Source: Treponemataceae bacterium
Lineage (GTDB): Bacteria > Spirochaetota > Spirochaetia > Treponematales > Rectinemataceae
Assembly (NCBI GenBank): GCA_963667725.2
Contig: CAXXHO010000003.1
Span: 1,856,001 to 1,920,000, forward strand
Direction: 5' to 3'
DNA: 64,000 bases
The translations under genes were made by a program, and so were the position numbers. Below the pieces are notes generated by a model. It was not told the origin of the DNA and did not search any database. It worked only from the letters and a program-made list of their open reading frames with translations. Below, in pieces: positions 1 to 64,000 of this stretch (position 1 is the first letter of the stretch; each line of letters opens with the position of its first letter).

Positions 1-7768: not shown

Positions 7769-8563
7769 TTATTGCAGGTTCTGGACGATGAAAGGGTAAA
7801 TCAGTTTGGCCATCTCAAAATGTCCCTTCGTGTTGGGATGAATTCCGTCGCCGTCAGGGTAACCATGGTAGGCGACGAAATATTCCTTGTTGATCGCCTG
7901 CGTCCAGGGGTTGAACTTTTCCATGGGGTATAAATCGAGGAGAGGCAGACGGAAGCGGTCCGCAACATCGAAAACCGCGTCTATGAATCCGACGTATTCT
8001 CCATCCTCGCCATGGCAGTATGAGCGAGGGGTGGATGTTATCACCCCTATAGGAACGCCGGGATATTTTTCCAAAAGTCTACCGTAAAAAGTATACAAGG
8101 CTCCGTAGAAGGTCGAGACTCCGGTATCGTCCATATCGCCCAACGTGTGGGAAGCATCGTTGAGCGCTCCCATCACCGTTATGAAACTCACGCTTTCCGC
8201 GGCCGGATATGAATCCATGCTTTCGAGCCAGCTCTCGTGGGTGGCGGTGGGCTGCATGTACCCCGTCCCGCCCGCGGCCACGTTGATCACCTCGCATTCA
8301 AGCCATTCGCTGACGTACTGCTCGTAGTTCGTCTCTATCAGGCCCCTCACCGATATGCTGTCGCCGATGACGAGCCAGGTCTTCCCCTTCAGTTCCCCGG
8401 CGTCGGGCAGCTTCTCCCCGAGGGTATCATCGAAAGCCTCGCTGTCGATGAAGACGCCCACGGGGATACCGTCATCTCCGCCCCAAAGGGAACAGGAAAA
8501 AACTGATGCCGCGAAGATAAGGACGGCAAAAAAGAACAGCTTACTTCGAATCTTTGTTCCCAT
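7769..8563 (-). CDS. SGNH/GDSL hydrolase lipoprotein
   Basis: Lipobox VFSC; GDSIS, GGTG, GALND, DGIHPN. Confidence 0.9.
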   Translation of the reverse strand: MGTKIRSKLFFFAVLIFAASVFSCSLWGGDDGIPVGVFIDSEAFDDTLGEKLPDAGELKGKTWLVIGDSISVRGLIETNYEQYVSEWLECEVINVAAGGTGYMQPTATHESWLESMDSYPAAESVSFITVMGALNDASHTLGDMDDTGVSTFYGALYTFYGRLLEKYPGVPIGVITSTPRSYCHGEDGEYVGFIDAVFDVADRFRLPLLDLYPMEKFNPWTQAINKEYFVAYHGYPDGDGIHPNTKGHFEMAKLIYPFIVQNLQ

Positions 8564-10490
8564 CCCCGCCCTTGAAGTACTTCTCCACCAAATGCTTGAA
8601 CCTGTCCTCCACGAACTTGCGCTTTACTTTCAGCGTCTGGGTAAGTTCCTTCCCGACGGAGAAATCGTTCAGTACGGGGAAAATCTTCGTTATTCGCTCG
8701 AAAGGCTTGAAGCCGCCTTCCTTTGTTATGCGGGAATTCACTTCCTGGAGGAGGAAATTATAGATCTTGTCGTTCTCGATCGAGGCCGAGCCCTCGGTAA
8801 AAATTTCGTTCCGGGAAAGCTTCAGCTCGGCGGCGAGCTTCATGAGTTCGTCTTCGTTGACCGCCACGATGGCGGACAGCTGCTTCTGGTCCTGCCCTAC
8901 CACGACGGCGTGGTCGATATAGGCGCTCTCTTTCAGCTTATCCTCGATCGGCTCCGGTTCGATGTTCTCGCCGCCCATGAGGACGATGGTGTCCTTCGCC
9001 CGGCCGACGATGATGTATTCCCCATTTTCCGAACGCACCGTGAGGTCGCCGGTGTTCAGCCAGCCGTCAGGAGAGAGGACGGCCATCGTGGCCGCCGGGT
9101 TCTTGTAATATCCGGACATGACCTGAGGTCCGCGAACGTAGAGGATTCCCTTCTCACCGGTGCTGGCCAACTTTCCCTCTTCCGTGCGGATTTCCACTTC
9201 CGTGTTGTCGAAAGGCAAACCGGTCGAACCGAAAGTATTTCTTCCCGTCTGTCTCGACAGGATCCCAGGCGCGCATTCGGTCATGCCGTACGCGTTGATG
9301 AGGGTGATGCCTATCGCGTTGAAAAGCTCATCGAGATACTTCGGCAGCGAGCCCGCCCCGCAGGTGGCAAGACGCATCCGCCCGCCCACCTTTTCCCTGA
9401 AGGGCTTGAACAGGACTCCCGCCAGCTTGTGGATCGGCCAGTAGATGACGAAGCGCAGCGAATGCCATAGGGCCGCCAGGATTTTCTCGAGCGCCGAGCG
9501 GTCATGCAGGGCTATATAGCATCCCTTCAGATAGAGCGAAGATGTCAGCCATATCTGATTGCCTTTGATGAAAGCCAGGACGAGGTTGCGTTTGCCCCTA
9601 TGCATTTCGCTGAAAGCCTTGATGAGCTTCTGATAGACCGATTCCCATACGCGGGGAACGGAGATGAGAACCTGGGGTTTTTCGCTGAGAAGATCGGCGC
9701 TAAAGCGTCCCGCCGAGGAGTAGACGAAGGTCAGACCGCTCGCGATTCCGCAATACTCGAAAGCCCTTTCGTAGACATGCCAGGAAGGCAGCATGAGGAC
9801 GGTGGTCTCCGCCTTTTCGATATCGATTTCGAGCCGCGGCGTATTGGCCACGAGGTTCTGGATGAAATTTCTGTGCGAAAGCATGACGCCTTTCGGATTG
9901 CCCGTCGTGCCCGAAGTATAGACAATCGTGAGAAGATCGTCCAACTTGATGTTCTTGTCCAGTTTTTCCAGAAGATCCGGTTCGCTCGCGTACGCCGCTT
10001 CGCCATCGGCGAGCAGTTCGCCGTAAAAACGGACCTTTTCGGCGAGTTGGGCCGGAACCGAAGCCTTGTCGCCGTCTTCCACGATGAAGATAGCCGCGCA
10101 TCGCTCCCAGTCCGTCTCGGTGAAGACCTCGTCCAGGGCGACAAGCTGCTGCACGGTTTCCACGATGAGGTGACGGGAATCGGAATGATGGAATATGAAT
10201 TCCACTTCCTTCGGGAGGGAGTCCGAGCCGCGAGGGACGCTTATGGCCCCAAGAGCCATAAGAGCGAAATCCGTGCATATCCATTCGAAGCGGTTGTTCA
10301 CGAAAAAACCGACATGATCGCTTCTGGTGACTCCTGCGTTTTTCAGGCCGGCGGCCAGTATCCTGATCGTGTGCGCGAATTCGCCGTAGGTATGGGTTCC
10401 CGTCTTTTCCTTGGTTTTCCATTTATGGGAAATACGTTCGGGATAACGCCGGGCAGTTTCGAAGGGGACCGCAAGGAGGGGACTGTTCAT
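8541..10490 (-). CDS. fadD: Long-chain fatty acid--CoA ligase
   Basis: YTSGTTGNPKG, YGMTE, NTGDL, GRAKD, GENIEP. Confidence 0.9.
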   Translation of the reverse strand: MNSPLLAVPFETARRYPERISHKWKTKEKTGTHTYGEFAHTIRILAAGLKNAGVTRSDHVGFFVNNRFEWICTDFALMALGAISVPRGSDSLPKEVEFIFHHSDSRHLIVETVQQLVALDEVFTETDWERCAAIFIVEDGDKASVPAQLAEKVRFYGELLADGEAAYASEPDLLEKLDKNIKLDDLLTIVYTSGTTGNPKGVMLSHRNFIQNLVANTPRLEIDIEKAETTVLMLPSWHVYERAFEYCGIASGLTFVYSSAGRFSADLLSEKPQVLISVPRVWESVYQKLIKAFSEMHRGKRNLVLAFIKGNQIWLTSSLYLKGCYIALHDRSALEKILAALWHSLRFVIYWPIHKLAGVLFKPFREKVGGRMRLATCGAGSLPKYLDELFNAIGITLINAYGMTECAPGILSRQTGRNTFGSTGLPFDNTEVEIRTEEGKLASTGEKGILYVRGPQVMSGYYKNPAATMAVLSPDGWLNTGDLTVRSENGEYIIVGRAKDTIVLMGGENIEPEPIEDKLKESAYIDHAVVVGQDQKQLSAIVAVNEDELMKLAAELKLSRNEIFTEGSASIENDKIYNFLLQEVNSRITKEGGFKPFERITKIFPVLNDFSVGKELTQTLKVKRKFVEDRFKHLVEKYFKGGDGNKDSK

Positions 10491-10538
10491 TACAACTCCT
10501 CAAGGGATCTTTATTTTACCGGCGCTCGAGCCTTGCCG

Positions 10539-10586
10539 TGACAGGATCCTCTCTGTCAGTATAATATTCATTTTGACGAGAATCAA
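10539..10586 (-). promoter_or_regulatory. fadD promoter with adjacent palindromic operator
   Basis: Minus strand TTGATT-N17-TATACT, immediately followed by TGACAG-N8-CTGTCA. Confidence 0.55.
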
Positions 10587-10748
10587 AGATTTGTCAATGG
10601 ATGGCAAAGATAATGGAACGGGACAGAAAAAAGCTGACCTGGACCTATACCGCGGCGAATTGGATGTTTATACTCTCGACACAGGAGAAAGGCTTTTGGA
10701 ACACGCGACGATTCTATCACGGCTACAGTCTTGCGAAGGCGGCGCGCT

Positions 10749-12068
10749 ATGAGGCTCGATATTCCGGCGACCCTTCAGCTGCTCATCATTTTTTCTCTCG
10801 TCGTCATCGCTGTAGGCCGCAAGGTCCACCTGGGGCTGGCCGCGGCATTGGGCGGCATCGCCCTGGCCTTATGGCATGGCCTGCGATTTACGGCCATTTC
10901 CGGCATTGTGATCGGCGAGACGCTGAATCCGGACACGCTCCTCCTTCTCGCCCTTATGGTCTGCATCATGTCGTTTTCGGCGGCCATGAAAAAATCGGGC
11001 GCCATGGAAACCCTGGCCAGGGCGATCGGAACAGTGACTTCTTCGGCGCGCATCGCGATGGCGATCACCCCCCTACTCATAGGCACTTTGCCGATGCCGG
11101 GCGGAGCCATTCTCTCCGCGCCGCTCGTGGAAGCGATAGACATCGACCACAAAGAGAAGGCGGGCACCCTTTCGGCGACCAACTATTGGTTCCGGCATTC
11201 GCTGGAACTCCTGTGGCCCCTCTACCCAGCCTTTATTCTGACGACATCCCTGAGCGGGATATCGGTCCTCCGACTGATGCTGCTCAATTCTTATAGCCTG
11301 CCTGTCATATTCACGCTGGGCTGTGTCTTTGTCCTCCCCGCTGCGCCCAGACGCTCCTCCCATACGTCTTCCTCCGCCATCGATAGAGGATCGCCGCTCT
11401 CGCGGACGACCAGATTCATAAAGGGCATCGCGCCCCTTGCCATCGTCATATTCAGCTATATTTTCTTCGATGTACTCTGGCGTTTCATTTCGCCCGGTAT
11501 AGACCTGGCGGGTTCCTCCAAGGCGCTCGTCGGAAGGTATTTGCCGATCCTTCTCGGCCTCGCGCTTGGCAGCCTCAGCCTTGGGTACCGAGCCAAGGGA
11601 TTCGGTTCCTTCCGCGGCAGCGTGAGCATGGCCACAATGAGGCTCATCGCCATGATACTCGGCATTAGGATATTTTCGGCGCTGATAGGCGAGATCGGGC
11701 TGGCCGGGACGGCGGCGGCCGAACTGACGGAAGCCGGAATCCCACCCCTTGTCGCCGTGGCGGTGATACCCTTCATCGCCGGACTGGTCACGGGAATAGG
11801 CTTCGGTTATGTCGGGCTCGCCATTCCGATCATCCTCGGCCTCGTGCCGGAGGGGTCGGCCTTCCCGCGTGAAGCCGCCGTCGTGCTCGCGGGAGCATTT
11901 GGATTCGCGGGCATGATGATGTCGCCCCTTCATGTCTGCATGGTCGTCAGCGCCGAGCATTTCAAGGCCGGATTGCCTGCCACCATTCGCCGATTCGCCC
12001 TTCCGCTCGGCATTTTCCTGGTGATAGCGGTGCTGTACGCATTATTGTTGGCCGGCATTCTCGGCTGA
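10749..12068 (+). CDS. DUF401-family multipass membrane protein (ion-transporter superfamily-like)
   Basis: IGTLPMPGGAILSAP, NYWFRH..WPLYP, SPLHVC. Confidence 0.8.
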   Translation: MRLDIPATLQLLIIFSLVVIAVGRKVHLGLAAALGGIALALWHGLRFTAISGIVIGETLNPDTLLLLALMVCIMSFSAAMKKSGAMETLARAIGTVTSSARIAMAITPLLIGTLPMPGGAILSAPLVEAIDIDHKEKAGTLSATNYWFRHSLELLWPLYPAFILTTSLSGISVLRLMLLNSYSLPVIFTLGCVFVLPAAPRRSSHTSSSAIDRGSPLSRTTRFIKGIAPLAIVIFSYIFFDVLWRFISPGIDLAGSSKALVGRYLPILLGLALGSLSLGYRAKGFGSFRGSVSMATMRLIAMILGIRIFSALIGEIGLAGTAAAELTEAGIPPLVAVAVIPFIAGLVTGIGFGYVGLAIPIILGLVPEGSAFPREAAVVLAGAFGFAGMMMSPLHVCMVVSAEHFKAGLPATIRRFALPLGIFLVIAVLYALLLAGILG

Positions 12069-12084
12069 AGGAATCGGAACATCC

Positions 12085-13092
12085 ATGAAAGCATGCATCG
12101 TTGGAGCGGGCGCCATCGGGGGCAGCATTGGATTCGGCCTGGCCAGGGCGGGCTGTCTAGTCTCTTGTATCGCGCGAGGCAGGACGCTTGCCACCCTGCG
12201 CGAGAAAGGGCTTCGGTTCACCGACGGCGGCCCCGTCGAGGCAGCATCCATTCATGCGGTAGAGTCAGCCGGGGAACTGGGCGTCCAGGACCTTGTCGTG
12301 CTCGCCGTGAAGGCTCCCGCGCTGACCGATGTGGCGCCGCTCATCCTCCCCCTCCTGGGCCCCAGCACCATCGTGCTTCCGGCCATGAACGGCGTGCCCT
12401 GGTGGTTCTTCCAGGGCTTCGGGGGCGAGCTCGCTGGCACCTCGCTCGAACCGATCGATCCGCGGGGAATCATAGCCTCCAATATCTCCCCGGCCTCCAT
12501 TATTGGCTGCGTTGTTCATTTTGGCGCCTCCTGCCCCGAGCCTGGGCTCATCAAAGCCCTGCCCCAACGCACGCTCATCATCGGCGAACCCTCGGGCAAA
12601 ATTTCGGAACGCCTGAACGTCCTCGGCGAAATCCTGCGAAAATCCGGCTACACCGTCAAACTCACGGATTCCATTCAGAGGGAAGTCTGGTACAAACTCT
12701 GGGGCAATATGACGATGAACCCTCTCTCCGCCCTCACCGGCGCCACAATGGATAAAATCCTGGACGATCCTCTCGTCAATCAACTCTGCAGGGAGGTCAT
12801 GGCCGAAGCCAAGAGCGTCGGCGCGAAAATTGGCTGTCCCATAGAACAGAGCGTCGACGACAGAATCGCGATCAGCCGGACCCTTGGAGCATTCAAAACC
12901 TCGATGCTGCAGGATCTCGAGGCGGGACGCCCGCTTGAACTGGACGCCATCCTCACCTCGGTGGTCGAAATCGGGAAACTCGTGGGCGAAAAGACGCCCT
13001 ATATCAATACCGTTCTTGGCCTGACGAGGCTCAAGGCGAGAATCATGGGACTCTATCCTCAGCCGGCCTCTGAAGAACCGGCGAACAACTAA
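12085..13092 (+). CDS. panE: 2-dehydropantoate 2-reductase family
   Basis: GAGAIGG, VLAVK, MNGVPWW, KLWGN, KTSMLQD, PLELD. Confidence 0.85.
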   Translation: MKACIVGAGAIGGSIGFGLARAGCLVSCIARGRTLATLREKGLRFTDGGPVEAASIHAVESAGELGVQDLVVLAVKAPALTDVAPLILPLLGPSTIVLPAMNGVPWWFFQGFGGELAGTSLEPIDPRGIIASNISPASIIGCVVHFGASCPEPGLIKALPQRTLIIGEPSGKISERLNVLGEILRKSGYTVKLTDSIQREVWYKLWGNMTMNPLSALTGATMDKILDDPLVNQLCREVMAEAKSVGAKIGCPIEQSVDDRIAISRTLGAFKTSMLQDLEAGRPLELDAILTSVVEIGKLVGEKTPYINTVLGLTRLKARIMGLYPQPASEEPANN

Positions 13093-13128
13093 GCTTCCGT
13101 CTATACGGCGGGAATACAGGAAGGCGAT

Positions 13129-14319
13129 ATGGCGATAGCGCGGAAAATGAAGGATTTCGTGGCCAATGGCTCGATGATCAGAAAGATGTTCGAGGAAGGC
13201 TCGAGGCTCAAGGCGATCCATGGAGCCGACAAGGTCTTCGATTTCAGCATCGGCAACCCGAACGTACCGCCGCCTCAGACTTTCAAGGCGACGCTCCGCT
13301 CGGTCGCCGAAGCGGATATCCCCGGCCTGCATGCCTATATGCCCAACGCGGGGCTTCCCGCCGCGAGAAAAGCGATCGCGAAGCGGATCGCTGAGGATCA
13401 GGGCGTTCCCGTAGAGGCATCGCATATCATCGTCACCTGCGGAGCGGCGGGCGGCCTCAATATTGTCTTTAAAGCCCTCCTGGAACCGGGCGACGAAGTC
13501 CTCGTAAGCTCGCCCTATTTCGTCGAGTACGGATTCATCGCCGACAACCACGGCGGAGTTCTCAAAACCGTACCTACCCTGCCGGACTTCGGCCTGGACG
13601 TGGACGCGCTCGAGGCGGCCATGGGGCCGCGCACTAAAATCATCCTCGTGAACACGCCGAACAATCCCACAGGCAGGATCTACTCCACCGAATCGCTCGC
13701 TCGGCTGGCGGCGGCCATGGAAAGCCGCGGCGCGGCGCTCGGCCACGCGATCTACCTCGTCTCGGACGAACCCTACCGCGCGCTGACCTTCGACGGAGCG
13801 ACGGTTCCAAGCCCCCTGGCGAGCTTTCCCCACTCCATCCTCGTCACCTCATATTCCAAGGAACTCTCGCTTCCGGGCGAGCGTATAGGCTACGTGGCGG
13901 TCAACCCAAGCGCCGACGACCTCGCGAACCTCATGGAAGCCCTGAGCCTCGCGAACCGCATCCTGGGCTTCGTCAACGCGCCCAGTCTCATGCAGCATGT
14001 CATAGCGGCACTTCCGGGACCGGCCCTCGTCGACATTTCCCGATACCAGAAGGCGCGCGACCTCCTCGCCGCCGGACTGAAGGCCGCCGGCTATGAGTTC
14101 AATCTTCCCGAAGGCGCCTTCTATCTCTTTCCCAAAATCCCGGGCGCGCGCGGAGACAAAGCCTTCCTGGACCTGCTCAGAGATGAAAACATCCTCGTCG
14201 TCCCGGGTTCAGCGTTCGGAGCGCCCGGCTACTTCCGCATAGCCTTCTGCGTCGATCTAGCCGTCATCGCCGGGGCCATGCCGGGATTCGAGAGGGCGAT
14301 GCGCAAGGTAAGGGGATAG
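13129..14319 (+). CDS. PLP-dependent class I/II (aspartate-type) aminotransferase
   Basis: FSIGNP, NTPNNPTG, DEPY, SYSKELSLPGERIGY. Confidence 0.92.
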   Translation: MAIARKMKDFVANGSMIRKMFEEGSRLKAIHGADKVFDFSIGNPNVPPPQTFKATLRSVAEADIPGLHAYMPNAGLPAARKAIAKRIAEDQGVPVEASHIIVTCGAAGGLNIVFKALLEPGDEVLVSSPYFVEYGFIADNHGGVLKTVPTLPDFGLDVDALEAAMGPRTKIILVNTPNNPTGRIYSTESLARLAAAMESRGAALGHAIYLVSDEPYRALTFDGATVPSPLASFPHSILVTSYSKELSLPGERIGYVAVNPSADDLANLMEALSLANRILGFVNAPSLMQHVIAALPGPALVDISRYQKARDLLAAGLKAAGYEFNLPEGAFYLFPKIPGARGDKAFLDLLRDENILVVPGSAFGAPGYFRIAFCVDLAVIAGAMPGFERAMRKVRG

Positions 14320-14393
14320 AGGCCGTTCCTCCTCAAATTTGCGCACAAAACGGGAAAATGGTGTTATTGTGAACGCTCAAGGAGATATTCGCA

Positions 14394-15143
14394 ATGCATA
14401 TCGGTATTTTTGAAAACCTCGACAGTCTCGGAAAACACGCGGCCGACATCGGCGCCCAGGGCATACGCGACGCCATCGCCGCCAAGGGCGAAGCCAACAT
14501 CATCCTCGCCACCGGCGCGAGCCAGTTCTCCATGCTTGAGCACCTGATCCAAGAACCGGGGATAGACTGGTCCCTCGTGACGATTTTCCACCTGGACGAA
14601 TATGTCGGAATGAGCATTTCCCATCCGGCCAGCTTCCGCAAATACATGAAGGAAAGAGTCGTCGAAAAGCTGCCCACGCTGAAAAAATTCAACTATATCG
14701 GAGCCGACGCCCTTCCCCTCAAGAATGAGCTCGCCAGGCTCGCCTCGCTCATAAAGGAAAAACCCATCGACGTGGCCTTCATCGGCATAGGGGAAAACGG
14801 ACACCTCGCCTTCAACGACCCGCCCGCCGATTTCGAGACCGAAGAACCCTATATCGTGGTGGACCTGGACGAGAAATGCCGCATGCAGCAGGTGGGCGAA
14901 GGCTGGTTCAAAGGCCTCTCCGACGTCCCCGCCCAGGCTGTCTCGATGAGCATCCGCCAGATCATGAAGTCGAAGACCATCGTCTGCACGGTGCCCGATT
15001 CCCGCAAGAAGGAAGCGGTCGCCATGGCGCTGAACGCCCCCATCTCCCCAGCGGCGCCCTGCTCGATAATGCGCCGGCACCCCTCCTGCTACCTGATGCT
15101 CGATTACCCGGCCGCCGAGCTTATTCTCTCCGGCGGCAAATAA
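14394..15143 (+). CDS. nagB: Glucosamine-6-phosphate deaminase family
   Basis: LATGASQ, FHLDEY, GIGENGHLAFNDP; AAGGAG RBS. Confidence 0.8.
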   Translation: MHIGIFENLDSLGKHAADIGAQGIRDAIAAKGEANIILATGASQFSMLEHLIQEPGIDWSLVTIFHLDEYVGMSISHPASFRKYMKERVVEKLPTLKKFNYIGADALPLKNELARLASLIKEKPIDVAFIGIGENGHLAFNDPPADFETEEPYIVVDLDEKCRMQQVGEGWFKGLSDVPAQAVSMSIRQIMKSKTIVCTVPDSRKKEAVAMALNAPISPAAPCSIMRRHPSCYLMLDYPAAELILSGGK

Positions 15144-15158
15144 TCTGCCTGGCATGCC

Positions 15159-16781
15159 CTATTCATAGCGGGCATGCCCTTCCGCCACATAGCGGTCGGT
15201 AATCCCCCTGATGGCTTCGACCGCTTCAAGGCAGAGCCTTCCATCGCTAGAGACGACTTCCCAGCGGACCATCCCCTCTTCGCTGCGAGAAATGCGCTGG
15301 GCGACCTGATACCACGCTCCGGTAACATCGGTATCGGCGCCGATGATTTCCGGCAGGCCTGACCTCATCAGCGTGGCATCCAGGCTCGTGCCGTCTTCCA
15401 TCGTTTTTAAAACCGAAAGCCCCCGGCCCGCGAATTCGGCCTCGACATCTACCATCACGCGTTCCATCAGGGCCTCGTCAATGAAATGGCAGGGCCATTC
15501 CCTCGCCCGCGCGATCCGCTTCTGACGTTCCATGGCCTTTTCGAAAAGCTCGGGATGATTCGCCCAGAGCCTGGCCGTCAGCAGGGTGAAATACAGCGTA
15601 TTCTCCGTGGCCGCGAAGCCCTTGGAGAAATCGTCGAGATCATAGGGAAAATTCATATAGTAGTGAGCCGATTCCTCGGAAGCGACCAGATACTGCCGGC
15701 CGCAATGGGTCCGCAGCGCCTCTTTTATGAACGAATGTCCGTTGCGTATGATATGGACATCGATTCCCCGGGAAGCCTGGTCGACCATCGCCAGTGGATT
15801 CGCCTTGACATCCGAGTACATCTGCGGACGCCATGGCGCGGAGGCGCCTCCATCGAAAAAGCCGGAAGCGTGGACGCCCCGGAAAAACTTCATTATCTCC
15901 GGAACGAGGACGCCGAGATTGAAGGATGGGGTCAGCTGCTCGCCTCGGGCGTTCATCACATCCATTCGGTCTCCGTCGCCGTCATAGCAGAAGCCGAAAT
16001 CGTAGCCGCCCGCCTTCATCAGATCCCAGGTAGGCTGTATGCTTTTCAGAATGCCGGGATTGGGATCCCCCCTGGGAAAGAATCCGTCGGGCACGAGGTT
16101 CCTCGTCCGGACTTTAGCGCCGGCCAGTCCCAGAGCCTCGCTGACCTCTGTTCCCGCGGCGCCGCAGAGGAAATCCGCCAGGACAGACAGCCCCGAGAGG
16201 GAATCGCGCTCCACGCCCGCGAGTTGCATTGAATAGTCGATGAACTGGTCGAGATAGCGACGCACGGTCACTTTCGCCCTTCCAGACGGGGATCGGGCGA
16301 GATCGCCGCCTTCCAGGTAGAGGGCGAGAATGCCGGTTATGCCGCCTGCCGGTCCCGAATCCATGGCGAGGGTCATCATGCCGCGGGACATCAGCTTCAG
16401 CCCGATATATTCGCCTGGATTGTGGCTCGCGGTGAACATGATCGCCGCGCTGTCCGGATTCCGCAGGCAACTGTAGTAAAACTGGCAGGTAGAACTCTGG
16501 AGGGGATTGAGGATTACCTCGATGCCCATTTCGGGCAGCAGTTCCACGGCCAGCTCCATAAGTGCAGGCGCGGCCAATCGGGCATCGCGCCCCAATACCA
16601 CGGAATCGACGCCGAGCGCTTCCTTGATATAGCGGCCCACGGCGATGATCAGCCGCGTGCCGAGGACTGGGGTCAGCCTGCTTTCCTTCGTCCTTATGTC
16701 GTAGGCTTTGAACATGCCAAGGTTGAGTTCTTGTCTCTGCGCTTCCGATACCGTGGCCATGAGCGATTGATAATCCGTCAT
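15159..16781 (-). CDS. Phosphohexomutase (PMM/PGM family)
   Basis: FKAYDIR, TASHNP, DGDGDR, EESAHYY; start uncertain (16817, 16781 or 16760). Confidence 0.88.
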   Translation of the reverse strand: MTDYQSLMATVSEAQRQELNLGMFKAYDIRTKESRLTPVLGTRLIIAVGRYIKEALGVDSVVLGRDARLAAPALMELAVELLPEMGIEVILNPLQSSTCQFYYSCLRNPDSAAIMFTASHNPGEYIGLKLMSRGMMTLAMDSGPAGGITGILALYLEGGDLARSPSGRAKVTVRRYLDQFIDYSMQLAGVERDSLSGLSVLADFLCGAAGTEVSEALGLAGAKVRTRNLVPDGFFPRGDPNPGILKSIQPTWDLMKAGGYDFGFCYDGDGDRMDVMNARGEQLTPSFNLGVLVPEIMKFFRGVHASGFFDGGASAPWRPQMYSDVKANPLAMVDQASRGIDVHIIRNGHSFIKEALRTHCGRQYLVASEESAHYYMNFPYDLDDFSKGFAATENTLYFTLLTARLWANHPELFEKAMERQKRIARAREWPCHFIDEALMERVMVDVEAEFAGRGLSVLKTMEDGTSLDATLMRSGLPEIIGADTDVTGAWYQVAQRISRSEEGMVRWEVVSSDGRLCLEAVEAIRGITDRYVAEGHARYE

Positions 16782-16949
16782 ATTCAGGAAAGTATACAGG
16801 TAAAAATCATCCATCACAAGGAAAAAGAAACAAAAAGAAAGAAAAACAAAGGCAAAGCGAGATGTTTACCGCCGCACCCCTCTCGGCTCAGAGGAATACC
16901 GGCCGGCCTATCTCTTCAATTCCGGGAGCGATTATCCCATACTATCCGC

Positions 16950-17510
16950 ATGAAGACCCAATCGAGGAGCGCCGACCCTCTGCGTATCGACGAACTCGCG
17001 ATGCCCGGCTGCCCGGGCATCGTCGGCCTCACCTCCTGTCCTGGCAGGAAGAGGGCCTTCCTGAGCCGCGGAACCAGGGATAGTGAATTGGAAGCCGACC
17101 TGGCCGCCATCAAAGCCTGGAGAGCGGAAATCCTCCTGAGCCTCATCGAGCCGCAGGAATATGCTTTATATGGCGTCGAGCGGATGCGCGAGCTGATTCC
17201 CGAGGGCATTCTCCACCTTCGGCTTCCGATCCCGGATGGCTCGACGCCCGACGCTTCCTGGGAAAATTCCTGGGAAGTCGCCGGCCCCAAGATCCGCGCG
17301 ATCCTGAGCCGCGGGGGACGAGTCTGCGTTCACTGCATAGGCGGACTAGGACGGACGGGGCTTGTCGCCGCGCGGCTTCTGGTGGAATTCGGCGCTCAGC
17401 CTCTGGAGGCTATCCGAATGGTCAGGGATATCCGCCCGGGCGCGATTGAGACCGCCGCGCAGGAAAACTATGTCAGATCGCTCCTGCCGGCACGTGAGAC
17501 CTTTTCGTAG
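16950..17510 (+). CDS. CDKN3-like dual-specificity protein phosphatase
   Basis: CPG, LPIPD, HCIGGLGRTG (HCX5R), RPGAIET..QE. Confidence 0.88.
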   Translation: MKTQSRSADPLRIDELAMPGCPGIVGLTSCPGRKRAFLSRGTRDSELEADLAAIKAWRAEILLSLIEPQEYALYGVERMRELIPEGILHLRLPIPDGSTPDASWENSWEVAGPKIRAILSRGGRVCVHCIGGLGRTGLVAARLLVEFGAQPLEAIRMVRDIRPGAIETAAQENYVRSLLPARETFS

Positions 17511-18199
17511 GTTTTATATCGCCCCTGTTTGCCCGACTCGGCGAGAAGGCTGGCACGGCAGAAACAGTAGAGAATCTTGCGCGCCCTTTGGGGAGGGATG
17601 CCGAGAGCCTCCCCCAAGGCCGCCGAGGTAAAGGGCGACGCGAGGCTCTTCGGGATGAGGGCGAGCCATTGGCCACGGGTCCTGAAAGAACGCGACGAAA
17701 GAACTTCGAGAAGCTCCTTGTCAACCGTCCTGTCGCCCTTGCGCCACCATGATCCCGATCCGTCGCGAACCTTCGTCTCCACGCTCCTGACCATGAGTAT
17801 TTCGACCGTGACGTTGCGCGCCGCCATGAATCCGGGCGCACGGATGAGTTCGTCGAAAAGGCTGTACAGATCGCCCCGCTTCGGGCTCATGCGGACCGAA
17901 AGCAGCTCGTTCGTCACCGGTTCGAGCCTGCGCAGCTCGCGCCTCGCCGACACGGGGTAAACCACGCGCACGCGGTACCCCTTCCCGGCGAATTCGAGAA
18001 CCTTGGGCGCGAGCTGGCCAAGATGCCCGGTTTGCACCTCGACAAGCTCGCCGTCGGCGCGAACGAGATCCACCACCTTGCCTTCGACCAAGGCTTCCAG
18101 ACGGTCCCCCGGCTTGGCGAGATAGTCCTTGAGTTGGGCATGGAGACTGTATTCCGAATAGAGGTTAATGCCTGACCGCTCGGCGGCGATGGATCCCAT
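17468..18199 (-). CDS. Conserved hypothetical protein, PD-(D/E)xK nuclease-like with probable C-terminal wHTH
   Basis: E.SLHAQLK, VDLVR, VEVQT; C-terminal FTSAALGEALG...G..GRY..Y. Confidence 0.65.
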   Translation of the reverse strand: MGSIAAERSGINLYSEYSLHAQLKDYLAKPGDRLEALVEGKVVDLVRADGELVEVQTGHLGQLAPKVLEFAGKGYRVRVVYPVSARRELRRLEPVTNELLSVRMSPKRGDLYSLFDELIRAPGFMAARNVTVEILMVRSVETKVRDGSGSWWRKGDRTVDKELLEVLSSRSFRTRGQWLALIPKSLASPFTSAALGEALGIPPQRARKILYCFCRASLLAESGKQGRYKTYEKVSRAGRSDLT

Positions 18200-18314
18200 G
18201 GCCATAAGTATGCACGAGACTGGCAAAAATGCCCAGCGGCATACTCAAGGGTTCGGGCATTGACAGAAAAGCAAAACAGTACAAACTTGATTATAAACAC
18301 AGCGGAGGTTCAGC

Positions 18315-19184
18315 ATGAAATATTCGGGCATACTTCTTCCGTTTTGCATGGCAATCCTTGTCGCGGGCTGCGCGAGCGCTCCCTCTCCAGCCACGCTCGA
18401 AGCCCCCGTGCCCAAAACCGACATCTGGCCGAAAATCTACAGCGACGAATCCTACCTCTCGACTTTCGCTTCAACCTGGTCCGAGGATGAAGCGGTTGGC
18501 GCGATAAAAAATCTTCAGAATTCCATGGTTGAATTCAACGCCAACCTTCCCCTGTCGGAATTGAGCGTCGACCCCTACGGCATGAGGGCCCGCTGGTCCT
18601 GGATCGAGAACGGCACATTCCAGAAAAGCGCCGGCATCGTCATCCCCTTCGACATGGTCACATCCATGCTCCTCGAGCATTATCCAGCTCTCGAAAAAGA
18701 CTATAAATGGGGACTCCTCGTCTACATAACGGGAGGAAGCCCCGTATCCCTGCGCATGCCCACGAGGGATATGGCGGAACGTCTCGGCAAAGCGGTCACC
18801 GTGCTGGCCAAAGCCAGGGCGGCGAAACTGTCAATGCCCAATCCTCGTTTCGGCGCGGCCCTTGGAGCCCTGAGCGAAGCCCAGGCCCAAGCCGCCGGCA
18901 TCCTGCCCACGGGAGGCATCATCATATCCTGGATCTTCAGAGAGAGTCCGGCCGAAAAAGCGGGCTTCTCGCCCCAGGACATCATCACGGGCATTGGGGG
19001 AAAGCCGGTGCGGAAAACCGACGACCTTTTCTCCGCGCTGGACGCCGCCGCGGCCGAGGGAGCCATCGAGATAAAAATATCGGGCATAAGGCGCAGCTAT
19101 AGAACTGAGGGAAAAACCAATGTCGAAATCTTCGTTCCCCTCACCTTCACCCTGGCGATAGACCAGACGGGAGCGGCCAAATGA
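18315..19184 (+). CDS. PDZ-domain lipoprotein
   Basis: Lipobox VAGC; SPAEKAGFSPQDIITGIGG. Confidence 0.8.
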   Translation: MKYSGILLPFCMAILVAGCASAPSPATLEAPVPKTDIWPKIYSDESYLSTFASTWSEDEAVGAIKNLQNSMVEFNANLPLSELSVDPYGMRARWSWIENGTFQKSAGIVIPFDMVTSMLLEHYPALEKDYKWGLLVYITGGSPVSLRMPTRDMAERLGKAVTVLAKARAAKLSMPNPRFGAALGALSEAQAQAAGILPTGGIIISWIFRESPAEKAGFSPQDIITGIGGKPVRKTDDLFSALDAAAAEGAIEIKISGIRRSYRTEGKTNVEIFVPLTFTLAIDQTGAAK

Positions 19185-19846
19185 AAACCAGACAATATCT
19201 GCTCTTCGCCGCCATGGGCTTCCTCGTGCTTTTCAGGGCATTTTCCCAGGGGGCTGACCCCAAGACGGTAACGCCGGCCTGGATACTGGAAAAACAATTC
19301 GAACAGCAGGAGGAAGAAAAAAAGGTGGCCAGCGCGGCGGGAGCCTTCAATGTTTTCTTCATAGGCTATGACTATCCCTTGATCTCGGGTCCGCTGGCGC
19401 CCCATCTCGATACATGGAAGAGCCCGCTCAATTTCGCCTTCGGCATGGAAACGTCCATCTCAAACGAATCTTCGTTCCTGACCGGCGTCGAGGGGGAACT
19501 CTTCATGACCTTCAATGACCAGGGGTCTTTCTTTCTCATGAACGATATGGTCATGTTCGGGTACTCCATCAATCTGAAGCCGGTCAGGCTCAACATGGGC
19601 CTCCGCGCCGGCTTCTCCATCCTGGATGTCATGGGCACGACGGAGACATATACGGGACTTGGGCTGATCATCGGCCCCGAAGCCTCCATTTACCTAACCT
19701 TCGCTCCCGATTCCTGGCTATGGCTCAGGGGCCGTTATGCCATGGCCGGCTACATGAGCTTGGACTCATCCTCGAATCCGATTTCGCAGGGGGACAACTC
19801 CCTAACCTTGATCAGTCTCGAAGCCGGTTTGGCTTTCAAGCTTTAA
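19181..19846 (+). CDS. Secreted protein, probable small outer-membrane beta-barrel
   Basis: Signal peptide, alternating amphipathic strands, C-terminal LEAGLAFKL; ATGA overlap with the PDZ gene. Confidence 0.65.
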   Translation: MKTRQYLLFAAMGFLVLFRAFSQGADPKTVTPAWILEKQFEQQEEEKKVASAAGAFNVFFIGYDYPLISGPLAPHLDTWKSPLNFAFGMETSISNESSFLTGVEGELFMTFNDQGSFFLMNDMVMFGYSINLKPVRLNMGLRAGFSILDVMGTTETYTGLGLIIGPEASIYLTFAPDSWLWLRGRYAMAGYMSLDSSSNPISQGDNSLTLISLEAGLAFKL

Positions 19847-19855
19847 AATCGCGGC

Positions 19856-20857
19856 TCAAAGCGAAAGGATCTCCCGCCAGACGCGTTCGTCCACGGGGAT
19901 GCCTTCGGCCGCGTTGCGCTCCCTTACGGCCCTCATCCGCTGCCCGGCATAGACGATGGGCCTGGACGAACAATCGGGTTTCGACAAGAGCAGATCCTCC
20001 ACGGCGTCCCGAATGATCCCTTCCACGCGCTCAGGCGGCGCTATGGCGGAAATATTGATGGCGATGAAGGTCTGCGAGATCGCGTACTCGCCGCCGAGCC
20101 TGCCGATGGCCGATGTCGTGTTGCCGAGCGAGAGTCCTCCCGAGAAAATATCCAGGGCGAAGGAAAGCGCCGCTCCCTTCCAGTACCCGGCAGGCATCAT
20201 CCTTTTCGTCTTCAATACAGCCTCGGGATCGCAGGTCAGATTGCCCGCCGCGTCGAATCCGGCCGCATAGGGCATCTGTTCGCCGTTGAGCGCGGCGAGT
20301 TCCAGCGCGCCGTACGAATACTGCGACATCGCCATATCGACGACGATATGATCTTCCTTCCATGGGAAAGCCATGACGAGTGGATTGTTTCCCAACCGCG
20401 GATCGACGGCTCCCCATGTCGGCATATTGGGCAAGGTATTGGTAAAGCAAATGCCAGCCATGCCCTGTTCGCTGGCCTGATAGCCATAGGTCGCGGCCCG
20501 GAGCCAGTGGTTCGTATTGCGCAGGGCCACGCAGCCGATGCCATGCTCCTTCGCGAGTTCGATCGCCCGTCCCATGCAGGCCCAGGCGTTGACGATCCCG
20601 AAGCCCAGCCCGCCGTCATAGTTCTCTAGCCCGCCAAAAGCGTTGATCAACGCCGGTTCCGCCTTCATGTCCAGCGTCCCATCGTCGATGCCTCTTACCA
20701 GCCGCGCGAAACGATTGATCCCATGGGTGTAGGTGCCCTCGAGCGAATTGCGCGCCACTTCGAAGGCCACCTTCCGCGCATGTTCCGGCGGACAGCCTCG
20801 TCCAAGCAGTATTTTTTCAAACGCGGCCTGTACTTCTCCGGCTGGAATCTTCAGCAT
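19856..20857 (-). CDS. yiaK: 3-dehydro-L-gulonate 2-dehydrogenase (Ldh_2 family)
   Basis: THGINRF, LRNTNHW.R, RLGNNP, DMAMSQYSYG, GYWKG. Confidence 0.85.
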   Translation of the reverse strand: MLKIPAGEVQAAFEKILLGRGCPPEHARKVAFEVARNSLEGTYTHGINRFARLVRGIDDGTLDMKAEPALINAFGGLENYDGGLGFGIVNAWACMGRAIELAKEHGIGCVALRNTNHWLRAATYGYQASEQGMAGICFTNTLPNMPTWGAVDPRLGNNPLVMAFPWKEDHIVVDMAMSQYSYGALELAALNGEQMPYAAGFDAAGNLTCDPEAVLKTKRMMPAGYWKGAALSFALDIFSGGLSLGNTTSAIGRLGGEYAISQTFIAINISAIAPPERVEGIIRDAVEDLLLSKPDCSSRPIVYAGQRMRAVRERNAAEGIPVDERVWREILSL

Positions 20858-20917
20858 CGCGTCGCCTCCCTATTCGAATCGATCCACGCAATCACGATAC
20901 CATGCGGACAAACCAAT

Positions 20918-20948
20918 AAAAAAGGCTTCCTTTCGGAAGCCTAAAAAA
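20918..20948 (-). terminator. Terminator after tRNA-Leu
   Basis: AGGCTTCC-GAAA-GGAAGCCT followed by TTTTT on the minus strand. Confidence 0.8.
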
Positions 20949-21028
20949 TGCCCGGAGGGGGACTTGAACCCCCATGCTTTCGCACTAGAACCTGAATCTA
21001 GCGTGTCTGCCAATTCCACCATCCGGGC
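20949..21028 (-). tRNA. tRNA-Leu(CAG)
   Basis: GCCCGGATGGTGGAATTGGCAGACACGCTAGATTCAGGTTCTAGTGCGAAAGCATGGGGGTTCAAGTCCCCCTCCGGGCA: 7-bp acceptor stem, CAG anticodon, short class II variable arm, CCA not encoded. Confidence 0.97.
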
Positions 21029-21266
21029 GAGCGGAGCCTGATAACGCGGAGTGTATTTTTACCGGTACGGGGGCGCTCTGTCAAGCACTCGGATGCGTTT
21101 CGCGCCAACTGAAGGCTATTTCAATACTTGATACCATGGTTTCAAATTCGGCTTTTCTCAACTTGCTAGATTTGACATCCCAGGGTAGTATGATCTCGAT
21201 GCGTAAAGTGGAGCGGAATTGCCTGCGCTTATCCCTTCCGGCAGGCAAAAAAGCCATGGAGACACT

Positions 21267-22619
21267 ATGAAACTTTCAGCCTGGAATCGCGACATGAGCG
21301 GTTTTGATTACCTGTCCCTGCTTGTCATCGACATTGACGGCAGGCTTCGCGCGGTGAGCCTTCCCGCGAATTACGCGAGCGAAAAAGTACTGAAAAAGGG
21401 CATCGGCTTCGACGCTTCCAACTTCGGTTACGCGAAGGTTCATTCTTCCGACATGGTGGCAGTGCCCGACCTGGATACCGCTTTCATCGAGGAGAAAGAA
21501 GGTTTCAGGATCCTTCACGCCTTCTGTAGCGTAAAAACGACGGATGAACTGCCTTTCGCCCATTATCCGAGGGAGGTGGCGGCGGCCGCGCTGGAGAAGG
21601 TAAGGCAGAGCGGCGTCGGCGATGATGTCATGCTGCTCGTCGAACTGGAATTCTATGTGTTCGACAGCGTGAAATATTCGACAACGGTCGATCATTCTTA
21701 TTATTTCGTCGAGAATTCCGAGGGAATCGGCGAGGAATCCGAGGACGCGCCGAGGGTTGGGCTTTCGAGGGCGTATCATCTTTCGTCGCCTGACGATCGC
21801 TATCAGCTTCTACGCAACAGAGCGGTGCAATCGATGATCGACGCGGGAATTCCCGTAAAATATCACCACCACGAGGTGGGTTCCTCCCAACTCGAGATCG
21901 AGCTGGATTTCATTTCGTTGAAAAAGGCGGGAGACCTGGTGACGCTCGCGCAGTGGATTCTCCGCAACGAGGCGGCCGAACTCGGGCTTTATGTCACCTT
22001 CATGCCCAAACCGATGTACAAGATCGCTGGAAGCGGCATGCATGTGCATCAGTTCATCGTGAAAGACGGCGCGTCCGTGTTCCCCGGCGATGGGCTCTAC
22101 GGGCTCTCGAAGACGGGGCTGGCCTACACCGCGGGCATTCTTTCCCACGCGCTTTCCGGCTCCCTTCTGGCCTTCTCTAATCCTTCGACGAATTCCTACC
22201 GTCGCCTGGTGCCAGGCTATGAGGCGCCGGTGAGCGCGACCTTCGCTCAGGGGTCGAGGGCCGCCGCGGTCCGCATTCCCGGATATTTGGGCAAAGGCGA
22301 GGCGCGCATAGAGTTCAGGACCGGCGACGCCACGGCCAATGTCTACTATTTCATCGCGGCCATGGTCCTGGCGGGTCTGGACGGGATCCGGCGCGGGCTC
22401 GATCCTGTTGCTATGGGTTTCGCTTCCGACAAGGTTACGCCGAAAAACACCTTCCCGACGGGGCTTTATCATGTTCTGGCGGGGCTCCGCAAGGATAAAA
22501 AGTACCTGGAAGGCATCTTCCCCGAAGAGCTCATCGCGGTGTGGACCGAGCGCAAGTCCAAGGACGCCGAATATGTCTACAACGCTCCCGTTCCGCAGGA
22601 ATACGAGCTTTACTTCTGA
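21267..22619 (+). CDS. glnA: Type I glutamine synthetase family
   Basis: GFDAS, ELEFY, HHEVG, FMPKP, GSGMHVH, NSYRRLVPGYEAP, RIEFR. Confidence 0.85.
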   Translation: MKLSAWNRDMSGFDYLSLLVIDIDGRLRAVSLPANYASEKVLKKGIGFDASNFGYAKVHSSDMVAVPDLDTAFIEEKEGFRILHAFCSVKTTDELPFAHYPREVAAAALEKVRQSGVGDDVMLLVELEFYVFDSVKYSTTVDHSYYFVENSEGIGEESEDAPRVGLSRAYHLSSPDDRYQLLRNRAVQSMIDAGIPVKYHHHEVGSSQLEIELDFISLKKAGDLVTLAQWILRNEAAELGLYVTFMPKPMYKIAGSGMHVHQFIVKDGASVFPGDGLYGLSKTGLAYTAGILSHALSGSLLAFSNPSTNSYRRLVPGYEAPVSATFAQGSRAAAVRIPGYLGKGEARIEFRTGDATANVYYFIAAMVLAGLDGIRRGLDPVAMGFASDKVTPKNTFPTGLYHVLAGLRKDKKYLEGIFPEELIAVWTERKSKDAEYVYNAPVPQEYELYF

Positions 22620-22671
22620 TGGGGAAGCCAGTTTTAGGAATGGCTTTTTGCTGCCGAAGAGGAGAATAGCG

Positions 22672-24297
22672 ATGCCGGAATTCGTTTTTTCGGGCGATGA
22701 GGCGATAGGACGCGGAGCTATGGATGCCGGGGTTTCGGGCGCTTTTGCCTATCCGGGCACTCCATCCACCGAGATCATGGAGTTCATCCAGGACAACCTG
22801 GACGCGTACCTGGCCCTGCTTTCAGAGGCCGAGAGGAAATCGGTCGTCGCCCAGTGGTGCGCCAACGAGAAATCCGCCTACGAGGCCGCGCTTGGAGCTT
22901 CTTTCGCTGGCAGACGGGCGATGGTCTCAATGAAACATGTAGGTCTCAATGTAGCCATGGATCCTTTCACCAACTCGGCGCTCGTGCGCATAAGGGGCGG
23001 ACTGGTGGTGGTGGTGGCCGACGATCCTGGCATGCATTCGAGCCAGGACGAACAGGATTCGAGGATTTTGGCCGATTTCGCGAGGGTTCCCTGCTTCGAG
23101 CCTTCGGACCAGCAGGAGGCCTACGAGATGACGCGCGCCGCCTTCGATTACTCCGAGGCGAACGAAGTGCCCGTGATGCTCCGCGTCACGACGCGGCTGG
23201 CCCATGCGCGGTCGCTGGTGCGGACGAAGGCGGCGCGCTTGCCCAATGCCCTCGCGAAACGCGCCGACTCCAAGTCGTGGATACTCATGCCCGACAACGC
23301 GCAGAAAAATTGGAAGACCCTTCTCGAGAAGAATATACTTTTCCGGCGGGACGCCGAGAGTGCCGCCATCCTGAAGTTGCGCGATAAGAGCCTGGGCATA
23401 ATCACCTGCGGACTGGGCTTGCGCTATTATCTGGAAAACGAGGATGATTGGGCCGCCGCGCATGACGGCGCCCGCCCTTCGCATCTCCACATAGGGCGCT
23501 ATCCGATCGAGAGCAATAAAATAAGGGAGCTGGCCGCTCACGTGAACAAGATCCTCGTCGTCGAGGAAGGCCAAGTTTTCATGGAAAGGTTCATCGTCGG
23601 CGTATTTCCGGCGCCCGTGCCGATAATGGGAAAACTGTCGGGAGCGATTCCCGAGGACGGGGAACTGTCCGCGGATTCCGTACGCAAGGCGTTGGGGCTT
23701 GCCCCGAAAAGCGCCCTTCCCTCTCCTGGGATTCGGATACCGCGGCGGCCGCCTCAGTTCTGCCAGGGTTGTCCGCATGGGGATTCCTTTTCCGCGCTGA
23801 AGGAGGCGCTCAAGGACGAAGCCGACTTCCTGACCGCTTCCGACATCGGCTGCTACACGTTGGCCGCTCTTCCTCCTTTCAATGCCGTGGACACCTGCGT
23901 CGATATGGGCGCGTCGATAGGCATGGCTCGCGGGGCTTCCTCTATCGGCCAGAAAAAAGCGGTGGCTATCATAGGCGATTCCACCTTCTATCATTCGGGC
24001 ATGACGAACCTTCTCGACGCCGTGGCGCACGGGACAACAATCACGGTGCTCATCCTCGACAACAGCACGACGGGCATGACAGGCGCCCAGCCTACCATTT
24101 CGCCTGGATTCAGGCTGCGGGCTATTCTTGAGGGTTTGGGCGTCGAGGCGGAACATGTCCGCGAGCTGGAGGCGCAGCGCAGGTATCACGAGGCGAATGT
24201 CGCCGTCCTGCGCGAAGAGCTGGCTTATGAGGGCGTCTCGGTGATCATCATGAAACGGGAATGTATTGAATATCTCAAGAAAACGAGGCGGACATGA
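22672..24297 (+). CDS. iorA: Indolepyruvate:ferredoxin oxidoreductase alpha subunit
   Basis: YPGTPSTE, MKHVGLN, DDPGMHSSQ.EQD, FCQGCPH, SDIGCY, GDSTF.HSG; GAGGAG RBS. Confidence 0.92.
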   Translation: MPEFVFSGDEAIGRGAMDAGVSGAFAYPGTPSTEIMEFIQDNLDAYLALLSEAERKSVVAQWCANEKSAYEAALGASFAGRRAMVSMKHVGLNVAMDPFTNSALVRIRGGLVVVVADDPGMHSSQDEQDSRILADFARVPCFEPSDQQEAYEMTRAAFDYSEANEVPVMLRVTTRLAHARSLVRTKAARLPNALAKRADSKSWILMPDNAQKNWKTLLEKNILFRRDAESAAILKLRDKSLGIITCGLGLRYYLENEDDWAAAHDGARPSHLHIGRYPIESNKIRELAAHVNKILVVEEGQVFMERFIVGVFPAPVPIMGKLSGAIPEDGELSADSVRKALGLAPKSALPSPGIRIPRRPPQFCQGCPHGDSFSALKEALKDEADFLTASDIGCYTLAALPPFNAVDTCVDMGASIGMARGASSIGQKKAVAIIGDSTFYHSGMTNLLDAVAHGTTITVLILDNSTTGMTGAQPTISPGFRLRAILEGLGVEAEHVRELEAQRRYHEANVAVLREELAYEGVSVIIMKRECIEYLKKTRRT

Positions 24298-24872
24298 ACT
24301 ACAATATCATCCTCGCAGGAGTCGGCGGACAGGGCGGCCTCTCCATCTCCGTGGTGATAGCGCGCGCGGCCATGGCCGCTGGCTTTCTCGTCAAGCAGTC
24401 GGAAGTCCACGGGATGTCCCAGCGCGGCGGTCAAGTCCTCGCCCATCTTCGCATCGCCGATACGGAAATTCATAGTCCGACAATTCCGATGGGATCCGCG
24501 GATCTCGTTCTCGCTTTCGAACCTCTCGAGGCTTTGCGCTATGTTTCCTGGCTCGCCGCCGACCGCGGGGTCGTGGTTTCCGCTAAGGCTCCAATAAGAA
24601 ACATTCCCGATTATCCTGAGATTGACGCCGTCATCGCCGAAATAGAAAAGCTGCCGAGACATCGCATCCTCGATGCCGAGGCCATAGCCAAAGCCGCCGG
24701 CAGCGCTAAATCAGCCAACGTCGTCCTCGTGGGAGCAGCCGCCGATTTGACGCCGATTCCCGCCGATCTCATCGAGAAGGAAATTTCGGCGCTCTTCGCC
24801 CGGAAGGGCGAAGCTGTCGTTCAAGCCAATATGAGGGCATTTAAAGATGGTCAAGCACAATTCGTCCATTGA
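24294..24872 (+). CDS. iorB: Indolepyruvate:ferredoxin oxidoreductase beta subunit
   Basis: GVGGQG, SEVHGMSQRGG, FEPLEALR. Confidence 0.92.
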   Translation: MNYNIILAGVGGQGGLSISVVIARAAMAAGFLVKQSEVHGMSQRGGQVLAHLRIADTEIHSPTIPMGSADLVLAFEPLEALRYVSWLAADRGVVVSAKAPIRNIPDYPEIDAVIAEIEKLPRHRILDAEAIAKAAGSAKSANVVLVGAAADLTPIPADLIEKEISALFARKGEAVVQANMRAFKDGQAQFVH

Positions 24873-27294
24873 AAACGGCATGAGCCCGGATCAGGTCGAA
24901 CTCGCCGAGCGGTTTTCGGCCATACTGGCTCCGGCGAAGGCCCAGGGCAGGGATTCGCTCACCGAAGTGGAAGGCTTGGCGATGCTGGAGGCGATGGGCG
25001 TGTCGGCCCCGCGTCATCATTTCGTGGCATCGGCGGAGGAGTATGCGGCGCTTGCGGGACTGACCGTCGCCAAAGACGGCGCCGTATCGGGCAACGCGAG
25101 ATCGGGCGAGGGCCGCCATCTTTTCCCGGGACGGCGCGCCGTGGTGAAAGTGATCAGCCCGCAGATCCTGCACAAAACGGAAATGGGCGGCGTCGCCATC
25201 GTCGCCAACGAGACTCAAGCCATTCTCGACGCCATAAGGCAGATGGAAGCCCGATTCGTCATGTTCCATGTCGATGGATATACCGTCAACGAATTCGTGC
25301 AGTTCGAGCCGAGGTTAGGGCACGAGATCATCTTCGGCTATCGTTTCGCCGCCGACTTCGGTCCCGTCGTCAGCTTCGGGCCCGGCGGCATCTATGCCGA
25401 GTTCCTGGCCGAAAAATTCAAACCGGGATCAGCCAACGTCTGCTTCTCGCCGAGAACCGCGACGCGAGAACTCGTCGGAGAAACGCTGGCGCACAACGTT
25501 GTCTATGGCATCGTTAGCGCGGGCTTGCGCAACACCGAAGCATCCATTCCCGGAGAAGCGCTCATCGATGCGCTCATGAACTTTATCTCCGTCTCCGAGG
25601 CTCTCGCGGCAAGCGGCGTTTCCGAGTTCGAAGTGAATCCCATGGTTATCCGCAAGGTCCCAAGCGCAGGCTCGACCGCCGGGGTTTCGGCGGCCAGGCC
25701 CACCTCGCCGACCTCACCCCCCTCGACTCTCGTCGCTCTCGACTGTCTCGTCAAGCTTAAGGATTTTTCGTCGATCGGCCTTTCTCCCGCGGCCGACGGC
25801 AAGCCCCACAACGCCGCCCAGGACACTCGTCCCGTCGAGAACATAGGCCGTATCCTCGAGCCGGAAAGCGCCGCGATAATCGGCGTCTCGGAAAAAGGAA
25901 TGAACAACGGCCGCATAATCCTGCGGAATCTTCTTGAAAACGGTTTCGATCCAAAACGCATCTACATAGTAAAGCCCGGAGCCGAGAGCATAGACGGCTG
26001 CCGCTGCGTTCCCGATGTCGCCCATCTTCCCGAAAAGGTCGATCTATTCGTCCTCGTCATCCCGGCCGCGGGCACGCCCGAGACTCTCGCCCAGATCGCG
26101 TTGAGCGACAAAGCATGGTCCGTCATCGTGATTCCCGGCGGCCTCGAGGAAAAGTCGGGCTCGGACGCTATCGTGAAAGAAATGCGGAAGACTTTCGACG
26201 AAGCGCGGGCTCGCGGCGCTGGTCCCCTCATAAATGGCGGCAACTGCCTCGGCATCAGGTCGGTATCGGGAAAATACAACACGCTTTTCATACCCGAGCA
26301 CAAGCTTCCGATGCCCAAGGGCGCGGTCGCCCCGCTCGCAGTCATTTCGCAGTCCGGCGCTTTCTCCATCACCAGAATTTCGAAACACCCCGACATCAAT
26401 CCCAAGTACGTGATCACGCTCGGCAACCAGATGGACCTCACCATAGGCGACTATCTCGAATATATGAGCGACAACCCCGACATAAGGGTCTTCGCCGTCT
26501 ATGTCGAGGGCTTCAAGGCCCTCGACGGTCTCAAGACCCTGAACGCCGCGAAAGCCATTGTCGAATCTGGCCGGACGGTGATCTTCTATAGGGCGGGAAG
26601 GACGAGCGCCGGGGCCGGCGCGGCGGCCAGCCACACGGCGAGCATCGCGGGCGATTATCCCGTCACGCGGGAACTCTTCGCCCAGGCAGGTGCCATCGTC
26701 TGCCAAAGCCTTGACGAGTTCGACGACGCGATCACCGTCTTCACCCTCCTCGAAGGCAGGAAGGCGAAGGGGAACAGGCTGGGAGCCGTGTCCAACGCCG
26801 GATTCGAATGCGTAGCGATAGCCGACAATCTTGGCGGGATGAAGCTGGCGAAATTCTCGAACGCGACGAACGCGGTTTTGGCGAAGGTTCTGGATGACGC
26901 GGGCATTACGGAAATCGTGGATGTGCATAATCCTCTCGACATAACGCCCATGGGAAGCGATGACGCTTACGATCGCTCCTTCAGGGCCGTGCTGGCCGAC
27001 GAGAACACCGATCTCGGCATCGTCGGCATCGTGCCTTTTACCGTGCGCATGAATTCTCTCGCCGCCGAGCCTTCCGTCCATGGCGAAGACGTGAGGAAGG
27101 CCGATTCCATCGCCAATCGCTACGGCTCGCTGATGTCGGAGACGAAAAAGCCCTTCGTGACCGTCGTCGACACGGGACCGCTCTACGATCCGCTCTGCAG
27201 GCTGCTCGAGAAATACGGCGTCGTTGTCTTCAGGACGGCGGACAGGGCTCTCAAAATGCTTGAGCTGTGGAGGACTTCTCCCGCGGCGAGATGA
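24847..27294 (+). CDS. ADP-forming acyl-CoA synthetase (ATP-grasp + CoA-binding fusion)
   Basis: VVKV.S..I.HKTE.GGV, EFEVNP, GGNCLG, SQSGA, GNQMD, SHTA phospho-His motif, HNPLDIT; start may be 24880. Confidence 0.88.
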   Translation: MVKHNSSIENGMSPDQVELAERFSAILAPAKAQGRDSLTEVEGLAMLEAMGVSAPRHHFVASAEEYAALAGLTVAKDGAVSGNARSGEGRHLFPGRRAVVKVISPQILHKTEMGGVAIVANETQAILDAIRQMEARFVMFHVDGYTVNEFVQFEPRLGHEIIFGYRFAADFGPVVSFGPGGIYAEFLAEKFKPGSANVCFSPRTATRELVGETLAHNVVYGIVSAGLRNTEASIPGEALIDALMNFISVSEALAASGVSEFEVNPMVIRKVPSAGSTAGVSAARPTSPTSPPSTLVALDCLVKLKDFSSIGLSPAADGKPHNAAQDTRPVENIGRILEPESAAIIGVSEKGMNNGRIILRNLLENGFDPKRIYIVKPGAESIDGCRCVPDVAHLPEKVDLFVLVIPAAGTPETLAQIALSDKAWSVIVIPGGLEEKSGSDAIVKEMRKTFDEARARGAGPLINGGNCLGIRSVSGKYNTLFIPEHKLPMPKGAVAPLAVISQSGAFSITRISKHPDINPKYVITLGNQMDLTIGDYLEYMSDNPDIRVFAVYVEGFKALDGLKTLNAAKAIVESGRTVIFYRAGRTSAGAGAAASHTASIAGDYPVTRELFAQAGAIVCQSLDEFDDAITVFTLLEGRKAKGNRLGAVSNAGFECVAIADNLGGMKLAKFSNATNAVLAKVLDDAGITEIVDVHNPLDITPMGSDDAYDRSFRAVLADENTDLGIVGIVPFTVRMNSLAAEPSVHGEDVRKADSIANRYGSLMSETKKPFVTVVDTGPLYDPLCRLLEKYGVVVFRTADRALKMLELWRTSPAAR

Positions 27295-27317
27295 GTTCCG
27301 CCCGCCGAGCCGCAAAG

Positions 27318-29180
27318 TCAGTTTCGGGGAACGACCGCGACGCCGATGGCGCCGAGCCAAGCGATCGATGAGAGCAGCGGCCCCATGTCCGACACGAAAA
27401 TCTCGGCTTTGGCGCTTGCCTGAGACTTGCAGAGGTAGGCCAGTTTTTCGGCCTCCTCCTTCGCCGCCACATGTACGATATGGATGGACCAGGCCGCGTC
27501 CGACGAAATCTGTCGGCGGATTCTGGAGAACAGCGCCGAAACGGCGTTTTTCTCGCCTACATAGAGCCCTTTCGTCACCGCTTTTCCCTTCGTATCCGTT
27601 CCCAGCAGGGGTTTCAGGCCGAATTTCCTCAAGACGAGGCTTTTGATTCCATGCAGCCGTCCCGAACGGATGAGGCTCGAGAGGTCCCGCACGGCCACGA
27701 AGAGGGCGAGTTCCTCGCGTTTCTTCTCGAGTTCGACCCGAATTTCCTCTGCCGAAGCCCCCAATTCCGCCCGCTCTACCGCCAAGGCAGTCAGGACTCC
27801 GGCTCCGGCGGTGATCGTCTTCGAATCGACGCAGCGAACTTTGCCGCCAAAGCTTTCCGCGGCTTTTTCTCCCGCCTGGAAGGTGCCGGAAAGGGCCGAG
27901 GTAAGGCCGATATAGAGCGCTTCGTCAGCCTGGGAAAGCGCGAGGGTAAAAGCTCGGACAAAGGCGGATTCCACCGGCTGGCTTGTCGACATCGAGAAGC
28001 CGGGATCATCGGTCATCCTCGAATGGATGCTCTCCAGCTCCATGGCCGCGCCGTCAGGCCTCGTGATTCCGCCAATCGTGATCAGGGCGGGCACTTTGAT
28101 GATTCCATGCTCGAGCATGTAGTCGGCCGGCAGATCGCAGCCCGTGTCCACGACGATGGCGCATGGCCTTTTAGCCGCTCTCGCGGAGCGGACGACAAGC
28201 CTGCGCTGGAGTTCCATATCGTCCACTTTATGCTGTTCCACCCTGCCCGCCGACTCGAGCAGGTCGAATACGGCCGAGGGTCTGTCGCTATGCACGTGAA
28301 CCCTGGCCATTTCCTCGTCGCCCGCGACGACAATGCTGTTTCCCAGACCGGAAAGCCTCTCTCGGATCGACTCAAGGGGGACGGAAACATCGCGCAGCAA
28401 GGCCTCAGTGCAGTATCGAGGTCCTTCGGGGTCGCCCGAATCATCGATGCCGCCCGCGTTCACGGAAAACGCTGCTTCGGCGGGGATTTCGGCCTGAAGG
28501 CCGGCCTGCGTTCGGCTCGCGCGGCCCGGCCTGCCCAGAACTGCTCGCGATCGCGGCCTCATGCCGGGTTTCAGCAGTTCGGCCACGCCGTCGAGCAGGT
28601 GGATGAAGCCCTTGGCTCCGGCGTCCACGACGCCGGCCCTGCGCATTTCGGGCAGGAAGCCGCGCGTCCGCTCGAGAGAAGCTTTCGCCGCGTCGAGGCT
28701 TGAGTGGAAAACCTGGAAAATATCGTCGCAATGAGTCGCCGAATCGTGGAGGGCCTGGGCCCAATCGTGGAGCACGGTGAGGATCGTTCCTTCGCGGGGG
28801 CTGGTAAGGGCGGCTCTGGTCTTCTCGGCCGCGATGACGGCGCCCTGGGCCAATCGCTTGGCCCCGATCCTGGCTTCCGAACCCAGTTCGTGGGCAAGGC
28901 TCTGAAGAAACTGCGCCAGGATGGCGCCTGAATTTCCCCTGGCTCCCTCGAGGGCCGAACGCGCGGCCTGCCTGAGTACGCTGCCCGCGTCCCTGTGAAG
29001 CGCCGATCTCAGGGAAGCGGCGATCGAACGCATGGTGCTGGCCATGTTGGTGCCCGTGTCTCCGTCGGGCACGGGGAATACATTGATCGCGTTGAGGTTT
29101 TCGGCGTTGGATATTATGGACTGCGACCCCGCCAGGAAAGCCGTGCGCAGCCTGGCTCCGTCAATATAAGCTATTTTCAT
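27318..29180 (-). CDS. DAK2 (FakA-like)-DegV (FakB-like) fusion, fatty acid kinase
   Basis: LNAINVFPVPDGDTGTNM, ARGNSG, EGTILTV, VDAGA, HVH; DegV motifs TSQP, LSGT, DS, RSGR. Confidence 0.88.
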   Translation of the reverse strand: MKIAYIDGARLRTAFLAGSQSIISNAENLNAINVFPVPDGDTGTNMASTMRSIAASLRSALHRDAGSVLRQAARSALEGARGNSGAILAQFLQSLAHELGSEARIGAKRLAQGAVIAAEKTRAALTSPREGTILTVLHDWAQALHDSATHCDDIFQVFHSSLDAAKASLERTRGFLPEMRRAGVVDAGAKGFIHLLDGVAELLKPGMRPRSRAVLGRPGRASRTQAGLQAEIPAEAAFSVNAGGIDDSGDPEGPRYCTEALLRDVSVPLESIRERLSGLGNSIVVAGDEEMARVHVHSDRPSAVFDLLESAGRVEQHKVDDMELQRRLVVRSARAAKRPCAIVVDTGCDLPADYMLEHGIIKVPALITIGGITRPDGAAMELESIHSRMTDDPGFSMSTSQPVESAFVRAFTLALSQADEALYIGLTSALSGTFQAGEKAAESFGGKVRCVDSKTITAGAGVLTALAVERAELGASAEEIRVELEKKREELALFVAVRDLSSLIRSGRLHGIKSLVLRKFGLKPLLGTDTKGKAVTKGLYVGEKNAVSALFSRIRRQISSDAAWSIHIVHVAAKEEAEKLAYLCKSQASAKAEIFVSDMGPLLSSIAWLGAIGVAVVPRN

Positions 29181-29237
29181 CTCACTTATACATTATTGCA
29201 ATTTTTGTCAAAGAGCAAGACGGGGCGGGAACCAGGC

Positions 29238-29891
29238 TCAACGCCTGCGGCGCAGAAACTTCAGCTTGTCGAAGGATTTTTCTTTCCCTTTCAGAATGCG
29301 TCCGATGTTCGCCCTGTGGGTAAAGACGACAAAGGCGGCCAGGATGACCGAAAAACCCAGAAACCATGGGGAGGGAGGAGATCCCGCCGCGCCCAGGGCC
29401 ACAGCCGCGGGCAGGATGAGGGCGGCGGCGAGGGAGCTGGCCGAAACGATGCCAGTCGCGCCCAGGACGAGGAGAAAGCCGGCCGCCGAATACAGCGCCG
29501 CGCCCGGGGCGATGGCGAGGATGGCGCCCGCGCCCGTCGCCACGCCCTTACCGCCCCTGAATCCCGCGAATACCGGGTATACGTGACCCAGGATGGCAAA
29601 GAGGGCGCCGGCGATTTTTAAAGCTATCAAAGGGATGAGAGAGTCGCTTGAAGCCGAGCCCAGCGCCGAGCAGAGGGCGACAGCCAGGGCGCCCTTGGCC
29701 AGGTCCACGGCGCTGACCGCTATGCCCGCCGCCGCGCCGAACTGCCTGAAAATATTGGTGGCCCCGGTGGCGCCGCTTCCGCCATCCCTCGGATCTTTAT
29801 GGAAGAACAGCTTTCCGACGATGACGCCCGTCGGGAAAGATCCGAGGAGATAGGCGGACAGAAGTCCCAGGGCGAGCTTCACGATACTCAT
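29238..29891 (-). CDS. plsY: Glycerol-3-phosphate acyltransferase (acyl-phosphate dependent)
   Basis: YLLGSFP, GSG.TGATN..R, DLAKG, GH.YP...FRGGKGVAT, HRANI.R. Confidence 0.93.
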   Translation of the reverse strand: MSIVKLALGLLSAYLLGSFPTGVIVGKLFFHKDPRDGGSGATGATNIFRQFGAAAGIAVSAVDLAKGALAVALCSALGSASSDSLIPLIALKIAGALFAILGHVYPVFAGFRGGKGVATGAGAILAIAPGAALYSAAGFLLVLGATGIVSASSLAAALILPAAVALGAAGSPPSPWFLGFSVILAAFVVFTHRANIGRILKGKEKSFDKLKFLRRRR

Positions 29892-29941
29892 AACGGTACG
29901 ATAAGAGTTTTCATGCGGGAAAACAAGATTGAGCGGACGAC

Positions 29942-29976
29942 AAAAAAAGAGCGGCCCTATGCGCGGCCGCCCTTTT
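29942..29976 (-). terminator. Terminator after the 5'-nucleotidase gene
   Basis: GGGCGGCC..GGCCGCTC followed by T7 on the minus strand. Confidence 0.75.
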
Positions 29977-30027
29977 CCGTGAACCGGAATCCTGTCGTTT
30001 TCGACCGATTCCTGCTTTCCCAGAAAT

Positions 30028-31545
30028 TTATTTTTTATAGATGAGATTGTCAGCCGTAATGGTGCCGAGATGCTGGGCATACTTCTGGAAAACCTCGGCG
30101 TCGGAGGGGAAATCGTTCTGCGCCTTGCCGATCAGCATGCGGTAATCGTCTCCGCCGTTGAACTCGAAATTCAGCGTCGCGAAGAGGTAGTCCTTATTCG
30201 GGTCTACGGGCTGGCCGCCGACGAGGATATTGGAAATTCTCTCTCCCGCGGGTTTGGTCACGTCGAGCGTGTAGCTCCAGCCTGCCAGGTGAGGGAAACG
30301 TCCGTCGGGAGCCGGCAGCTTGCCGACGCCGTTTTCGAGGACGGCTTTGAGCTCGGAACCCTTGAGTTTTCCGGTCTGGATATAGTTACCGAAGGGCATG
30401 ACGGTGTAGATCTGTTTCAGGGTGATGTCGCCGGCGGGAATGGAATCGCGGATGCCGCCGCCGTTCATGAGGGCGATATCGGCGCCCGTCACATAGAGTA
30501 TTCCGTTGGCGATGAGGGTGCCGAGGTTGGACTGCTGGGTGCGGACGATCTCGCGTTTGCCTTCGAGCGCCACGGTGGTCTTTCCGACGACCTGCAGAAG
30601 CACGGAATCCTGAGCCTTGGCCAGGGAGGTGACCATGGCGCCGATCTGCGCGTCGCCCTTCAGCTCGGGCGAATTCGCGACGGTGATGGTCCGGGCGGTC
30701 TTGGACTGCACCGCGCCGTCGACGACGACAAGCTCCACGACGCCGAGGCCGGTGCCGTAAGAACCGGTGCTGGCGATGAGGGTTTCGGTCGTGTTTTCTT
30801 TCTGAAGCGTCTCGAGGGTGGTGTGGCTGTGGCCGTCGATGATGACATCGATGGCGGGGATGGCTTCGGCGATCTGCAGGGAAGTCGGATCCGAGGATTT
30901 GTCGGTGCCGATATGGGAGACGAGGACGAGGACATCATACTGTCCCGAGAGCTCGATGGCCACGTTCGACGCTTCAACGATGGGATCGGTGAAGGTCACG
31001 CCCACCGTGTTCTTCGGGTCGGCCTTATAGACGGTCTCGGGAGTGGCGAGGCCAAAAAAAGCGATCCGGACACCCTGGACGTTCTCGATGATGTAGGGAG
31101 TGAAGGCCCTTTTGCCGTCTTTCCAGACGTTGGCCGCGAGAATATCGAATGCCGCCTTTTTCTCAAGCTGCAGCAGGCGGTCGAAACCATAATTGTAATC
31201 GTGGTTTCCGGTGGTCATGCAGAAATAGCCGATGGCGTTCATGAGTTTCACGACGCTCTCGCCCTGGTCGATATTGGCGATGGGCAACCCATGGAAGGTG
31301 TCGCCGGCATCGATGAGGAAGGTGTTCGGGTTCTTGGCTTTGGCCGCCTGGTAAGCTGCCGCGATCCTGGAATAACCCAGTTCGGCCTTGCCCTCGACGA
31401 TGCGGGCATGCATGTCGTTGGTATGCATAAGCGTGATTTTCACTTCCTGCGGAACCTGATCGGAGACGACGGGAGCGGTTGCTATGAATGCCATCGTGAA
31501 CATGATAGCAAGCGAAAGCGCGATGCCGGCGATTTTTTTCATCAT
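30028..31545 (-). CDS. Secreted bifunctional metallophosphatase/5'-nucleotidase
   Basis: Signal peptide; HTNDMH, DAGD, GNHDY, SH.G, DGHSH, NGGGIR, PFGN, GGDDY. Confidence 0.92.
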   Translation of the reverse strand: MMKKIAGIALSLAIMFTMAFIATAPVVSDQVPQEVKITLMHTNDMHARIVEGKAELGYSRIAAAYQAAKAKNPNTFLIDAGDTFHGLPIANIDQGESVVKLMNAIGYFCMTTGNHDYNYGFDRLLQLEKKAAFDILAANVWKDGKRAFTPYIIENVQGVRIAFFGLATPETVYKADPKNTVGVTFTDPIVEASNVAIELSGQYDVLVLVSHIGTDKSSDPTSLQIAEAIPAIDVIIDGHSHTTLETLQKENTTETLIASTGSYGTGLGVVELVVVDGAVQSKTARTITVANSPELKGDAQIGAMVTSLAKAQDSVLLQVVGKTTVALEGKREIVRTQQSNLGTLIANGILYVTGADIALMNGGGIRDSIPAGDITLKQIYTVMPFGNYIQTGKLKGSELKAVLENGVGKLPAPDGRFPHLAGWSYTLDVTKPAGERISNILVGGQPVDPNKDYLFATLNFEFNGGDDYRMLIGKAQNDFPSDAEVFQKYAQHLGTITADNLIYKK

Positions 31546-31687
31546 CAGACCTCCTTGATAATGGGCTCGAATAATCGAACACAGGGCAAATTATATTCTC
31601 GTTTCATCCATCTAACAAGAAGAATCGCATGGCAATGGAAAGCTTGCTCTCTTTTCCAATGGGTACGATGCATATTATGATTCGCTC

Positions 31688-33850
31688 ATGCATTCATCAG
31701 CTCGCCCGGGTCGCGGCCTGGAGCTTTCTCGCGCGATTTCCGGACTCAAGGGGCTTTTTTCCCTCCTGCTTCTCCTCGCCCTGACAGCCCCACTGGCTCT
31801 GGCCCAGGCGGGACAGGATTCGGCCCAGGATTTCCTTATCGGAGGGCAGGCAGGGCTCTATCGCGGGACATTCAATCGGAATAAGGCGGAAACCCGCATA
31901 GTCTGGGACGAAGACTCGGTGAACTCCATCATTCCCTCCGAAGGTGGCTGGTATTTTATCGGTTCGAAGGGAATTACCTACAGCGCCGACCTGCGCGCCT
32001 TCGAAAACCGCTCGGCCGGTTTGCCGATGAAGGTTCTGAAGATTTTTGAAGGCAATGCTTTCAGATTGTCCCGGGAAACCGTCGAAATAAAGTCTCTGGC
32101 CGTCGACCCGGCTCAGCCCAACCGTCTCGCCCTCTGCACGGGCACGGAAATCTGGTACAGCGAAACCTACGGGAAATCCTGGGTTTCCCTGGGCAGTCCC
32201 TCGCTGATACAGGGCCTTAAAGCCGTATCCTTCGGCCCCTGGCAGGGGGCAGCTCAGCATGTCGTCTGGGTTTCCCATTCCATCAAAGGCTTGTTCGCCA
32301 GGGACGTGAACGGGAAAAACGGCTGGGTCGGCGTCTCTTCGGGCTTGCCGAAGGTTTTCGGAAGCAATATCGAGGAAGTATCGAGTTTTGCCCTCGTTCC
32401 GGCAGGGAAGCCATCGGGAGCCTCTTCCAATAGTTCCGCCTGGAACCTCGTCGCCGGCTTGAGCTTCCTGGGAAAAATCTTCCAATGGGATCAGGCCCAG
32501 AAGACCTTCTCCGAACGCTATTCCGACATCAAGGATTTCGGCGGCGTGGAATCCCTCGTTCCGGCGGGACAGGATTCGGGTTTCGCGATTTCGAACGGCG
32601 TCGTCGGCAGATTCCTGCTAGCGCCAGGCAATGGCAGGATAATTCTGAAGCCCGACGAAGGGCTTACCCAGGCCTCGAAGTCGATCGCTGAAGCCATTCG
32701 TTCTCGGCACGACGATTCGGCGCTCTGCCTGGCCTGGCTGCCCGAAATCGACAAGGCCAATCCCTCCAAGAGGCCACTTCCCATCGCGATCGGCGAGCTC
32801 TGGCAGCTATCCAGGGGCGATCCAGGGCTTTCCGCCGCCGCGTTGGGGCGCAGGCAGCTGGCCGACGGCAAAAACGGCATCTATCTTCAGACCGGTTTCG
32901 TCATCAATCCCGAGACCAGAGCCAAGTATTTCGGCCTCATCAAATCGCTGGGACTCAACAGCCTCGTCGTCGACATGAAGGATGATTACGGCCGCTTTCG
33001 CTTCGCTCCCCGCGAGGCCTTCCTTCAGGGGATGGACAGGACAGGCGAAATCCTGGATATCGAGTCCTTTGCCGCCGAAGCGAAGGCTCAAGGCATCTAT
33101 CTCATAGCGAGAATCGTGGTATTCAAGGACGAAGCGCTCCATAAATGGAAGGGCGGCGCCCTCGCCATTCGCGATTCGGTTTCGGGCGGCCCGTGGCAGG
33201 GCATAAAGGCGGACAGCCAGCCTATAGAAGAATACTGGGTCGATCCCTATTCGACCGACGTATGGCAATACAATGTGGAAATAGCCAAGGAAGTGACGGC
33301 GCGCGGTTTCGACGAAGTCCAGTTCGACTATATACGTTTCCCGACCGATGGCGAGAATCTGGACAAAGCCAGATTTCCCAACCAGGAAACGGGCATGACG
33401 CAGGACTCGGCGCTGGAATCTTTTCTGCGTTTCGCGCGGGAATCGCTCGACGTACCGATTGGCGTCGATATCTATGGAGCCAATGGCTGGTACCGCTCGG
33501 GCACGAGGACCGGTCAGGATGTCGAAATGCTTTCCAATTACGTGGATATCATCAGTCCTATGCTCTATCCCTCTCATTTCGAGCAGGCCTTTCTGGCTCA
33601 GGCCCCCGCTGAATTGAGACCGTACAGGATCTACAAACTTGGCACGCTGCGCAATCTGGCCATAGCGCGCGACAAGGCCATCGTGCGTCCCTACGTCCAG
33701 GCCTTCTACCTCAATGTCAGTTACGACAAGACCTATTACGGTCCGAGTTATGTCGTAGAGGAAGTGGAAGGCGTATTGGATGGGGCGAACCAGGGCATGA
33801 CCTTCTGGAACAATTCGGGACGATACGCTGATCTGCCTATCCTGCGCTGA
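31688..33850 (+). CDS. Secreted putative glycoside hydrolase (DUF4015-type TIM barrel) with N-terminal propeller-like region
   Basis: Signal peptide; Asp-box SETYGKSW; VVDMKDD.G, IARIVVFKD, GFDEVQFDYIRFP, SPMLYPSH, RPYVQAF. Confidence 0.8.
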   Translation: MHSSARPGRGLELSRAISGLKGLFSLLLLLALTAPLALAQAGQDSAQDFLIGGQAGLYRGTFNRNKAETRIVWDEDSVNSIIPSEGGWYFIGSKGITYSADLRAFENRSAGLPMKVLKIFEGNAFRLSRETVEIKSLAVDPAQPNRLALCTGTEIWYSETYGKSWVSLGSPSLIQGLKAVSFGPWQGAAQHVVWVSHSIKGLFARDVNGKNGWVGVSSGLPKVFGSNIEEVSSFALVPAGKPSGASSNSSAWNLVAGLSFLGKIFQWDQAQKTFSERYSDIKDFGGVESLVPAGQDSGFAISNGVVGRFLLAPGNGRIILKPDEGLTQASKSIAEAIRSRHDDSALCLAWLPEIDKANPSKRPLPIAIGELWQLSRGDPGLSAAALGRRQLADGKNGIYLQTGFVINPETRAKYFGLIKSLGLNSLVVDMKDDYGRFRFAPREAFLQGMDRTGEILDIESFAAEAKAQGIYLIARIVVFKDEALHKWKGGALAIRDSVSGGPWQGIKADSQPIEEYWVDPYSTDVWQYNVEIAKEVTARGFDEVQFDYIRFPTDGENLDKARFPNQETGMTQDSALESFLRFARESLDVPIGVDIYGANGWYRSGTRTGQDVEMLSNYVDIISPMLYPSHFEQAFLAQAPAELRPYRIYKLGTLRNLAIARDKAIVRPYVQAFYLNVSYDKTYYGPSYVVEEVEGVLDGANQGMTFWNNSGRYADLPILR

Positions 33851-33962
33851 AATGCCCGCATCAGACGAGCTGAAGTCACGGCGTTTGTGACAGAGGGGGA
33901 AGCTGGAGCAGGCGCGACTATTGTCACTTTTCTTTTTGGGTGAAGTAGCATACTCTTGTCAT

Positions 33963-35281
33963 ATGTCACATATGTGGAAAGAAGGCCAGCTCTCGCCCGC
34001 GCAGAAACGCGCGCTCGTCTGGGCGACCGCGGCCATAGCGGCCTGTTTGGCCATGAATGCCTATCATTATTCCCTAGAAGGCGCAAAGGGACTCTATATC
34101 TGGAACAGGACGGGCATGTTCCGCGCGCTCATTCTCATGGGCTTTATTCCCGCCACAGTCGCCCTCCTTTCGTTTCCCCTCGAAAAACTCAGGAACAAGG
34201 GCGCTTCCAGGCTATTCCGCGGATTCTCCATCGCCCTTTCGCTTATAGTAATCGTAGCGTCGGTCGGCATCGGCGCGATGCTCATCGCAGGCCCGAGGCT
34301 CGGCACCCTGGAGCCGGCGCGCCTCAATCTCATCAACCCCATCGACGGCATAAAGCCCCGGCAGGCGGTTAAAACGGCCTTCCAGTCGGGCAGCGCGCCG
34401 GCGGCTCCTTCAGGTTTCCCCTCCGTCGCCTCCTCCGCTCTCCTCGCTGCTCCGACAGACCCGACGCAGCCTCTCCTGCGCCTCAGCTTTTCCTCCGACC
34501 CTCACTGGGGAATCGATACGTCCAACGGCAGGGCCAGGACGGACATCCTCGCGAACATAGCCGAGAACAAGCCCGACGCCTTTTCATGCTGGGCGATACG
34601 GTGGAAACCGGCTCAAAATCGATGATGTGGAACTTCGCCCTCTCCGATCTTGAAGCCATACTACCCAAAATCCCCCTGCGCCCCCTCATGGGCAACCACG
34701 ACGCCTTGCTGGGCGGACAGTATCTCTTCAGGAAAGCTTTTTTTCCGGCCGCTTTCAAGAGCGATTCTGGTTCTCCCTATTACTATTCCATAGACGCCCA
34801 GGCCGCCCGGATCATCGTTCTCGACCTCCCCTGGGGCACGGAAAACTTCAACAGAAAACAGAAGGCATGGTTCGAAGGCGTCCTCAAGGAAACCGACAGG
34901 ACGAAACCGGTCATCGTGCTCAGCCACAGCTATTTCTACGCTTCGGGCTACGACGACCCCTCTTACGACAAACCTTGGTACGATCATTACCAGAATATCC
35001 CTGCCGTGACGCCCCTGTTTGAACAGTACGACGTGGATCTCGTGATTTCCGGGCATAATCACTACCAGGAATATCTCGAACACGAAGGCGTACGCTACGC
35101 GATAATCGGAAGCATGGGCGGCATCAGCGACCCTCAGCCTAAGTATTTTTCACCCGCTTCCAAGTGGATGGCTGTAGCGACGAACGGCTGGCTCGATGTG
35201 GATATTTTTCCCGCCGAAGTCGTCCTTTCGTTCAGGAACGAACAAGGCGAGCTGCTCCACGAAGAGCGTTTCGGGTACTGA
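33963..35281 (+). pseudogene. Membrane-anchored calcineurin-like metallophosphoesterase split by a 1-nt frameshift
   Basis: The first frame has 3 TM helices and SSDPH; the second has MLGD, GNHD, SH, SGHNH. One extra T at 34581-34584 would give ..KPDAFFMLGD.. Confidence 0.75.
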
Positions 35282-35397
35282 GCGAGGGCCTCTCAGCTTC
35301 AGGCACCGGCGCGGCGAATAACCCTTCTACCTCAACACTCCCCGGTCTCGGCGCCAGCCCCAGCCGCCGGCGCGGATAAAAAGCAGTAAATAAAAAC

Positions 35398-35452
35398 TTG
35401 ACAGTTTAAATATGTAGTGTAATAATACTACCTAGTTTGTTATATTACTACT
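35398..35452 (+). promoter_or_regulatory. TRAP operon promoter with two RpiR/HexR-like operators
   Basis: TTGACA at 35398; TGTAATAATACTACC (35418-35432) and TGTTATATTACTACT (35438-35452). Confidence 0.65.
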
Positions 35453-35468
35453 TTTTCAGGAGGCACTC

Positions 35469-36455
35469 ATGACTCGTAAATCTTTGCTGGTCGCGATGAT
35501 GATCATGCTGACCTTGTCCTTCGCGAGCGCGCAGGCGGGCAAAATCGTGATCAAGGTGGGCTATGGAACCGCGGGCGGACCTATCCACGAAGGCGCCCTG
35601 GAATTCGAGAAACGCATCGAAAAGGCCAATCCGAACGTCGATGTCCAGGTCTTCCCGGGCGGACAGCTCGGTTCCGAAGGCGAGATTGTCGGTCAGCTCC
35701 AGGCCGGAATCACCGATCTTCTTCCCACGACCACCGGTCCCCTAGGCCAGCTTGATTCGGCTTTTTACGTTCTGGAAACGCCCTTTGTGTTCCTGAGCGA
35801 AGAGCAGGCGGATAAAGTGCTCGACGGTCCTGTCGGCGAAAAAATCCTCAAGGTTCTCGAGCCCAAAGGCCTTGTCGGTCTCGCGTTCTGGGAAAACGGA
35901 TTCCGCGAGATAACGAATAACGTCAGGCCCATCAGAGCCCCCGCCGATCTCAAGGGTCTCAAGATGCGAACTCAGCAGAACAGACTCCATATCAAGTATT
36001 TCACCGACCTCGGCGCGAGCCCCACGCCCTTGGCCTTTACCGAAATCTACAACGCTCTCGCGACGAAGGTAGTCGACGGACAGGAGAACCCCTACTCCCT
36101 CATCGCCACCAATAAGTTCTACGAGCAGCAGAAATACGTATCCCAGACCGACCATGTCTATTCGGCCGTACCCGTGTATTATTCGAAGGTCAAATGGAAC
36201 AAGCTTCCCGCCGATGTGCAGAAACTCGTCAAGGACACAATTTACGACCTCAGGCTTTGGCAGCGCCAGCGCGGTCGCGAGATGCAGAAAGACTATGTGG
36301 CCGAGATCGGCAAAAAATCCCAGGTAGCCATCCTCACCATCGCCGAGAAGTCTGAATTCCAGAAGGCCGCCGCCCCCGCCTATGCTTGGGCGAAGAAAGA
36401 ATTCGGCAAATCTTACGAGAAACTCCTCGATGAGGTGCTGGAAGCGGCAAAATAG
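35469..36455 (+). CDS. dctP: TRAP transporter substrate-binding protein
   Basis: Signal peptide; FPGGQLG, ENGFR, DLKGLKMR, VDGQENP. Confidence 0.93.
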   Translation: MTRKSLLVAMMIMLTLSFASAQAGKIVIKVGYGTAGGPIHEGALEFEKRIEKANPNVDVQVFPGGQLGSEGEIVGQLQAGITDLLPTTTGPLGQLDSAFYVLETPFVFLSEEQADKVLDGPVGEKILKVLEPKGLVGLAFWENGFREITNNVRPIRAPADLKGLKMRTQQNRLHIKYFTDLGASPTPLAFTEIYNALATKVVDGQENPYSLIATNKFYEQQKYVSQTDHVYSAVPVYYSKVKWNKLPADVQKLVKDTIYDLRLWQRQRGREMQKDYVAEIGKKSQVAILTIAEKSEFQKAAAPAYAWAKKEFGKSYEKLLDEVLEAAK

Positions 36456-36478
36456 TAAAGTTCCCATTTCTATCCCAG

Positions 36479-36508
36479 GCGCCGGTTTTCCAAGCCGGCG
36501 CTTTGTTT
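36479..36508 (+). terminator. Hairpin after dctP (mRNA stabiliser or partial terminator)
   Basis: GCGCCGG-N9-CCGGCGC followed by TTTGTTT. Confidence 0.55.
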
Positions 36509-36520
36509 CAGGAGAAGTTC

Positions 36521-37015
36521 ATGTCAGATACGCAGAAAAAGGGTTGGCTTTCACTAGGGAAAATCGAGATGGGAGTGCTTTCCGCGCTGGGCATAGCCGC
36601 CACCCTCATCATGTTCGTCAACGCGGCGTCCCGCTATCTTTTTAAAACCACCTTCGTCTGGGCGGAAGAAGTAATACGCATACTCTTCGTCTGGTCGATG
36701 TTCATCGCCGTGACCACCTCGTTCCTGCGGAATGATCACATCGGCTTTGATGGATTCGCGAAAAAGAAAGGTTTGCCGAATCTCATCTATAGACTCGTCT
36801 ATGCGCTTTCGCTTATTGGGGTCGGGGGGATCCTCTGCGTATACGGCTTCAAGTACAACGGCTTTACCGGTTCCGTGCCCCTGTCCGGAACCAATCTACC
36901 CACCGCCGTCCTGATGCTGCCAGGTATCATCGCCGGCGCCGTATGGGTTTTGCTGGGTCTATGGAAAATGGCGAAGATTTTCACCGGTCCTAATAACGGA
37001 GAGAACGCCAAATGA
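36521..37015 (+). CDS. dctQ: TRAP small permease
   Basis: RYLF....WAEE..R.LFVW, HI..D; 4 TM helices. Confidence 0.9.
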   Translation: MSDTQKKGWLSLGKIEMGVLSALGIAATLIMFVNAASRYLFKTTFVWAEEVIRILFVWSMFIAVTTSFLRNDHIGFDGFAKKKGLPNLIYRLVYALSLIGVGGILCVYGFKYNGFTGSVPLSGTNLPTAVLMLPGIIAGAVWVLLGLWKMAKIFTGPNNGENAK

Positions 37016-38295
37016 ACACACTTATCCTCTACTTCGTTCTATTCGGGATTCTGTTCGCGGTGGGCGCTCCAGTAGTCCTGGCCTTGGCCGCAGCGGCCGT
37101 GGTCATGCTGCTCGCCAACGGACTCGACCTCATGATCTTCGCCCAGAAGTTCATGGTTTCGATGGACAACTATGGCTTGACCGCTATGCTTTTCTTCATA
37201 TTGGCCGGCGAGATCATGAATGGCGGGGGCATGACGAGAAGGATCGTCGCCGCCGTATCCAAGGTCGTAAAGGGCATCCCGGGCGGACTCGCCATTATCA
37301 CCCTGGTTTCCTGTGCTCTTTTTGCCGCCATCAACGGCTCCGCGATAGCCACGGCGATCGCCATTGGTTCGATTATGTATCCCGCCATGGTCAAGCAGGG
37401 GTATTCGCCGGCATTCTCCGCGGCCACGATAGCGGCCGGCGGAATCATCGGCCCCATAATTCCCCCATCCATACCCATGATTGTCTATGGTTCCACGACA
37501 GGCGATTCGGTAGCCGCCCTCTTCACCGGGGGATTCCTGCTCGGCGCCTTGATGACGCTTGGAGAAGTTGTCGTCGCTTACCTGGTTTCCAAGAAACGAG
37601 GATACGGCGTGAATGTTCCCGACATAGATTTCGGCAACACGAAAGGCATTGCCTGGGCCCTGGTTTTTCCCGTCCTCATCATGGTGCTCATCACCGCCGG
37701 AATCATGACGCCGACCGAGACTTCGGCGATGGCGGTAATGTACGCATGGGTAGTGGGCGCCTTCATCTATAAGGAATTCAAGTTCAAGGAATTCCCAGCG
37801 ATGATGGTAAGAGCCATGAAAAGCTCAGGCGCCGTCATGGCCATCGTGGGCGCCGCCACGGCGGTGGCCTGGGTGCTCACCTACGTGCGGGTTCCGCAGC
37901 AGGTCACCGAACTCATGGTATCGACCATCAGCTCGCCGACGGTCTTCATGATCCTCACGTTCGTCATACTGTTCATCGTGGGGATGATCATGGATCTCAC
38001 GCCCGCGATTCTGATCCTGACACCCATTTTCGTCGGACCGGTCGCGGCCTTCCATGTCGATCCCATTTTCTTCGGCGTCTTTTTCTGCGCGACGCTGACA
38101 GCCGGCCTGATAACGCCGCCGGTCGGGACGCTCATCTACATAGGATGTTCAATGTCCAACAAATCACTGTCCGCTGTCGTCAAAGAACTACTTCCCTATA
38201 TGCTTGTCGTGTACGCGATGCTGTTCGTGGCGGTGATCTTTCCCGACATCATCACCTTCATACCGAAAAATGTCCTGCATCTCTATGGCGGCTGA
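37012..38295 (+). CDS. dctM: TRAP large permease
   Basis: FFILAGEIM, GSAIA, IIPPSIPMIVY, TPTE, ITPPVG. Confidence 0.93.
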   Translation: MNTLILYFVLFGILFAVGAPVVLALAAAAVVMLLANGLDLMIFAQKFMVSMDNYGLTAMLFFILAGEIMNGGGMTRRIVAAVSKVVKGIPGGLAIITLVSCALFAAINGSAIATAIAIGSIMYPAMVKQGYSPAFSAATIAAGGIIGPIIPPSIPMIVYGSTTGDSVAALFTGGFLLGALMTLGEVVVAYLVSKKRGYGVNVPDIDFGNTKGIAWALVFPVLIMVLITAGIMTPTETSAMAVMYAWVVGAFIYKEFKFKEFPAMMVRAMKSSGAVMAIVGAATAVAWVLTYVRVPQQVTELMVSTISSPTVFMILTFVILFIVGMIMDLTPAILILTPIFVGPVAAFHVDPIFFGVFFCATLTAGLITPPVGTLIYIGCSMSNKSLSAVVKELLPYMLVVYAMLFVAVIFPDIITFIPKNVLHLYGG

Positions 38296-38304
38296 GCAAG
38301 GGCT

Positions 38305-39819
38305 ATGGAGGACCATGCAATGACCAATGAACCGCTGACACTCGCGGTGGATATCGGCACTTCCTCGGTGCGGGCGATGGCCTTCGACCTTCACGGCGGA
38401 ATCAGGGCGCGCGAGCAGATCCCCTACCCTGTCATGAGGCCTCGTCCGTACTTCGAGGAGCAGGATCCATTACTCGTCCGATCCTCCACCTACAAGGCTA
38501 TCGCCCAACTTCTGTCGTCCGGGTCAGTCGATCCCAGCCAGATCGCCTGCATCTCGTTCTCTTCGCAGATGTACAGCATCCTGGCCCTGAACGATGAGGG
38601 CAAGCCGCTGACCAACAGCTTGCTCTGGTCGGACGGCAGGGCCGAGACGCAGGCCGAAACCATGAAGAAGGCAAAAGGCGCCATGTGGCTGTATCCCCGT
38701 ACGGGTTGCCCCATGAATTCGATCTACCCGATCGCAAAAATCAGATGGCTTCGCGAGGAAACGCCGGAAGTTTTCGGAAAGGCCGCCCGCTTCGCCTGCA
38801 TAAAGGAATTCGTGACGACGCCCCTCATCGGGGAATGGGCGGTTGATTACTCCATGGCCTCAGCCTCAGGAATGTTCGATGTCGCCGGCCATACATGGGA
38901 TCCGGAAGCTCTCAATGCGGCGGGAATCGGCGAATTTCAGCTATCCGAACCTGTTTCCGGCACCAAGGCTTTCAGGCTCGTGCCAGATTCCCCTCTCGCC
39001 GGGCTCGGATTGCCGAAAGACACCGTCGTCTTCCTGGGCGCGGGCGACGGCCCCTTGGCCAACCTAGGCTCGGGAGCCTTCGAAGTCGGCGCCATCAATA
39101 TCGACCTGGGAACCTCGGGTGCCGCCCGCTGCACCTCGGACGCGCCCATCACCGACGAAGACGCCAGCCTCTGGTGTTTCTGTCTCGACGATTCGCATTG
39201 GGCGTACGGCGGCATCGTCACCAATGTGGGCAACTCCTATCAATGGCTGGCGTCCGCCATAGCCGAGATTTCCCGATTGAGCGGCGAAGAGGCCTTCGAG
39301 CTTCTCAACGAGCGGGCCGCCGCCGTCGCGCCGGGATCGGAGGGCCTTCTCTTCATGCCCTACTTGCGGAAAGCGCGATCTCCCTATTGGGACGGCAGGC
39401 TTAAGGGCACCATGTACGGCCTCACGGCCGATCACGGATTCGGCCACATGGCGCGGGCCCTTCTCGAGGCGATCGCCTACGATCTCAAGTCCATCATCAA
39501 TCTCATGGACAGAAGGATTGCGACGCTCCCTCATATTCTGCTCACGGGAGGGCTCTCGCGCTCGCCCCTCATCCCCCAGCTCCTGGCCGATGTGCTGGGT
39601 AGGGAGATACGGATTCCCGAGCAGAACGAGGGATCCATAGCCGGAGCGGCCATTCTCGGATTTTCGGGTTTGGGAAAACTGGATGGTTTAAGATTTGAGC
39701 AAGCTTCGCCGCATTTCGCTTCGGTACGCCCCGATCCCGAAAGAAAAAGGCAGTATGAAGATTTTTACGGGAAGTACACACGACTCGTCGAAACATTCCG
39801 CAACGCGGATCTGTCCTGA
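38305..39819 (+). CDS. FGGY-family gluconokinase-like carbohydrate kinase
   Basis: DIGTSS, WSDGRA, TGCP, DGPLANLG, GTSGA, RSPYW, LEAIAY; start may be 38320. Confidence 0.85.
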   Translation: MEDHAMTNEPLTLAVDIGTSSVRAMAFDLHGGIRAREQIPYPVMRPRPYFEEQDPLLVRSSTYKAIAQLLSSGSVDPSQIACISFSSQMYSILALNDEGKPLTNSLLWSDGRAETQAETMKKAKGAMWLYPRTGCPMNSIYPIAKIRWLREETPEVFGKAARFACIKEFVTTPLIGEWAVDYSMASASGMFDVAGHTWDPEALNAAGIGEFQLSEPVSGTKAFRLVPDSPLAGLGLPKDTVVFLGAGDGPLANLGSGAFEVGAINIDLGTSGAARCTSDAPITDEDASLWCFCLDDSHWAYGGIVTNVGNSYQWLASAIAEISRLSGEEAFELLNERAAAVAPGSEGLLFMPYLRKARSPYWDGRLKGTMYGLTADHGFGHMARALLEAIAYDLKSIINLMDRRIATLPHILLTGGLSRSPLIPQLLADVLGREIRIPEQNEGSIAGAAILGFSGLGKLDGLRFEQASPHFASVRPDPERKRQYEDFYGKYTRLVETFRNADLS

Positions 39820-39829
39820 GGAGCTTTCG

Positions 39830-40804
39830 ATGAAAATATTGATAACGTCCAAATCCTTCGGCCGGTACGCGCCCGATGCCGTCCAATTCCTTGAGAAAAA
39901 TGGTTTTGAATTGACGCGGGGCTCAAAGCCCACGATGACCCCCGAGGAGATAGCGAAAGAAGTACCGGGATTCGACGCGCTCATCGTGGGAAACGACACG
40001 ATAGACAAAAAAGTGATCGACGCGGCAGCGGATCTCAAGCTCATCTACATGAACGGAACGGGACTCGACGGCATAGACGTGGATTACGCCGCGAAAAAAG
40101 GGATTCTCGTCGCCAACGCGCCGGGGGCGAACCGCAATGCCGTGGCCGAACTGGCCCTGGGGCTGATGCTCGTCTCGGCACGATCCATCGATACCCACAT
40201 CGACCTGCTGAAACAAGGCAAGTGGGAAAGAAGCGCTGGTGTGGAAATCTCGGGCAAGACCATCGGGTTCCTGGGGCTCGGCAACATAGGCAAACGCATC
40301 GTCGAGCTGCTCGCCGGATTCGGCGTACAGGCCATAGCCTACGATCCCCAACCTGACGAGGCTTGGGCGACGAGCCACGCCGTGAAGTTTACCGACAGGA
40401 TCGAAGACGTATTCGCCCAGGCCGATTTCCTCATCCTCGCCCTTCCCTGCAACGACCAGACGAGGAACATCGTCAACAGGGAAAGGCTTGGCCTCATGAA
40501 GCCGACCTCCCGCATCATCAATACGGCGAGGGGCGGCCTCATAGACGAAGCGGCCTTGTGCGAAGCCATCGAGGCGGGCAGGATAGCCGGAGCCGCGCTG
40601 GATGCCTTCGAGGAGGAACCCCTGCCAGGGAATTCCCCGCTTCGCATGCCGGGAATCACGCTTACGCCCCACATGGCCGCCACCTCCATCGAGACGGCCG
40701 CCAACATGTCCTGGATAGTCGCGAGAAACATTGTCGATATCATGAAAAACGGCCGAACGCAAAGCGCCGTCAACAAGGATCGGGTCGCCGCGGCGGCTCG
40801 ATGA
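39830..40804 (+). CDS. D-2-hydroxyacid dehydrogenase (phosphoglycerate dehydrogenase-like)
   Basis: G.D..D, GLGNIG, INTARG, LDAFEEEP, LTPHMA. Confidence 0.88.
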   Translation: MKILITSKSFGRYAPDAVQFLEKNGFELTRGSKPTMTPEEIAKEVPGFDALIVGNDTIDKKVIDAAADLKLIYMNGTGLDGIDVDYAAKKGILVANAPGANRNAVAELALGLMLVSARSIDTHIDLLKQGKWERSAGVEISGKTIGFLGLGNIGKRIVELLAGFGVQAIAYDPQPDEAWATSHAVKFTDRIEDVFAQADFLILALPCNDQTRNIVNRERLGLMKPTSRIINTARGGLIDEAALCEAIEAGRIAGAALDAFEEEPLPGNSPLRMPGITLTPHMAATSIETAANMSWIVARNIVDIMKNGRTQSAVNKDRVAAAAR

Positions 40805-40827
40805 TCATATACCAAGAGGAGCGGAAA

Positions 40828-41775
40828 ATGGCAATCAAAGGAAATCTCGTCCCGAATATCACTATGTTCGATCGCGAGGGCAATATCGATGAGGCGAAGA
40901 CCTCATGGCACATGAACTGGATGTTTTCCCATGGCGTCGACGGACTTTTTCTGACCGGTTCCTATGGATCAGGCCCCCTCATGACCAATGAGGAGAGGAT
41001 CAGGATTTTCCGGCTGGCGAAAAAGGCCGCGGGCGGATTCAAGGGAAAGATTCTCCTGCCCCACGTCGGCTGCATCGACACGAAGAGCACCGTGGAGCTG
41101 GCGAAAGCGGCCCAGGAGATCGGCGTGGACGCGATTGGCGCCGTGCCGCCCTTTTACTACAAGCACAGCGACGAGGCGATCATCGAGTACTACAGGGCTA
41201 TCCTGGAAGCGGTGAATATTCCGGTTTTTGCCTACAACAATCCGGAGACCTCCAGGTACACCTTCAACCTGAAAACCATCCTGAAGCTGAAGGAATTGGG
41301 GCTGTCGGGCATGAAAGACAGTCCGCTCAACATCGGCTTCATCTCCCAGGTCGCCTATCTCGCCCAGGAAGCCGAAGCCAGGGGAGAGAAGCCCTTCCAG
41401 CTGATCGTCGGCACTTCCACGGGCTGGCTACCCATCTATTACATGGGCGTGAAGGCGACAATAGCCGGCATGAACAACTGGGCCCCGGAAATCACGGCGG
41501 AGATGGTGCGAGCAACCTTCGCCGGCGAGATGGACAGGGCGAGGCAGGCCTACCTCGTGATGATGGACCTCTCGGCCAAGCTCCATTTCACCGATTCAAC
41601 CATCGCGAGCCACATGGCCCTCTACGCGAGAGGCTACGATGCCGGTTTCCCCAGAAAGCCGATGCTTCTCCCTCCCTTCTCCGATCCCAAGTACAGGGAA
41701 ATCAGGATGAATATGGAGCAGGCCTTTGCCAAGCTCGGCCTGACTTTTGAAACGGGAAGTTTCAAGATCAACTGA
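40828..41775 (+). CDS. DapA/NAL-family class I aldolase or dehydratase
   Basis: GSYGSG, PPFYY, YNNP, GMKDS (Schiff-base Lys); GAGGAG RBS. Confidence 0.88.
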   Translation: MAIKGNLVPNITMFDREGNIDEAKTSWHMNWMFSHGVDGLFLTGSYGSGPLMTNEERIRIFRLAKKAAGGFKGKILLPHVGCIDTKSTVELAKAAQEIGVDAIGAVPPFYYKHSDEAIIEYYRAILEAVNIPVFAYNNPETSRYTFNLKTILKLKELGLSGMKDSPLNIGFISQVAYLAQEAEARGEKPFQLIVGTSTGWLPIYYMGVKATIAGMNNWAPEITAEMVRATFAGEMDRARQAYLVMMDLSAKLHFTDSTIASHMALYARGYDAGFPRKPMLLPPFSDPKYREIRMNMEQAFAKLGLTFETGSFKIN

Positions 41776-41833
41776 CCTGGTTCGCGGGACAAGCCCCCTT
41801 CCAAGGTTGTGACGGGGGCCATGTCACGATATA

Positions 41834-42682
41834 ATGGAGGCAATGAGCGCGATGCAGCAGATAATGGAAAAGTACAACAGCCTCCGCAAGTCAGAGACGA
41901 AGGTTGCCGATATCATCCTGGAACACCCCGAGGCCGCGATCCATTTTTCGGTCAGCGAGCTGGCCGAACAGGCGGGCGTAAGCGATCCGACCGTCATACG
42001 GTTCTGCAGGAGCCTGGGTTTTAAGGGATTTCAGGATTTCAAGATATATCTCGCGCAAAGCATCATTCCGGGCATCAGGAACATTCACGAGACGGTGAAC
42101 CAGGGCGAAAACGTCCCCGACCTCGTACGCAAGGTGTTCGACGCGAATATGGCCGCGATCCAGAGCACGCTCGGCACGCTCGACTTCGCTTCGATCGACG
42201 AGGCCATCAAGGAACTGTCGAACGCCAGAAGAATCATGTTCTTCGGCCTGGGCAATTCGGCCGTCGTCGCCAAGGATGCCTACCACAAATTCTTCCGCAT
42301 CGGGATTCCCTGCGAATGGTTCGAGGACAGCCACATGGCGATGATGGCCGCCTCGATCATGAAGCCGGAGGAAGTGCTTGTCGTGATTTCCCACTCGGGA
42401 TCGACCACCGACATCGTCGATGTGCTCGACGTGGCTTCCAAGGCCGGCGCCCGCAGCATCGCCATCGTCAGCCACCACAAATCGCCGGTTTCGGGCAAGG
42501 CCGACCACACGCTCTGCGTCGCCTCGACCGAAACCGAATACAGGTTCGAACCCATGGCCTCCCGGATCGCGCAGCTCAGCGTCATAGACGTGCTGTCGGT
42601 GGGCGTTTCCCTCCTGCACAGCGAAGTCTATATAGCCAATCTGGAGAAATCGAGGAAGGCCTTGGTTCGCAAACGCTACTGA
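41834..42682 (+). CDS. RpiR/MurR-family transcriptional regulator
   Basis: ELA..AGVS..TVIRFC..LGF.GF..FK; SIS domain G.GNS, ISHSG, SRIAQL. Confidence 0.92.
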   Translation: MEAMSAMQQIMEKYNSLRKSETKVADIILEHPEAAIHFSVSELAEQAGVSDPTVIRFCRSLGFKGFQDFKIYLAQSIIPGIRNIHETVNQGENVPDLVRKVFDANMAAIQSTLGTLDFASIDEAIKELSNARRIMFFGLGNSAVVAKDAYHKFFRIGIPCEWFEDSHMAMMAASIMKPEEVLVVISHSGSTTDIVDVLDVASKAGARSIAIVSHHKSPVSGKADHTLCVASTETEYRFEPMASRIAQLSVIDVLSVGVSLLHSEVYIANLEKSRKALVRKRY

Positions 42683-42683
42683 T

Positions 42684-43328
42684 TCAGTAGCCCAGGCTTT
42701 CTCCCACGATGATCACCGTAAAATCGGTCATGGCCGGCTTTCTCTTGAGGATCTGGTAGATCCGGCAGCTGCGCATGGGGCCGTCGCAGTCCATGCAGTA
42801 TCCCGACTTGGTGCAGGGATTGGGTCTTCCCAGGCGCTTGTTGTTCATGGGCCCCGCCACTTCCTCGAGCCTCGTGAAGGCGTCTTCGAGGTCGGCCACG
42901 ATCTTGTTCGCGCCGGCCACCGCCACGACCTTGGACGGCCCGAAACACAGGGCGCCCACGCGATTGCCGTTCGCGTCGACATTCACGATATAGCCGTCGC
43001 GGGTGACGGCGTTGACGCTCGATACGAACACGTCGCAGGTAAGCTGACTTCGAAGGGTCGAGAGCCTTTCCTCGGGCGTGATCCCCGGCCTGTTGTGGTC
43101 GAGAAGCACGGCGCCGGCGGCGAGGGCCTTGTCCTGTATTCCCATCGATTTCACGGTCATCGAACCGCCGAAACCCACCTTCATGCCGGGCTTGACGAAC
43201 TTCATGACGAGTTCGGCCGCTTCTTCCCTCGTTTTCGCGTAGACGGCGTCGAAACCGTTCTTGACGAGAGCCTGACAGACACGCTCGCCCCTCGCCTCAT
43301 TGGACCACATCTCAACCTCGGTCATCAT
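42684..43328 (-). CDS. LUD-domain (lactate utilisation LutC/YkgG-like) protein
   Basis: GFGGSMT, SVNAVT.DG..VNVD..GNRV, G.NKIV, C...G.C.DC....R.C, E.LGY. Confidence 0.8.
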   Translation of the reverse strand: MMTEVEMWSNEARGERVCQALVKNGFDAVYAKTREEAAELVMKFVKPGMKVGFGGSMTVKSMGIQDKALAAGAVLLDHNRPGITPEERLSTLRSQLTCDVFVSSVNAVTRDGYIVNVDANGNRVGALCFGPSKVVAVAGANKIVADLEDAFTRLEEVAGPMNNKRLGRPNPCTKSGYCMDCDGPMRSCRIYQILKRKPAMTDFTVIIVGESLGY

Positions 43329-43414
43329 CTTCCTCCATGCCAATACTTCAGCGTTTCAACATTGTGCAGCGCTTTGCGGCGCAAATCAAGAATAGTCATC
43401 CACGGCCTTCGCGC

Positions 43415-44188
43415 TCAGGAGGCTCTTTCCACCCAACCCATGCTGCGCGAGACGTCGTGAGCGGCCTTCATGACATGGACGGCCACTTTTTCGGCGTCCA
43501 GATCGGGGCGGATTTCGATGGACCAGGACGTGCTTATCGCGGAGATAATCCTGCCGCGATAGTCCCTGATCGGCGCGGCGACGCAGTTCGTGCCCGGCTC
43601 GGCTTCCTGGTCGTCGCGAGACCAGCCTCGCTCCCGGCAGCGGCTCATGTCGCCGATGAGCGTCGCGAGATCGCCGTGCGTATGGGGGCCGAAGGATTTG
43701 AACTCCTCGCCCGCGAGGAGGAGCCTGATCTCATCGTCGTCCATGTCCAGCATCAGGGCCTTGCCGAGGGCGGTGCAGTAGAGCGGTTTCTGCTGCCCGA
43801 TGATCGCGTACTTCCTCATGCTCGCGAACTGGTCGTGACGGTCGATGTAGACCATCTTGCTGCCCTGCCTGCAGGCGAGAAAGACGATCGTCCCGAAGGC
43901 GACGGCCAGCTCCTTCATCGCGGGAGCGGATTCGGTCTTCAGCTCGAGGCTGTTGAGATACATGCTGCTCAGCTCGATGAAGCCCGGGCCCAGCCTGTAT
44001 TTGCCCGTGTCTTCCGCTTTCCTGGCGAATTCTCTCTGCTGGAGAACGGCGAGAAGGCGGAAGGTCGTGCTGCGAGGAAGCCCCGCGGCGTCGGCGATTT
44101 CGGAGAGGCCAAGCCCCCCGGCGGCCCGGGCGAGAATGTTGAGTATGTCGAATGCCCGATCGAGCGATTGGACTTTCATTTCGGCCAT
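43415..44188 (-). CDS. IclR-family (KdgR-like) transcriptional regulator
   Basis: VQSLDRA..IL, GL..ST..RLL, YCTALGKA, CVAAPI. Confidence 0.92.
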   Translation of the reverse strand: MAEMKVQSLDRAFDILNILARAAGGLGLSEIADAAGLPRSTTFRLLAVLQQREFARKAEDTGKYRLGPGFIELSSMYLNSLELKTESAPAMKELAVAFGTIVFLACRQGSKMVYIDRHDQFASMRKYAIIGQQKPLYCTALGKALMLDMDDDEIRLLLAGEEFKSFGPHTHGDLATLIGDMSRCRERGWSRDDQEAEPGTNCVAAPIRDYRGRIISAISTSWSIEIRPDLDAEKVAVHVMKAAHDVSRSMGWVERAS

Positions 44189-44231
44189 GATCGGATTCCT
44201 CCAAATTTCGTTCCGCCGCCTATGGCGCGCC

Positions 44232-44301
44232 TTGACAGGAGCGACAAAAAGATTATCATTAGGCAGGTCTACGTTCTGGAATTATATTCCATATTGTGGA
44301 A
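44232..44301 (+). promoter_or_regulatory. kduI promoter and IclR-type operators
   Basis: TTGACA-N16-TATCAT; overlapping palindromes TGGAA-N5-TTCCA (44277-44291) and TTCCA-N5-TGGAA (44287-44301). Confidence 0.65.
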
Positions 44302-44365
44302 CAAGTACAGGGCCGCCGGACAATTTTTAGCCCCTGGCGCCCGGATTCAACGATGCGAGGTATGT

Positions 44366-45196
44366 ATGGAAATCAGGGAATATGTAAACTCCGAGTACGC
44401 TAAGGGCCTGGACACCGAAGGTCTCCGCTCGAATTTTCTCATCCGGAACGTTTTCGTCCCCGGCGAGATTACGATGACGTACAGCCATGTGGACAGGATG
44501 ATAGCGGGCGGGGCGACGCCGGCCGGTGAAACGCTCAGCCTCGCCGCGACGAAGGAACTGGGCACTACCTACTTCCTCGAGCGCAGGGAGATGGGCATCA
44601 TCAACATCGGCGGCGCGGGGAGCGTCACCGTGGACGGAACGCGGTATGCCGTGGGATCTCGCGACGGATTCTACGTCTCCATGGGATCGAAGGTTGTCTC
44701 CTTCGCGAGCGACGACGCGAAGAATCCCGCCAAGTTCTATTTCAACAGCGCGCCGGCCCACAGAGCCTGTCCCACCAGGCTCGTCACCCTCGAACAGGCC
44801 AAGCACGTGGAGATGGGAAGCGCGGCCGAATGCAACAAGCGCGTCATCAACCAGTTTATCCACCCGGCCGTCCTGGAAACCTGCCAGCTCGTCATGGGCA
44901 TGACGATGTTCTCGGAAGGAAGCGTCTGGAACACGATGCCAGTCCACACGCACGAACGCAGGATGGAAGTCTATCTCTACTTCGACATGCCGAAGGACAG
45001 GCTCGTCTTCCACCTCATGGGCAAACCGGGCGAGACGAGACACATCGTCGTGCGCAACGAGGAAGCGGTGATCAGCCCCAGCTGGTCCATCCACGCCGGC
45101 GTCGGCACGGGCGCCTACACCTTCATATGGGGCATGGCGGGGGAAAATCAAACTTTTACCGACATGGACGGGGTATCCATGGACAAATTGAACTAA
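44366..45196 (+). CDS. kduI: 5-dehydro-4-deoxy-D-glucuronate isomerase
   Basis: YSHVDR, FLERREMG, WNTMP.HTHERRMEVY.YF, SPSWSIH, WGMAGEN. Confidence 0.96.
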   Translation: MEIREYVNSEYAKGLDTEGLRSNFLIRNVFVPGEITMTYSHVDRMIAGGATPAGETLSLAATKELGTTYFLERREMGIINIGGAGSVTVDGTRYAVGSRDGFYVSMGSKVVSFASDDAKNPAKFYFNSAPAHRACPTRLVTLEQAKHVEMGSAAECNKRVINQFIHPAVLETCQLVMGMTMFSEGSVWNTMPVHTHERRMEVYLYFDMPKDRLVFHLMGKPGETRHIVVRNEEAVISPSWSIHAGVGTGAYTFIWGMAGENQTFTDMDGVSMDKLN

Positions 45197-45218
45197 ACTT
45201 AAGAAAGGAAGGGAACCA

Positions 45219-45980
45219 ATGATACTCGATAAATTTAAGCTGGACGGAAAGGTCGCGATCGTGACGGGAAGCTCGACAGGACTGGGCCAGGGCGTATGCC
45301 TGGCATTTGCCGAGGCCGGCGCCGACGTCGTCGGCGTCGATTATGTCGAATCCACCGAGACGGAAAAACTCGTGGAGGGGCTAGGCAGGAAGTTCCTCGA
45401 AATCAAGGCCAACCTCATGTCGATCGAGCCGATTCCCGGCATCATCGCCCAGACTCTGGCCGCTTTCGGGCGCCTCGACATACTCGTGAACAACGCCGGC
45501 ATCATCCGCCGCGAGGACGCCATCGATTTCTCGGAGAAGAATTGGGATGACGTGATGAACATCAACGCCAAGACGCTTTTCTTCTTCAGCCAGGCGGCCG
45601 CGAAGCAGTACATCGCCCAAGGATCGGGCGGCAAGATCATCAATATCGCCTCAATGCTCTCCTTCCAGGGCGGCATCAGGGTTCCCTCCTACACCGCGTC
45701 GAAGAGCGCCGTCATGGGTTTGACGAGGCTGATGGCCAACGAATGGGCCAAGTTCGGCATCAACGCCAACGCGATGGCTCCCGGGTACATGGCCACAAAC
45801 AACACTCAGGCGCTCAGGGCTGACGCGGAACGGAGCGAGGCGATTCTCGGACGCATTCCCGCCGGACGATGGGGCACTCCCGCCGACGTGCAGGGTCTCG
45901 CGGTTTTCCTCGCGTCGGCGGCGAGCGATTACGTGAACGGATACACGGTCGCCGTGGACGGAGGCTGGCTGGCGCGCTGA
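45219..45980 (+). CDS. kduD: 2-dehydro-3-deoxy-D-gluconate 5-dehydrogenase
   Basis: TG...GLG, NNAGIIRR, SFQGGIRVPSYTASK, VDGGWLAR. Confidence 0.96.
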   Translation: MILDKFKLDGKVAIVTGSSTGLGQGVCLAFAEAGADVVGVDYVESTETEKLVEGLGRKFLEIKANLMSIEPIPGIIAQTLAAFGRLDILVNNAGIIRREDAIDFSEKNWDDVMNINAKTLFFFSQAAAKQYIAQGSGGKIINIASMLSFQGGIRVPSYTASKSAVMGLTRLMANEWAKFGINANAMAPGYMATNNTQALRADAERSEAILGRIPAGRWGTPADVQGLAVFLASAASDYVNGYTVAVDGGWLAR

Positions 45981-46004
45981 ACGAGGCGCGATAGGAGGCG
46001 GTCC

Positions 46005-46463
46005 ATGATAGCGACAAACCTTAAGAACATCGAAAGGTACAAAGGCCTGAGCGACAACCTCGACATGGCGATCGCATGGCTTCAGGAAGGACAGTGGAAC
46101 AGCCTGCCCGAGGGTAAGCACCTGATCGACGGCGAAAATGTTTTTGCCATCGTTACGCGGTATCCCTCAAAGCCTGCCGAGATTTGCCGCTTCGAGACGC
46201 ACCGCCTCTATATCGACATTCAACTGGTCGCAGCGGGAGCGGAACTCATCGAGGCAAGGACGGTCGACGGCCTCAAGGTATCTGAGCCCTATACCTCCGA
46301 CATAGAATTTTACGAAGCCCCCGAAGCGGGATCATACAACACGCTCCTGATGGTACCGGGCGCCGTGGCCGTACTATTCCCCGAGGATGCCCATCGCCCA
46401 TGCATAGCGATTGAGGATGTACCCATAGCCGTTCACAAGATCGTGGTTAAAGTGGCGATCTGA
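46005..46463 (+). CDS. YhcH/YjgK/YiaL family protein
   Basis: FETHRLYIDIQ, FPEDAH.P, KIVVKV. Confidence 0.88.
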   Translation: MIATNLKNIERYKGLSDNLDMAIAWLQEGQWNSLPEGKHLIDGENVFAIVTRYPSKPAEICRFETHRLYIDIQLVAAGAELIEARTVDGLKVSEPYTSDIEFYEAPEAGSYNTLLMVPGAVAVLFPEDAHRPCIAIEDVPIAVHKIVVKVAI

Positions 46464-46491
46464 CGACAATTTTTCAAGGAGAATCGATACG

Positions 46492-47541
46492 ATGAATGTA
46501 GTGACGTTTGGAGAAATCATGCTCAGGCTCAAGTCGCCGGGACAGGAAAGGCTTTTCCAGTCTCCGCTCATGGAAGCCACCTTTGGCGGCAGCGAAGCCA
46601 ACGTGGCTGTCGCGCTTGCCAGGATGGGACAGCCCGCTTCCTTCGCCACGGTGCTTCCCGACAATCAGATCGGCAGGGAATGCGTGAGGGAGCTGCGCTA
46701 CCATGGCGTGGACGTCTCCCTGATAAAATCCAAGCCGGGACGCATGGGCATTTATTTCTTCGAAAACGGAGCCAATCAGAGACCGTCCAACGTCATCTAC
46801 GACAGGGCCGGATCGGCGATCGCCGAGATCGAGCCGGGCGACATCGACTGGGCTGCGGCCTTCGCGGGAGCCGGATGGTTCCATATCTCGGGCATAACGC
46901 CGGCGATTTCCAGGAAATCGGCCGACGCGTCGATAACGGCGGCGAAGGCCGCGCGCGCGGCTGGCCTCACGGTTTCCTTCGATCTCAATTTCCGCGCGAA
47001 GCTCTGGAAATACGGGGCCAAGGCCCAGGATGTCATGACCGAAATAGCGGCGTACGCCGATGTCCTCATCGGGAACGAGGAGGATTACCAGAAATCCCTC
47101 GGGATCGAGGGACCGGCGAGCGCGGGCGATGGCGCGATAGTTACGGACGAATATGCCGCGATGTGCGCTCGAGCTCTCGCGAGATTTCCCGCGGCGAAGT
47201 ACGCTGCGGTGACGTTGCGCGAAAGCCATTCGGCCGACAGCAACGACTGGTCGGCGATGCTCACTTCGCGCCTTCGCGAGCGCGAAGGCGCGCGCGAGGT
47301 CGCGATAGTCTCGAGACGTTATGCGATTACCGATATCGTGGACAGGGTTGGCGCCGGCGACAGCTTCTCCGCCGGACTCATCTACGGACTCATCCAGTAT
47401 GGCGAGCCGAGGCAAGCCCTCGAATACGCGGTCGCCCTCTCCTGTCTCAAACATTCCATGTCGGGCGATTTCGCCCTCATCGAACCCGGCGAAACGCAGA
47501 AACTCATGGGCGGCGACGCATCGGGACGGGTACAGCGCTGA
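46492..47541 (+). CDS. kdgK: 2-dehydro-3-deoxygluconokinase (PfkB family)
   Basis: FGEIMLRL, GGSEANVA, FDLNFR.KLW, DRVGAGDSF. Confidence 0.9.
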   Translation: MNVVTFGEIMLRLKSPGQERLFQSPLMEATFGGSEANVAVALARMGQPASFATVLPDNQIGRECVRELRYHGVDVSLIKSKPGRMGIYFFENGANQRPSNVIYDRAGSAIAEIEPGDIDWAAAFAGAGWFHISGITPAISRKSADASITAAKAARAAGLTVSFDLNFRAKLWKYGAKAQDVMTEIAAYADVLIGNEEDYQKSLGIEGPASAGDGAIVTDEYAAMCARALARFPAAKYAAVTLRESHSADSNDWSAMLTSRLREREGAREVAIVSRRYAITDIVDRVGAGDSFSAGLIYGLIQYGEPRQALEYAVALSCLKHSMSGDFALIEPGETQKLMGGDASGRVQR

Positions 47542-48567
47542 ATGCCGCGGCTTAGGGTAGCGAAGGAAGGGCCGGCCGACTTCAGGACGATTTCGGAGGC
47601 CCTGGCCGCGATAGGCGGCACCGAAACCGATCCTCACGAGGCCGAGGCCGGCCATCGCGGCGGCGATGAAGTCGTCATCTCCGTCGCCGCGGGAATCTAT
47701 CGCGAAAAGCTGAGAATCGAGCGCCCGGGAGTAACCCTGCTCGGCGAAGGACGGGACGCGACGATCATAAGCTGGGACGATCACGCCACAAAACACCTCC
47801 CCTCAGGCGAGCCTATGGGCACCTTCAACACAGCCACCATCTATGTTGGGACCGAGAACTTCATCGCTCGCGACCTGCGCGTCGAGAATTCGGCGGGCGA
47901 CGGGAGAGCGGTGGGGCAGGCGGTGGCCTGTTACGTCGACGCCGACAGGGCGGCATTTTACGACTGCGAATTCCTCGCGCATCAGGACACCCTCTGCCTC
48001 GGTCCTTTGCCCGCCAACCCCCTCCCCAAGGGCTTGAATCCGGTCCATCCCGTCGCGATAGCCAAGGCGGGCGACGAGTCGCGGCCTTTCCGGCACTATT
48101 TCAGGAACTGCCACATCGAGGGCGACATCGACTTCATCTTCGGATCGGCCGCGGCCGTCTTCGAAGACTGCGACATAGTCAGCCTGGAGCGGGGTGAAGC
48201 GGTGAACGGCTACGTGACGGCGCCGTCGACACTTCCGGGCCAGCGCCATGGTTTCGTCTTCCTGGACTGCAGGTTGGGGGGGAATGCGGCCAAGGGCAGC
48301 GTGTTTCTGGGGCGCCCCTGGCGCGCCTCGGCCAAGGCGGCCTTTCTGCGCTGCGAACTGGGCCGACACATAGCCGAATCAGGATGGGACAATTGGGACA
48401 ACCCAGCCAACGAACGCAGCGCCGAGTTCGCGGAGTTCGGCAATCGCGGCGAGGGAGCCGCCGGCGAGCGCGCGGCCTGGTCCCTCAGGCTGGGGGAAAA
48501 GAGCGCCGGCGGCTTTACGCCTCAGGCCATACTTTCAGGCGCCGACGGCTGGAGTCCTTGGGCTTAA
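47542..48567 (+). CDS. Pectin methylesterase (CE8), no signal peptide
   Basis: G.YRE, QAVA, QDTL, EGDIDFIFG, FLGRPW. Confidence 0.9.
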   Translation: MPRLRVAKEGPADFRTISEALAAIGGTETDPHEAEAGHRGGDEVVISVAAGIYREKLRIERPGVTLLGEGRDATIISWDDHATKHLPSGEPMGTFNTATIYVGTENFIARDLRVENSAGDGRAVGQAVACYVDADRAAFYDCEFLAHQDTLCLGPLPANPLPKGLNPVHPVAIAKAGDESRPFRHYFRNCHIEGDIDFIFGSAAAVFEDCDIVSLERGEAVNGYVTAPSTLPGQRHGFVFLDCRLGGNAAKGSVFLGRPWRASAKAAFLRCELGRHIAESGWDNWDNPANERSAEFAEFGNRGEGAAGERAAWSLRLGEKSAGGFTPQAILSGADGWSPWA

Positions 48568-48588
48568 TCCTTGAACTAGATTCTCGTA

Positions 48589-50037
48589 CTAGATTCTTGG
48601 GCCGGCTTCCGCGGCCGACAAAGGCCGCGCGGATCTTATCGCGCATCCTTCCTCGACTTGAATGCCGCAGCCGCCGCAGTTTTGGATTTGGACGCCGCTG
48701 AGCGAACAGTCCACATTTTTCAGCCTCAATCCCCTGTGATTCGTTTCTTCGACCTCCTGGTACATTTCCGATTGGCTCACCGGCACGAGATTGTCGCCTG
48801 CCATGGAAATCACGCAGTTCTCTAAAACCAAGTTGCCTATTTTCGATTCGGGAAGGCCGACGATGAAGCCAGCCGAGGCCCGGCACTCCGAAGCCACGAG
48901 ATTCACCACCTTGATATTCCGGAACTGAGGCGTAAGCGGCGAAACCGCTTCGGGAAATTTCGAGAAAAGCGCTGGGGCATCCTCGGCTCGCGCCCCGCAA
49001 TTATAGTAAAGATTGATGGTGAGGGGGGCGAGCACTCTTTCCATCACGAGGTTCTGGAACAGCAGATTCTGGACCTTGCCGCCCCTTCCCCTCCGGCTCT
49101 TTATGCGTATGCCTCGATCCGAACCTATGAAGCGACAGTTGCTTACATCCACATTCTCTATGCCGCCGGCGGTTTCGCTTCCTATAACCACTCCGCCGTG
49201 ACCGCTGAGAAAGGTGCATCCGGAAATCTTGACATTGCGCGTCGGCCGGTTTTCCGCAAGGCCCTGGGGGCCCGCACCAGCCTTGAGGGCGAGGCAGTCG
49301 TCGCCCACGTTCACGACGCAGTCGACGATGGTTATATCGGAACAGGAATCTATATCGATGCCGTCGGTATTCGGGGCATCGCTGGGATTCTCGATCTTGA
49401 CGTTGTCTATGAGAATTCTGCCGGAAAAAACGGGATGCAGCGTCCAGAACGGCGAGTTTTTGAGCGTGACGCCCCGAAGCGTCACTCCGTCGCAGGAGAG
49501 AAACTGGACAAGAGGGGGTCTGAGGAACTGGGTCTCGCGTCCTCCTCCCCCCGAGGGCTGGTTCAGCCCATGGCGGTTGAGGGTTCCAAGCCTTTTCTCG
49601 ATGGCGCTGACCGGCCCCGCCTGTTTCTCAGCCTTCTTCCTGCGATGGGTTTCCCACCAGGCTTTTCCGTTTCCGTCTATGACGCCCTCGCCTATGATCG
49701 CCACGTTCCTGGCATTCTTCGCGAAAATGAGGGGATGCATGGCGTGGCAGACGATGCCTTCCCAGCGCGTCTCGACAGGTTCGTAGCGCTCGGGATCGTC
49801 GATGAAAAGAAGGGTGGCTCCTTGGGCCAGTTCCAGGGTCGTATTGTCAGGAAGCTCGATGGGTCCCGTGAGAAAGGTGCCTGCCGGCACGAGGATGCGG
49901 CCTTCGCCCTTTTTACGGATGTCGGCGAGCAGCCGGGAAAAAACGGGCGAACAGTCCACCAGCCCGCCTGGTTCCGCGCCGAAATCCATTATGTTGTCGC
50001 TGGGAATCATAGACTTGAATTGTCGTTCCAATCCCAT
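48589..50037 (-). CDS. GH28 (exo)polygalacturonase, no signal peptide
   Basis: NSPFW, PNTDG, GDDC, GHGG..IGSE, RIKS; start may be 50010. Confidence 0.92.
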   Translation of the reverse strand: MGLERQFKSMIPSDNIMDFGAEPGGLVDCSPVFSRLLADIRKKGEGRILVPAGTFLTGPIELPDNTTLELAQGATLLFIDDPERYEPVETRWEGIVCHAMHPLIFAKNARNVAIIGEGVIDGNGKAWWETHRRKKAEKQAGPVSAIEKRLGTLNRHGLNQPSGGGGRETQFLRPPLVQFLSCDGVTLRGVTLKNSPFWTLHPVFSGRILIDNVKIENPSDAPNTDGIDIDSCSDITIVDCVVNVGDDCLALKAGAGPQGLAENRPTRNVKISGCTFLSGHGGVVIGSETAGGIENVDVSNCRFIGSDRGIRIKSRRGRGGKVQNLLFQNLVMERVLAPLTINLYYNCGARAEDAPALFSKFPEAVSPLTPQFRNIKVVNLVASECRASAGFIVGLPESKIGNLVLENCVISMAGDNLVPVSQSEMYQEVEETNHRGLRLKNVDCSLSGVQIQNCGGCGIQVEEGCAIRSARPLSAAEAGPRI

Positions 50038-50138
50038 GAACTGACAATTGTCTTTAATGGTGTCTTTTTGGATTTTTCTGATATCCAGTTATCAGGATTC
50101 ATGAATTTCCATTGACAGATCTCCCCGCTGGCCCGAAA

Positions 50139-53100
50139 ATGAGACAAAAGCGGCACAACGGCACGCATGGAGGAGAAGAGCCTATTCGCCCCGGTAAAGA
50201 TTCCAAAAACAGAAAACGCATCGCTTTCCTCCTCGCCTCCATCCACAGCGGGTCATCCACGAAAGTCTGGCCCGAAATTCTCGCCGAAAGCAAAAAACAC
50301 CAATGCACGCTCTTCGTTTTCCCCGGAGGAAGGCTTGCCAGCCATGATGAATTCGAGTACATGAGGAACGGCATTTTCGGCCTGGTCGGCGCCCAGAGCT
50401 TCGATGGGGCCATAAGCTGGGCTTCTTCACTGAGCGGATTCGCTTCAGAAAAGCAGGTGGAGGATTTCCTGCTTTCCCATATCGATATCCCCCTCGTCAC
50501 CTTCGGGCTCAAGATCAGAGACACTCCTGTCGTCAACATAGACACCTACGCGGGCATGAAACAGCTCGTCTTTCATTTGGCCAAGCGGCATAAACGCGAA
50601 AGGATCGCGTATGTCGGGGGCCCACGCGCCCATTCCTCGGCCGAAGATCGCTACAGGGCCTACCGCGACGCGCTCGGGGAACTGGGGCTGCGCTTCGACC
50701 CAAACTTGGCTTCTCTCGACAATTCATGGACTGAGGGACGAAAGGCCATGCTCGATCTTCTCGACGGGAGGAAGCTTAAGCCGGGCGCCGATTTCGACGC
50801 GCTCTGTGCCGCCAGCGATCTTTTGGCCTTCGAAGCCGCCGAGCTTCTTCAGGAGCGAGGATTCAGGATACCGGCCGACATCGCCCTGGGCGGCTTCAAC
50901 GATACGGACGAGAGCAATCTTTTCTCGCCTACCTATACGACGGTTCGAATGCCCTTCGAGCGGCAGGCTCCGCAGGCTTTCCATATGCTGCTCGACAGGC
51001 TGGACGGGAAAAATCCGGCCGACAAGGTATTGAAGACAAAGCTTGTCATAAGGCAATCCTGCGGCTGTCTCACCGAGTCGGTCCACCTGGCGGGGATGAC
51101 CGCGTCTTCCCGCTGGAAGGGAATGGCTTCGGATGCGGCAGCCGCGTCCGAAGCCGATATCCTTCATTTCGTGGCCGGCGTCGCGGGCTTTACCCCCGAG
51201 GAATCTTCGCTGTACCTCGAACCCATAGTTTCCAGCTTTCTCGCCTGCCTGTCCGGCAGATCGAGAGTACGTTTCCTCAATACCCTCGACACCATCCTGA
51301 ACGGCTTCATTTTCCGGGACGGGAATATCGAGACATTCCAGGATATCCTCTCGGCGCTGAGAATTAGCTGCAGAAGCCGGGCGGCATCGCCAGCGACGGC
51401 GGCCATGTTCGAAACGCTTCTCAGCCAGGGCAGGGTTCTCGTATCGGACGCCGAAAAGCGGATAGGCAACTATAGGGCGTGGAAGGAGAAAGAGTTCGAC
51501 CACTGGCTCTATATCCTCAACCACGAACTGCTCTGCGCCAAGGATTTCGAGGCCATCGTGAGGATAGCCGGACGCTGTCTCCCCAAACTGAATATCCAAT
51601 CAGGCTATTTCGCGCTGAACGGGAAAGATCCCGCTCACAGGATATTCGCCGGAGGCTTCGACGCGACGGGCAACCAAGACGGCGGCGCGAAGATCCTGGA
51701 GCCGAAGGCCAGCGGAAGGCTTTTCCCCTCGAGCCAGATTCTGCCGGAGGACATATACCCGGCCGGCAAGGGGGCCTATATCGTCCTCCCTCTCTATTAT
51801 GAATCGACCTCTCTCGGCTACGTGATTCTGCGGCTCGAGAAAAGCGACGCGTATATATTCGAGGAACTGCGCGCCATGTTTTCTTCGGCGATGCGGGGGG
51901 TCCTTCTTTTCGAGCAGGTGAACGAGGCGCGCAAAAGGGCGGAGAAGGCCGAAAAGATGAAGACGGAGTTCCTGGCGGGCATATCGGGGGAACTCCAGGA
52001 GCCTATGGGTTTCATCTATGGCGCCGCGACCCGGCTTCTGGCGGACGCGAAGTCCGAACAGCGGGAGGATCTGGAAGCCATAGCTTCCTATTCAGCCCGT
52101 CAGATGGAACTCACAAGACATCTTCTGGATTTGTCGCTGGCTCAGGTGGACGATCTCGCCTTACACGGGTCGCTTTTCGACCCGCTGTCCTTTATGGAAG
52201 GCTTCGCGGCGGCATCGAAGGTCCAGCAGCGCAGGAAAAGATGGGGTCTCGTCGGCGCTTCGCCGCCAGTCTGTGGCGTTCCGCTCGCCTGGGGCGATGT
52301 GGCCCGCGTCGCGCAAATCCTGGAAATCTTCCTCGACTGCCTTTTCCGCGATCTGGGAACCCCAAGCGTCGAAATTCTCCTCGGGATTTCGCCTTCAGGC
52401 ATAGGATTCAGGATAGGCGGACGCCCGAGCGGCGAGCGCGCCGCACGAAACCTCGATGAGCTGCGCAGCCTCCTGGAAACAGGTCCCGGAATCGCCTCTA
52501 TGGACAGAATGAAGATTGAGCTGGAACTCGCCAAACGCATCGCCTTTCTCCACGGAGGCAGCCTGCGATGCGTCGGAGACGCCGAGGCCTTCAGTCTTGA
52601 GCTTTGCCTGCCCTACCCATCCATAGAACCCTCGGCGCAGCGCGACGCGTCCGATCGCGGGAGCGCCGCCATCGCGGCACCAGGAATCCTTGGAGTTCTC
52701 GGCGAGCGGCTTCCGGCATCGCTGCTGTCCCTTTTCCCGGGATGGACGGCAAAAAAAATAGGCATAGCCGAAGCCGGCGGTTCTATGGTTCAAGCGGAGG
52801 GAATCTCCCTTCTCTACATCGACCCGGCTTCCATGCGGGGAGAGGCGGCCGCGGCGGCTGGCCTTCTCCTCGACAATGGCGCCTTCCGCAGAGTGGGTTG
52901 CTTCGTTCCCGCGAGCAACCTGGCCTCCGATCCAGCCCTGAGGGAGACGAATTCCGCGGCCGACTGGTCTTCTCTCGGCGACTTCCTCCTGCGCTTCTTC
53001 CCCGCGAAAGCATCCAACACCGTTCTCGTCCTCGGGGCTGCCGAACGTGGCGAAGATCAGGGCGAAAGCTGGGCGATCGGCCTGGAGGGATCTTCGGCAG

Positions 53101-53750
53101 AAAAAGCGCCCAGACTCTTGCGTTGCCGGAATCCCGAAGAACTCGAGCTTCTCGCGGAGCGGGGACAGCCGCGCCTCCTCATCCTTTTAGGCCAAAAAAG
53201 CGAGTTCATCGGCGCCATCGCGGATTCTCCCGTTCTCGCCAATATCCCCTTGCTCCGTGTCGCGGCGAAATTCGACGACGCTTCCTTCGAAAGACTCATC
53301 GCCGAGAGGCCCAGGACGATCATCTGCAATTCCGGCGATGTTTTCCGCGACGTTATCGCTTCCATCGCGGGCCGACTCTCCGGCGGGGAGGAGTTCCTTC
53401 CCGCGCCGACGGGCGCCATCATCATGAAGGCTATCGTTTTCCTCAATCGATATTTCCGCGAACAGGTTTCGCGCTGGAAGCTTTCCGAGTACGTGAACGC
53501 GAGCGAAGATTACCTCTCGAGAATATTCCATAAGCAGATGGGGATTCCGCTGTGGGAATATCTGAACAGGCTCAGAATCGGCTACGCGATCGAGCTTCTG
53601 AAGAGTTCAGCCGAGAGCGTGGCGGAGGTGGCCTCCAGGTCGGGATTCCAGGATCAGGCGTATTTCTGCCGCGTTTTCCGGAGGATTACCGGCGCGACGC
53701 CGGGAGCCATTCGAAAAGAATCGGGAAGCAATGTCAGAATAGTACAATAA
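50139..53750 (+). CDS. Hybrid regulator: LacI-type sugar-binding domain + degenerate His-kinase/receiver region + AraC HTH
   Basis: RIAYVGG..H....R, DLLA, GFND, TTV..P, IRQSCGC; FLAGISGELQEP; YLSRIF.....YLNRLRI, GFQDQAYF.RVF. Confidence 0.85.
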   Translation: MRQKRHNGTHGGEEPIRPGKDSKNRKRIAFLLASIHSGSSTKVWPEILAESKKHQCTLFVFPGGRLASHDEFEYMRNGIFGLVGAQSFDGAISWASSLSGFASEKQVEDFLLSHIDIPLVTFGLKIRDTPVVNIDTYAGMKQLVFHLAKRHKRERIAYVGGPRAHSSAEDRYRAYRDALGELGLRFDPNLASLDNSWTEGRKAMLDLLDGRKLKPGADFDALCAASDLLAFEAAELLQERGFRIPADIALGGFNDTDESNLFSPTYTTVRMPFERQAPQAFHMLLDRLDGKNPADKVLKTKLVIRQSCGCLTESVHLAGMTASSRWKGMASDAAAASEADILHFVAGVAGFTPEESSLYLEPIVSSFLACLSGRSRVRFLNTLDTILNGFIFRDGNIETFQDILSALRISCRSRAASPATAAMFETLLSQGRVLVSDAEKRIGNYRAWKEKEFDHWLYILNHELLCAKDFEAIVRIAGRCLPKLNIQSGYFALNGKDPAHRIFAGGFDATGNQDGGAKILEPKASGRLFPSSQILPEDIYPAGKGAYIVLPLYYESTSLGYVILRLEKSDAYIFEELRAMFSSAMRGVLLFEQVNEARKRAEKAEKMKTEFLAGISGELQEPMGFIYGAATRLLADAKSEQREDLEAIASYSARQMELTRHLLDLSLAQVDDLALHGSLFDPLSFMEGFAAASKVQQRRKRWGLVGASPPVCGVPLAWGDVARVAQILEIFLDCLFRDLGTPSVEILLGISPSGIGFRIGGRPSGERAARNLDELRSLLETGPGIASMDRMKIELELAKRIAFLHGGSLRCVGDAEAFSLELCLPYPSIEPSAQRDASDRGSAAIAAPGILGVLGERLPASLLSLFPGWTAKKIGIAEAGGSMVQAEGISLLYIDPASMRGEAAAAAGLLLDNGAFRRVGCFVPASNLASDPALRETNSAADWSSLGDFLLRFFPAKASNTVLVLGAAERGEDQGESWAIGLEGSSAEKAPRLLRCRNPEELELLAERGQPRLLILLGQKSEFIGAIADSPVLANIPLLRVAAKFDDASFERLIAERPRTIICNSGDVFRDVIASIAGRLSGGEEFLPAPTGAIIMKAIVFLNRYFREQVSRWKLSEYVNASEDYLSRIFHKQMGIPLWEYLNRLRIGYAIELLKSSAESVAEVASRSGFQDQAYFCRVFRRITGATPGAIRKESGSNVRIVQ

Positions 53751-53769
53751 TCCGACTGAAAATTTGCAA

Positions 53770-53789
53770 AATCATACTATACTATGATT
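53770..53789. promoter_or_regulatory. Palindrome upstream of the ABC operon
   Basis: AATCATA-N6-TATGATT perfect inverted repeat. Confidence 0.45.
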
Positions 53790-53801
53790 GGTGGTAACAG
53801 T

Positions 53802-54758
53802 ATGACATCACCAACGACAACCATCGCTCCTGCCCGCGCGGGCAGGACAGGCGGCAGCGGCCTCTGGAAGAACATCAAGCGCCACAAATCGGTCTACCTG
53901 CTGGCCTCCATCTCCTTAACCTACTTCGTCATCTTCAAGTATGTTCCCATCTGGAACGCGCAGATCGCCTTCAAGGATTTCATGGCCCTCGACGGCGTCC
54001 TGGGAAGCCCCTGGGTCGGCCTCCAGAACTTCAAGGATTTCGTCAATTCCTACTATTTCTGGGAACTCATCCGCAACACGGTGATGTACAGCATCGGCAA
54101 GATGATCTTCTCCATACCAGCCGCGATTTTCCTGTCGGTGACTCTCTATGAGTGCCGCATATTCTTCCTGCGCAAGTCGGTGCAGACCCTCGCCTACCTC
54201 CCCCACTTCCTTTCCTGGGTCATCATGTACGCCATCCTCCTCGCCATCCTTTCGCCCTCGAACGGCATCGTCAACGACGTCATCAAGCTCTTCGGCGGCG
54301 AGCCGATATCCTTCCTCACCGACGCGAAGGCCTTTCCTTGGATCGTCATCCTCTCCGACATGTGGAAAGAGATGGGCTGGAGCGCCATCATCTTCCTCGC
54401 GGCGCTCATGGGCATAGACCCTTCCCTCTTCGAAGCAGCCACCGTCGAAGGCGCCAGCGCCTGGCAGCGGGTGCGCTACATCACCTTGCCCTCGATCCGG
54501 CCCGTCATCGTGATGGTATTTCTCCTGAGGCTGGGAACCATCCTCGACGCGGGCTTCAACCAGATATTCATGCTCTATTCGCTGCCCGTATACAGCGTGG
54601 CCGACATCATCGATACATGGATATACCGCCAGGGCCTCCTGGAATTCCGCTTCGGGCTGGCGACGGCGGTAGGCCTCTTTAAAGGAGTGTTTGGCCTCAT
54701 TCTCATAGTGGTTTCCAACAGGCTTATCCGCAAACACACCGATTCCGGGTTGTATTAA
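53802..54758 (+). CDS. Oligosaccharide ABC transporter permease (LplB-like)
   Basis: SPWVGL.NF, YLPHFLSWV, WKEMGW, LFEAA.VEGA. Confidence 0.92.
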   Translation: MTSPTTTIAPARAGRTGGSGLWKNIKRHKSVYLLASISLTYFVIFKYVPIWNAQIAFKDFMALDGVLGSPWVGLQNFKDFVNSYYFWELIRNTVMYSIGKMIFSIPAAIFLSVTLYECRIFFLRKSVQTLAYLPHFLSWVIMYAILLAILSPSNGIVNDVIKLFGGEPISFLTDAKAFPWIVILSDMWKEMGWSAIIFLAALMGIDPSLFEAATVEGASAWQRVRYITLPSIRPVIVMVFLLRLGTILDAGFNQIFMLYSLPVYSVADIIDTWIYRQGLLEFRFGLATAVGLFKGVFGLILIVVSNRLIRKHTDSGLY

Positions 54759-55657
54759 TGAGGTATGGAACCATGAAAAGCAGCATCAGACTGACAAAAA
54801 GCGATAAATTCTTCCACTTCCTCGTCAACACGAGTCTCTTCGTCATCCTCGCGATTTTCGTGATACCGATATGGAGCACGATAACCCTTTCGTTCCGCCC
54901 CAACACCTTCATCGGATCGGCCCTGGACGGCATGCTCCTGGCGCCCTGGAAATGGTCGACATCGGCTTACGAAGCCCTCCTCGGCCACAGGGCCTTCCTA
55001 ACCTCGACCTTCAACAGCTTCCGCATATTCTTCCAGGGCGTGGCCACAGCCTTATTCCTCACGGTGCCCCTCGCCTACATACTGTCGATCAAGACCCTGC
55101 CCGGGCGCAAATTACTTTATGGCATCGTCATCATTCCCTATCTTTTCAATGTGGGCCTCATCCCGAACTACCTTCTCGTGGCCAAGCTCGGCCTCATGGA
55201 CAAACTCGCCGCCGTCTACCTGCCGGGGGCCATCAGCGTCTACAACACCCTCATCATGAAGAGCTTCTTCGAAGGCATCTCCGAAGAACTCAAGGAATCG
55301 GCGCGCATCGACGGAGCTTCGGAAATCACCGTTCTGCTCAAGATTATCCTGCCTCTCTCCAAGCCCATTCTCCTGACGATAGGCCTTTATTACGGGGTGC
55401 ACTTCTGGAACGATTTCTTCAACGCCATGCTCTATCTCAACGACAGCGCACTCCAGCCCCTGCCCATCCTCCTGCGCAACATCCTGCTTTCCTCGGGGAT
55501 GAACGAGTATGTCGAAGTGAACGCCTTCGGCGAGGCGCCGATAGCGGCGATAAAGGCAGCGAGCGTGCTCCTCGCCGCGATTCCCATGCTCATCGCCTAT
55601 CCCTTTATCCAGCGGTATTTCGTGAAGGGGACGATGCTGGGCAGCGTGAAAGGCTGA
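54758..55657 (+). CDS. Carbohydrate ABC transporter permease
   Basis: GLIP.YL, ELKESARIDGA, WNDFF, YPFIQRYFVKG...G.VKG. Confidence 0.92.
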   Translation: MRYGTMKSSIRLTKSDKFFHFLVNTSLFVILAIFVIPIWSTITLSFRPNTFIGSALDGMLLAPWKWSTSAYEALLGHRAFLTSTFNSFRIFFQGVATALFLTVPLAYILSIKTLPGRKLLYGIVIIPYLFNVGLIPNYLLVAKLGLMDKLAAVYLPGAISVYNTLIMKSFFEGISEELKESARIDGASEITVLLKIILPLSKPILLTIGLYYGVHFWNDFFNAMLYLNDSALQPLPILLRNILLSSGMNEYVEVNAFGEAPIAAIKAASVLLAAIPMLIAYPFIQRYFVKGTMLGSVKG

Positions 55658-55742
55658 GAGCCGTCGGCGCCGCAAGGAGCCGGCTGAATCGGGTTCCAAT
55701 TCGGGGCTTATGTCCCCGTCGCGATAGATCAAGGAGGTTTCC

Positions 55743-57296
55743 ATGAAACGAACAATCAGCATCATGATGACGCTCATTCTCGCCATCGTCTGCATCGGAT
55801 CGACCTTCGCCCAGGGGGCGAAGCCGGTGACGATCGAGATGTGGTACGGAGCGGCTATCACCGAGGCGGGCCCGCCCCCCGATGACTGGGTGGTCTACAA
55901 GATACTGCGCGAAAAATACGGGATCGAACTCAAGATCACGGCCGAGCCTTCGAACGAAAACGACCAGGACGTGAAGATTCTGGCCGCGGCCGCCGCGAAC
56001 CAGCTGCCTGACCTCTTCATGGTGCGCCGCGACCCCTGGCAGACCTTGATCAAGCAAGGCCTCGTGGCTCCCGTCAACGACATGTATCCTCTCATGCCCA
56101 ACAGGGCCGAGAATCATTTCAACGCGGATTCCATCGCCTTTTCGACGATCAGGGGCAAGAGCTACGGCTTCGCCTTCCCCGGCTCCCTCCAGAGGAACGA
56201 AGGCCTCGTCATCAGAAAAGATTGGCTCGACAAGCTCGGCCTCAAGATGCCGACCACCCTCGACGAGCTCTACGATGTCTGCTATGCCTTCACCTTCAAG
56301 GATCCGGACGGCAACGGCAAAAACGACACCTACGGCTACGGCGCCTTCGTCGAGCTCTTCGACCAGGAGCAGTATCTCGGCAGGCGCTTCGAGCCCATCA
56401 TGGCCGCCTTCGGCGTGGCCGGCACCTGGAACATGACGGAGAAGAATTTCGGCCTCAACGCGAAAAAGCCCGAGTTCTTCGAAGCCCTCAAGTTCGTCAA
56501 CAAGATGGTGGAGAACAAGGTCGTTGACCCCGACTGGCCTTCCCTCAAGAAGGACGATTTCCGCGCCGCCTGGAAACAGGGCAAGTTCGGCGTGATGCGC
56601 GAGCAGATGGCAGCCCTCGCCGCCCAGGCCAACTACGCGCCCTTCGACAAGAACTTCCCCAATGGCGAGTGGGCAGCCCTTCCCCCGCCCAAGGGCCCGA
56701 AAGGCCTCGCCGCCACCGGCATCTACGACGCCAACTACAGGATCTACGCCGTTTCCCCCAAGGCCATAAAGGCAGGAAAGAAGGAAGCGATCGCGAAGTT
56801 CCTGGACTGGATGGCCTCCGACGAAGGCTACAAGCTCATCGGCTGGGGCGTAGAAGGCGTGAACTATTCAATCGACGCCAACGGCGACATCACCGACAAG
56901 AATGTGCCCGCCGACACCAAGTTCTCATCCCCCAAGGGACAGACGGTGACCCAGCTCCGCAACATGGTGTTCTACAACTCCGCCCTCGAACTCGGCGCGC
57001 GCTATCCCTACTACACCACGGCCAACGGCCGCAGGATCGGCCCCATGCCCTACCTGAAGACCTTCCAGTCATATCCCTGGATCAACGTCACCGGCGCGGG
57101 CACCATCGCCCCTTCCCCGAACAACGCCGACCTGAAGCGTTTCATCAACCAGGGCGTGCAGGAATTCGTGCTGGGCAAGACCGCGCTGACGAAGGAAAAC
57201 TTCGACGCCTTCGTGGCCCAGATGGACAAGCTGGGCGCCACCGCCTGGGAAAAGGCCGCCAGGGCGCAGATGGATGAGAACGGCTACCTGAAATAG
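55743..57296 (+). CDS. Carbohydrate ABC transporter substrate-binding protein
   Basis: Signal peptide; IRKDWLDKLGL..PTT.DE, DPDGNGKNDTYG, GVEGVNY; AAGGAGG RBS. Confidence 0.92.
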   Translation: MKRTISIMMTLILAIVCIGSTFAQGAKPVTIEMWYGAAITEAGPPPDDWVVYKILREKYGIELKITAEPSNENDQDVKILAAAAANQLPDLFMVRRDPWQTLIKQGLVAPVNDMYPLMPNRAENHFNADSIAFSTIRGKSYGFAFPGSLQRNEGLVIRKDWLDKLGLKMPTTLDELYDVCYAFTFKDPDGNGKNDTYGYGAFVELFDQEQYLGRRFEPIMAAFGVAGTWNMTEKNFGLNAKKPEFFEALKFVNKMVENKVVDPDWPSLKKDDFRAAWKQGKFGVMREQMAALAAQANYAPFDKNFPNGEWAALPPPKGPKGLAATGIYDANYRIYAVSPKAIKAGKKEAIAKFLDWMASDEGYKLIGWGVEGVNYSIDANGDITDKNVPADTKFSSPKGQTVTQLRNMVFYNSALELGARYPYYTTANGRRIGPMPYLKTFQSYPWINVTGAGTIAPSPNNADLKRFINQGVQEFVLGKTALTKENFDAFVAQMDKLGATAWEKAARAQMDENGYLK

Positions 57297-57383
57297 GCCG
57301 CGAACCTCGCTGACGTTTTCCCTAACAGAGAGGACTGGGCGCGGAAGCGATTCTTCCCCGCCCGGTCTCGAGACGCTATGGGA

Positions 57384-57431
57384 GCCTCGTGGACGCGTTT
57401 CGCCAAGAAGCGCTTTCGCGAGGCTTTTTTT
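57384..57431 (+). terminator. Terminator after the substrate-binding protein gene
   Basis: AGCCTCG...CGAGGCT stem followed by a T run. Confidence 0.65.
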
Positions 57432-57476
57432 GCAAGACCGGGCGCCTTTCTTTCCGCGCCTTTTCTGGAATTTACC

Positions 57477-58580
57477 ATGAACAATGAACAACGTGCCCTG
57501 TATCTGAATCTCCTCAGCGACGCGATCGAATCGGCCCTTCAGGCATGCGGGCCGGAAAGCATCCGATGGAATTACGAGACGGGCTTGGTTCTCCGCGCCA
57601 TCCGCGTAGCCTCGGGCAGGTACTTCGCGCATCGCTACGACGACCGCGTAAGGGAACTCGCAGATTCGCTCGTGGCTCCCGATGGTTCCATCAGGGGCTA
57701 TCTCAAGGAAGAATACAATCTGGACCAGATCAACGCCGGGAAGCTGGTCTTCGACATATGGAAGGAAGGGGGCGACGCGGGCTACGGCAAAGCCCTGATG
57801 AGCCTGATGAGCCAGCTGGCCACGCATCCCCGAACCGAATCGGGCGCCTTCTGGCACAAGAAAATCTATCCCTACCAGGTTTGGCTCGACGGACTCTACA
57901 TGTTCGGCCCTTTCTACGCGCGCTACGCGGCGGAGTTTTCGCGGCCAGAACTGTTCGGGGACCTCTGCGGCCAGCTTTTCCACGCGAGAGACGCGATGAT
58001 GGACAAGGCGACAGGCCTCTATTACCACGCCTGGGACGAGTCGCGCCGGCAAAGATGGTCTAATCCCGACACCGGTCTTTCGCCCCACATCTGGGGCAGG
58101 GCCGTGGGCTGGCTGTCCATGGCGCTCATAGATGTCCTGGATTGGCTGCCCGCCGATCTTCCCGAGAGACGGGATGTCGTCGCGATGTTCCGCGACCTGA
58201 TGTCGGCCGTCGCCGCCGCCCAGGATGAGTCGGGACTCTGGTTCCAGATCCTCGACATGCCCGAGCGGGAAGGCAACTATCTGGAGGAATCGGCTTCAGC
58301 GATGTTCACGTATTCTCTGTACAAGGGAATGAGGGCGGGGATTCTGGATTCCTCCGGCGTCGAAAATGCGGACAGGGCTCTTGCTGGCCTCGTCGAACGA
58401 TTCATCTCCAGAGACGAGGCGGGCAGGCTCCATGTGAACGGCATCTGCAAGGTGGCCGGCCTGGGCGGGAACCCCTACCGCGACGGTTCTTTCGCCTATT
58501 ACATGAGCGAACCCATCGTGTCCGACGACTTCAAGGGTTCAGGCCCCTTCATGCTGGCGCTCTGCGAGGCGCTTGGTTAA
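57477..58580 (+). CDS. GH105 unsaturated (rhamno)galacturonyl hydrolase, no signal peptide
   Basis: WNYETG, YNLDQIN.G, FWHKKIYP.QVWLDGLYM, YHAWDE, WGRA.GW, E.SASAM. Confidence 0.9.
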   Translation: MNNEQRALYLNLLSDAIESALQACGPESIRWNYETGLVLRAIRVASGRYFAHRYDDRVRELADSLVAPDGSIRGYLKEEYNLDQINAGKLVFDIWKEGGDAGYGKALMSLMSQLATHPRTESGAFWHKKIYPYQVWLDGLYMFGPFYARYAAEFSRPELFGDLCGQLFHARDAMMDKATGLYYHAWDESRRQRWSNPDTGLSPHIWGRAVGWLSMALIDVLDWLPADLPERRDVVAMFRDLMSAVAAAQDESGLWFQILDMPEREGNYLEESASAMFTYSLYKGMRAGILDSSGVENADRALAGLVERFISRDEAGRLHVNGICKVAGLGGNPYRDGSFAYYMSEPIVSDDFKGSGPFMLALCEALG

Positions 58581-58604
58581 TAATTGATAGGATGTACCGT
58601 TTTT

Positions 58605-58734
58605 GACGGGATAACATGATGGGCAGGATTTACAGATAAGAATTTAGGTAAAGAAAAGAAAGAGCGAAGCGATGCTTTTTCTTTCTTTACCTAAAATATT
58701 TTCCCGTAAATCCTGTCTTTGCGTAAGTCCTGTC
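58605..58734. repeat. Long AT-rich imperfect inverted repeat (REP/MITE-like)
   Basis: GGCAGGATTTAC...TTTAGGTAAAGAAA / TTTCTTTACCTAAA...GTAAATCCTGTC between convergent genes. Confidence 0.7.
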
Positions 58735-59996
58735 TAATTCTTTTCCGCGAAACCCGTCAGCGCGCGGGCGACGAGGTTCGTCAGCGATTCCACCTTCATG
58801 CCCATCGCGTAGTAGTCATTCAGTTCGGTGAGCTGTGTGTGGCAGTTCTCGCAGGCGGTGCAGATGATATCGGCGCGCGCGGCCTTGATCTGATCGACCT
58901 TCACCTTGGCCGACTTCATGCGGAATTCCTGCTCGCCCATCGAAATAAGCCCGCCGCCTCCGCCGCAGCACCAGTTTTCCTCGCGGTTCGGCGTCAGTTC
59001 GACGAAATCGCCGGTGAGGGCGCCGATGACGCGCCGCGGCTCTTCGATGACGCCGCCGTTGCGAGCCAGCTGGCAGGGATCGTGATAGGTGAGACGGCCC
59101 TGAAGCGTGCCCGGCTTAAGGAAAATCCGGCCCTCGGCTATATAGCGGTCGAGAAGTTCCACGATCGACGTCACCTTGAAATCGTGCTTCCCGGACTGGA
59201 ATTTCAGCACGCGAGTGGCCGTGCCGCATTCCACGACGACGACTTCCTTTACGTTGAGGCGGACGGCCTCGTCAACGATGCGTTGGGATATCTTCGCCTG
59301 TTTCTTGGCATCGCCCAGCCAGGCGGCGAAATTGACCGCCTCGAAGTAGCTCAGGGTCCAGTTTTCCTTCGCGGCGTTCATGATGGCCGCGGCCGGAATG
59401 ATGGAGTGCGCGCCCGAGAGCCCGACATAGAGAATGTCGGCGTCCTGGACATCGACGGGGATCGTCTCCCTGCCTTCGGGCGTCGGAGCCAGGGCTTCCA
59501 CCTGGGATTCGAGATTTTTAATGGCTTCCCTGTAGTTTTCGCCCGACTCGACATAGGTCTCGCCCTTGGCGATCGACATGTCGGAGAGCATGGCGAGAAG
59601 CTGGGGCTGCCGTTCCACGCCGATGAGGAGAAGCTTGGCAATGCCCATGACCTGCTGAGTGTCTATGCCGAAGGGGCAGAAGCCGACGCAGCGGCGGCAG
59701 CCCGTGCAGGAAAAGGCGGCTTCATAGGCCTTGTCCATGCCGATATCGCCGAAGGAAATCGTCTCGCCGAGCCAGGGCGCGAATCTGCCCTGAATCTTGA
59801 AATAGCGCTTGAAGAGCTTGCGGATCACCTCGGCCCTGCCGACGGGCGTGTATTTGGTCTCGGGCATCGACGCGTAGACGTGGCAGGCTTCGACGCAGAG
59901 CCCGCAGCGGGCGCAGGTGTCGAGGTAGAGGCGCATGGCCTTGTTGAGCTTGGTCTCGAAAAGGCGCTTGAGATGGCCGGTCGTTATTTCATCCAT
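58734..59996 (-). CDS. DsrK/HdrD-like Fe-S oxidoreductase (two 4Fe-4S motifs + CCG domain)
   Basis: CARCGLCVEAC, CTGCRRCVGFCP, HDPC, CCGGGG, CTACENC. Confidence 0.9.
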   Translation of the reverse strand: MDEITTGHLKRLFETKLNKAMRLYLDTCARCGLCVEACHVYASMPETKYTPVGRAEVIRKLFKRYFKIQGRFAPWLGETISFGDIGMDKAYEAAFSCTGCRRCVGFCPFGIDTQQVMGIAKLLLIGVERQPQLLAMLSDMSIAKGETYVESGENYREAIKNLESQVEALAPTPEGRETIPVDVQDADILYVGLSGAHSIIPAAAIMNAAKENWTLSYFEAVNFAAWLGDAKKQAKISQRIVDEAVRLNVKEVVVVECGTATRVLKFQSGKHDFKVTSIVELLDRYIAEGRIFLKPGTLQGRLTYHDPCQLARNGGVIEEPRRVIGALTGDFVELTPNREENWCCGGGGGLISMGEQEFRMKSAKVKVDQIKAARADIICTACENCHTQLTELNDYYAMGMKVESLTNLVARALTGFAEKN

Positions 59997-59999
59997 GGC

Positions 60000-60737
60000 T
60001 TACCTCCTTCTCAGCATATTCAGCGGCAGGCTGAAGAATGTGTGCACGATCTTGCTGAAGGGCAGAATCATCATGAAAAGTTCGGCCAGGAAGACATGGA
60101 GCACGATGAAATGATAATGCGAACCATGCAGTACGATTCTGGGGTTCATGAAAGTGAAGCTCGAGAGGATGCCGAAGTAGCTGCTGAAATTGGCCTTCGT
60201 CATCACGAAACCATGCGCCGTCCATGAATTCCCCCAGCTAATCATATCCCCCAGAAGGAAGGTGAAGAGAAGGAGAAGAAGTAGGAGATAGTCGGCGGGC
60301 ACCGAGATATGCCTGTTCTCGCCCTTGAATCGCCTGAAAAGAAAGTAGAAGGCGGGAACCGTGACCGAGACGCCGACGAATCCCGCGCCCACCATGTGAC
60401 GGGAAGCCGCCGGCATGATGTTGATGCTTGGGAAGAGGTCCAGATGGCCCAGGATCAGGAAGGCGATGCCCAGATGGAACCACATGAGAAAGAACCAGAA
60501 GACCGGCTTGCGCTTCCTGATCATCGGCATGCCGAAGGTGTCGCCCAGGGCCGCCAGGGCCGAGCGCTTCCTCGCGGGGAAGGTTTTCAGGCTGTAGGCG
60601 GGGGGTGGCGAGGAAAAGATGGAGGCGATCTTCACGGCGATGCCGACCACCATGACGGTGATGGAGATATAGACGAGAGGCACCATGATGAAGTAGTAGA
60701 GGCCATCCAGGAAGAGGGTGAAGCCTGTGGGGGCCAC
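60000..60737 (-). CDS. DsrM/NarI-like membrane cytochrome b
   Basis: About 5 TM helices with His in WFHLG, LGHL, VLHV and PFSKIVH; GTG start. Confidence 0.8.
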   Translation of the reverse strand: MAPTGFTLFLDGLYYFIMVPLVYISITVMVVGIAVKIASIFSSPPPAYSLKTFPARKRSALAALGDTFGMPMIRKRKPVFWFFLMWFHLGIAFLILGHLDLFPSINIMPAASRHMVGAGFVGVSVTVPAFYFLFRRFKGENRHISVPADYLLLLLLLFTFLLGDMISWGNSWTAHGFVMTKANFSSYFGILSSFTFMNPRIVLHGSHYHFIVLHVFLAELFMMILPFSKIVHTFFSLPLNMLRRR

Positions 60738-60746
60738 GGCGAGGCC

Positions 60747-60986
60747 TTACTTTTGTCGCTTCACGTAGAAGCGGATAAGGCCGGAGTCCTGTTTCGTTTC
60801 GAGAACGGCGTTGCCCGTCGATTTAGCCCAGGAAGGGACATCGGCGAGGGAACCCGGGTCGGTGGAGAGCATCTCGACAACCTCTCCCACCTTCATTTTC
60901 GCGACTTCCATGCTGAGCTTGACGATGGGCATCGGGCAGGCGAGCCCTTTGCAGTCGAGCGTCTTCGTGATTGTGTAGTCGGACAT
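60747..60986 (-). CDS. tusA: TusA-family sulfur carrier
   Basis: LDCKGLACPMP, STDPGS..D...W; AAGGAG RBS. Confidence 0.9.
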   Translation of the reverse strand: MSDYTITKTLDCKGLACPMPIVKLSMEVAKMKVGEVVEMLSTDPGSLADVPSWAKSTGNAVLETKQDSGLIRFYVKRQK

Positions 60987-61011
60987 ATATTTCTCCTTAG
61001 GCTAAAAATGC

Positions 61012-61548
61012 TCAAATGAATAGCTGGACGGCGGATTCCTTGGCGTCGGCGAGGAAGGAAGCCACCCCGACGACTTTCAAGCCGGGATAATCGATCATCT
61101 CTTCCATCTTCATCCCCATGAGATCCATCGACATCTGGCAGATATTGATCTCGACGCCCAAGGCCCCGGCCGCTTCGAAAAGCTGATCCAGGCTGGCGAC
61201 GTTTTTTTTCGTCATGAGGCTTTTAAGCATCGCGGTGCCGGCGCCCGCCATGTTCATCTGCGAAAGCTTCAGCTTGTCGCGCCCCTTCGGGAGCATGAAG
61301 CCGAACATCTTGCCCATGAAATCCTTGCCGCCCGCCTTCTTGGAAGGATCGCGCAGGGCGGCGGTTCCCCAGAAGGTATAGAAAAGCACGACTTTCATGC
61401 CCATCGCCGCCGCGCCGGTAGCGATGATGAGGGAGGCAATCTGTTTGTCCAGTTCGCCCGAAAAAACGACCATGGAGAGCTTGTTCTCCATGCCGGGGGC
61501 GGAGTTCACCTTAGCCTTGAGCTCACTGAGCTCTTTTTCGATGTCCAT
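61012..61548 (-). CDS. DsrE2 (DsrE/DsrF/DrsH-like) sulfurtransferase
   Basis: VFSG.LDK, IATGAAAMG, FYTFWG, CQMSMDLMG, GVASFL, LFI. Confidence 0.9.
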   Translation of the reverse strand: MDIEKELSELKAKVNSAPGMENKLSMVVFSGELDKQIASLIIATGAAAMGMKVVLFYTFWGTAALRDPSKKAGGKDFMGKMFGFMLPKGRDKLKLSQMNMAGAGTAMLKSLMTKKNVASLDQLFEAAGALGVEINICQMSMDLMGMKMEEMIDYPGLKVVGVASFLADAKESAVQLFI

Positions 61549-61571
61549 AGAGTGTTTTCCTTGAGAGAACG

Positions 61572-61874
61572 CTAGTTGTCGCCAGCGCGGCAGCTTTCGA
61601 GACAATGGAGGAGTTCGACGAGATGAGGTTGGGCGAGGCGGTAGACGGCGAAGCCGTTTTCCCTGCGGAATTCGACGAGGTTGGCCATGCGGAGGATGCG
61701 TAGCTGTTGGGAGACGAGCGACTGCGGGACGGCGAGCCTCTCCGCTAGATCGCTTACGTGCGCTTCGCCGCCGCAGAGCTGGGCGACTATCAGGAGCCTG
61801 GCAGGGTGGGAGAGGGCTTTCAGTATCTCGGCTGTTTCGGCGGCGCGGAATGTATCATCCTTGAGATCGGCCAT
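61572..61874 (-). CDS. ArsR/SmtB-family repressor with three Cys
   Basis: LKALSHPARL.I, VSQQL..LR...LV..RR; Cys in QLCGG and HCLESC. Confidence 0.9.
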   Translation of the reverse strand: MADLKDDTFRAAETAEILKALSHPARLLIVAQLCGGEAHVSDLAERLAVPQSLVSQQLRILRMANLVEFRRENGFAVYRLAQPHLVELLHCLESCRAGDN

Positions 61875-61893
61875 TTCAGGTATCGTTCCTCTG

Positions 61894-61960
61894 GATATAG
61901 CGATATTATTCTATCGCTATATCTTTATATGACGATATTCCGATGAGGCTTTTGTGTCAA
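61894..61960 (-). promoter_or_regulatory. Promoter and operator array of the ArsR-sulfur operon
   Basis: Minus strand TTGACA-N17-TATCGT; perfect GATATAGCGATA-N6-TATCGCTATATC inverted repeat; ATAT every 8 bp. Confidence 0.75.
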
Positions 61961-61985
61961 TGAGGGCAAGATACTCCCAGCAAGC

Positions 61986-63425
61986 CTATTCCTTCATGCA
62001 GATGTGCATGGCCGCGGTGGTGAACGCTCTTGGCAGCGCCAGAATGTTGGGCGCGTCGCCGACATATTTCCTCTTCGCGTCGTCGAGCGCTTCCTCGAAT
62101 GATGCCCTTGTTTTCATGCCCATTCCCCGGGCCAAGCCAGGCTTCATGGCGCCGACAATATAGATCGCCGAGCTGTTCATCTCCGCAATATGGGCACAAG
62201 AGACCATCGAAAAGGCATGGAAAGGATGAAAGGCATAGGCGTAGCGATAGAGGTCCGTATATTCCTTGCGCGTCGAGAAGTATTCGGCGTACTTCGCGAT
62301 ATCTGGCAGAATCTGATTGCCGTCCTTCTGGAAAAGATCATACGTTTTTTCATACGAGGGGAATTCCTCCTCGTGCCAGAATCCATTACAGAGTGAGGAA
62401 CAGATGACGACGCAACGATCGCTCAATACGCGCTTATGCCTGAGAATCTGCGCCGAAATCGCCTGCATCATGAGAATCGGATTGGTACCCATTCCATCGC
62501 CGTAGTGAAATGACTGCGGCATACCGAATACCATGACATCGTACTTTTTCTCCGCCCATCGGGCGTAGGTCCGCGTGTCGGCCGAAGCCCAGCACAAAGG
62601 CTGGATGTCCTTCGCGTACCCAGAGAATATCGCGATCTGGTTAGCGTTGGTGTCGAGGACGGCATCGCATACGAAGAACTTCTTCCCCATGCATTTTTCA
62701 ATATACATGCCGATTTGGTCGAATTTTCTCCTCATGAGGCTGTGGGTGCTCGCTGGGGTAAAATCGCTCCTGTGCATCACCTTGGGGTTGTGGTGTTCAG
62801 CGATGCATCGCCAATGCGTGATCCCAGTCGCGCAGTGCTTGTAGCCGCCCGAATAGCCGCCGTAAGGATTGCCCGTCGCGTGGCCGATCAGGACGCAGAA
62901 GTCCGATTCATAGACTTCCTTGTTCACTATCACATGATCGCCGATTTCATCGGAACCCAGATCCACCAGATTGTCATAATCCTCGCTGTCATGATTGGTA
63001 ATCTGCTTTGAATGCCAAAACTCATCGAAGATGCCATCACCCAGCAAAGAGCGGATCTCCTTTTCGGTATTTTTCCGGTGAAGCCCATTGCTGCAAATCA
63101 GTTTTATATCTTTTTTCTCGACTCCTGCCTTATAAAGCTCTTCGATGATGAGAGGAATGGAGATTTTGCGATGGGCGGTCTGCTGAGTCCCGCCCTTAAC
63201 GCGGTCCGGGAACACTATTATAACCTTGCTGCCCTTTTTCACGCTCTCCGAAATCGGTGGAATCCCGATCGGATTCAAAATGGATTTCCTGGTTTCTGCC
63301 ACAATCCGGTCGGAGGGGATTCTCGGCGGATCGGGATAAGTCTCCCCCGGGATGAAGACATCGGTATTTCCATCGGGGAGTTCGGCTTTCATGAATCCCT
63401 GTCCATACTCAAATTCCAATTTCAT
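61986..63425 (-). CDS. LarA (lactate racemase) superfamily racemase/epimerase
   Basis: NPIG, IVFPDR, NGLHR, NHD, GYSGGYK, HPFH. Confidence 0.82.
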   Translation of the reverse strand: MKLEFEYGQGFMKAELPDGNTDVFIPGETYPDPPRIPSDRIVAETRKSILNPIGIPPISESVKKGSKVIIVFPDRVKGGTQQTAHRKISIPLIIEELYKAGVEKKDIKLICSNGLHRKNTEKEIRSLLGDGIFDEFWHSKQITNHDSEDYDNLVDLGSDEIGDHVIVNKEVYESDFCVLIGHATGNPYGGYSGGYKHCATGITHWRCIAEHHNPKVMHRSDFTPASTHSLMRRKFDQIGMYIEKCMGKKFFVCDAVLDTNANQIAIFSGYAKDIQPLCWASADTRTYARWAEKKYDVMVFGMPQSFHYGDGMGTNPILMMQAISAQILRHKRVLSDRCVVICSSLCNGFWHEEEFPSYEKTYDLFQKDGNQILPDIAKYAEYFSTRKEYTDLYRYAYAFHPFHAFSMVSCAHIAEMNSSAIYIVGAMKPGLARGMGMKTRASFEEALDDAKRKYVGDAPNILALPRAFTTAAMHICMKE

Positions 63426-63446
63426 GGCATTACCTTCCTGGTCAAT

Positions 63447-64000
63447 TTATGGCGCCAGATATTCGTCAAGGATATTTTCGAGACCTTCCAGGCTGAAAGC
63501 GATCGGAGGCGTAAATTTTGTCAAAGCCACGAGGCCGCCGTCGATAGTGCATACGCCGGCTATAGCCCTGGCATTCTCGGTCTTTAGTCCCCCTCCATAG
63601 ACGACTGCGGGCGAGTATCCGAGTATTTCCTTCGCTTTGTGCTTGATATAGGCCGAAATTAAGCTAATATACCCGGAATCCGGGGCCGTCTTCCCCGGGC
63701 CGATAGCCCAACGTGGTTCATAGCCGATCGCGAGCTCCCGATCGCCCTGCGCTTTCGTTATCCCCGCGAGTCCCAATTCCAGCTGGCTGCCCAGCACCGC
63801 TTCCACTCGCGGTTTCCGCTCCTCGAGACTTCCCTCTCCACGCTCCTCGGCGGTTTCTCCCACACAATACAGAACATTCAATCCGGCTTCGAAGGCGCGC
63901 AGGACTTCGGCGTTGATGAGGCGCTGAAGCGCGTGGCTTGCCCTTTTCATCGATACGCCATCACGCGTGATATCGGCGTCATACGCGGCCATGATATCGA
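63447..64000 (-). CDS. Triosephosphate isomerase-family protein (partial; N-terminus beyond the window)
   Basis: CVGET, IGYEPRWAIG.G, VYGGG, IDGGLV. Confidence 0.82.
   Translation of the reverse strand, partial: DIMAAYDADITRDGVSMKRASHALQRLINAEVLRAFEAGLNVLYCVGETAEERGEGSLEERKPRVEAVLGSQLELGLAGITKAQGDRELAIGYEPRWAIGPGKTAPDSGYISLISAYIKHKAKEILGYSPAVVYGGGLKTENARAIAGVCTIDGGLVALTKFTPPIAFSLEGLENILDEYLAP

Follow-up and report, generated by a model that had tools for sequence, protein, structure and literature searches.

Background

DsrMK-type enzymes are usually viewed as DsrC reductases. For DsrK, a 2026 cryo-EM preprint (bioRxiv 10.64898/2026.08.25.746951) reports that Cys329 is persulfidated and ties His210, Phe258, His331 and Asp500 to DsrC-trisulfide catalysis; a Cys at the Asp500 position is known in some DsrK homologues. 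The sulfur carriers TusA and DsrE2 have been studied in other settings. In M. cuprina, TusA accepted thiosulfonate (as Cys-S-thiosulfonate) and not persulfide, and DsrE2B was unreactive. Both carriers also occur as domains of a CoADR-rhodanese-TusA-DsrE2 fusion, of which the B. fragilis representative BF638R_0572 is under the control of a MarR and confers diamide sensitivity when lost (PMC6158253). This sensitivity points to disulfides as much as to persulfides in the putative role of the fusion. Npsr/CoAPR-type persulfide reductases are grouped with the CoADR fusion among the closest known systems.

Here we analyse a gene cassette that appears to encode a widespread relative of DsrMK, hard-wired to TusA and DsrE2, predicted to lack the DsrC-activating residues and found also without any dsr gene. 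A first-pass annotation had rested on three premises that it took as established, namely persulfide relay by TusA and DsrE2, reduction of (tri/di)sulfides by DsrMK/HdrED, and persulfide sensing by BigR/SqrR-type ArsRs; two of these are weaker than stated.

Gene organization and regulation

The window is the whole stretch of 64,000 nt that was analysed, all coordinates are positions in it, and the spirochaete genome from which it derives is 97% complete. Five open reading frames on the - strand, in the order arsR-dsrE2-tusA-dsrM-like-dsrK-like, are separated by gaps of 23, 25, 9 and 3 nt; the coordinates, co-orientation and close spacing annotated earlier are thus correct. A sigma70-like promoter (TTGACA-17-TATCGT, 10/12 consensus matches) is predicted at 61932..61960 on the - strand. 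By itself this prediction is weak, because four such sites were observed in the region where 1.5 are expected; TTGACA is found at the equivalent place 5' of arsR in two related loci (L020 and L022). Between the promoter and the arsR start lies a perfect 12-6-12 inverted repeat with arms that are 100% complementary (61894..61923, assigned to neither strand), which is a candidate ArsR operator. Palindrome-related half sites of the TATAGCGATA type occur 5' of arsR in L020, L022, L027 and L148. A genome-wide search for more copies of the palindrome gave matches with six mismatches only, one of which, ~90 nt 5' of the NDH-2 gene, was taken as chance. Between the end of the operon and a convergent GH88 gene, a long imperfect stem-loop (58624..58715, neither strand; 42-nt arms, 71% complementary) is a possible terminator, which was not called in a terminator scan.

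The regulator (61572..61874, - strand; 100 aa) is an ArsR/SmtB repressor with an HTH_5 Pfam domain above cut-off. It is Cys-containing, as annotated, with Cys34 and a C-terminal C91-x3-C95; among 12 aligned cassette ArsRs, C91 and C95 are present in 10 and C34 in 9. Its best PDB matches are BigR and the 6O8K-series ArsR. The BigR/SqrR type to which the annotation had appealed, marked by a pair of Cys in alpha2 and alpha5, is nevertheless rejected, because the position of the alpha2 Cys is occupied by Ala31 and the score against NF040642 (BigR/SqrR) is 70 bits, below the cut-off of 155. In 34 of the 80 related loci a MarR gene lies directly upstream of the cassette, and 33 of these 34 MarRs contain CC. 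The cassette regulators are Cys-bearing, through either the CxxxC of ArsR or the CC of MarR.

Sulfur carriers and electron-transfer proteins

The DsrE2-like sulfur carrier (61012..61548, - strand; 178 aa; PF13686, DrsE_2 171 bits) has 3PNX as its closest solved structure. DsrE2A of the A. vinosum type is defined by two conserved Cys, two transmembrane helices and the NF047629 cut-off; assignment to this type is rejected for a protein with a single conserved Cys (Cys137), one weak hydrophobic stretch and 65.7 bits against the NCBIfam DsrE2 cut-off of 210. Because of such scores, both this protein and the DsrK-like protein (K; 234 bits, cut-off 400) are called '-like'. The TusA-family sulfur carrier (60747..60986, - strand; 79 aa; TusA Pfam 85 bits) has the CPxP motif with the active Cys of its family (CPMP, Cys17), and a tblastn search of the genome gave no second TusA. 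Residue counts given out of 56 refer to aligned cassette members, i.e. 55 related loci and the window. The two carrier cysteines singled out in the annotation, C17 of CPxP and C137 of DsrE2, are each conserved in 56/56. A DsrC-like two-cysteine TusA is rejected, as Cys12 is present in 3/56 only.

The DsrM-like protein (M; 60000..60737, - strand; 245 aa) is a dihaem cytochrome b of the NarI/DsrM family with five hydrophobic segments (Nitrate_red_gam 39 bits) and NarI as top Foldseek matches. Its haem ligands His88, His98, His214 and His232 are each conserved in 56/56 and align with the NarI His, which upholds its earlier description as a His-ligated cytochrome b-like protein. Gly97 stands at the position of the blocking Arg of DsrM-2; the residue before His98 is Gly or Ala in 55/56 and the second residue after it Asp or Glu in 55/56, where canonical DsrM has Arg-His-x-Arg. 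Judged from these residues, M lacks the two arginines that block the quinol site in DsrMKJOP. An open quinol site in M is not established by this, because residues 100-119 are non-helical in the AlphaFold model, so that the uninterrupted TMH3 of DsrM-1/NarI-type quinol-oxidising anchors is uncertain here.

K (58734..59996, - strand; 420 aa) is an Fe-S protein of the DsrK/HdrD family with two 4Fe-4S motifs, the one intact CCG site already noted (C308, C343, C344, C382, C385) and a free Cys257 in ECGTA. Pfam gives one CCG domain at 303-389 and Fe-S dicluster domains, all above cut-off, and 56/56 members have all eight ferredoxin Cys, all five CCG Cys and C257. Apart from DsrK, the scores for TmcB (209 bits, cut-off 735) and HmcF (180, cut-off 750) are also under cut-off. 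K is shorter than canonical DsrK (~420 vs ~540 aa; 24-27% identity) and groups in a clade separate from DsrK, TmcB and HmcF-like paralogues (SH-aLRT 98) in a quick tree that omitted nine fetched rows, eight being cassette K of the same genomes and one split. The equivalents of Cys329 and Glu292 are kept as C257 and E219 (each 56/56). The His331 position (ECGH) is Thr259 in 56/56 (ECGT), the last cluster ligand is Cys (CENC, 56/56) where 7/7 canonical DsrK have CAID or CALD (Asp500), no His is present in the His210 column, and a seven-residue loop with Phe258 is deleted; His210 and Phe258 were placed by alignment and spacing in canonical DsrK, not from the A. fulgidus sequence itself, with offsets of -119, -71 and -37 that are exact in 2/7 and four residues shorter in the other five. 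From this alignment, we conclude that K has retained the one non-cubane cluster of DsrK together with its relay Cys and its Glu, but is without the four residues that the preprint connects with catalysis on the DsrC trisulfide. A PDB sequence search with K returned EtfD only and no DsrK structure; EtfD is also its best structural match.

Distribution and genomic context

The neighbourhood is conserved: dsrE2, tusA and M adjoin K in 68 of the 80 related loci, in several phyla of anaerobes, and nine of the 12 loci without this four-gene core stop at a contig edge. M and K occur without dsrE2 or without both carriers, despite enough sequence, in L066, L072 and L097, and dsrE2 is missing in G037. 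No description of the cassette was found in the literature searched, where a passing mention in a 2011 comparative-genomics review or in bioRxiv supplements is possible; one supplementary file of PMC10504309 gave no TusA/DsrE2/SirA match.

The 97%-complete genome gave no match to dsrC, dsrA, NIR_SIR or another sulfite reductase, which bears out the expected absence of dsrABC. Among 50 carrier genomes, dsrC is absent from 25 and present in 25. The Dsr-free setting proposed earlier thus fits this genome and half of the carriers, and the cassette is not exclusive to it. The idea that TusA or DsrE2 replaces DsrC is partly supported by the missing dsrC and dsrA, the strict neighbourhood, a K without DsrC-specific residues and the fusion of the same carriers to CoADR-rhodanese. 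It is very improbable that the cassette is a spare DsrMK acting on DsrC with accessory carriers: dsrC is indeed encoded by half of the carriers and, in L066, ~1.2 kb downstream of a cassette without dsrE2, and a basal dsrMK-only clade has been described in Deltaproteobacteria and Clostridia (PMC10504309), but dsrC is lacking here and in the other half, the DsrC-contact residues are gone from K, and 7/8 dsrC-positive carriers tested also retain canonical DsrK. Hence dsrMK-like matches in metagenomes need not signal sulfite respiration.

NDH-2 and late menaquinone genes are encoded elsewhere in the genome, in which MqnA/D, cytochrome bd and complex I subunit H were not found. Within the family, UbiA is present in 22/24 genomes, too many for its co-occurrence with the cassette to be informative, and NDH-2 in 20/20 cassette-positive vs 20/34 cassette-negative genomes. 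Haem must be scavenged, since searches of the genome for hemA, ferrochelatase and AhbD gave nothing above cut-off; hemA is present in only 2/10 carrier genomes. The genome also has its own CoADR-rhodanese and a rhodanese, so that the cassette is not the sole candidate persulfide reductase. A YTD cluster (yedE, tusA, dsrE and conserved hypothetical genes) can be rejected, as the genome has no YeeE/YedE match. Reductive cleavage by MK of a carrier-bound S-thiosulfonate or S-sulfonate, derived from thiosulfate or tetrathionate, to sulfide and sulfite would accord with the adduct formed by M. cuprina TusA and with the induction on thiosulfate of the yeeE/dsrE/tusA unit of T. maritima (PMC9431562); with neither a YeeE/YedE transporter nor a sulfite reductase found in the genome, and with the recurrent neighbours in the 80 loci including no yeeE cluster, we consider it improbable.

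The CoADR-rhodanese-TusA-DsrE2 fusion is present in 3/20 cassette-positive vs 20/34 cassette-negative family genomes, a contrast whose Fisher p of 0.002 overstates its significance because kin are not independent. The cassette appears to stand in for this soluble, NADH-driven fusion of most cassette-less relatives, and their near-exclusive distribution makes the function genetically testable. In one locus (L034), the fusion and an SQR-like gene lie directly behind the cassette. In one further genus, dsrE2-tusA is linked to mvhD-hdrL-hdrA-qmoC (3/3 examined). The contrasting distribution of cassette and fusion within the family and the HdrL/HdrA/QmoC linkage are new here. Since the apparently replaced fusion is MarR-controlled in B. 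fragilis and protects against diamide, and a MarR gene also precedes 34/80 cassettes, the substrate might be a plain disulfide, for instance TusA-S-S-DsrE2, TusA-S-S-CoA or a mixed disulfide of another kind, with quinol-driven thiol recycling under oxidative or electrophile stress as in HdrDE. One conserved Cys per carrier suffices for an intermolecular disulfide, and K has an HdrB-like Cys ligand instead of the Asp of DsrK. We nonetheless regard this as unlikely, given that heterodisulfide cleavage uses two non-cubane clusters and K has one, that K retains a free relay Cys, and that the fusion includes a rhodanese domain.

Proposed function

We propose, with a probability of about 0.5, that the operon codes for a membrane enzyme of the DsrMK-like kind together with its own sulfur carriers, and that this enzyme would act as a menaquinol:TusA-persulfide reductase releasing sulfide. 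Cytoplasmic polysulfide or other sulfane sulfur would be caught on DsrE2 Cys137 and TusA Cys17, and would modify the ArsR Cys, so that ArsR leaves the palindrome and repression is lifted. Fermentative NADH would reduce menaquinone via NDH-2; M would oxidise menaquinol at a NarI-type site, and electrons would pass through two haems and two cubanes to the non-cubane cluster of K. TusA-SSH would hand its sulfur to K Cys257, the equivalent of the persulfidated DsrK Cys329, where the cluster could reduce it to H2S with two electrons and without any hydrolytic opening of a trisulfide. The outcome would be sulfane-sulfur removal, with an electron sink as a side benefit.

Persulfide/sulfide couples lie roughly at -0.2 to -0.3 V, and the redox potentials favour electron flow from sulfide to menaquinone. 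The forward reaction may be uphill, because menaquinol (~ -70 mV; PMC10861901) is a weak donor for this couple and a NarI-type site would add a charge-separation cost. In the reverse direction, sulfide or carrier-bound sulfur would be oxidised and menaquinone reduced, with TusA being loaded with persulfide (SQR-like) or sulfane sulfur being oxidised further, as by reverse DsrMK/sHdr in sulfur oxidisers. The potentials speak for this direction, as does the match to EtfD, a quinone-reducing relative with the NarI/Fe-S/CCG make-up. TusA/DsrE carriers supply oxidising sHdr and rDsr systems (PMC11094781, PMC4175335), and some Desulfobacterota loci have rhodanese-metallo-beta-lactamase genes, sat and qmo behind the cassette. 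Against it, the quinol sink is unclear with neither cytochrome bd nor complex I subunit H found, the cassette has no LbpA/sHdr or sulfite-handling gene, and the alternative partner in relatives belongs to an NAD(P)H-dependent reductase family; on balance, we hold oxidation to be rather unlikely.

With persulfide reduction as its function, the cassette could account for the reduction of sulfur or the detoxification of sulfane in those fermenters and sulfate reducers that are without Psr/Sre, and the four-protein system suits tests of a single non-cubane cluster and relay cysteine on plain persulfide. [quoted passage not shown] Its menaquinol:TusA-persulfide reductase would give Dsr-free fermenters a minimal electrogenic chain, in which electrons from NADH pass via NDH-2 and menaquinone to sulfur or polysulfide. 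If so, TusA/DsrE2 would be a general 'plug' for three interchangeable electron modules (MK, CoADR-rhodanese and HdrL/HdrA/QmoC), and DsrMK chemistry as it was before DsrC, or as it runs without it, would have a living model in the cassette.

Comparison with known systems

The cassette resembles the DsrMK core of DsrMKJOP, a menadiol:DsrC-trisulfide oxidoreductase (PMC10861901; bioRxiv 10.64898/2026.08.25.746951), in its dihaem NarI-type anchor, its CCG protein with two cubanes and a single non-cubane cluster, the free Cys in ECGx and the Glu292 equivalent. It differs from DsrMKJOP in that it is without DsrC, DsrAB and DsrJOP and is encoded with TusA and DsrE2; relative to canonical DsrK, K has ECGT for ECGH, Cys for Asp500, no His210 and no Phe258 loop, and falls in a separate clade. 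The architecture of cytochrome b and CCG Fe-S protein is shared with HdrDE, HmcEF and TmcBC, and a single CCG site with a free Cys is likewise seen in HmcF and TmcB, whereas HdrD has two CCG sites and the cassette is without periplasmic cytochrome subunits. As in the CoADR-rhodanese-TusA-DsrE2 fusion (BF638R_0572, PMC6158253), TusA and DsrE2 (the DsrE2 domains being 42-55% identical to the DsrE2 of the window) are coupled with a reductase and with a repressor that contains Cys, but the fusion is soluble and flavin- and NAD(P)H-dependent, while the reductase of the cassette is a membrane haem/Fe-S module. The dsrE-tusA clusters of sHdr oxidisers and the YTD cluster of disproportionators (PMC4175335, PMC11094781, PMC13047784) likewise place TusA/DsrE-type carriers beside heterodisulfide-reductase-like or sulfur-handling genes; the cassette, without sHdrABC, LbpA, YeeE and Chp1/2, has a membrane DsrMK-like pair as redox partner.

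Organization of the operon

The first-pass annotation described five co-oriented, closely packed genes, and this arrangement was confirmed: arsR (61874-61572; Pfam ArsR), dsrE2 (61548-61012; DrsE_2), tusA (60986-60747; TusA), M (60737-60000; NarI-gamma), encoding a NarI/DsrM-like dihaem cytochrome b, and K (59996-58734) lie on the minus strand with gaps of 23, 25, 9 and 3 nt. The description of an Fe-S protein with one CCG site also holds for K, to which Pfam assigns an Fe-S dicluster and one CCG domain. DsrK was the top NCBIfam family for K, yet scored below its cut-off (234 of 400), and TmcB and HmcF fell even further beneath theirs. A predicted promoter-like site (TTGACA-17-TATCGT) and a perfect 12-6-12 inverted repeat (61894-61923) are located 5' of arsR, and half sites resembling this palindrome occur 5' of arsR in four related loci. 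The promoter region separates arsR from an upstream LarA-family (nickel-pincer racemase/epimerase) gene (61986-63425, minus strand), which is beneath every NCBIfam subfamily cut-off and absent from the recurrent neighbours; in the two closest named relatives its position is occupied by a hybrid-cluster (prismane) gene immediately 5' of arsR (L020:3359-5029).

Conservation of the cassette

A scan of GTDB genomes yielded at least 546 relatives, and the best 80 loci were analysed; their record titles place them in Spirochaetota, Bacillota, Desulfobacterota/Deltaproteobacteria and Ca. Eisenbacteria. The neighbourhood, whose conservation had been proposed as a check, is retained: K is accompanied by dsrE2, tusA and M (together, the cassette) in 68 of these best 80 loci. 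Nine of the remaining 12 break off at a contig edge, and L066, L072 and L097 are true exceptions. L072 (2221-10368) and L097 carry a carrier-less M-K pair nested within the cassette clade, that of L072 being surrounded by HdrA-like, MvhD-fused and two more CCG genes. A quick IQ-TREE analysis with 42 rows placed the cassette K sequences in a single clade (SH-aLRT 98; 99 including the divergent second copy, L114), set apart from DsrK, TmcB and HmcF-like paralogues. This second dsrE2-tusA-M-K copy (L114, genome G062) has a K that is 42% identical and retains ECGH; L040 and L048 show the order dsrE2-M-tusA-K with M of the divergent, L114-like type.

The regulator varies, with ArsR in 11/80 loci and MarR directly 5' in 34/80 (33 of those MarR bearing a CC motif), and L040 has a CsoR/RcnR-family gene downstream of K. 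A FadL/TodX-type outer-membrane protein, which might let hydrophobic sulfur in, is encoded nearby in 22/80 loci (e.g. L050:3719-6694, L053:8550-9830), and a rhodanese-like/metallo-beta-lactamase gene in 5/80.

Half of the carrier genomes tested (25 of 50, drawn from the 80) possess dsrC, and a separate canonical DsrK was present in 7/8 dsrC-positive carriers. The dsrABC search suggested earlier returned no match for DsrC, DsrA or NIR_SIR in the window genome (97.0% complete, 6.3% contamination). That the cassette serves as a spare DsrC reductase is highly improbable.

Active site and quinol side

In the available part of a cryo-EM preprint on DsrMKJOP (bioRxiv 10.64898/2026.08.25.746951), DsrK Cys329 acts as persulfide relay, His331 in proton transfer and Asp500 in cluster tuning, while Phe258 opens the DsrC trisulfide and His210 and Glu292 stabilise perthiosulfenate; the DsrMK mechanism was also taken from the accessible text of PMC10861901. 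These residues were placed by spacing on seven canonical DsrK (exact offsets in 2/7, a four-residue shift in 5/7). Across 56 cassette K sequences, the equivalents of Cys329 and Glu292 are invariant, Thr replaces His331, Cys replaces Asp500, no counterpart of His210 exists and the loop bearing Phe258 is missing, with an invariant His197-Ser198 immediately past the deletion. We infer that K is built to accept sulfur on the relay cysteine, not to open a DsrC trisulfide, and would thereby suit a single-cysteine carrier such as TusA. Cleavage of thiosulfonates by the cassette seems improbable.

The Arg-His-x-Arg of canonical DsrM is replaced in M by Gly-His98-x-Asp/Glu, a sequence pattern in keeping with a NarI-like, putatively quinol-oxidising anchor. 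AlphaFold models of K and M were confident (pLDDT 92 and 88), with structural matches to EtfD/HdrB and NarI; in the M model, residues 100-119 are non-helical.

Genomic context and proposed function

By tblastn, no second TusA, DsrE2 or M was found across the window genome, and PF02665 had one match. The only other CCG protein is GlcF-like, with two CCG, and is paired with a GlcD-like FAD oxidase (G000:C5:1178826-1181580; L101:6827-9581). A quinone branch is encoded in a single operon (G000:C3:1835863-1841531; L102:7864-13532), where mqnL, which scores above cut-off, is joined by ubiX and by genes for an MqnP-like prenyltransferase and an SsuA-type ABC transporter; MqnA/D were not found in this genome, and the gene set suggests that a menaquinone precursor is salvaged. 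An NDH-2 (E 8e-68 to PDB 4NWZ) with a C-terminal membrane extension adjoins a polyprenyl diphosphate synthase (G000:C3:2247299-2250415; L170:3300-6416), a pair presumably reminiscent of Ndh2/DmkB of Listeria flavin-based extracellular electron transfer. Cytochrome bd, NuoH, HemA, ferrochelatase and YeeE were not found in the window genome, and AhbD gave a sub-cut-off match only.

We propose, with a probability of about one half, that the cassette is a menaquinol-driven TusA-persulfide reductase. Electrons would pass from NADH through NDH-2, menaquinone, M and K to TusA-persulfide, whose reduction by K would release H2S, and induction would proceed via the Cys-bearing repressor; we infer all chemical steps. 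Thermodynamics casts doubt on this reading, menaquinol being a poor source of electrons for persulfide. Operation in the oxidative direction is unlikely. Further main doubts are the haem pathway not found in the window genome and the M. cuprina DsrE2B, inert in vitro according to the accessible part of PMC4175335.

Cassette and fusion across the family

The window genome encodes a soluble CoADR-rhodanese (CoADR, CoA-disulfide reductase) and an adjoining rhodanese elsewhere. Of the 54 family genomes with a completeness of 85% or more, 20 had K and 47 the DrsE_2 domain; six K-negative genomes had no DrsE_2 match and one more a contig-edge fragment only. DrsE_2 matches of at least 185 bits (23 genomes) were counted as a soluble CoADR-rhodanese-TusA-DsrE2 fusion; Pfam or BLAST confirmed it in 11/23, frame length together with score pointed to it in another 11/23, and score alone in 1/23. 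The fusion occurs in 3/20 K-positive versus 20/34 K-negative genomes (21 counting frameshifted G113; Fisher p 0.002, kin not being independent). Nine genera have the cassette alone, five the fusion alone and three both types; in an earlier sample, one g2 genome without K carried the fusion. NDH-2 is present in 20/20 K-positive and 20/34 K-negative genomes. In an Oscillospiraceae locus (L034:8481-12537), the fusion and an SQR-like flavoprotein lie directly behind the cassette. The B. fragilis fusion is under MarR control and its loss increases diamide sensitivity, as stated in the available text of PMC6158253. Disulfide recycling by the cassette appears rather unlikely, somewhat more so than oxidative operation.

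All six genomes of genus g13 lack both cassette and fusion, and dsrE2-tusA heads an mvhD-hdrL-hdrA-qmoC-like operon in 3/3 examined (L156:3912-11123; also L158, L142/L157). In genus g6 (L136:205-8393, L159), the CoADR fusion comes after a related mvhD-hdrA-hdrA-qmoC-like-dsrE2 unit. Judged by gene content, such units may serve these carriers as a third electron module; K had no match in the spirochaetes bearing them.

Comparison with known systems

No description of the cassette was found in the literature searched, including PMC12243485 and the accessible parts of PMC8528874, PMC13490349, PMC13047784, PMC10504309, PMC8477390, PMC6378623, PMC12998232, PMC9431562 and PMC11094781. PMC10504309, as far as available, reports a basal dsrMK-only clade with seven DsrAB-free assemblies, which may overlap with the cassette. 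The cassette is a real, widespread and apparently so far uncharacterised variant of the DsrMK/HdrDE kind. It probably works like DsrMK, but departs from it on DsrC/DsrAB, at four residues of the catalytic site, in its profile score and by its place in the tree.
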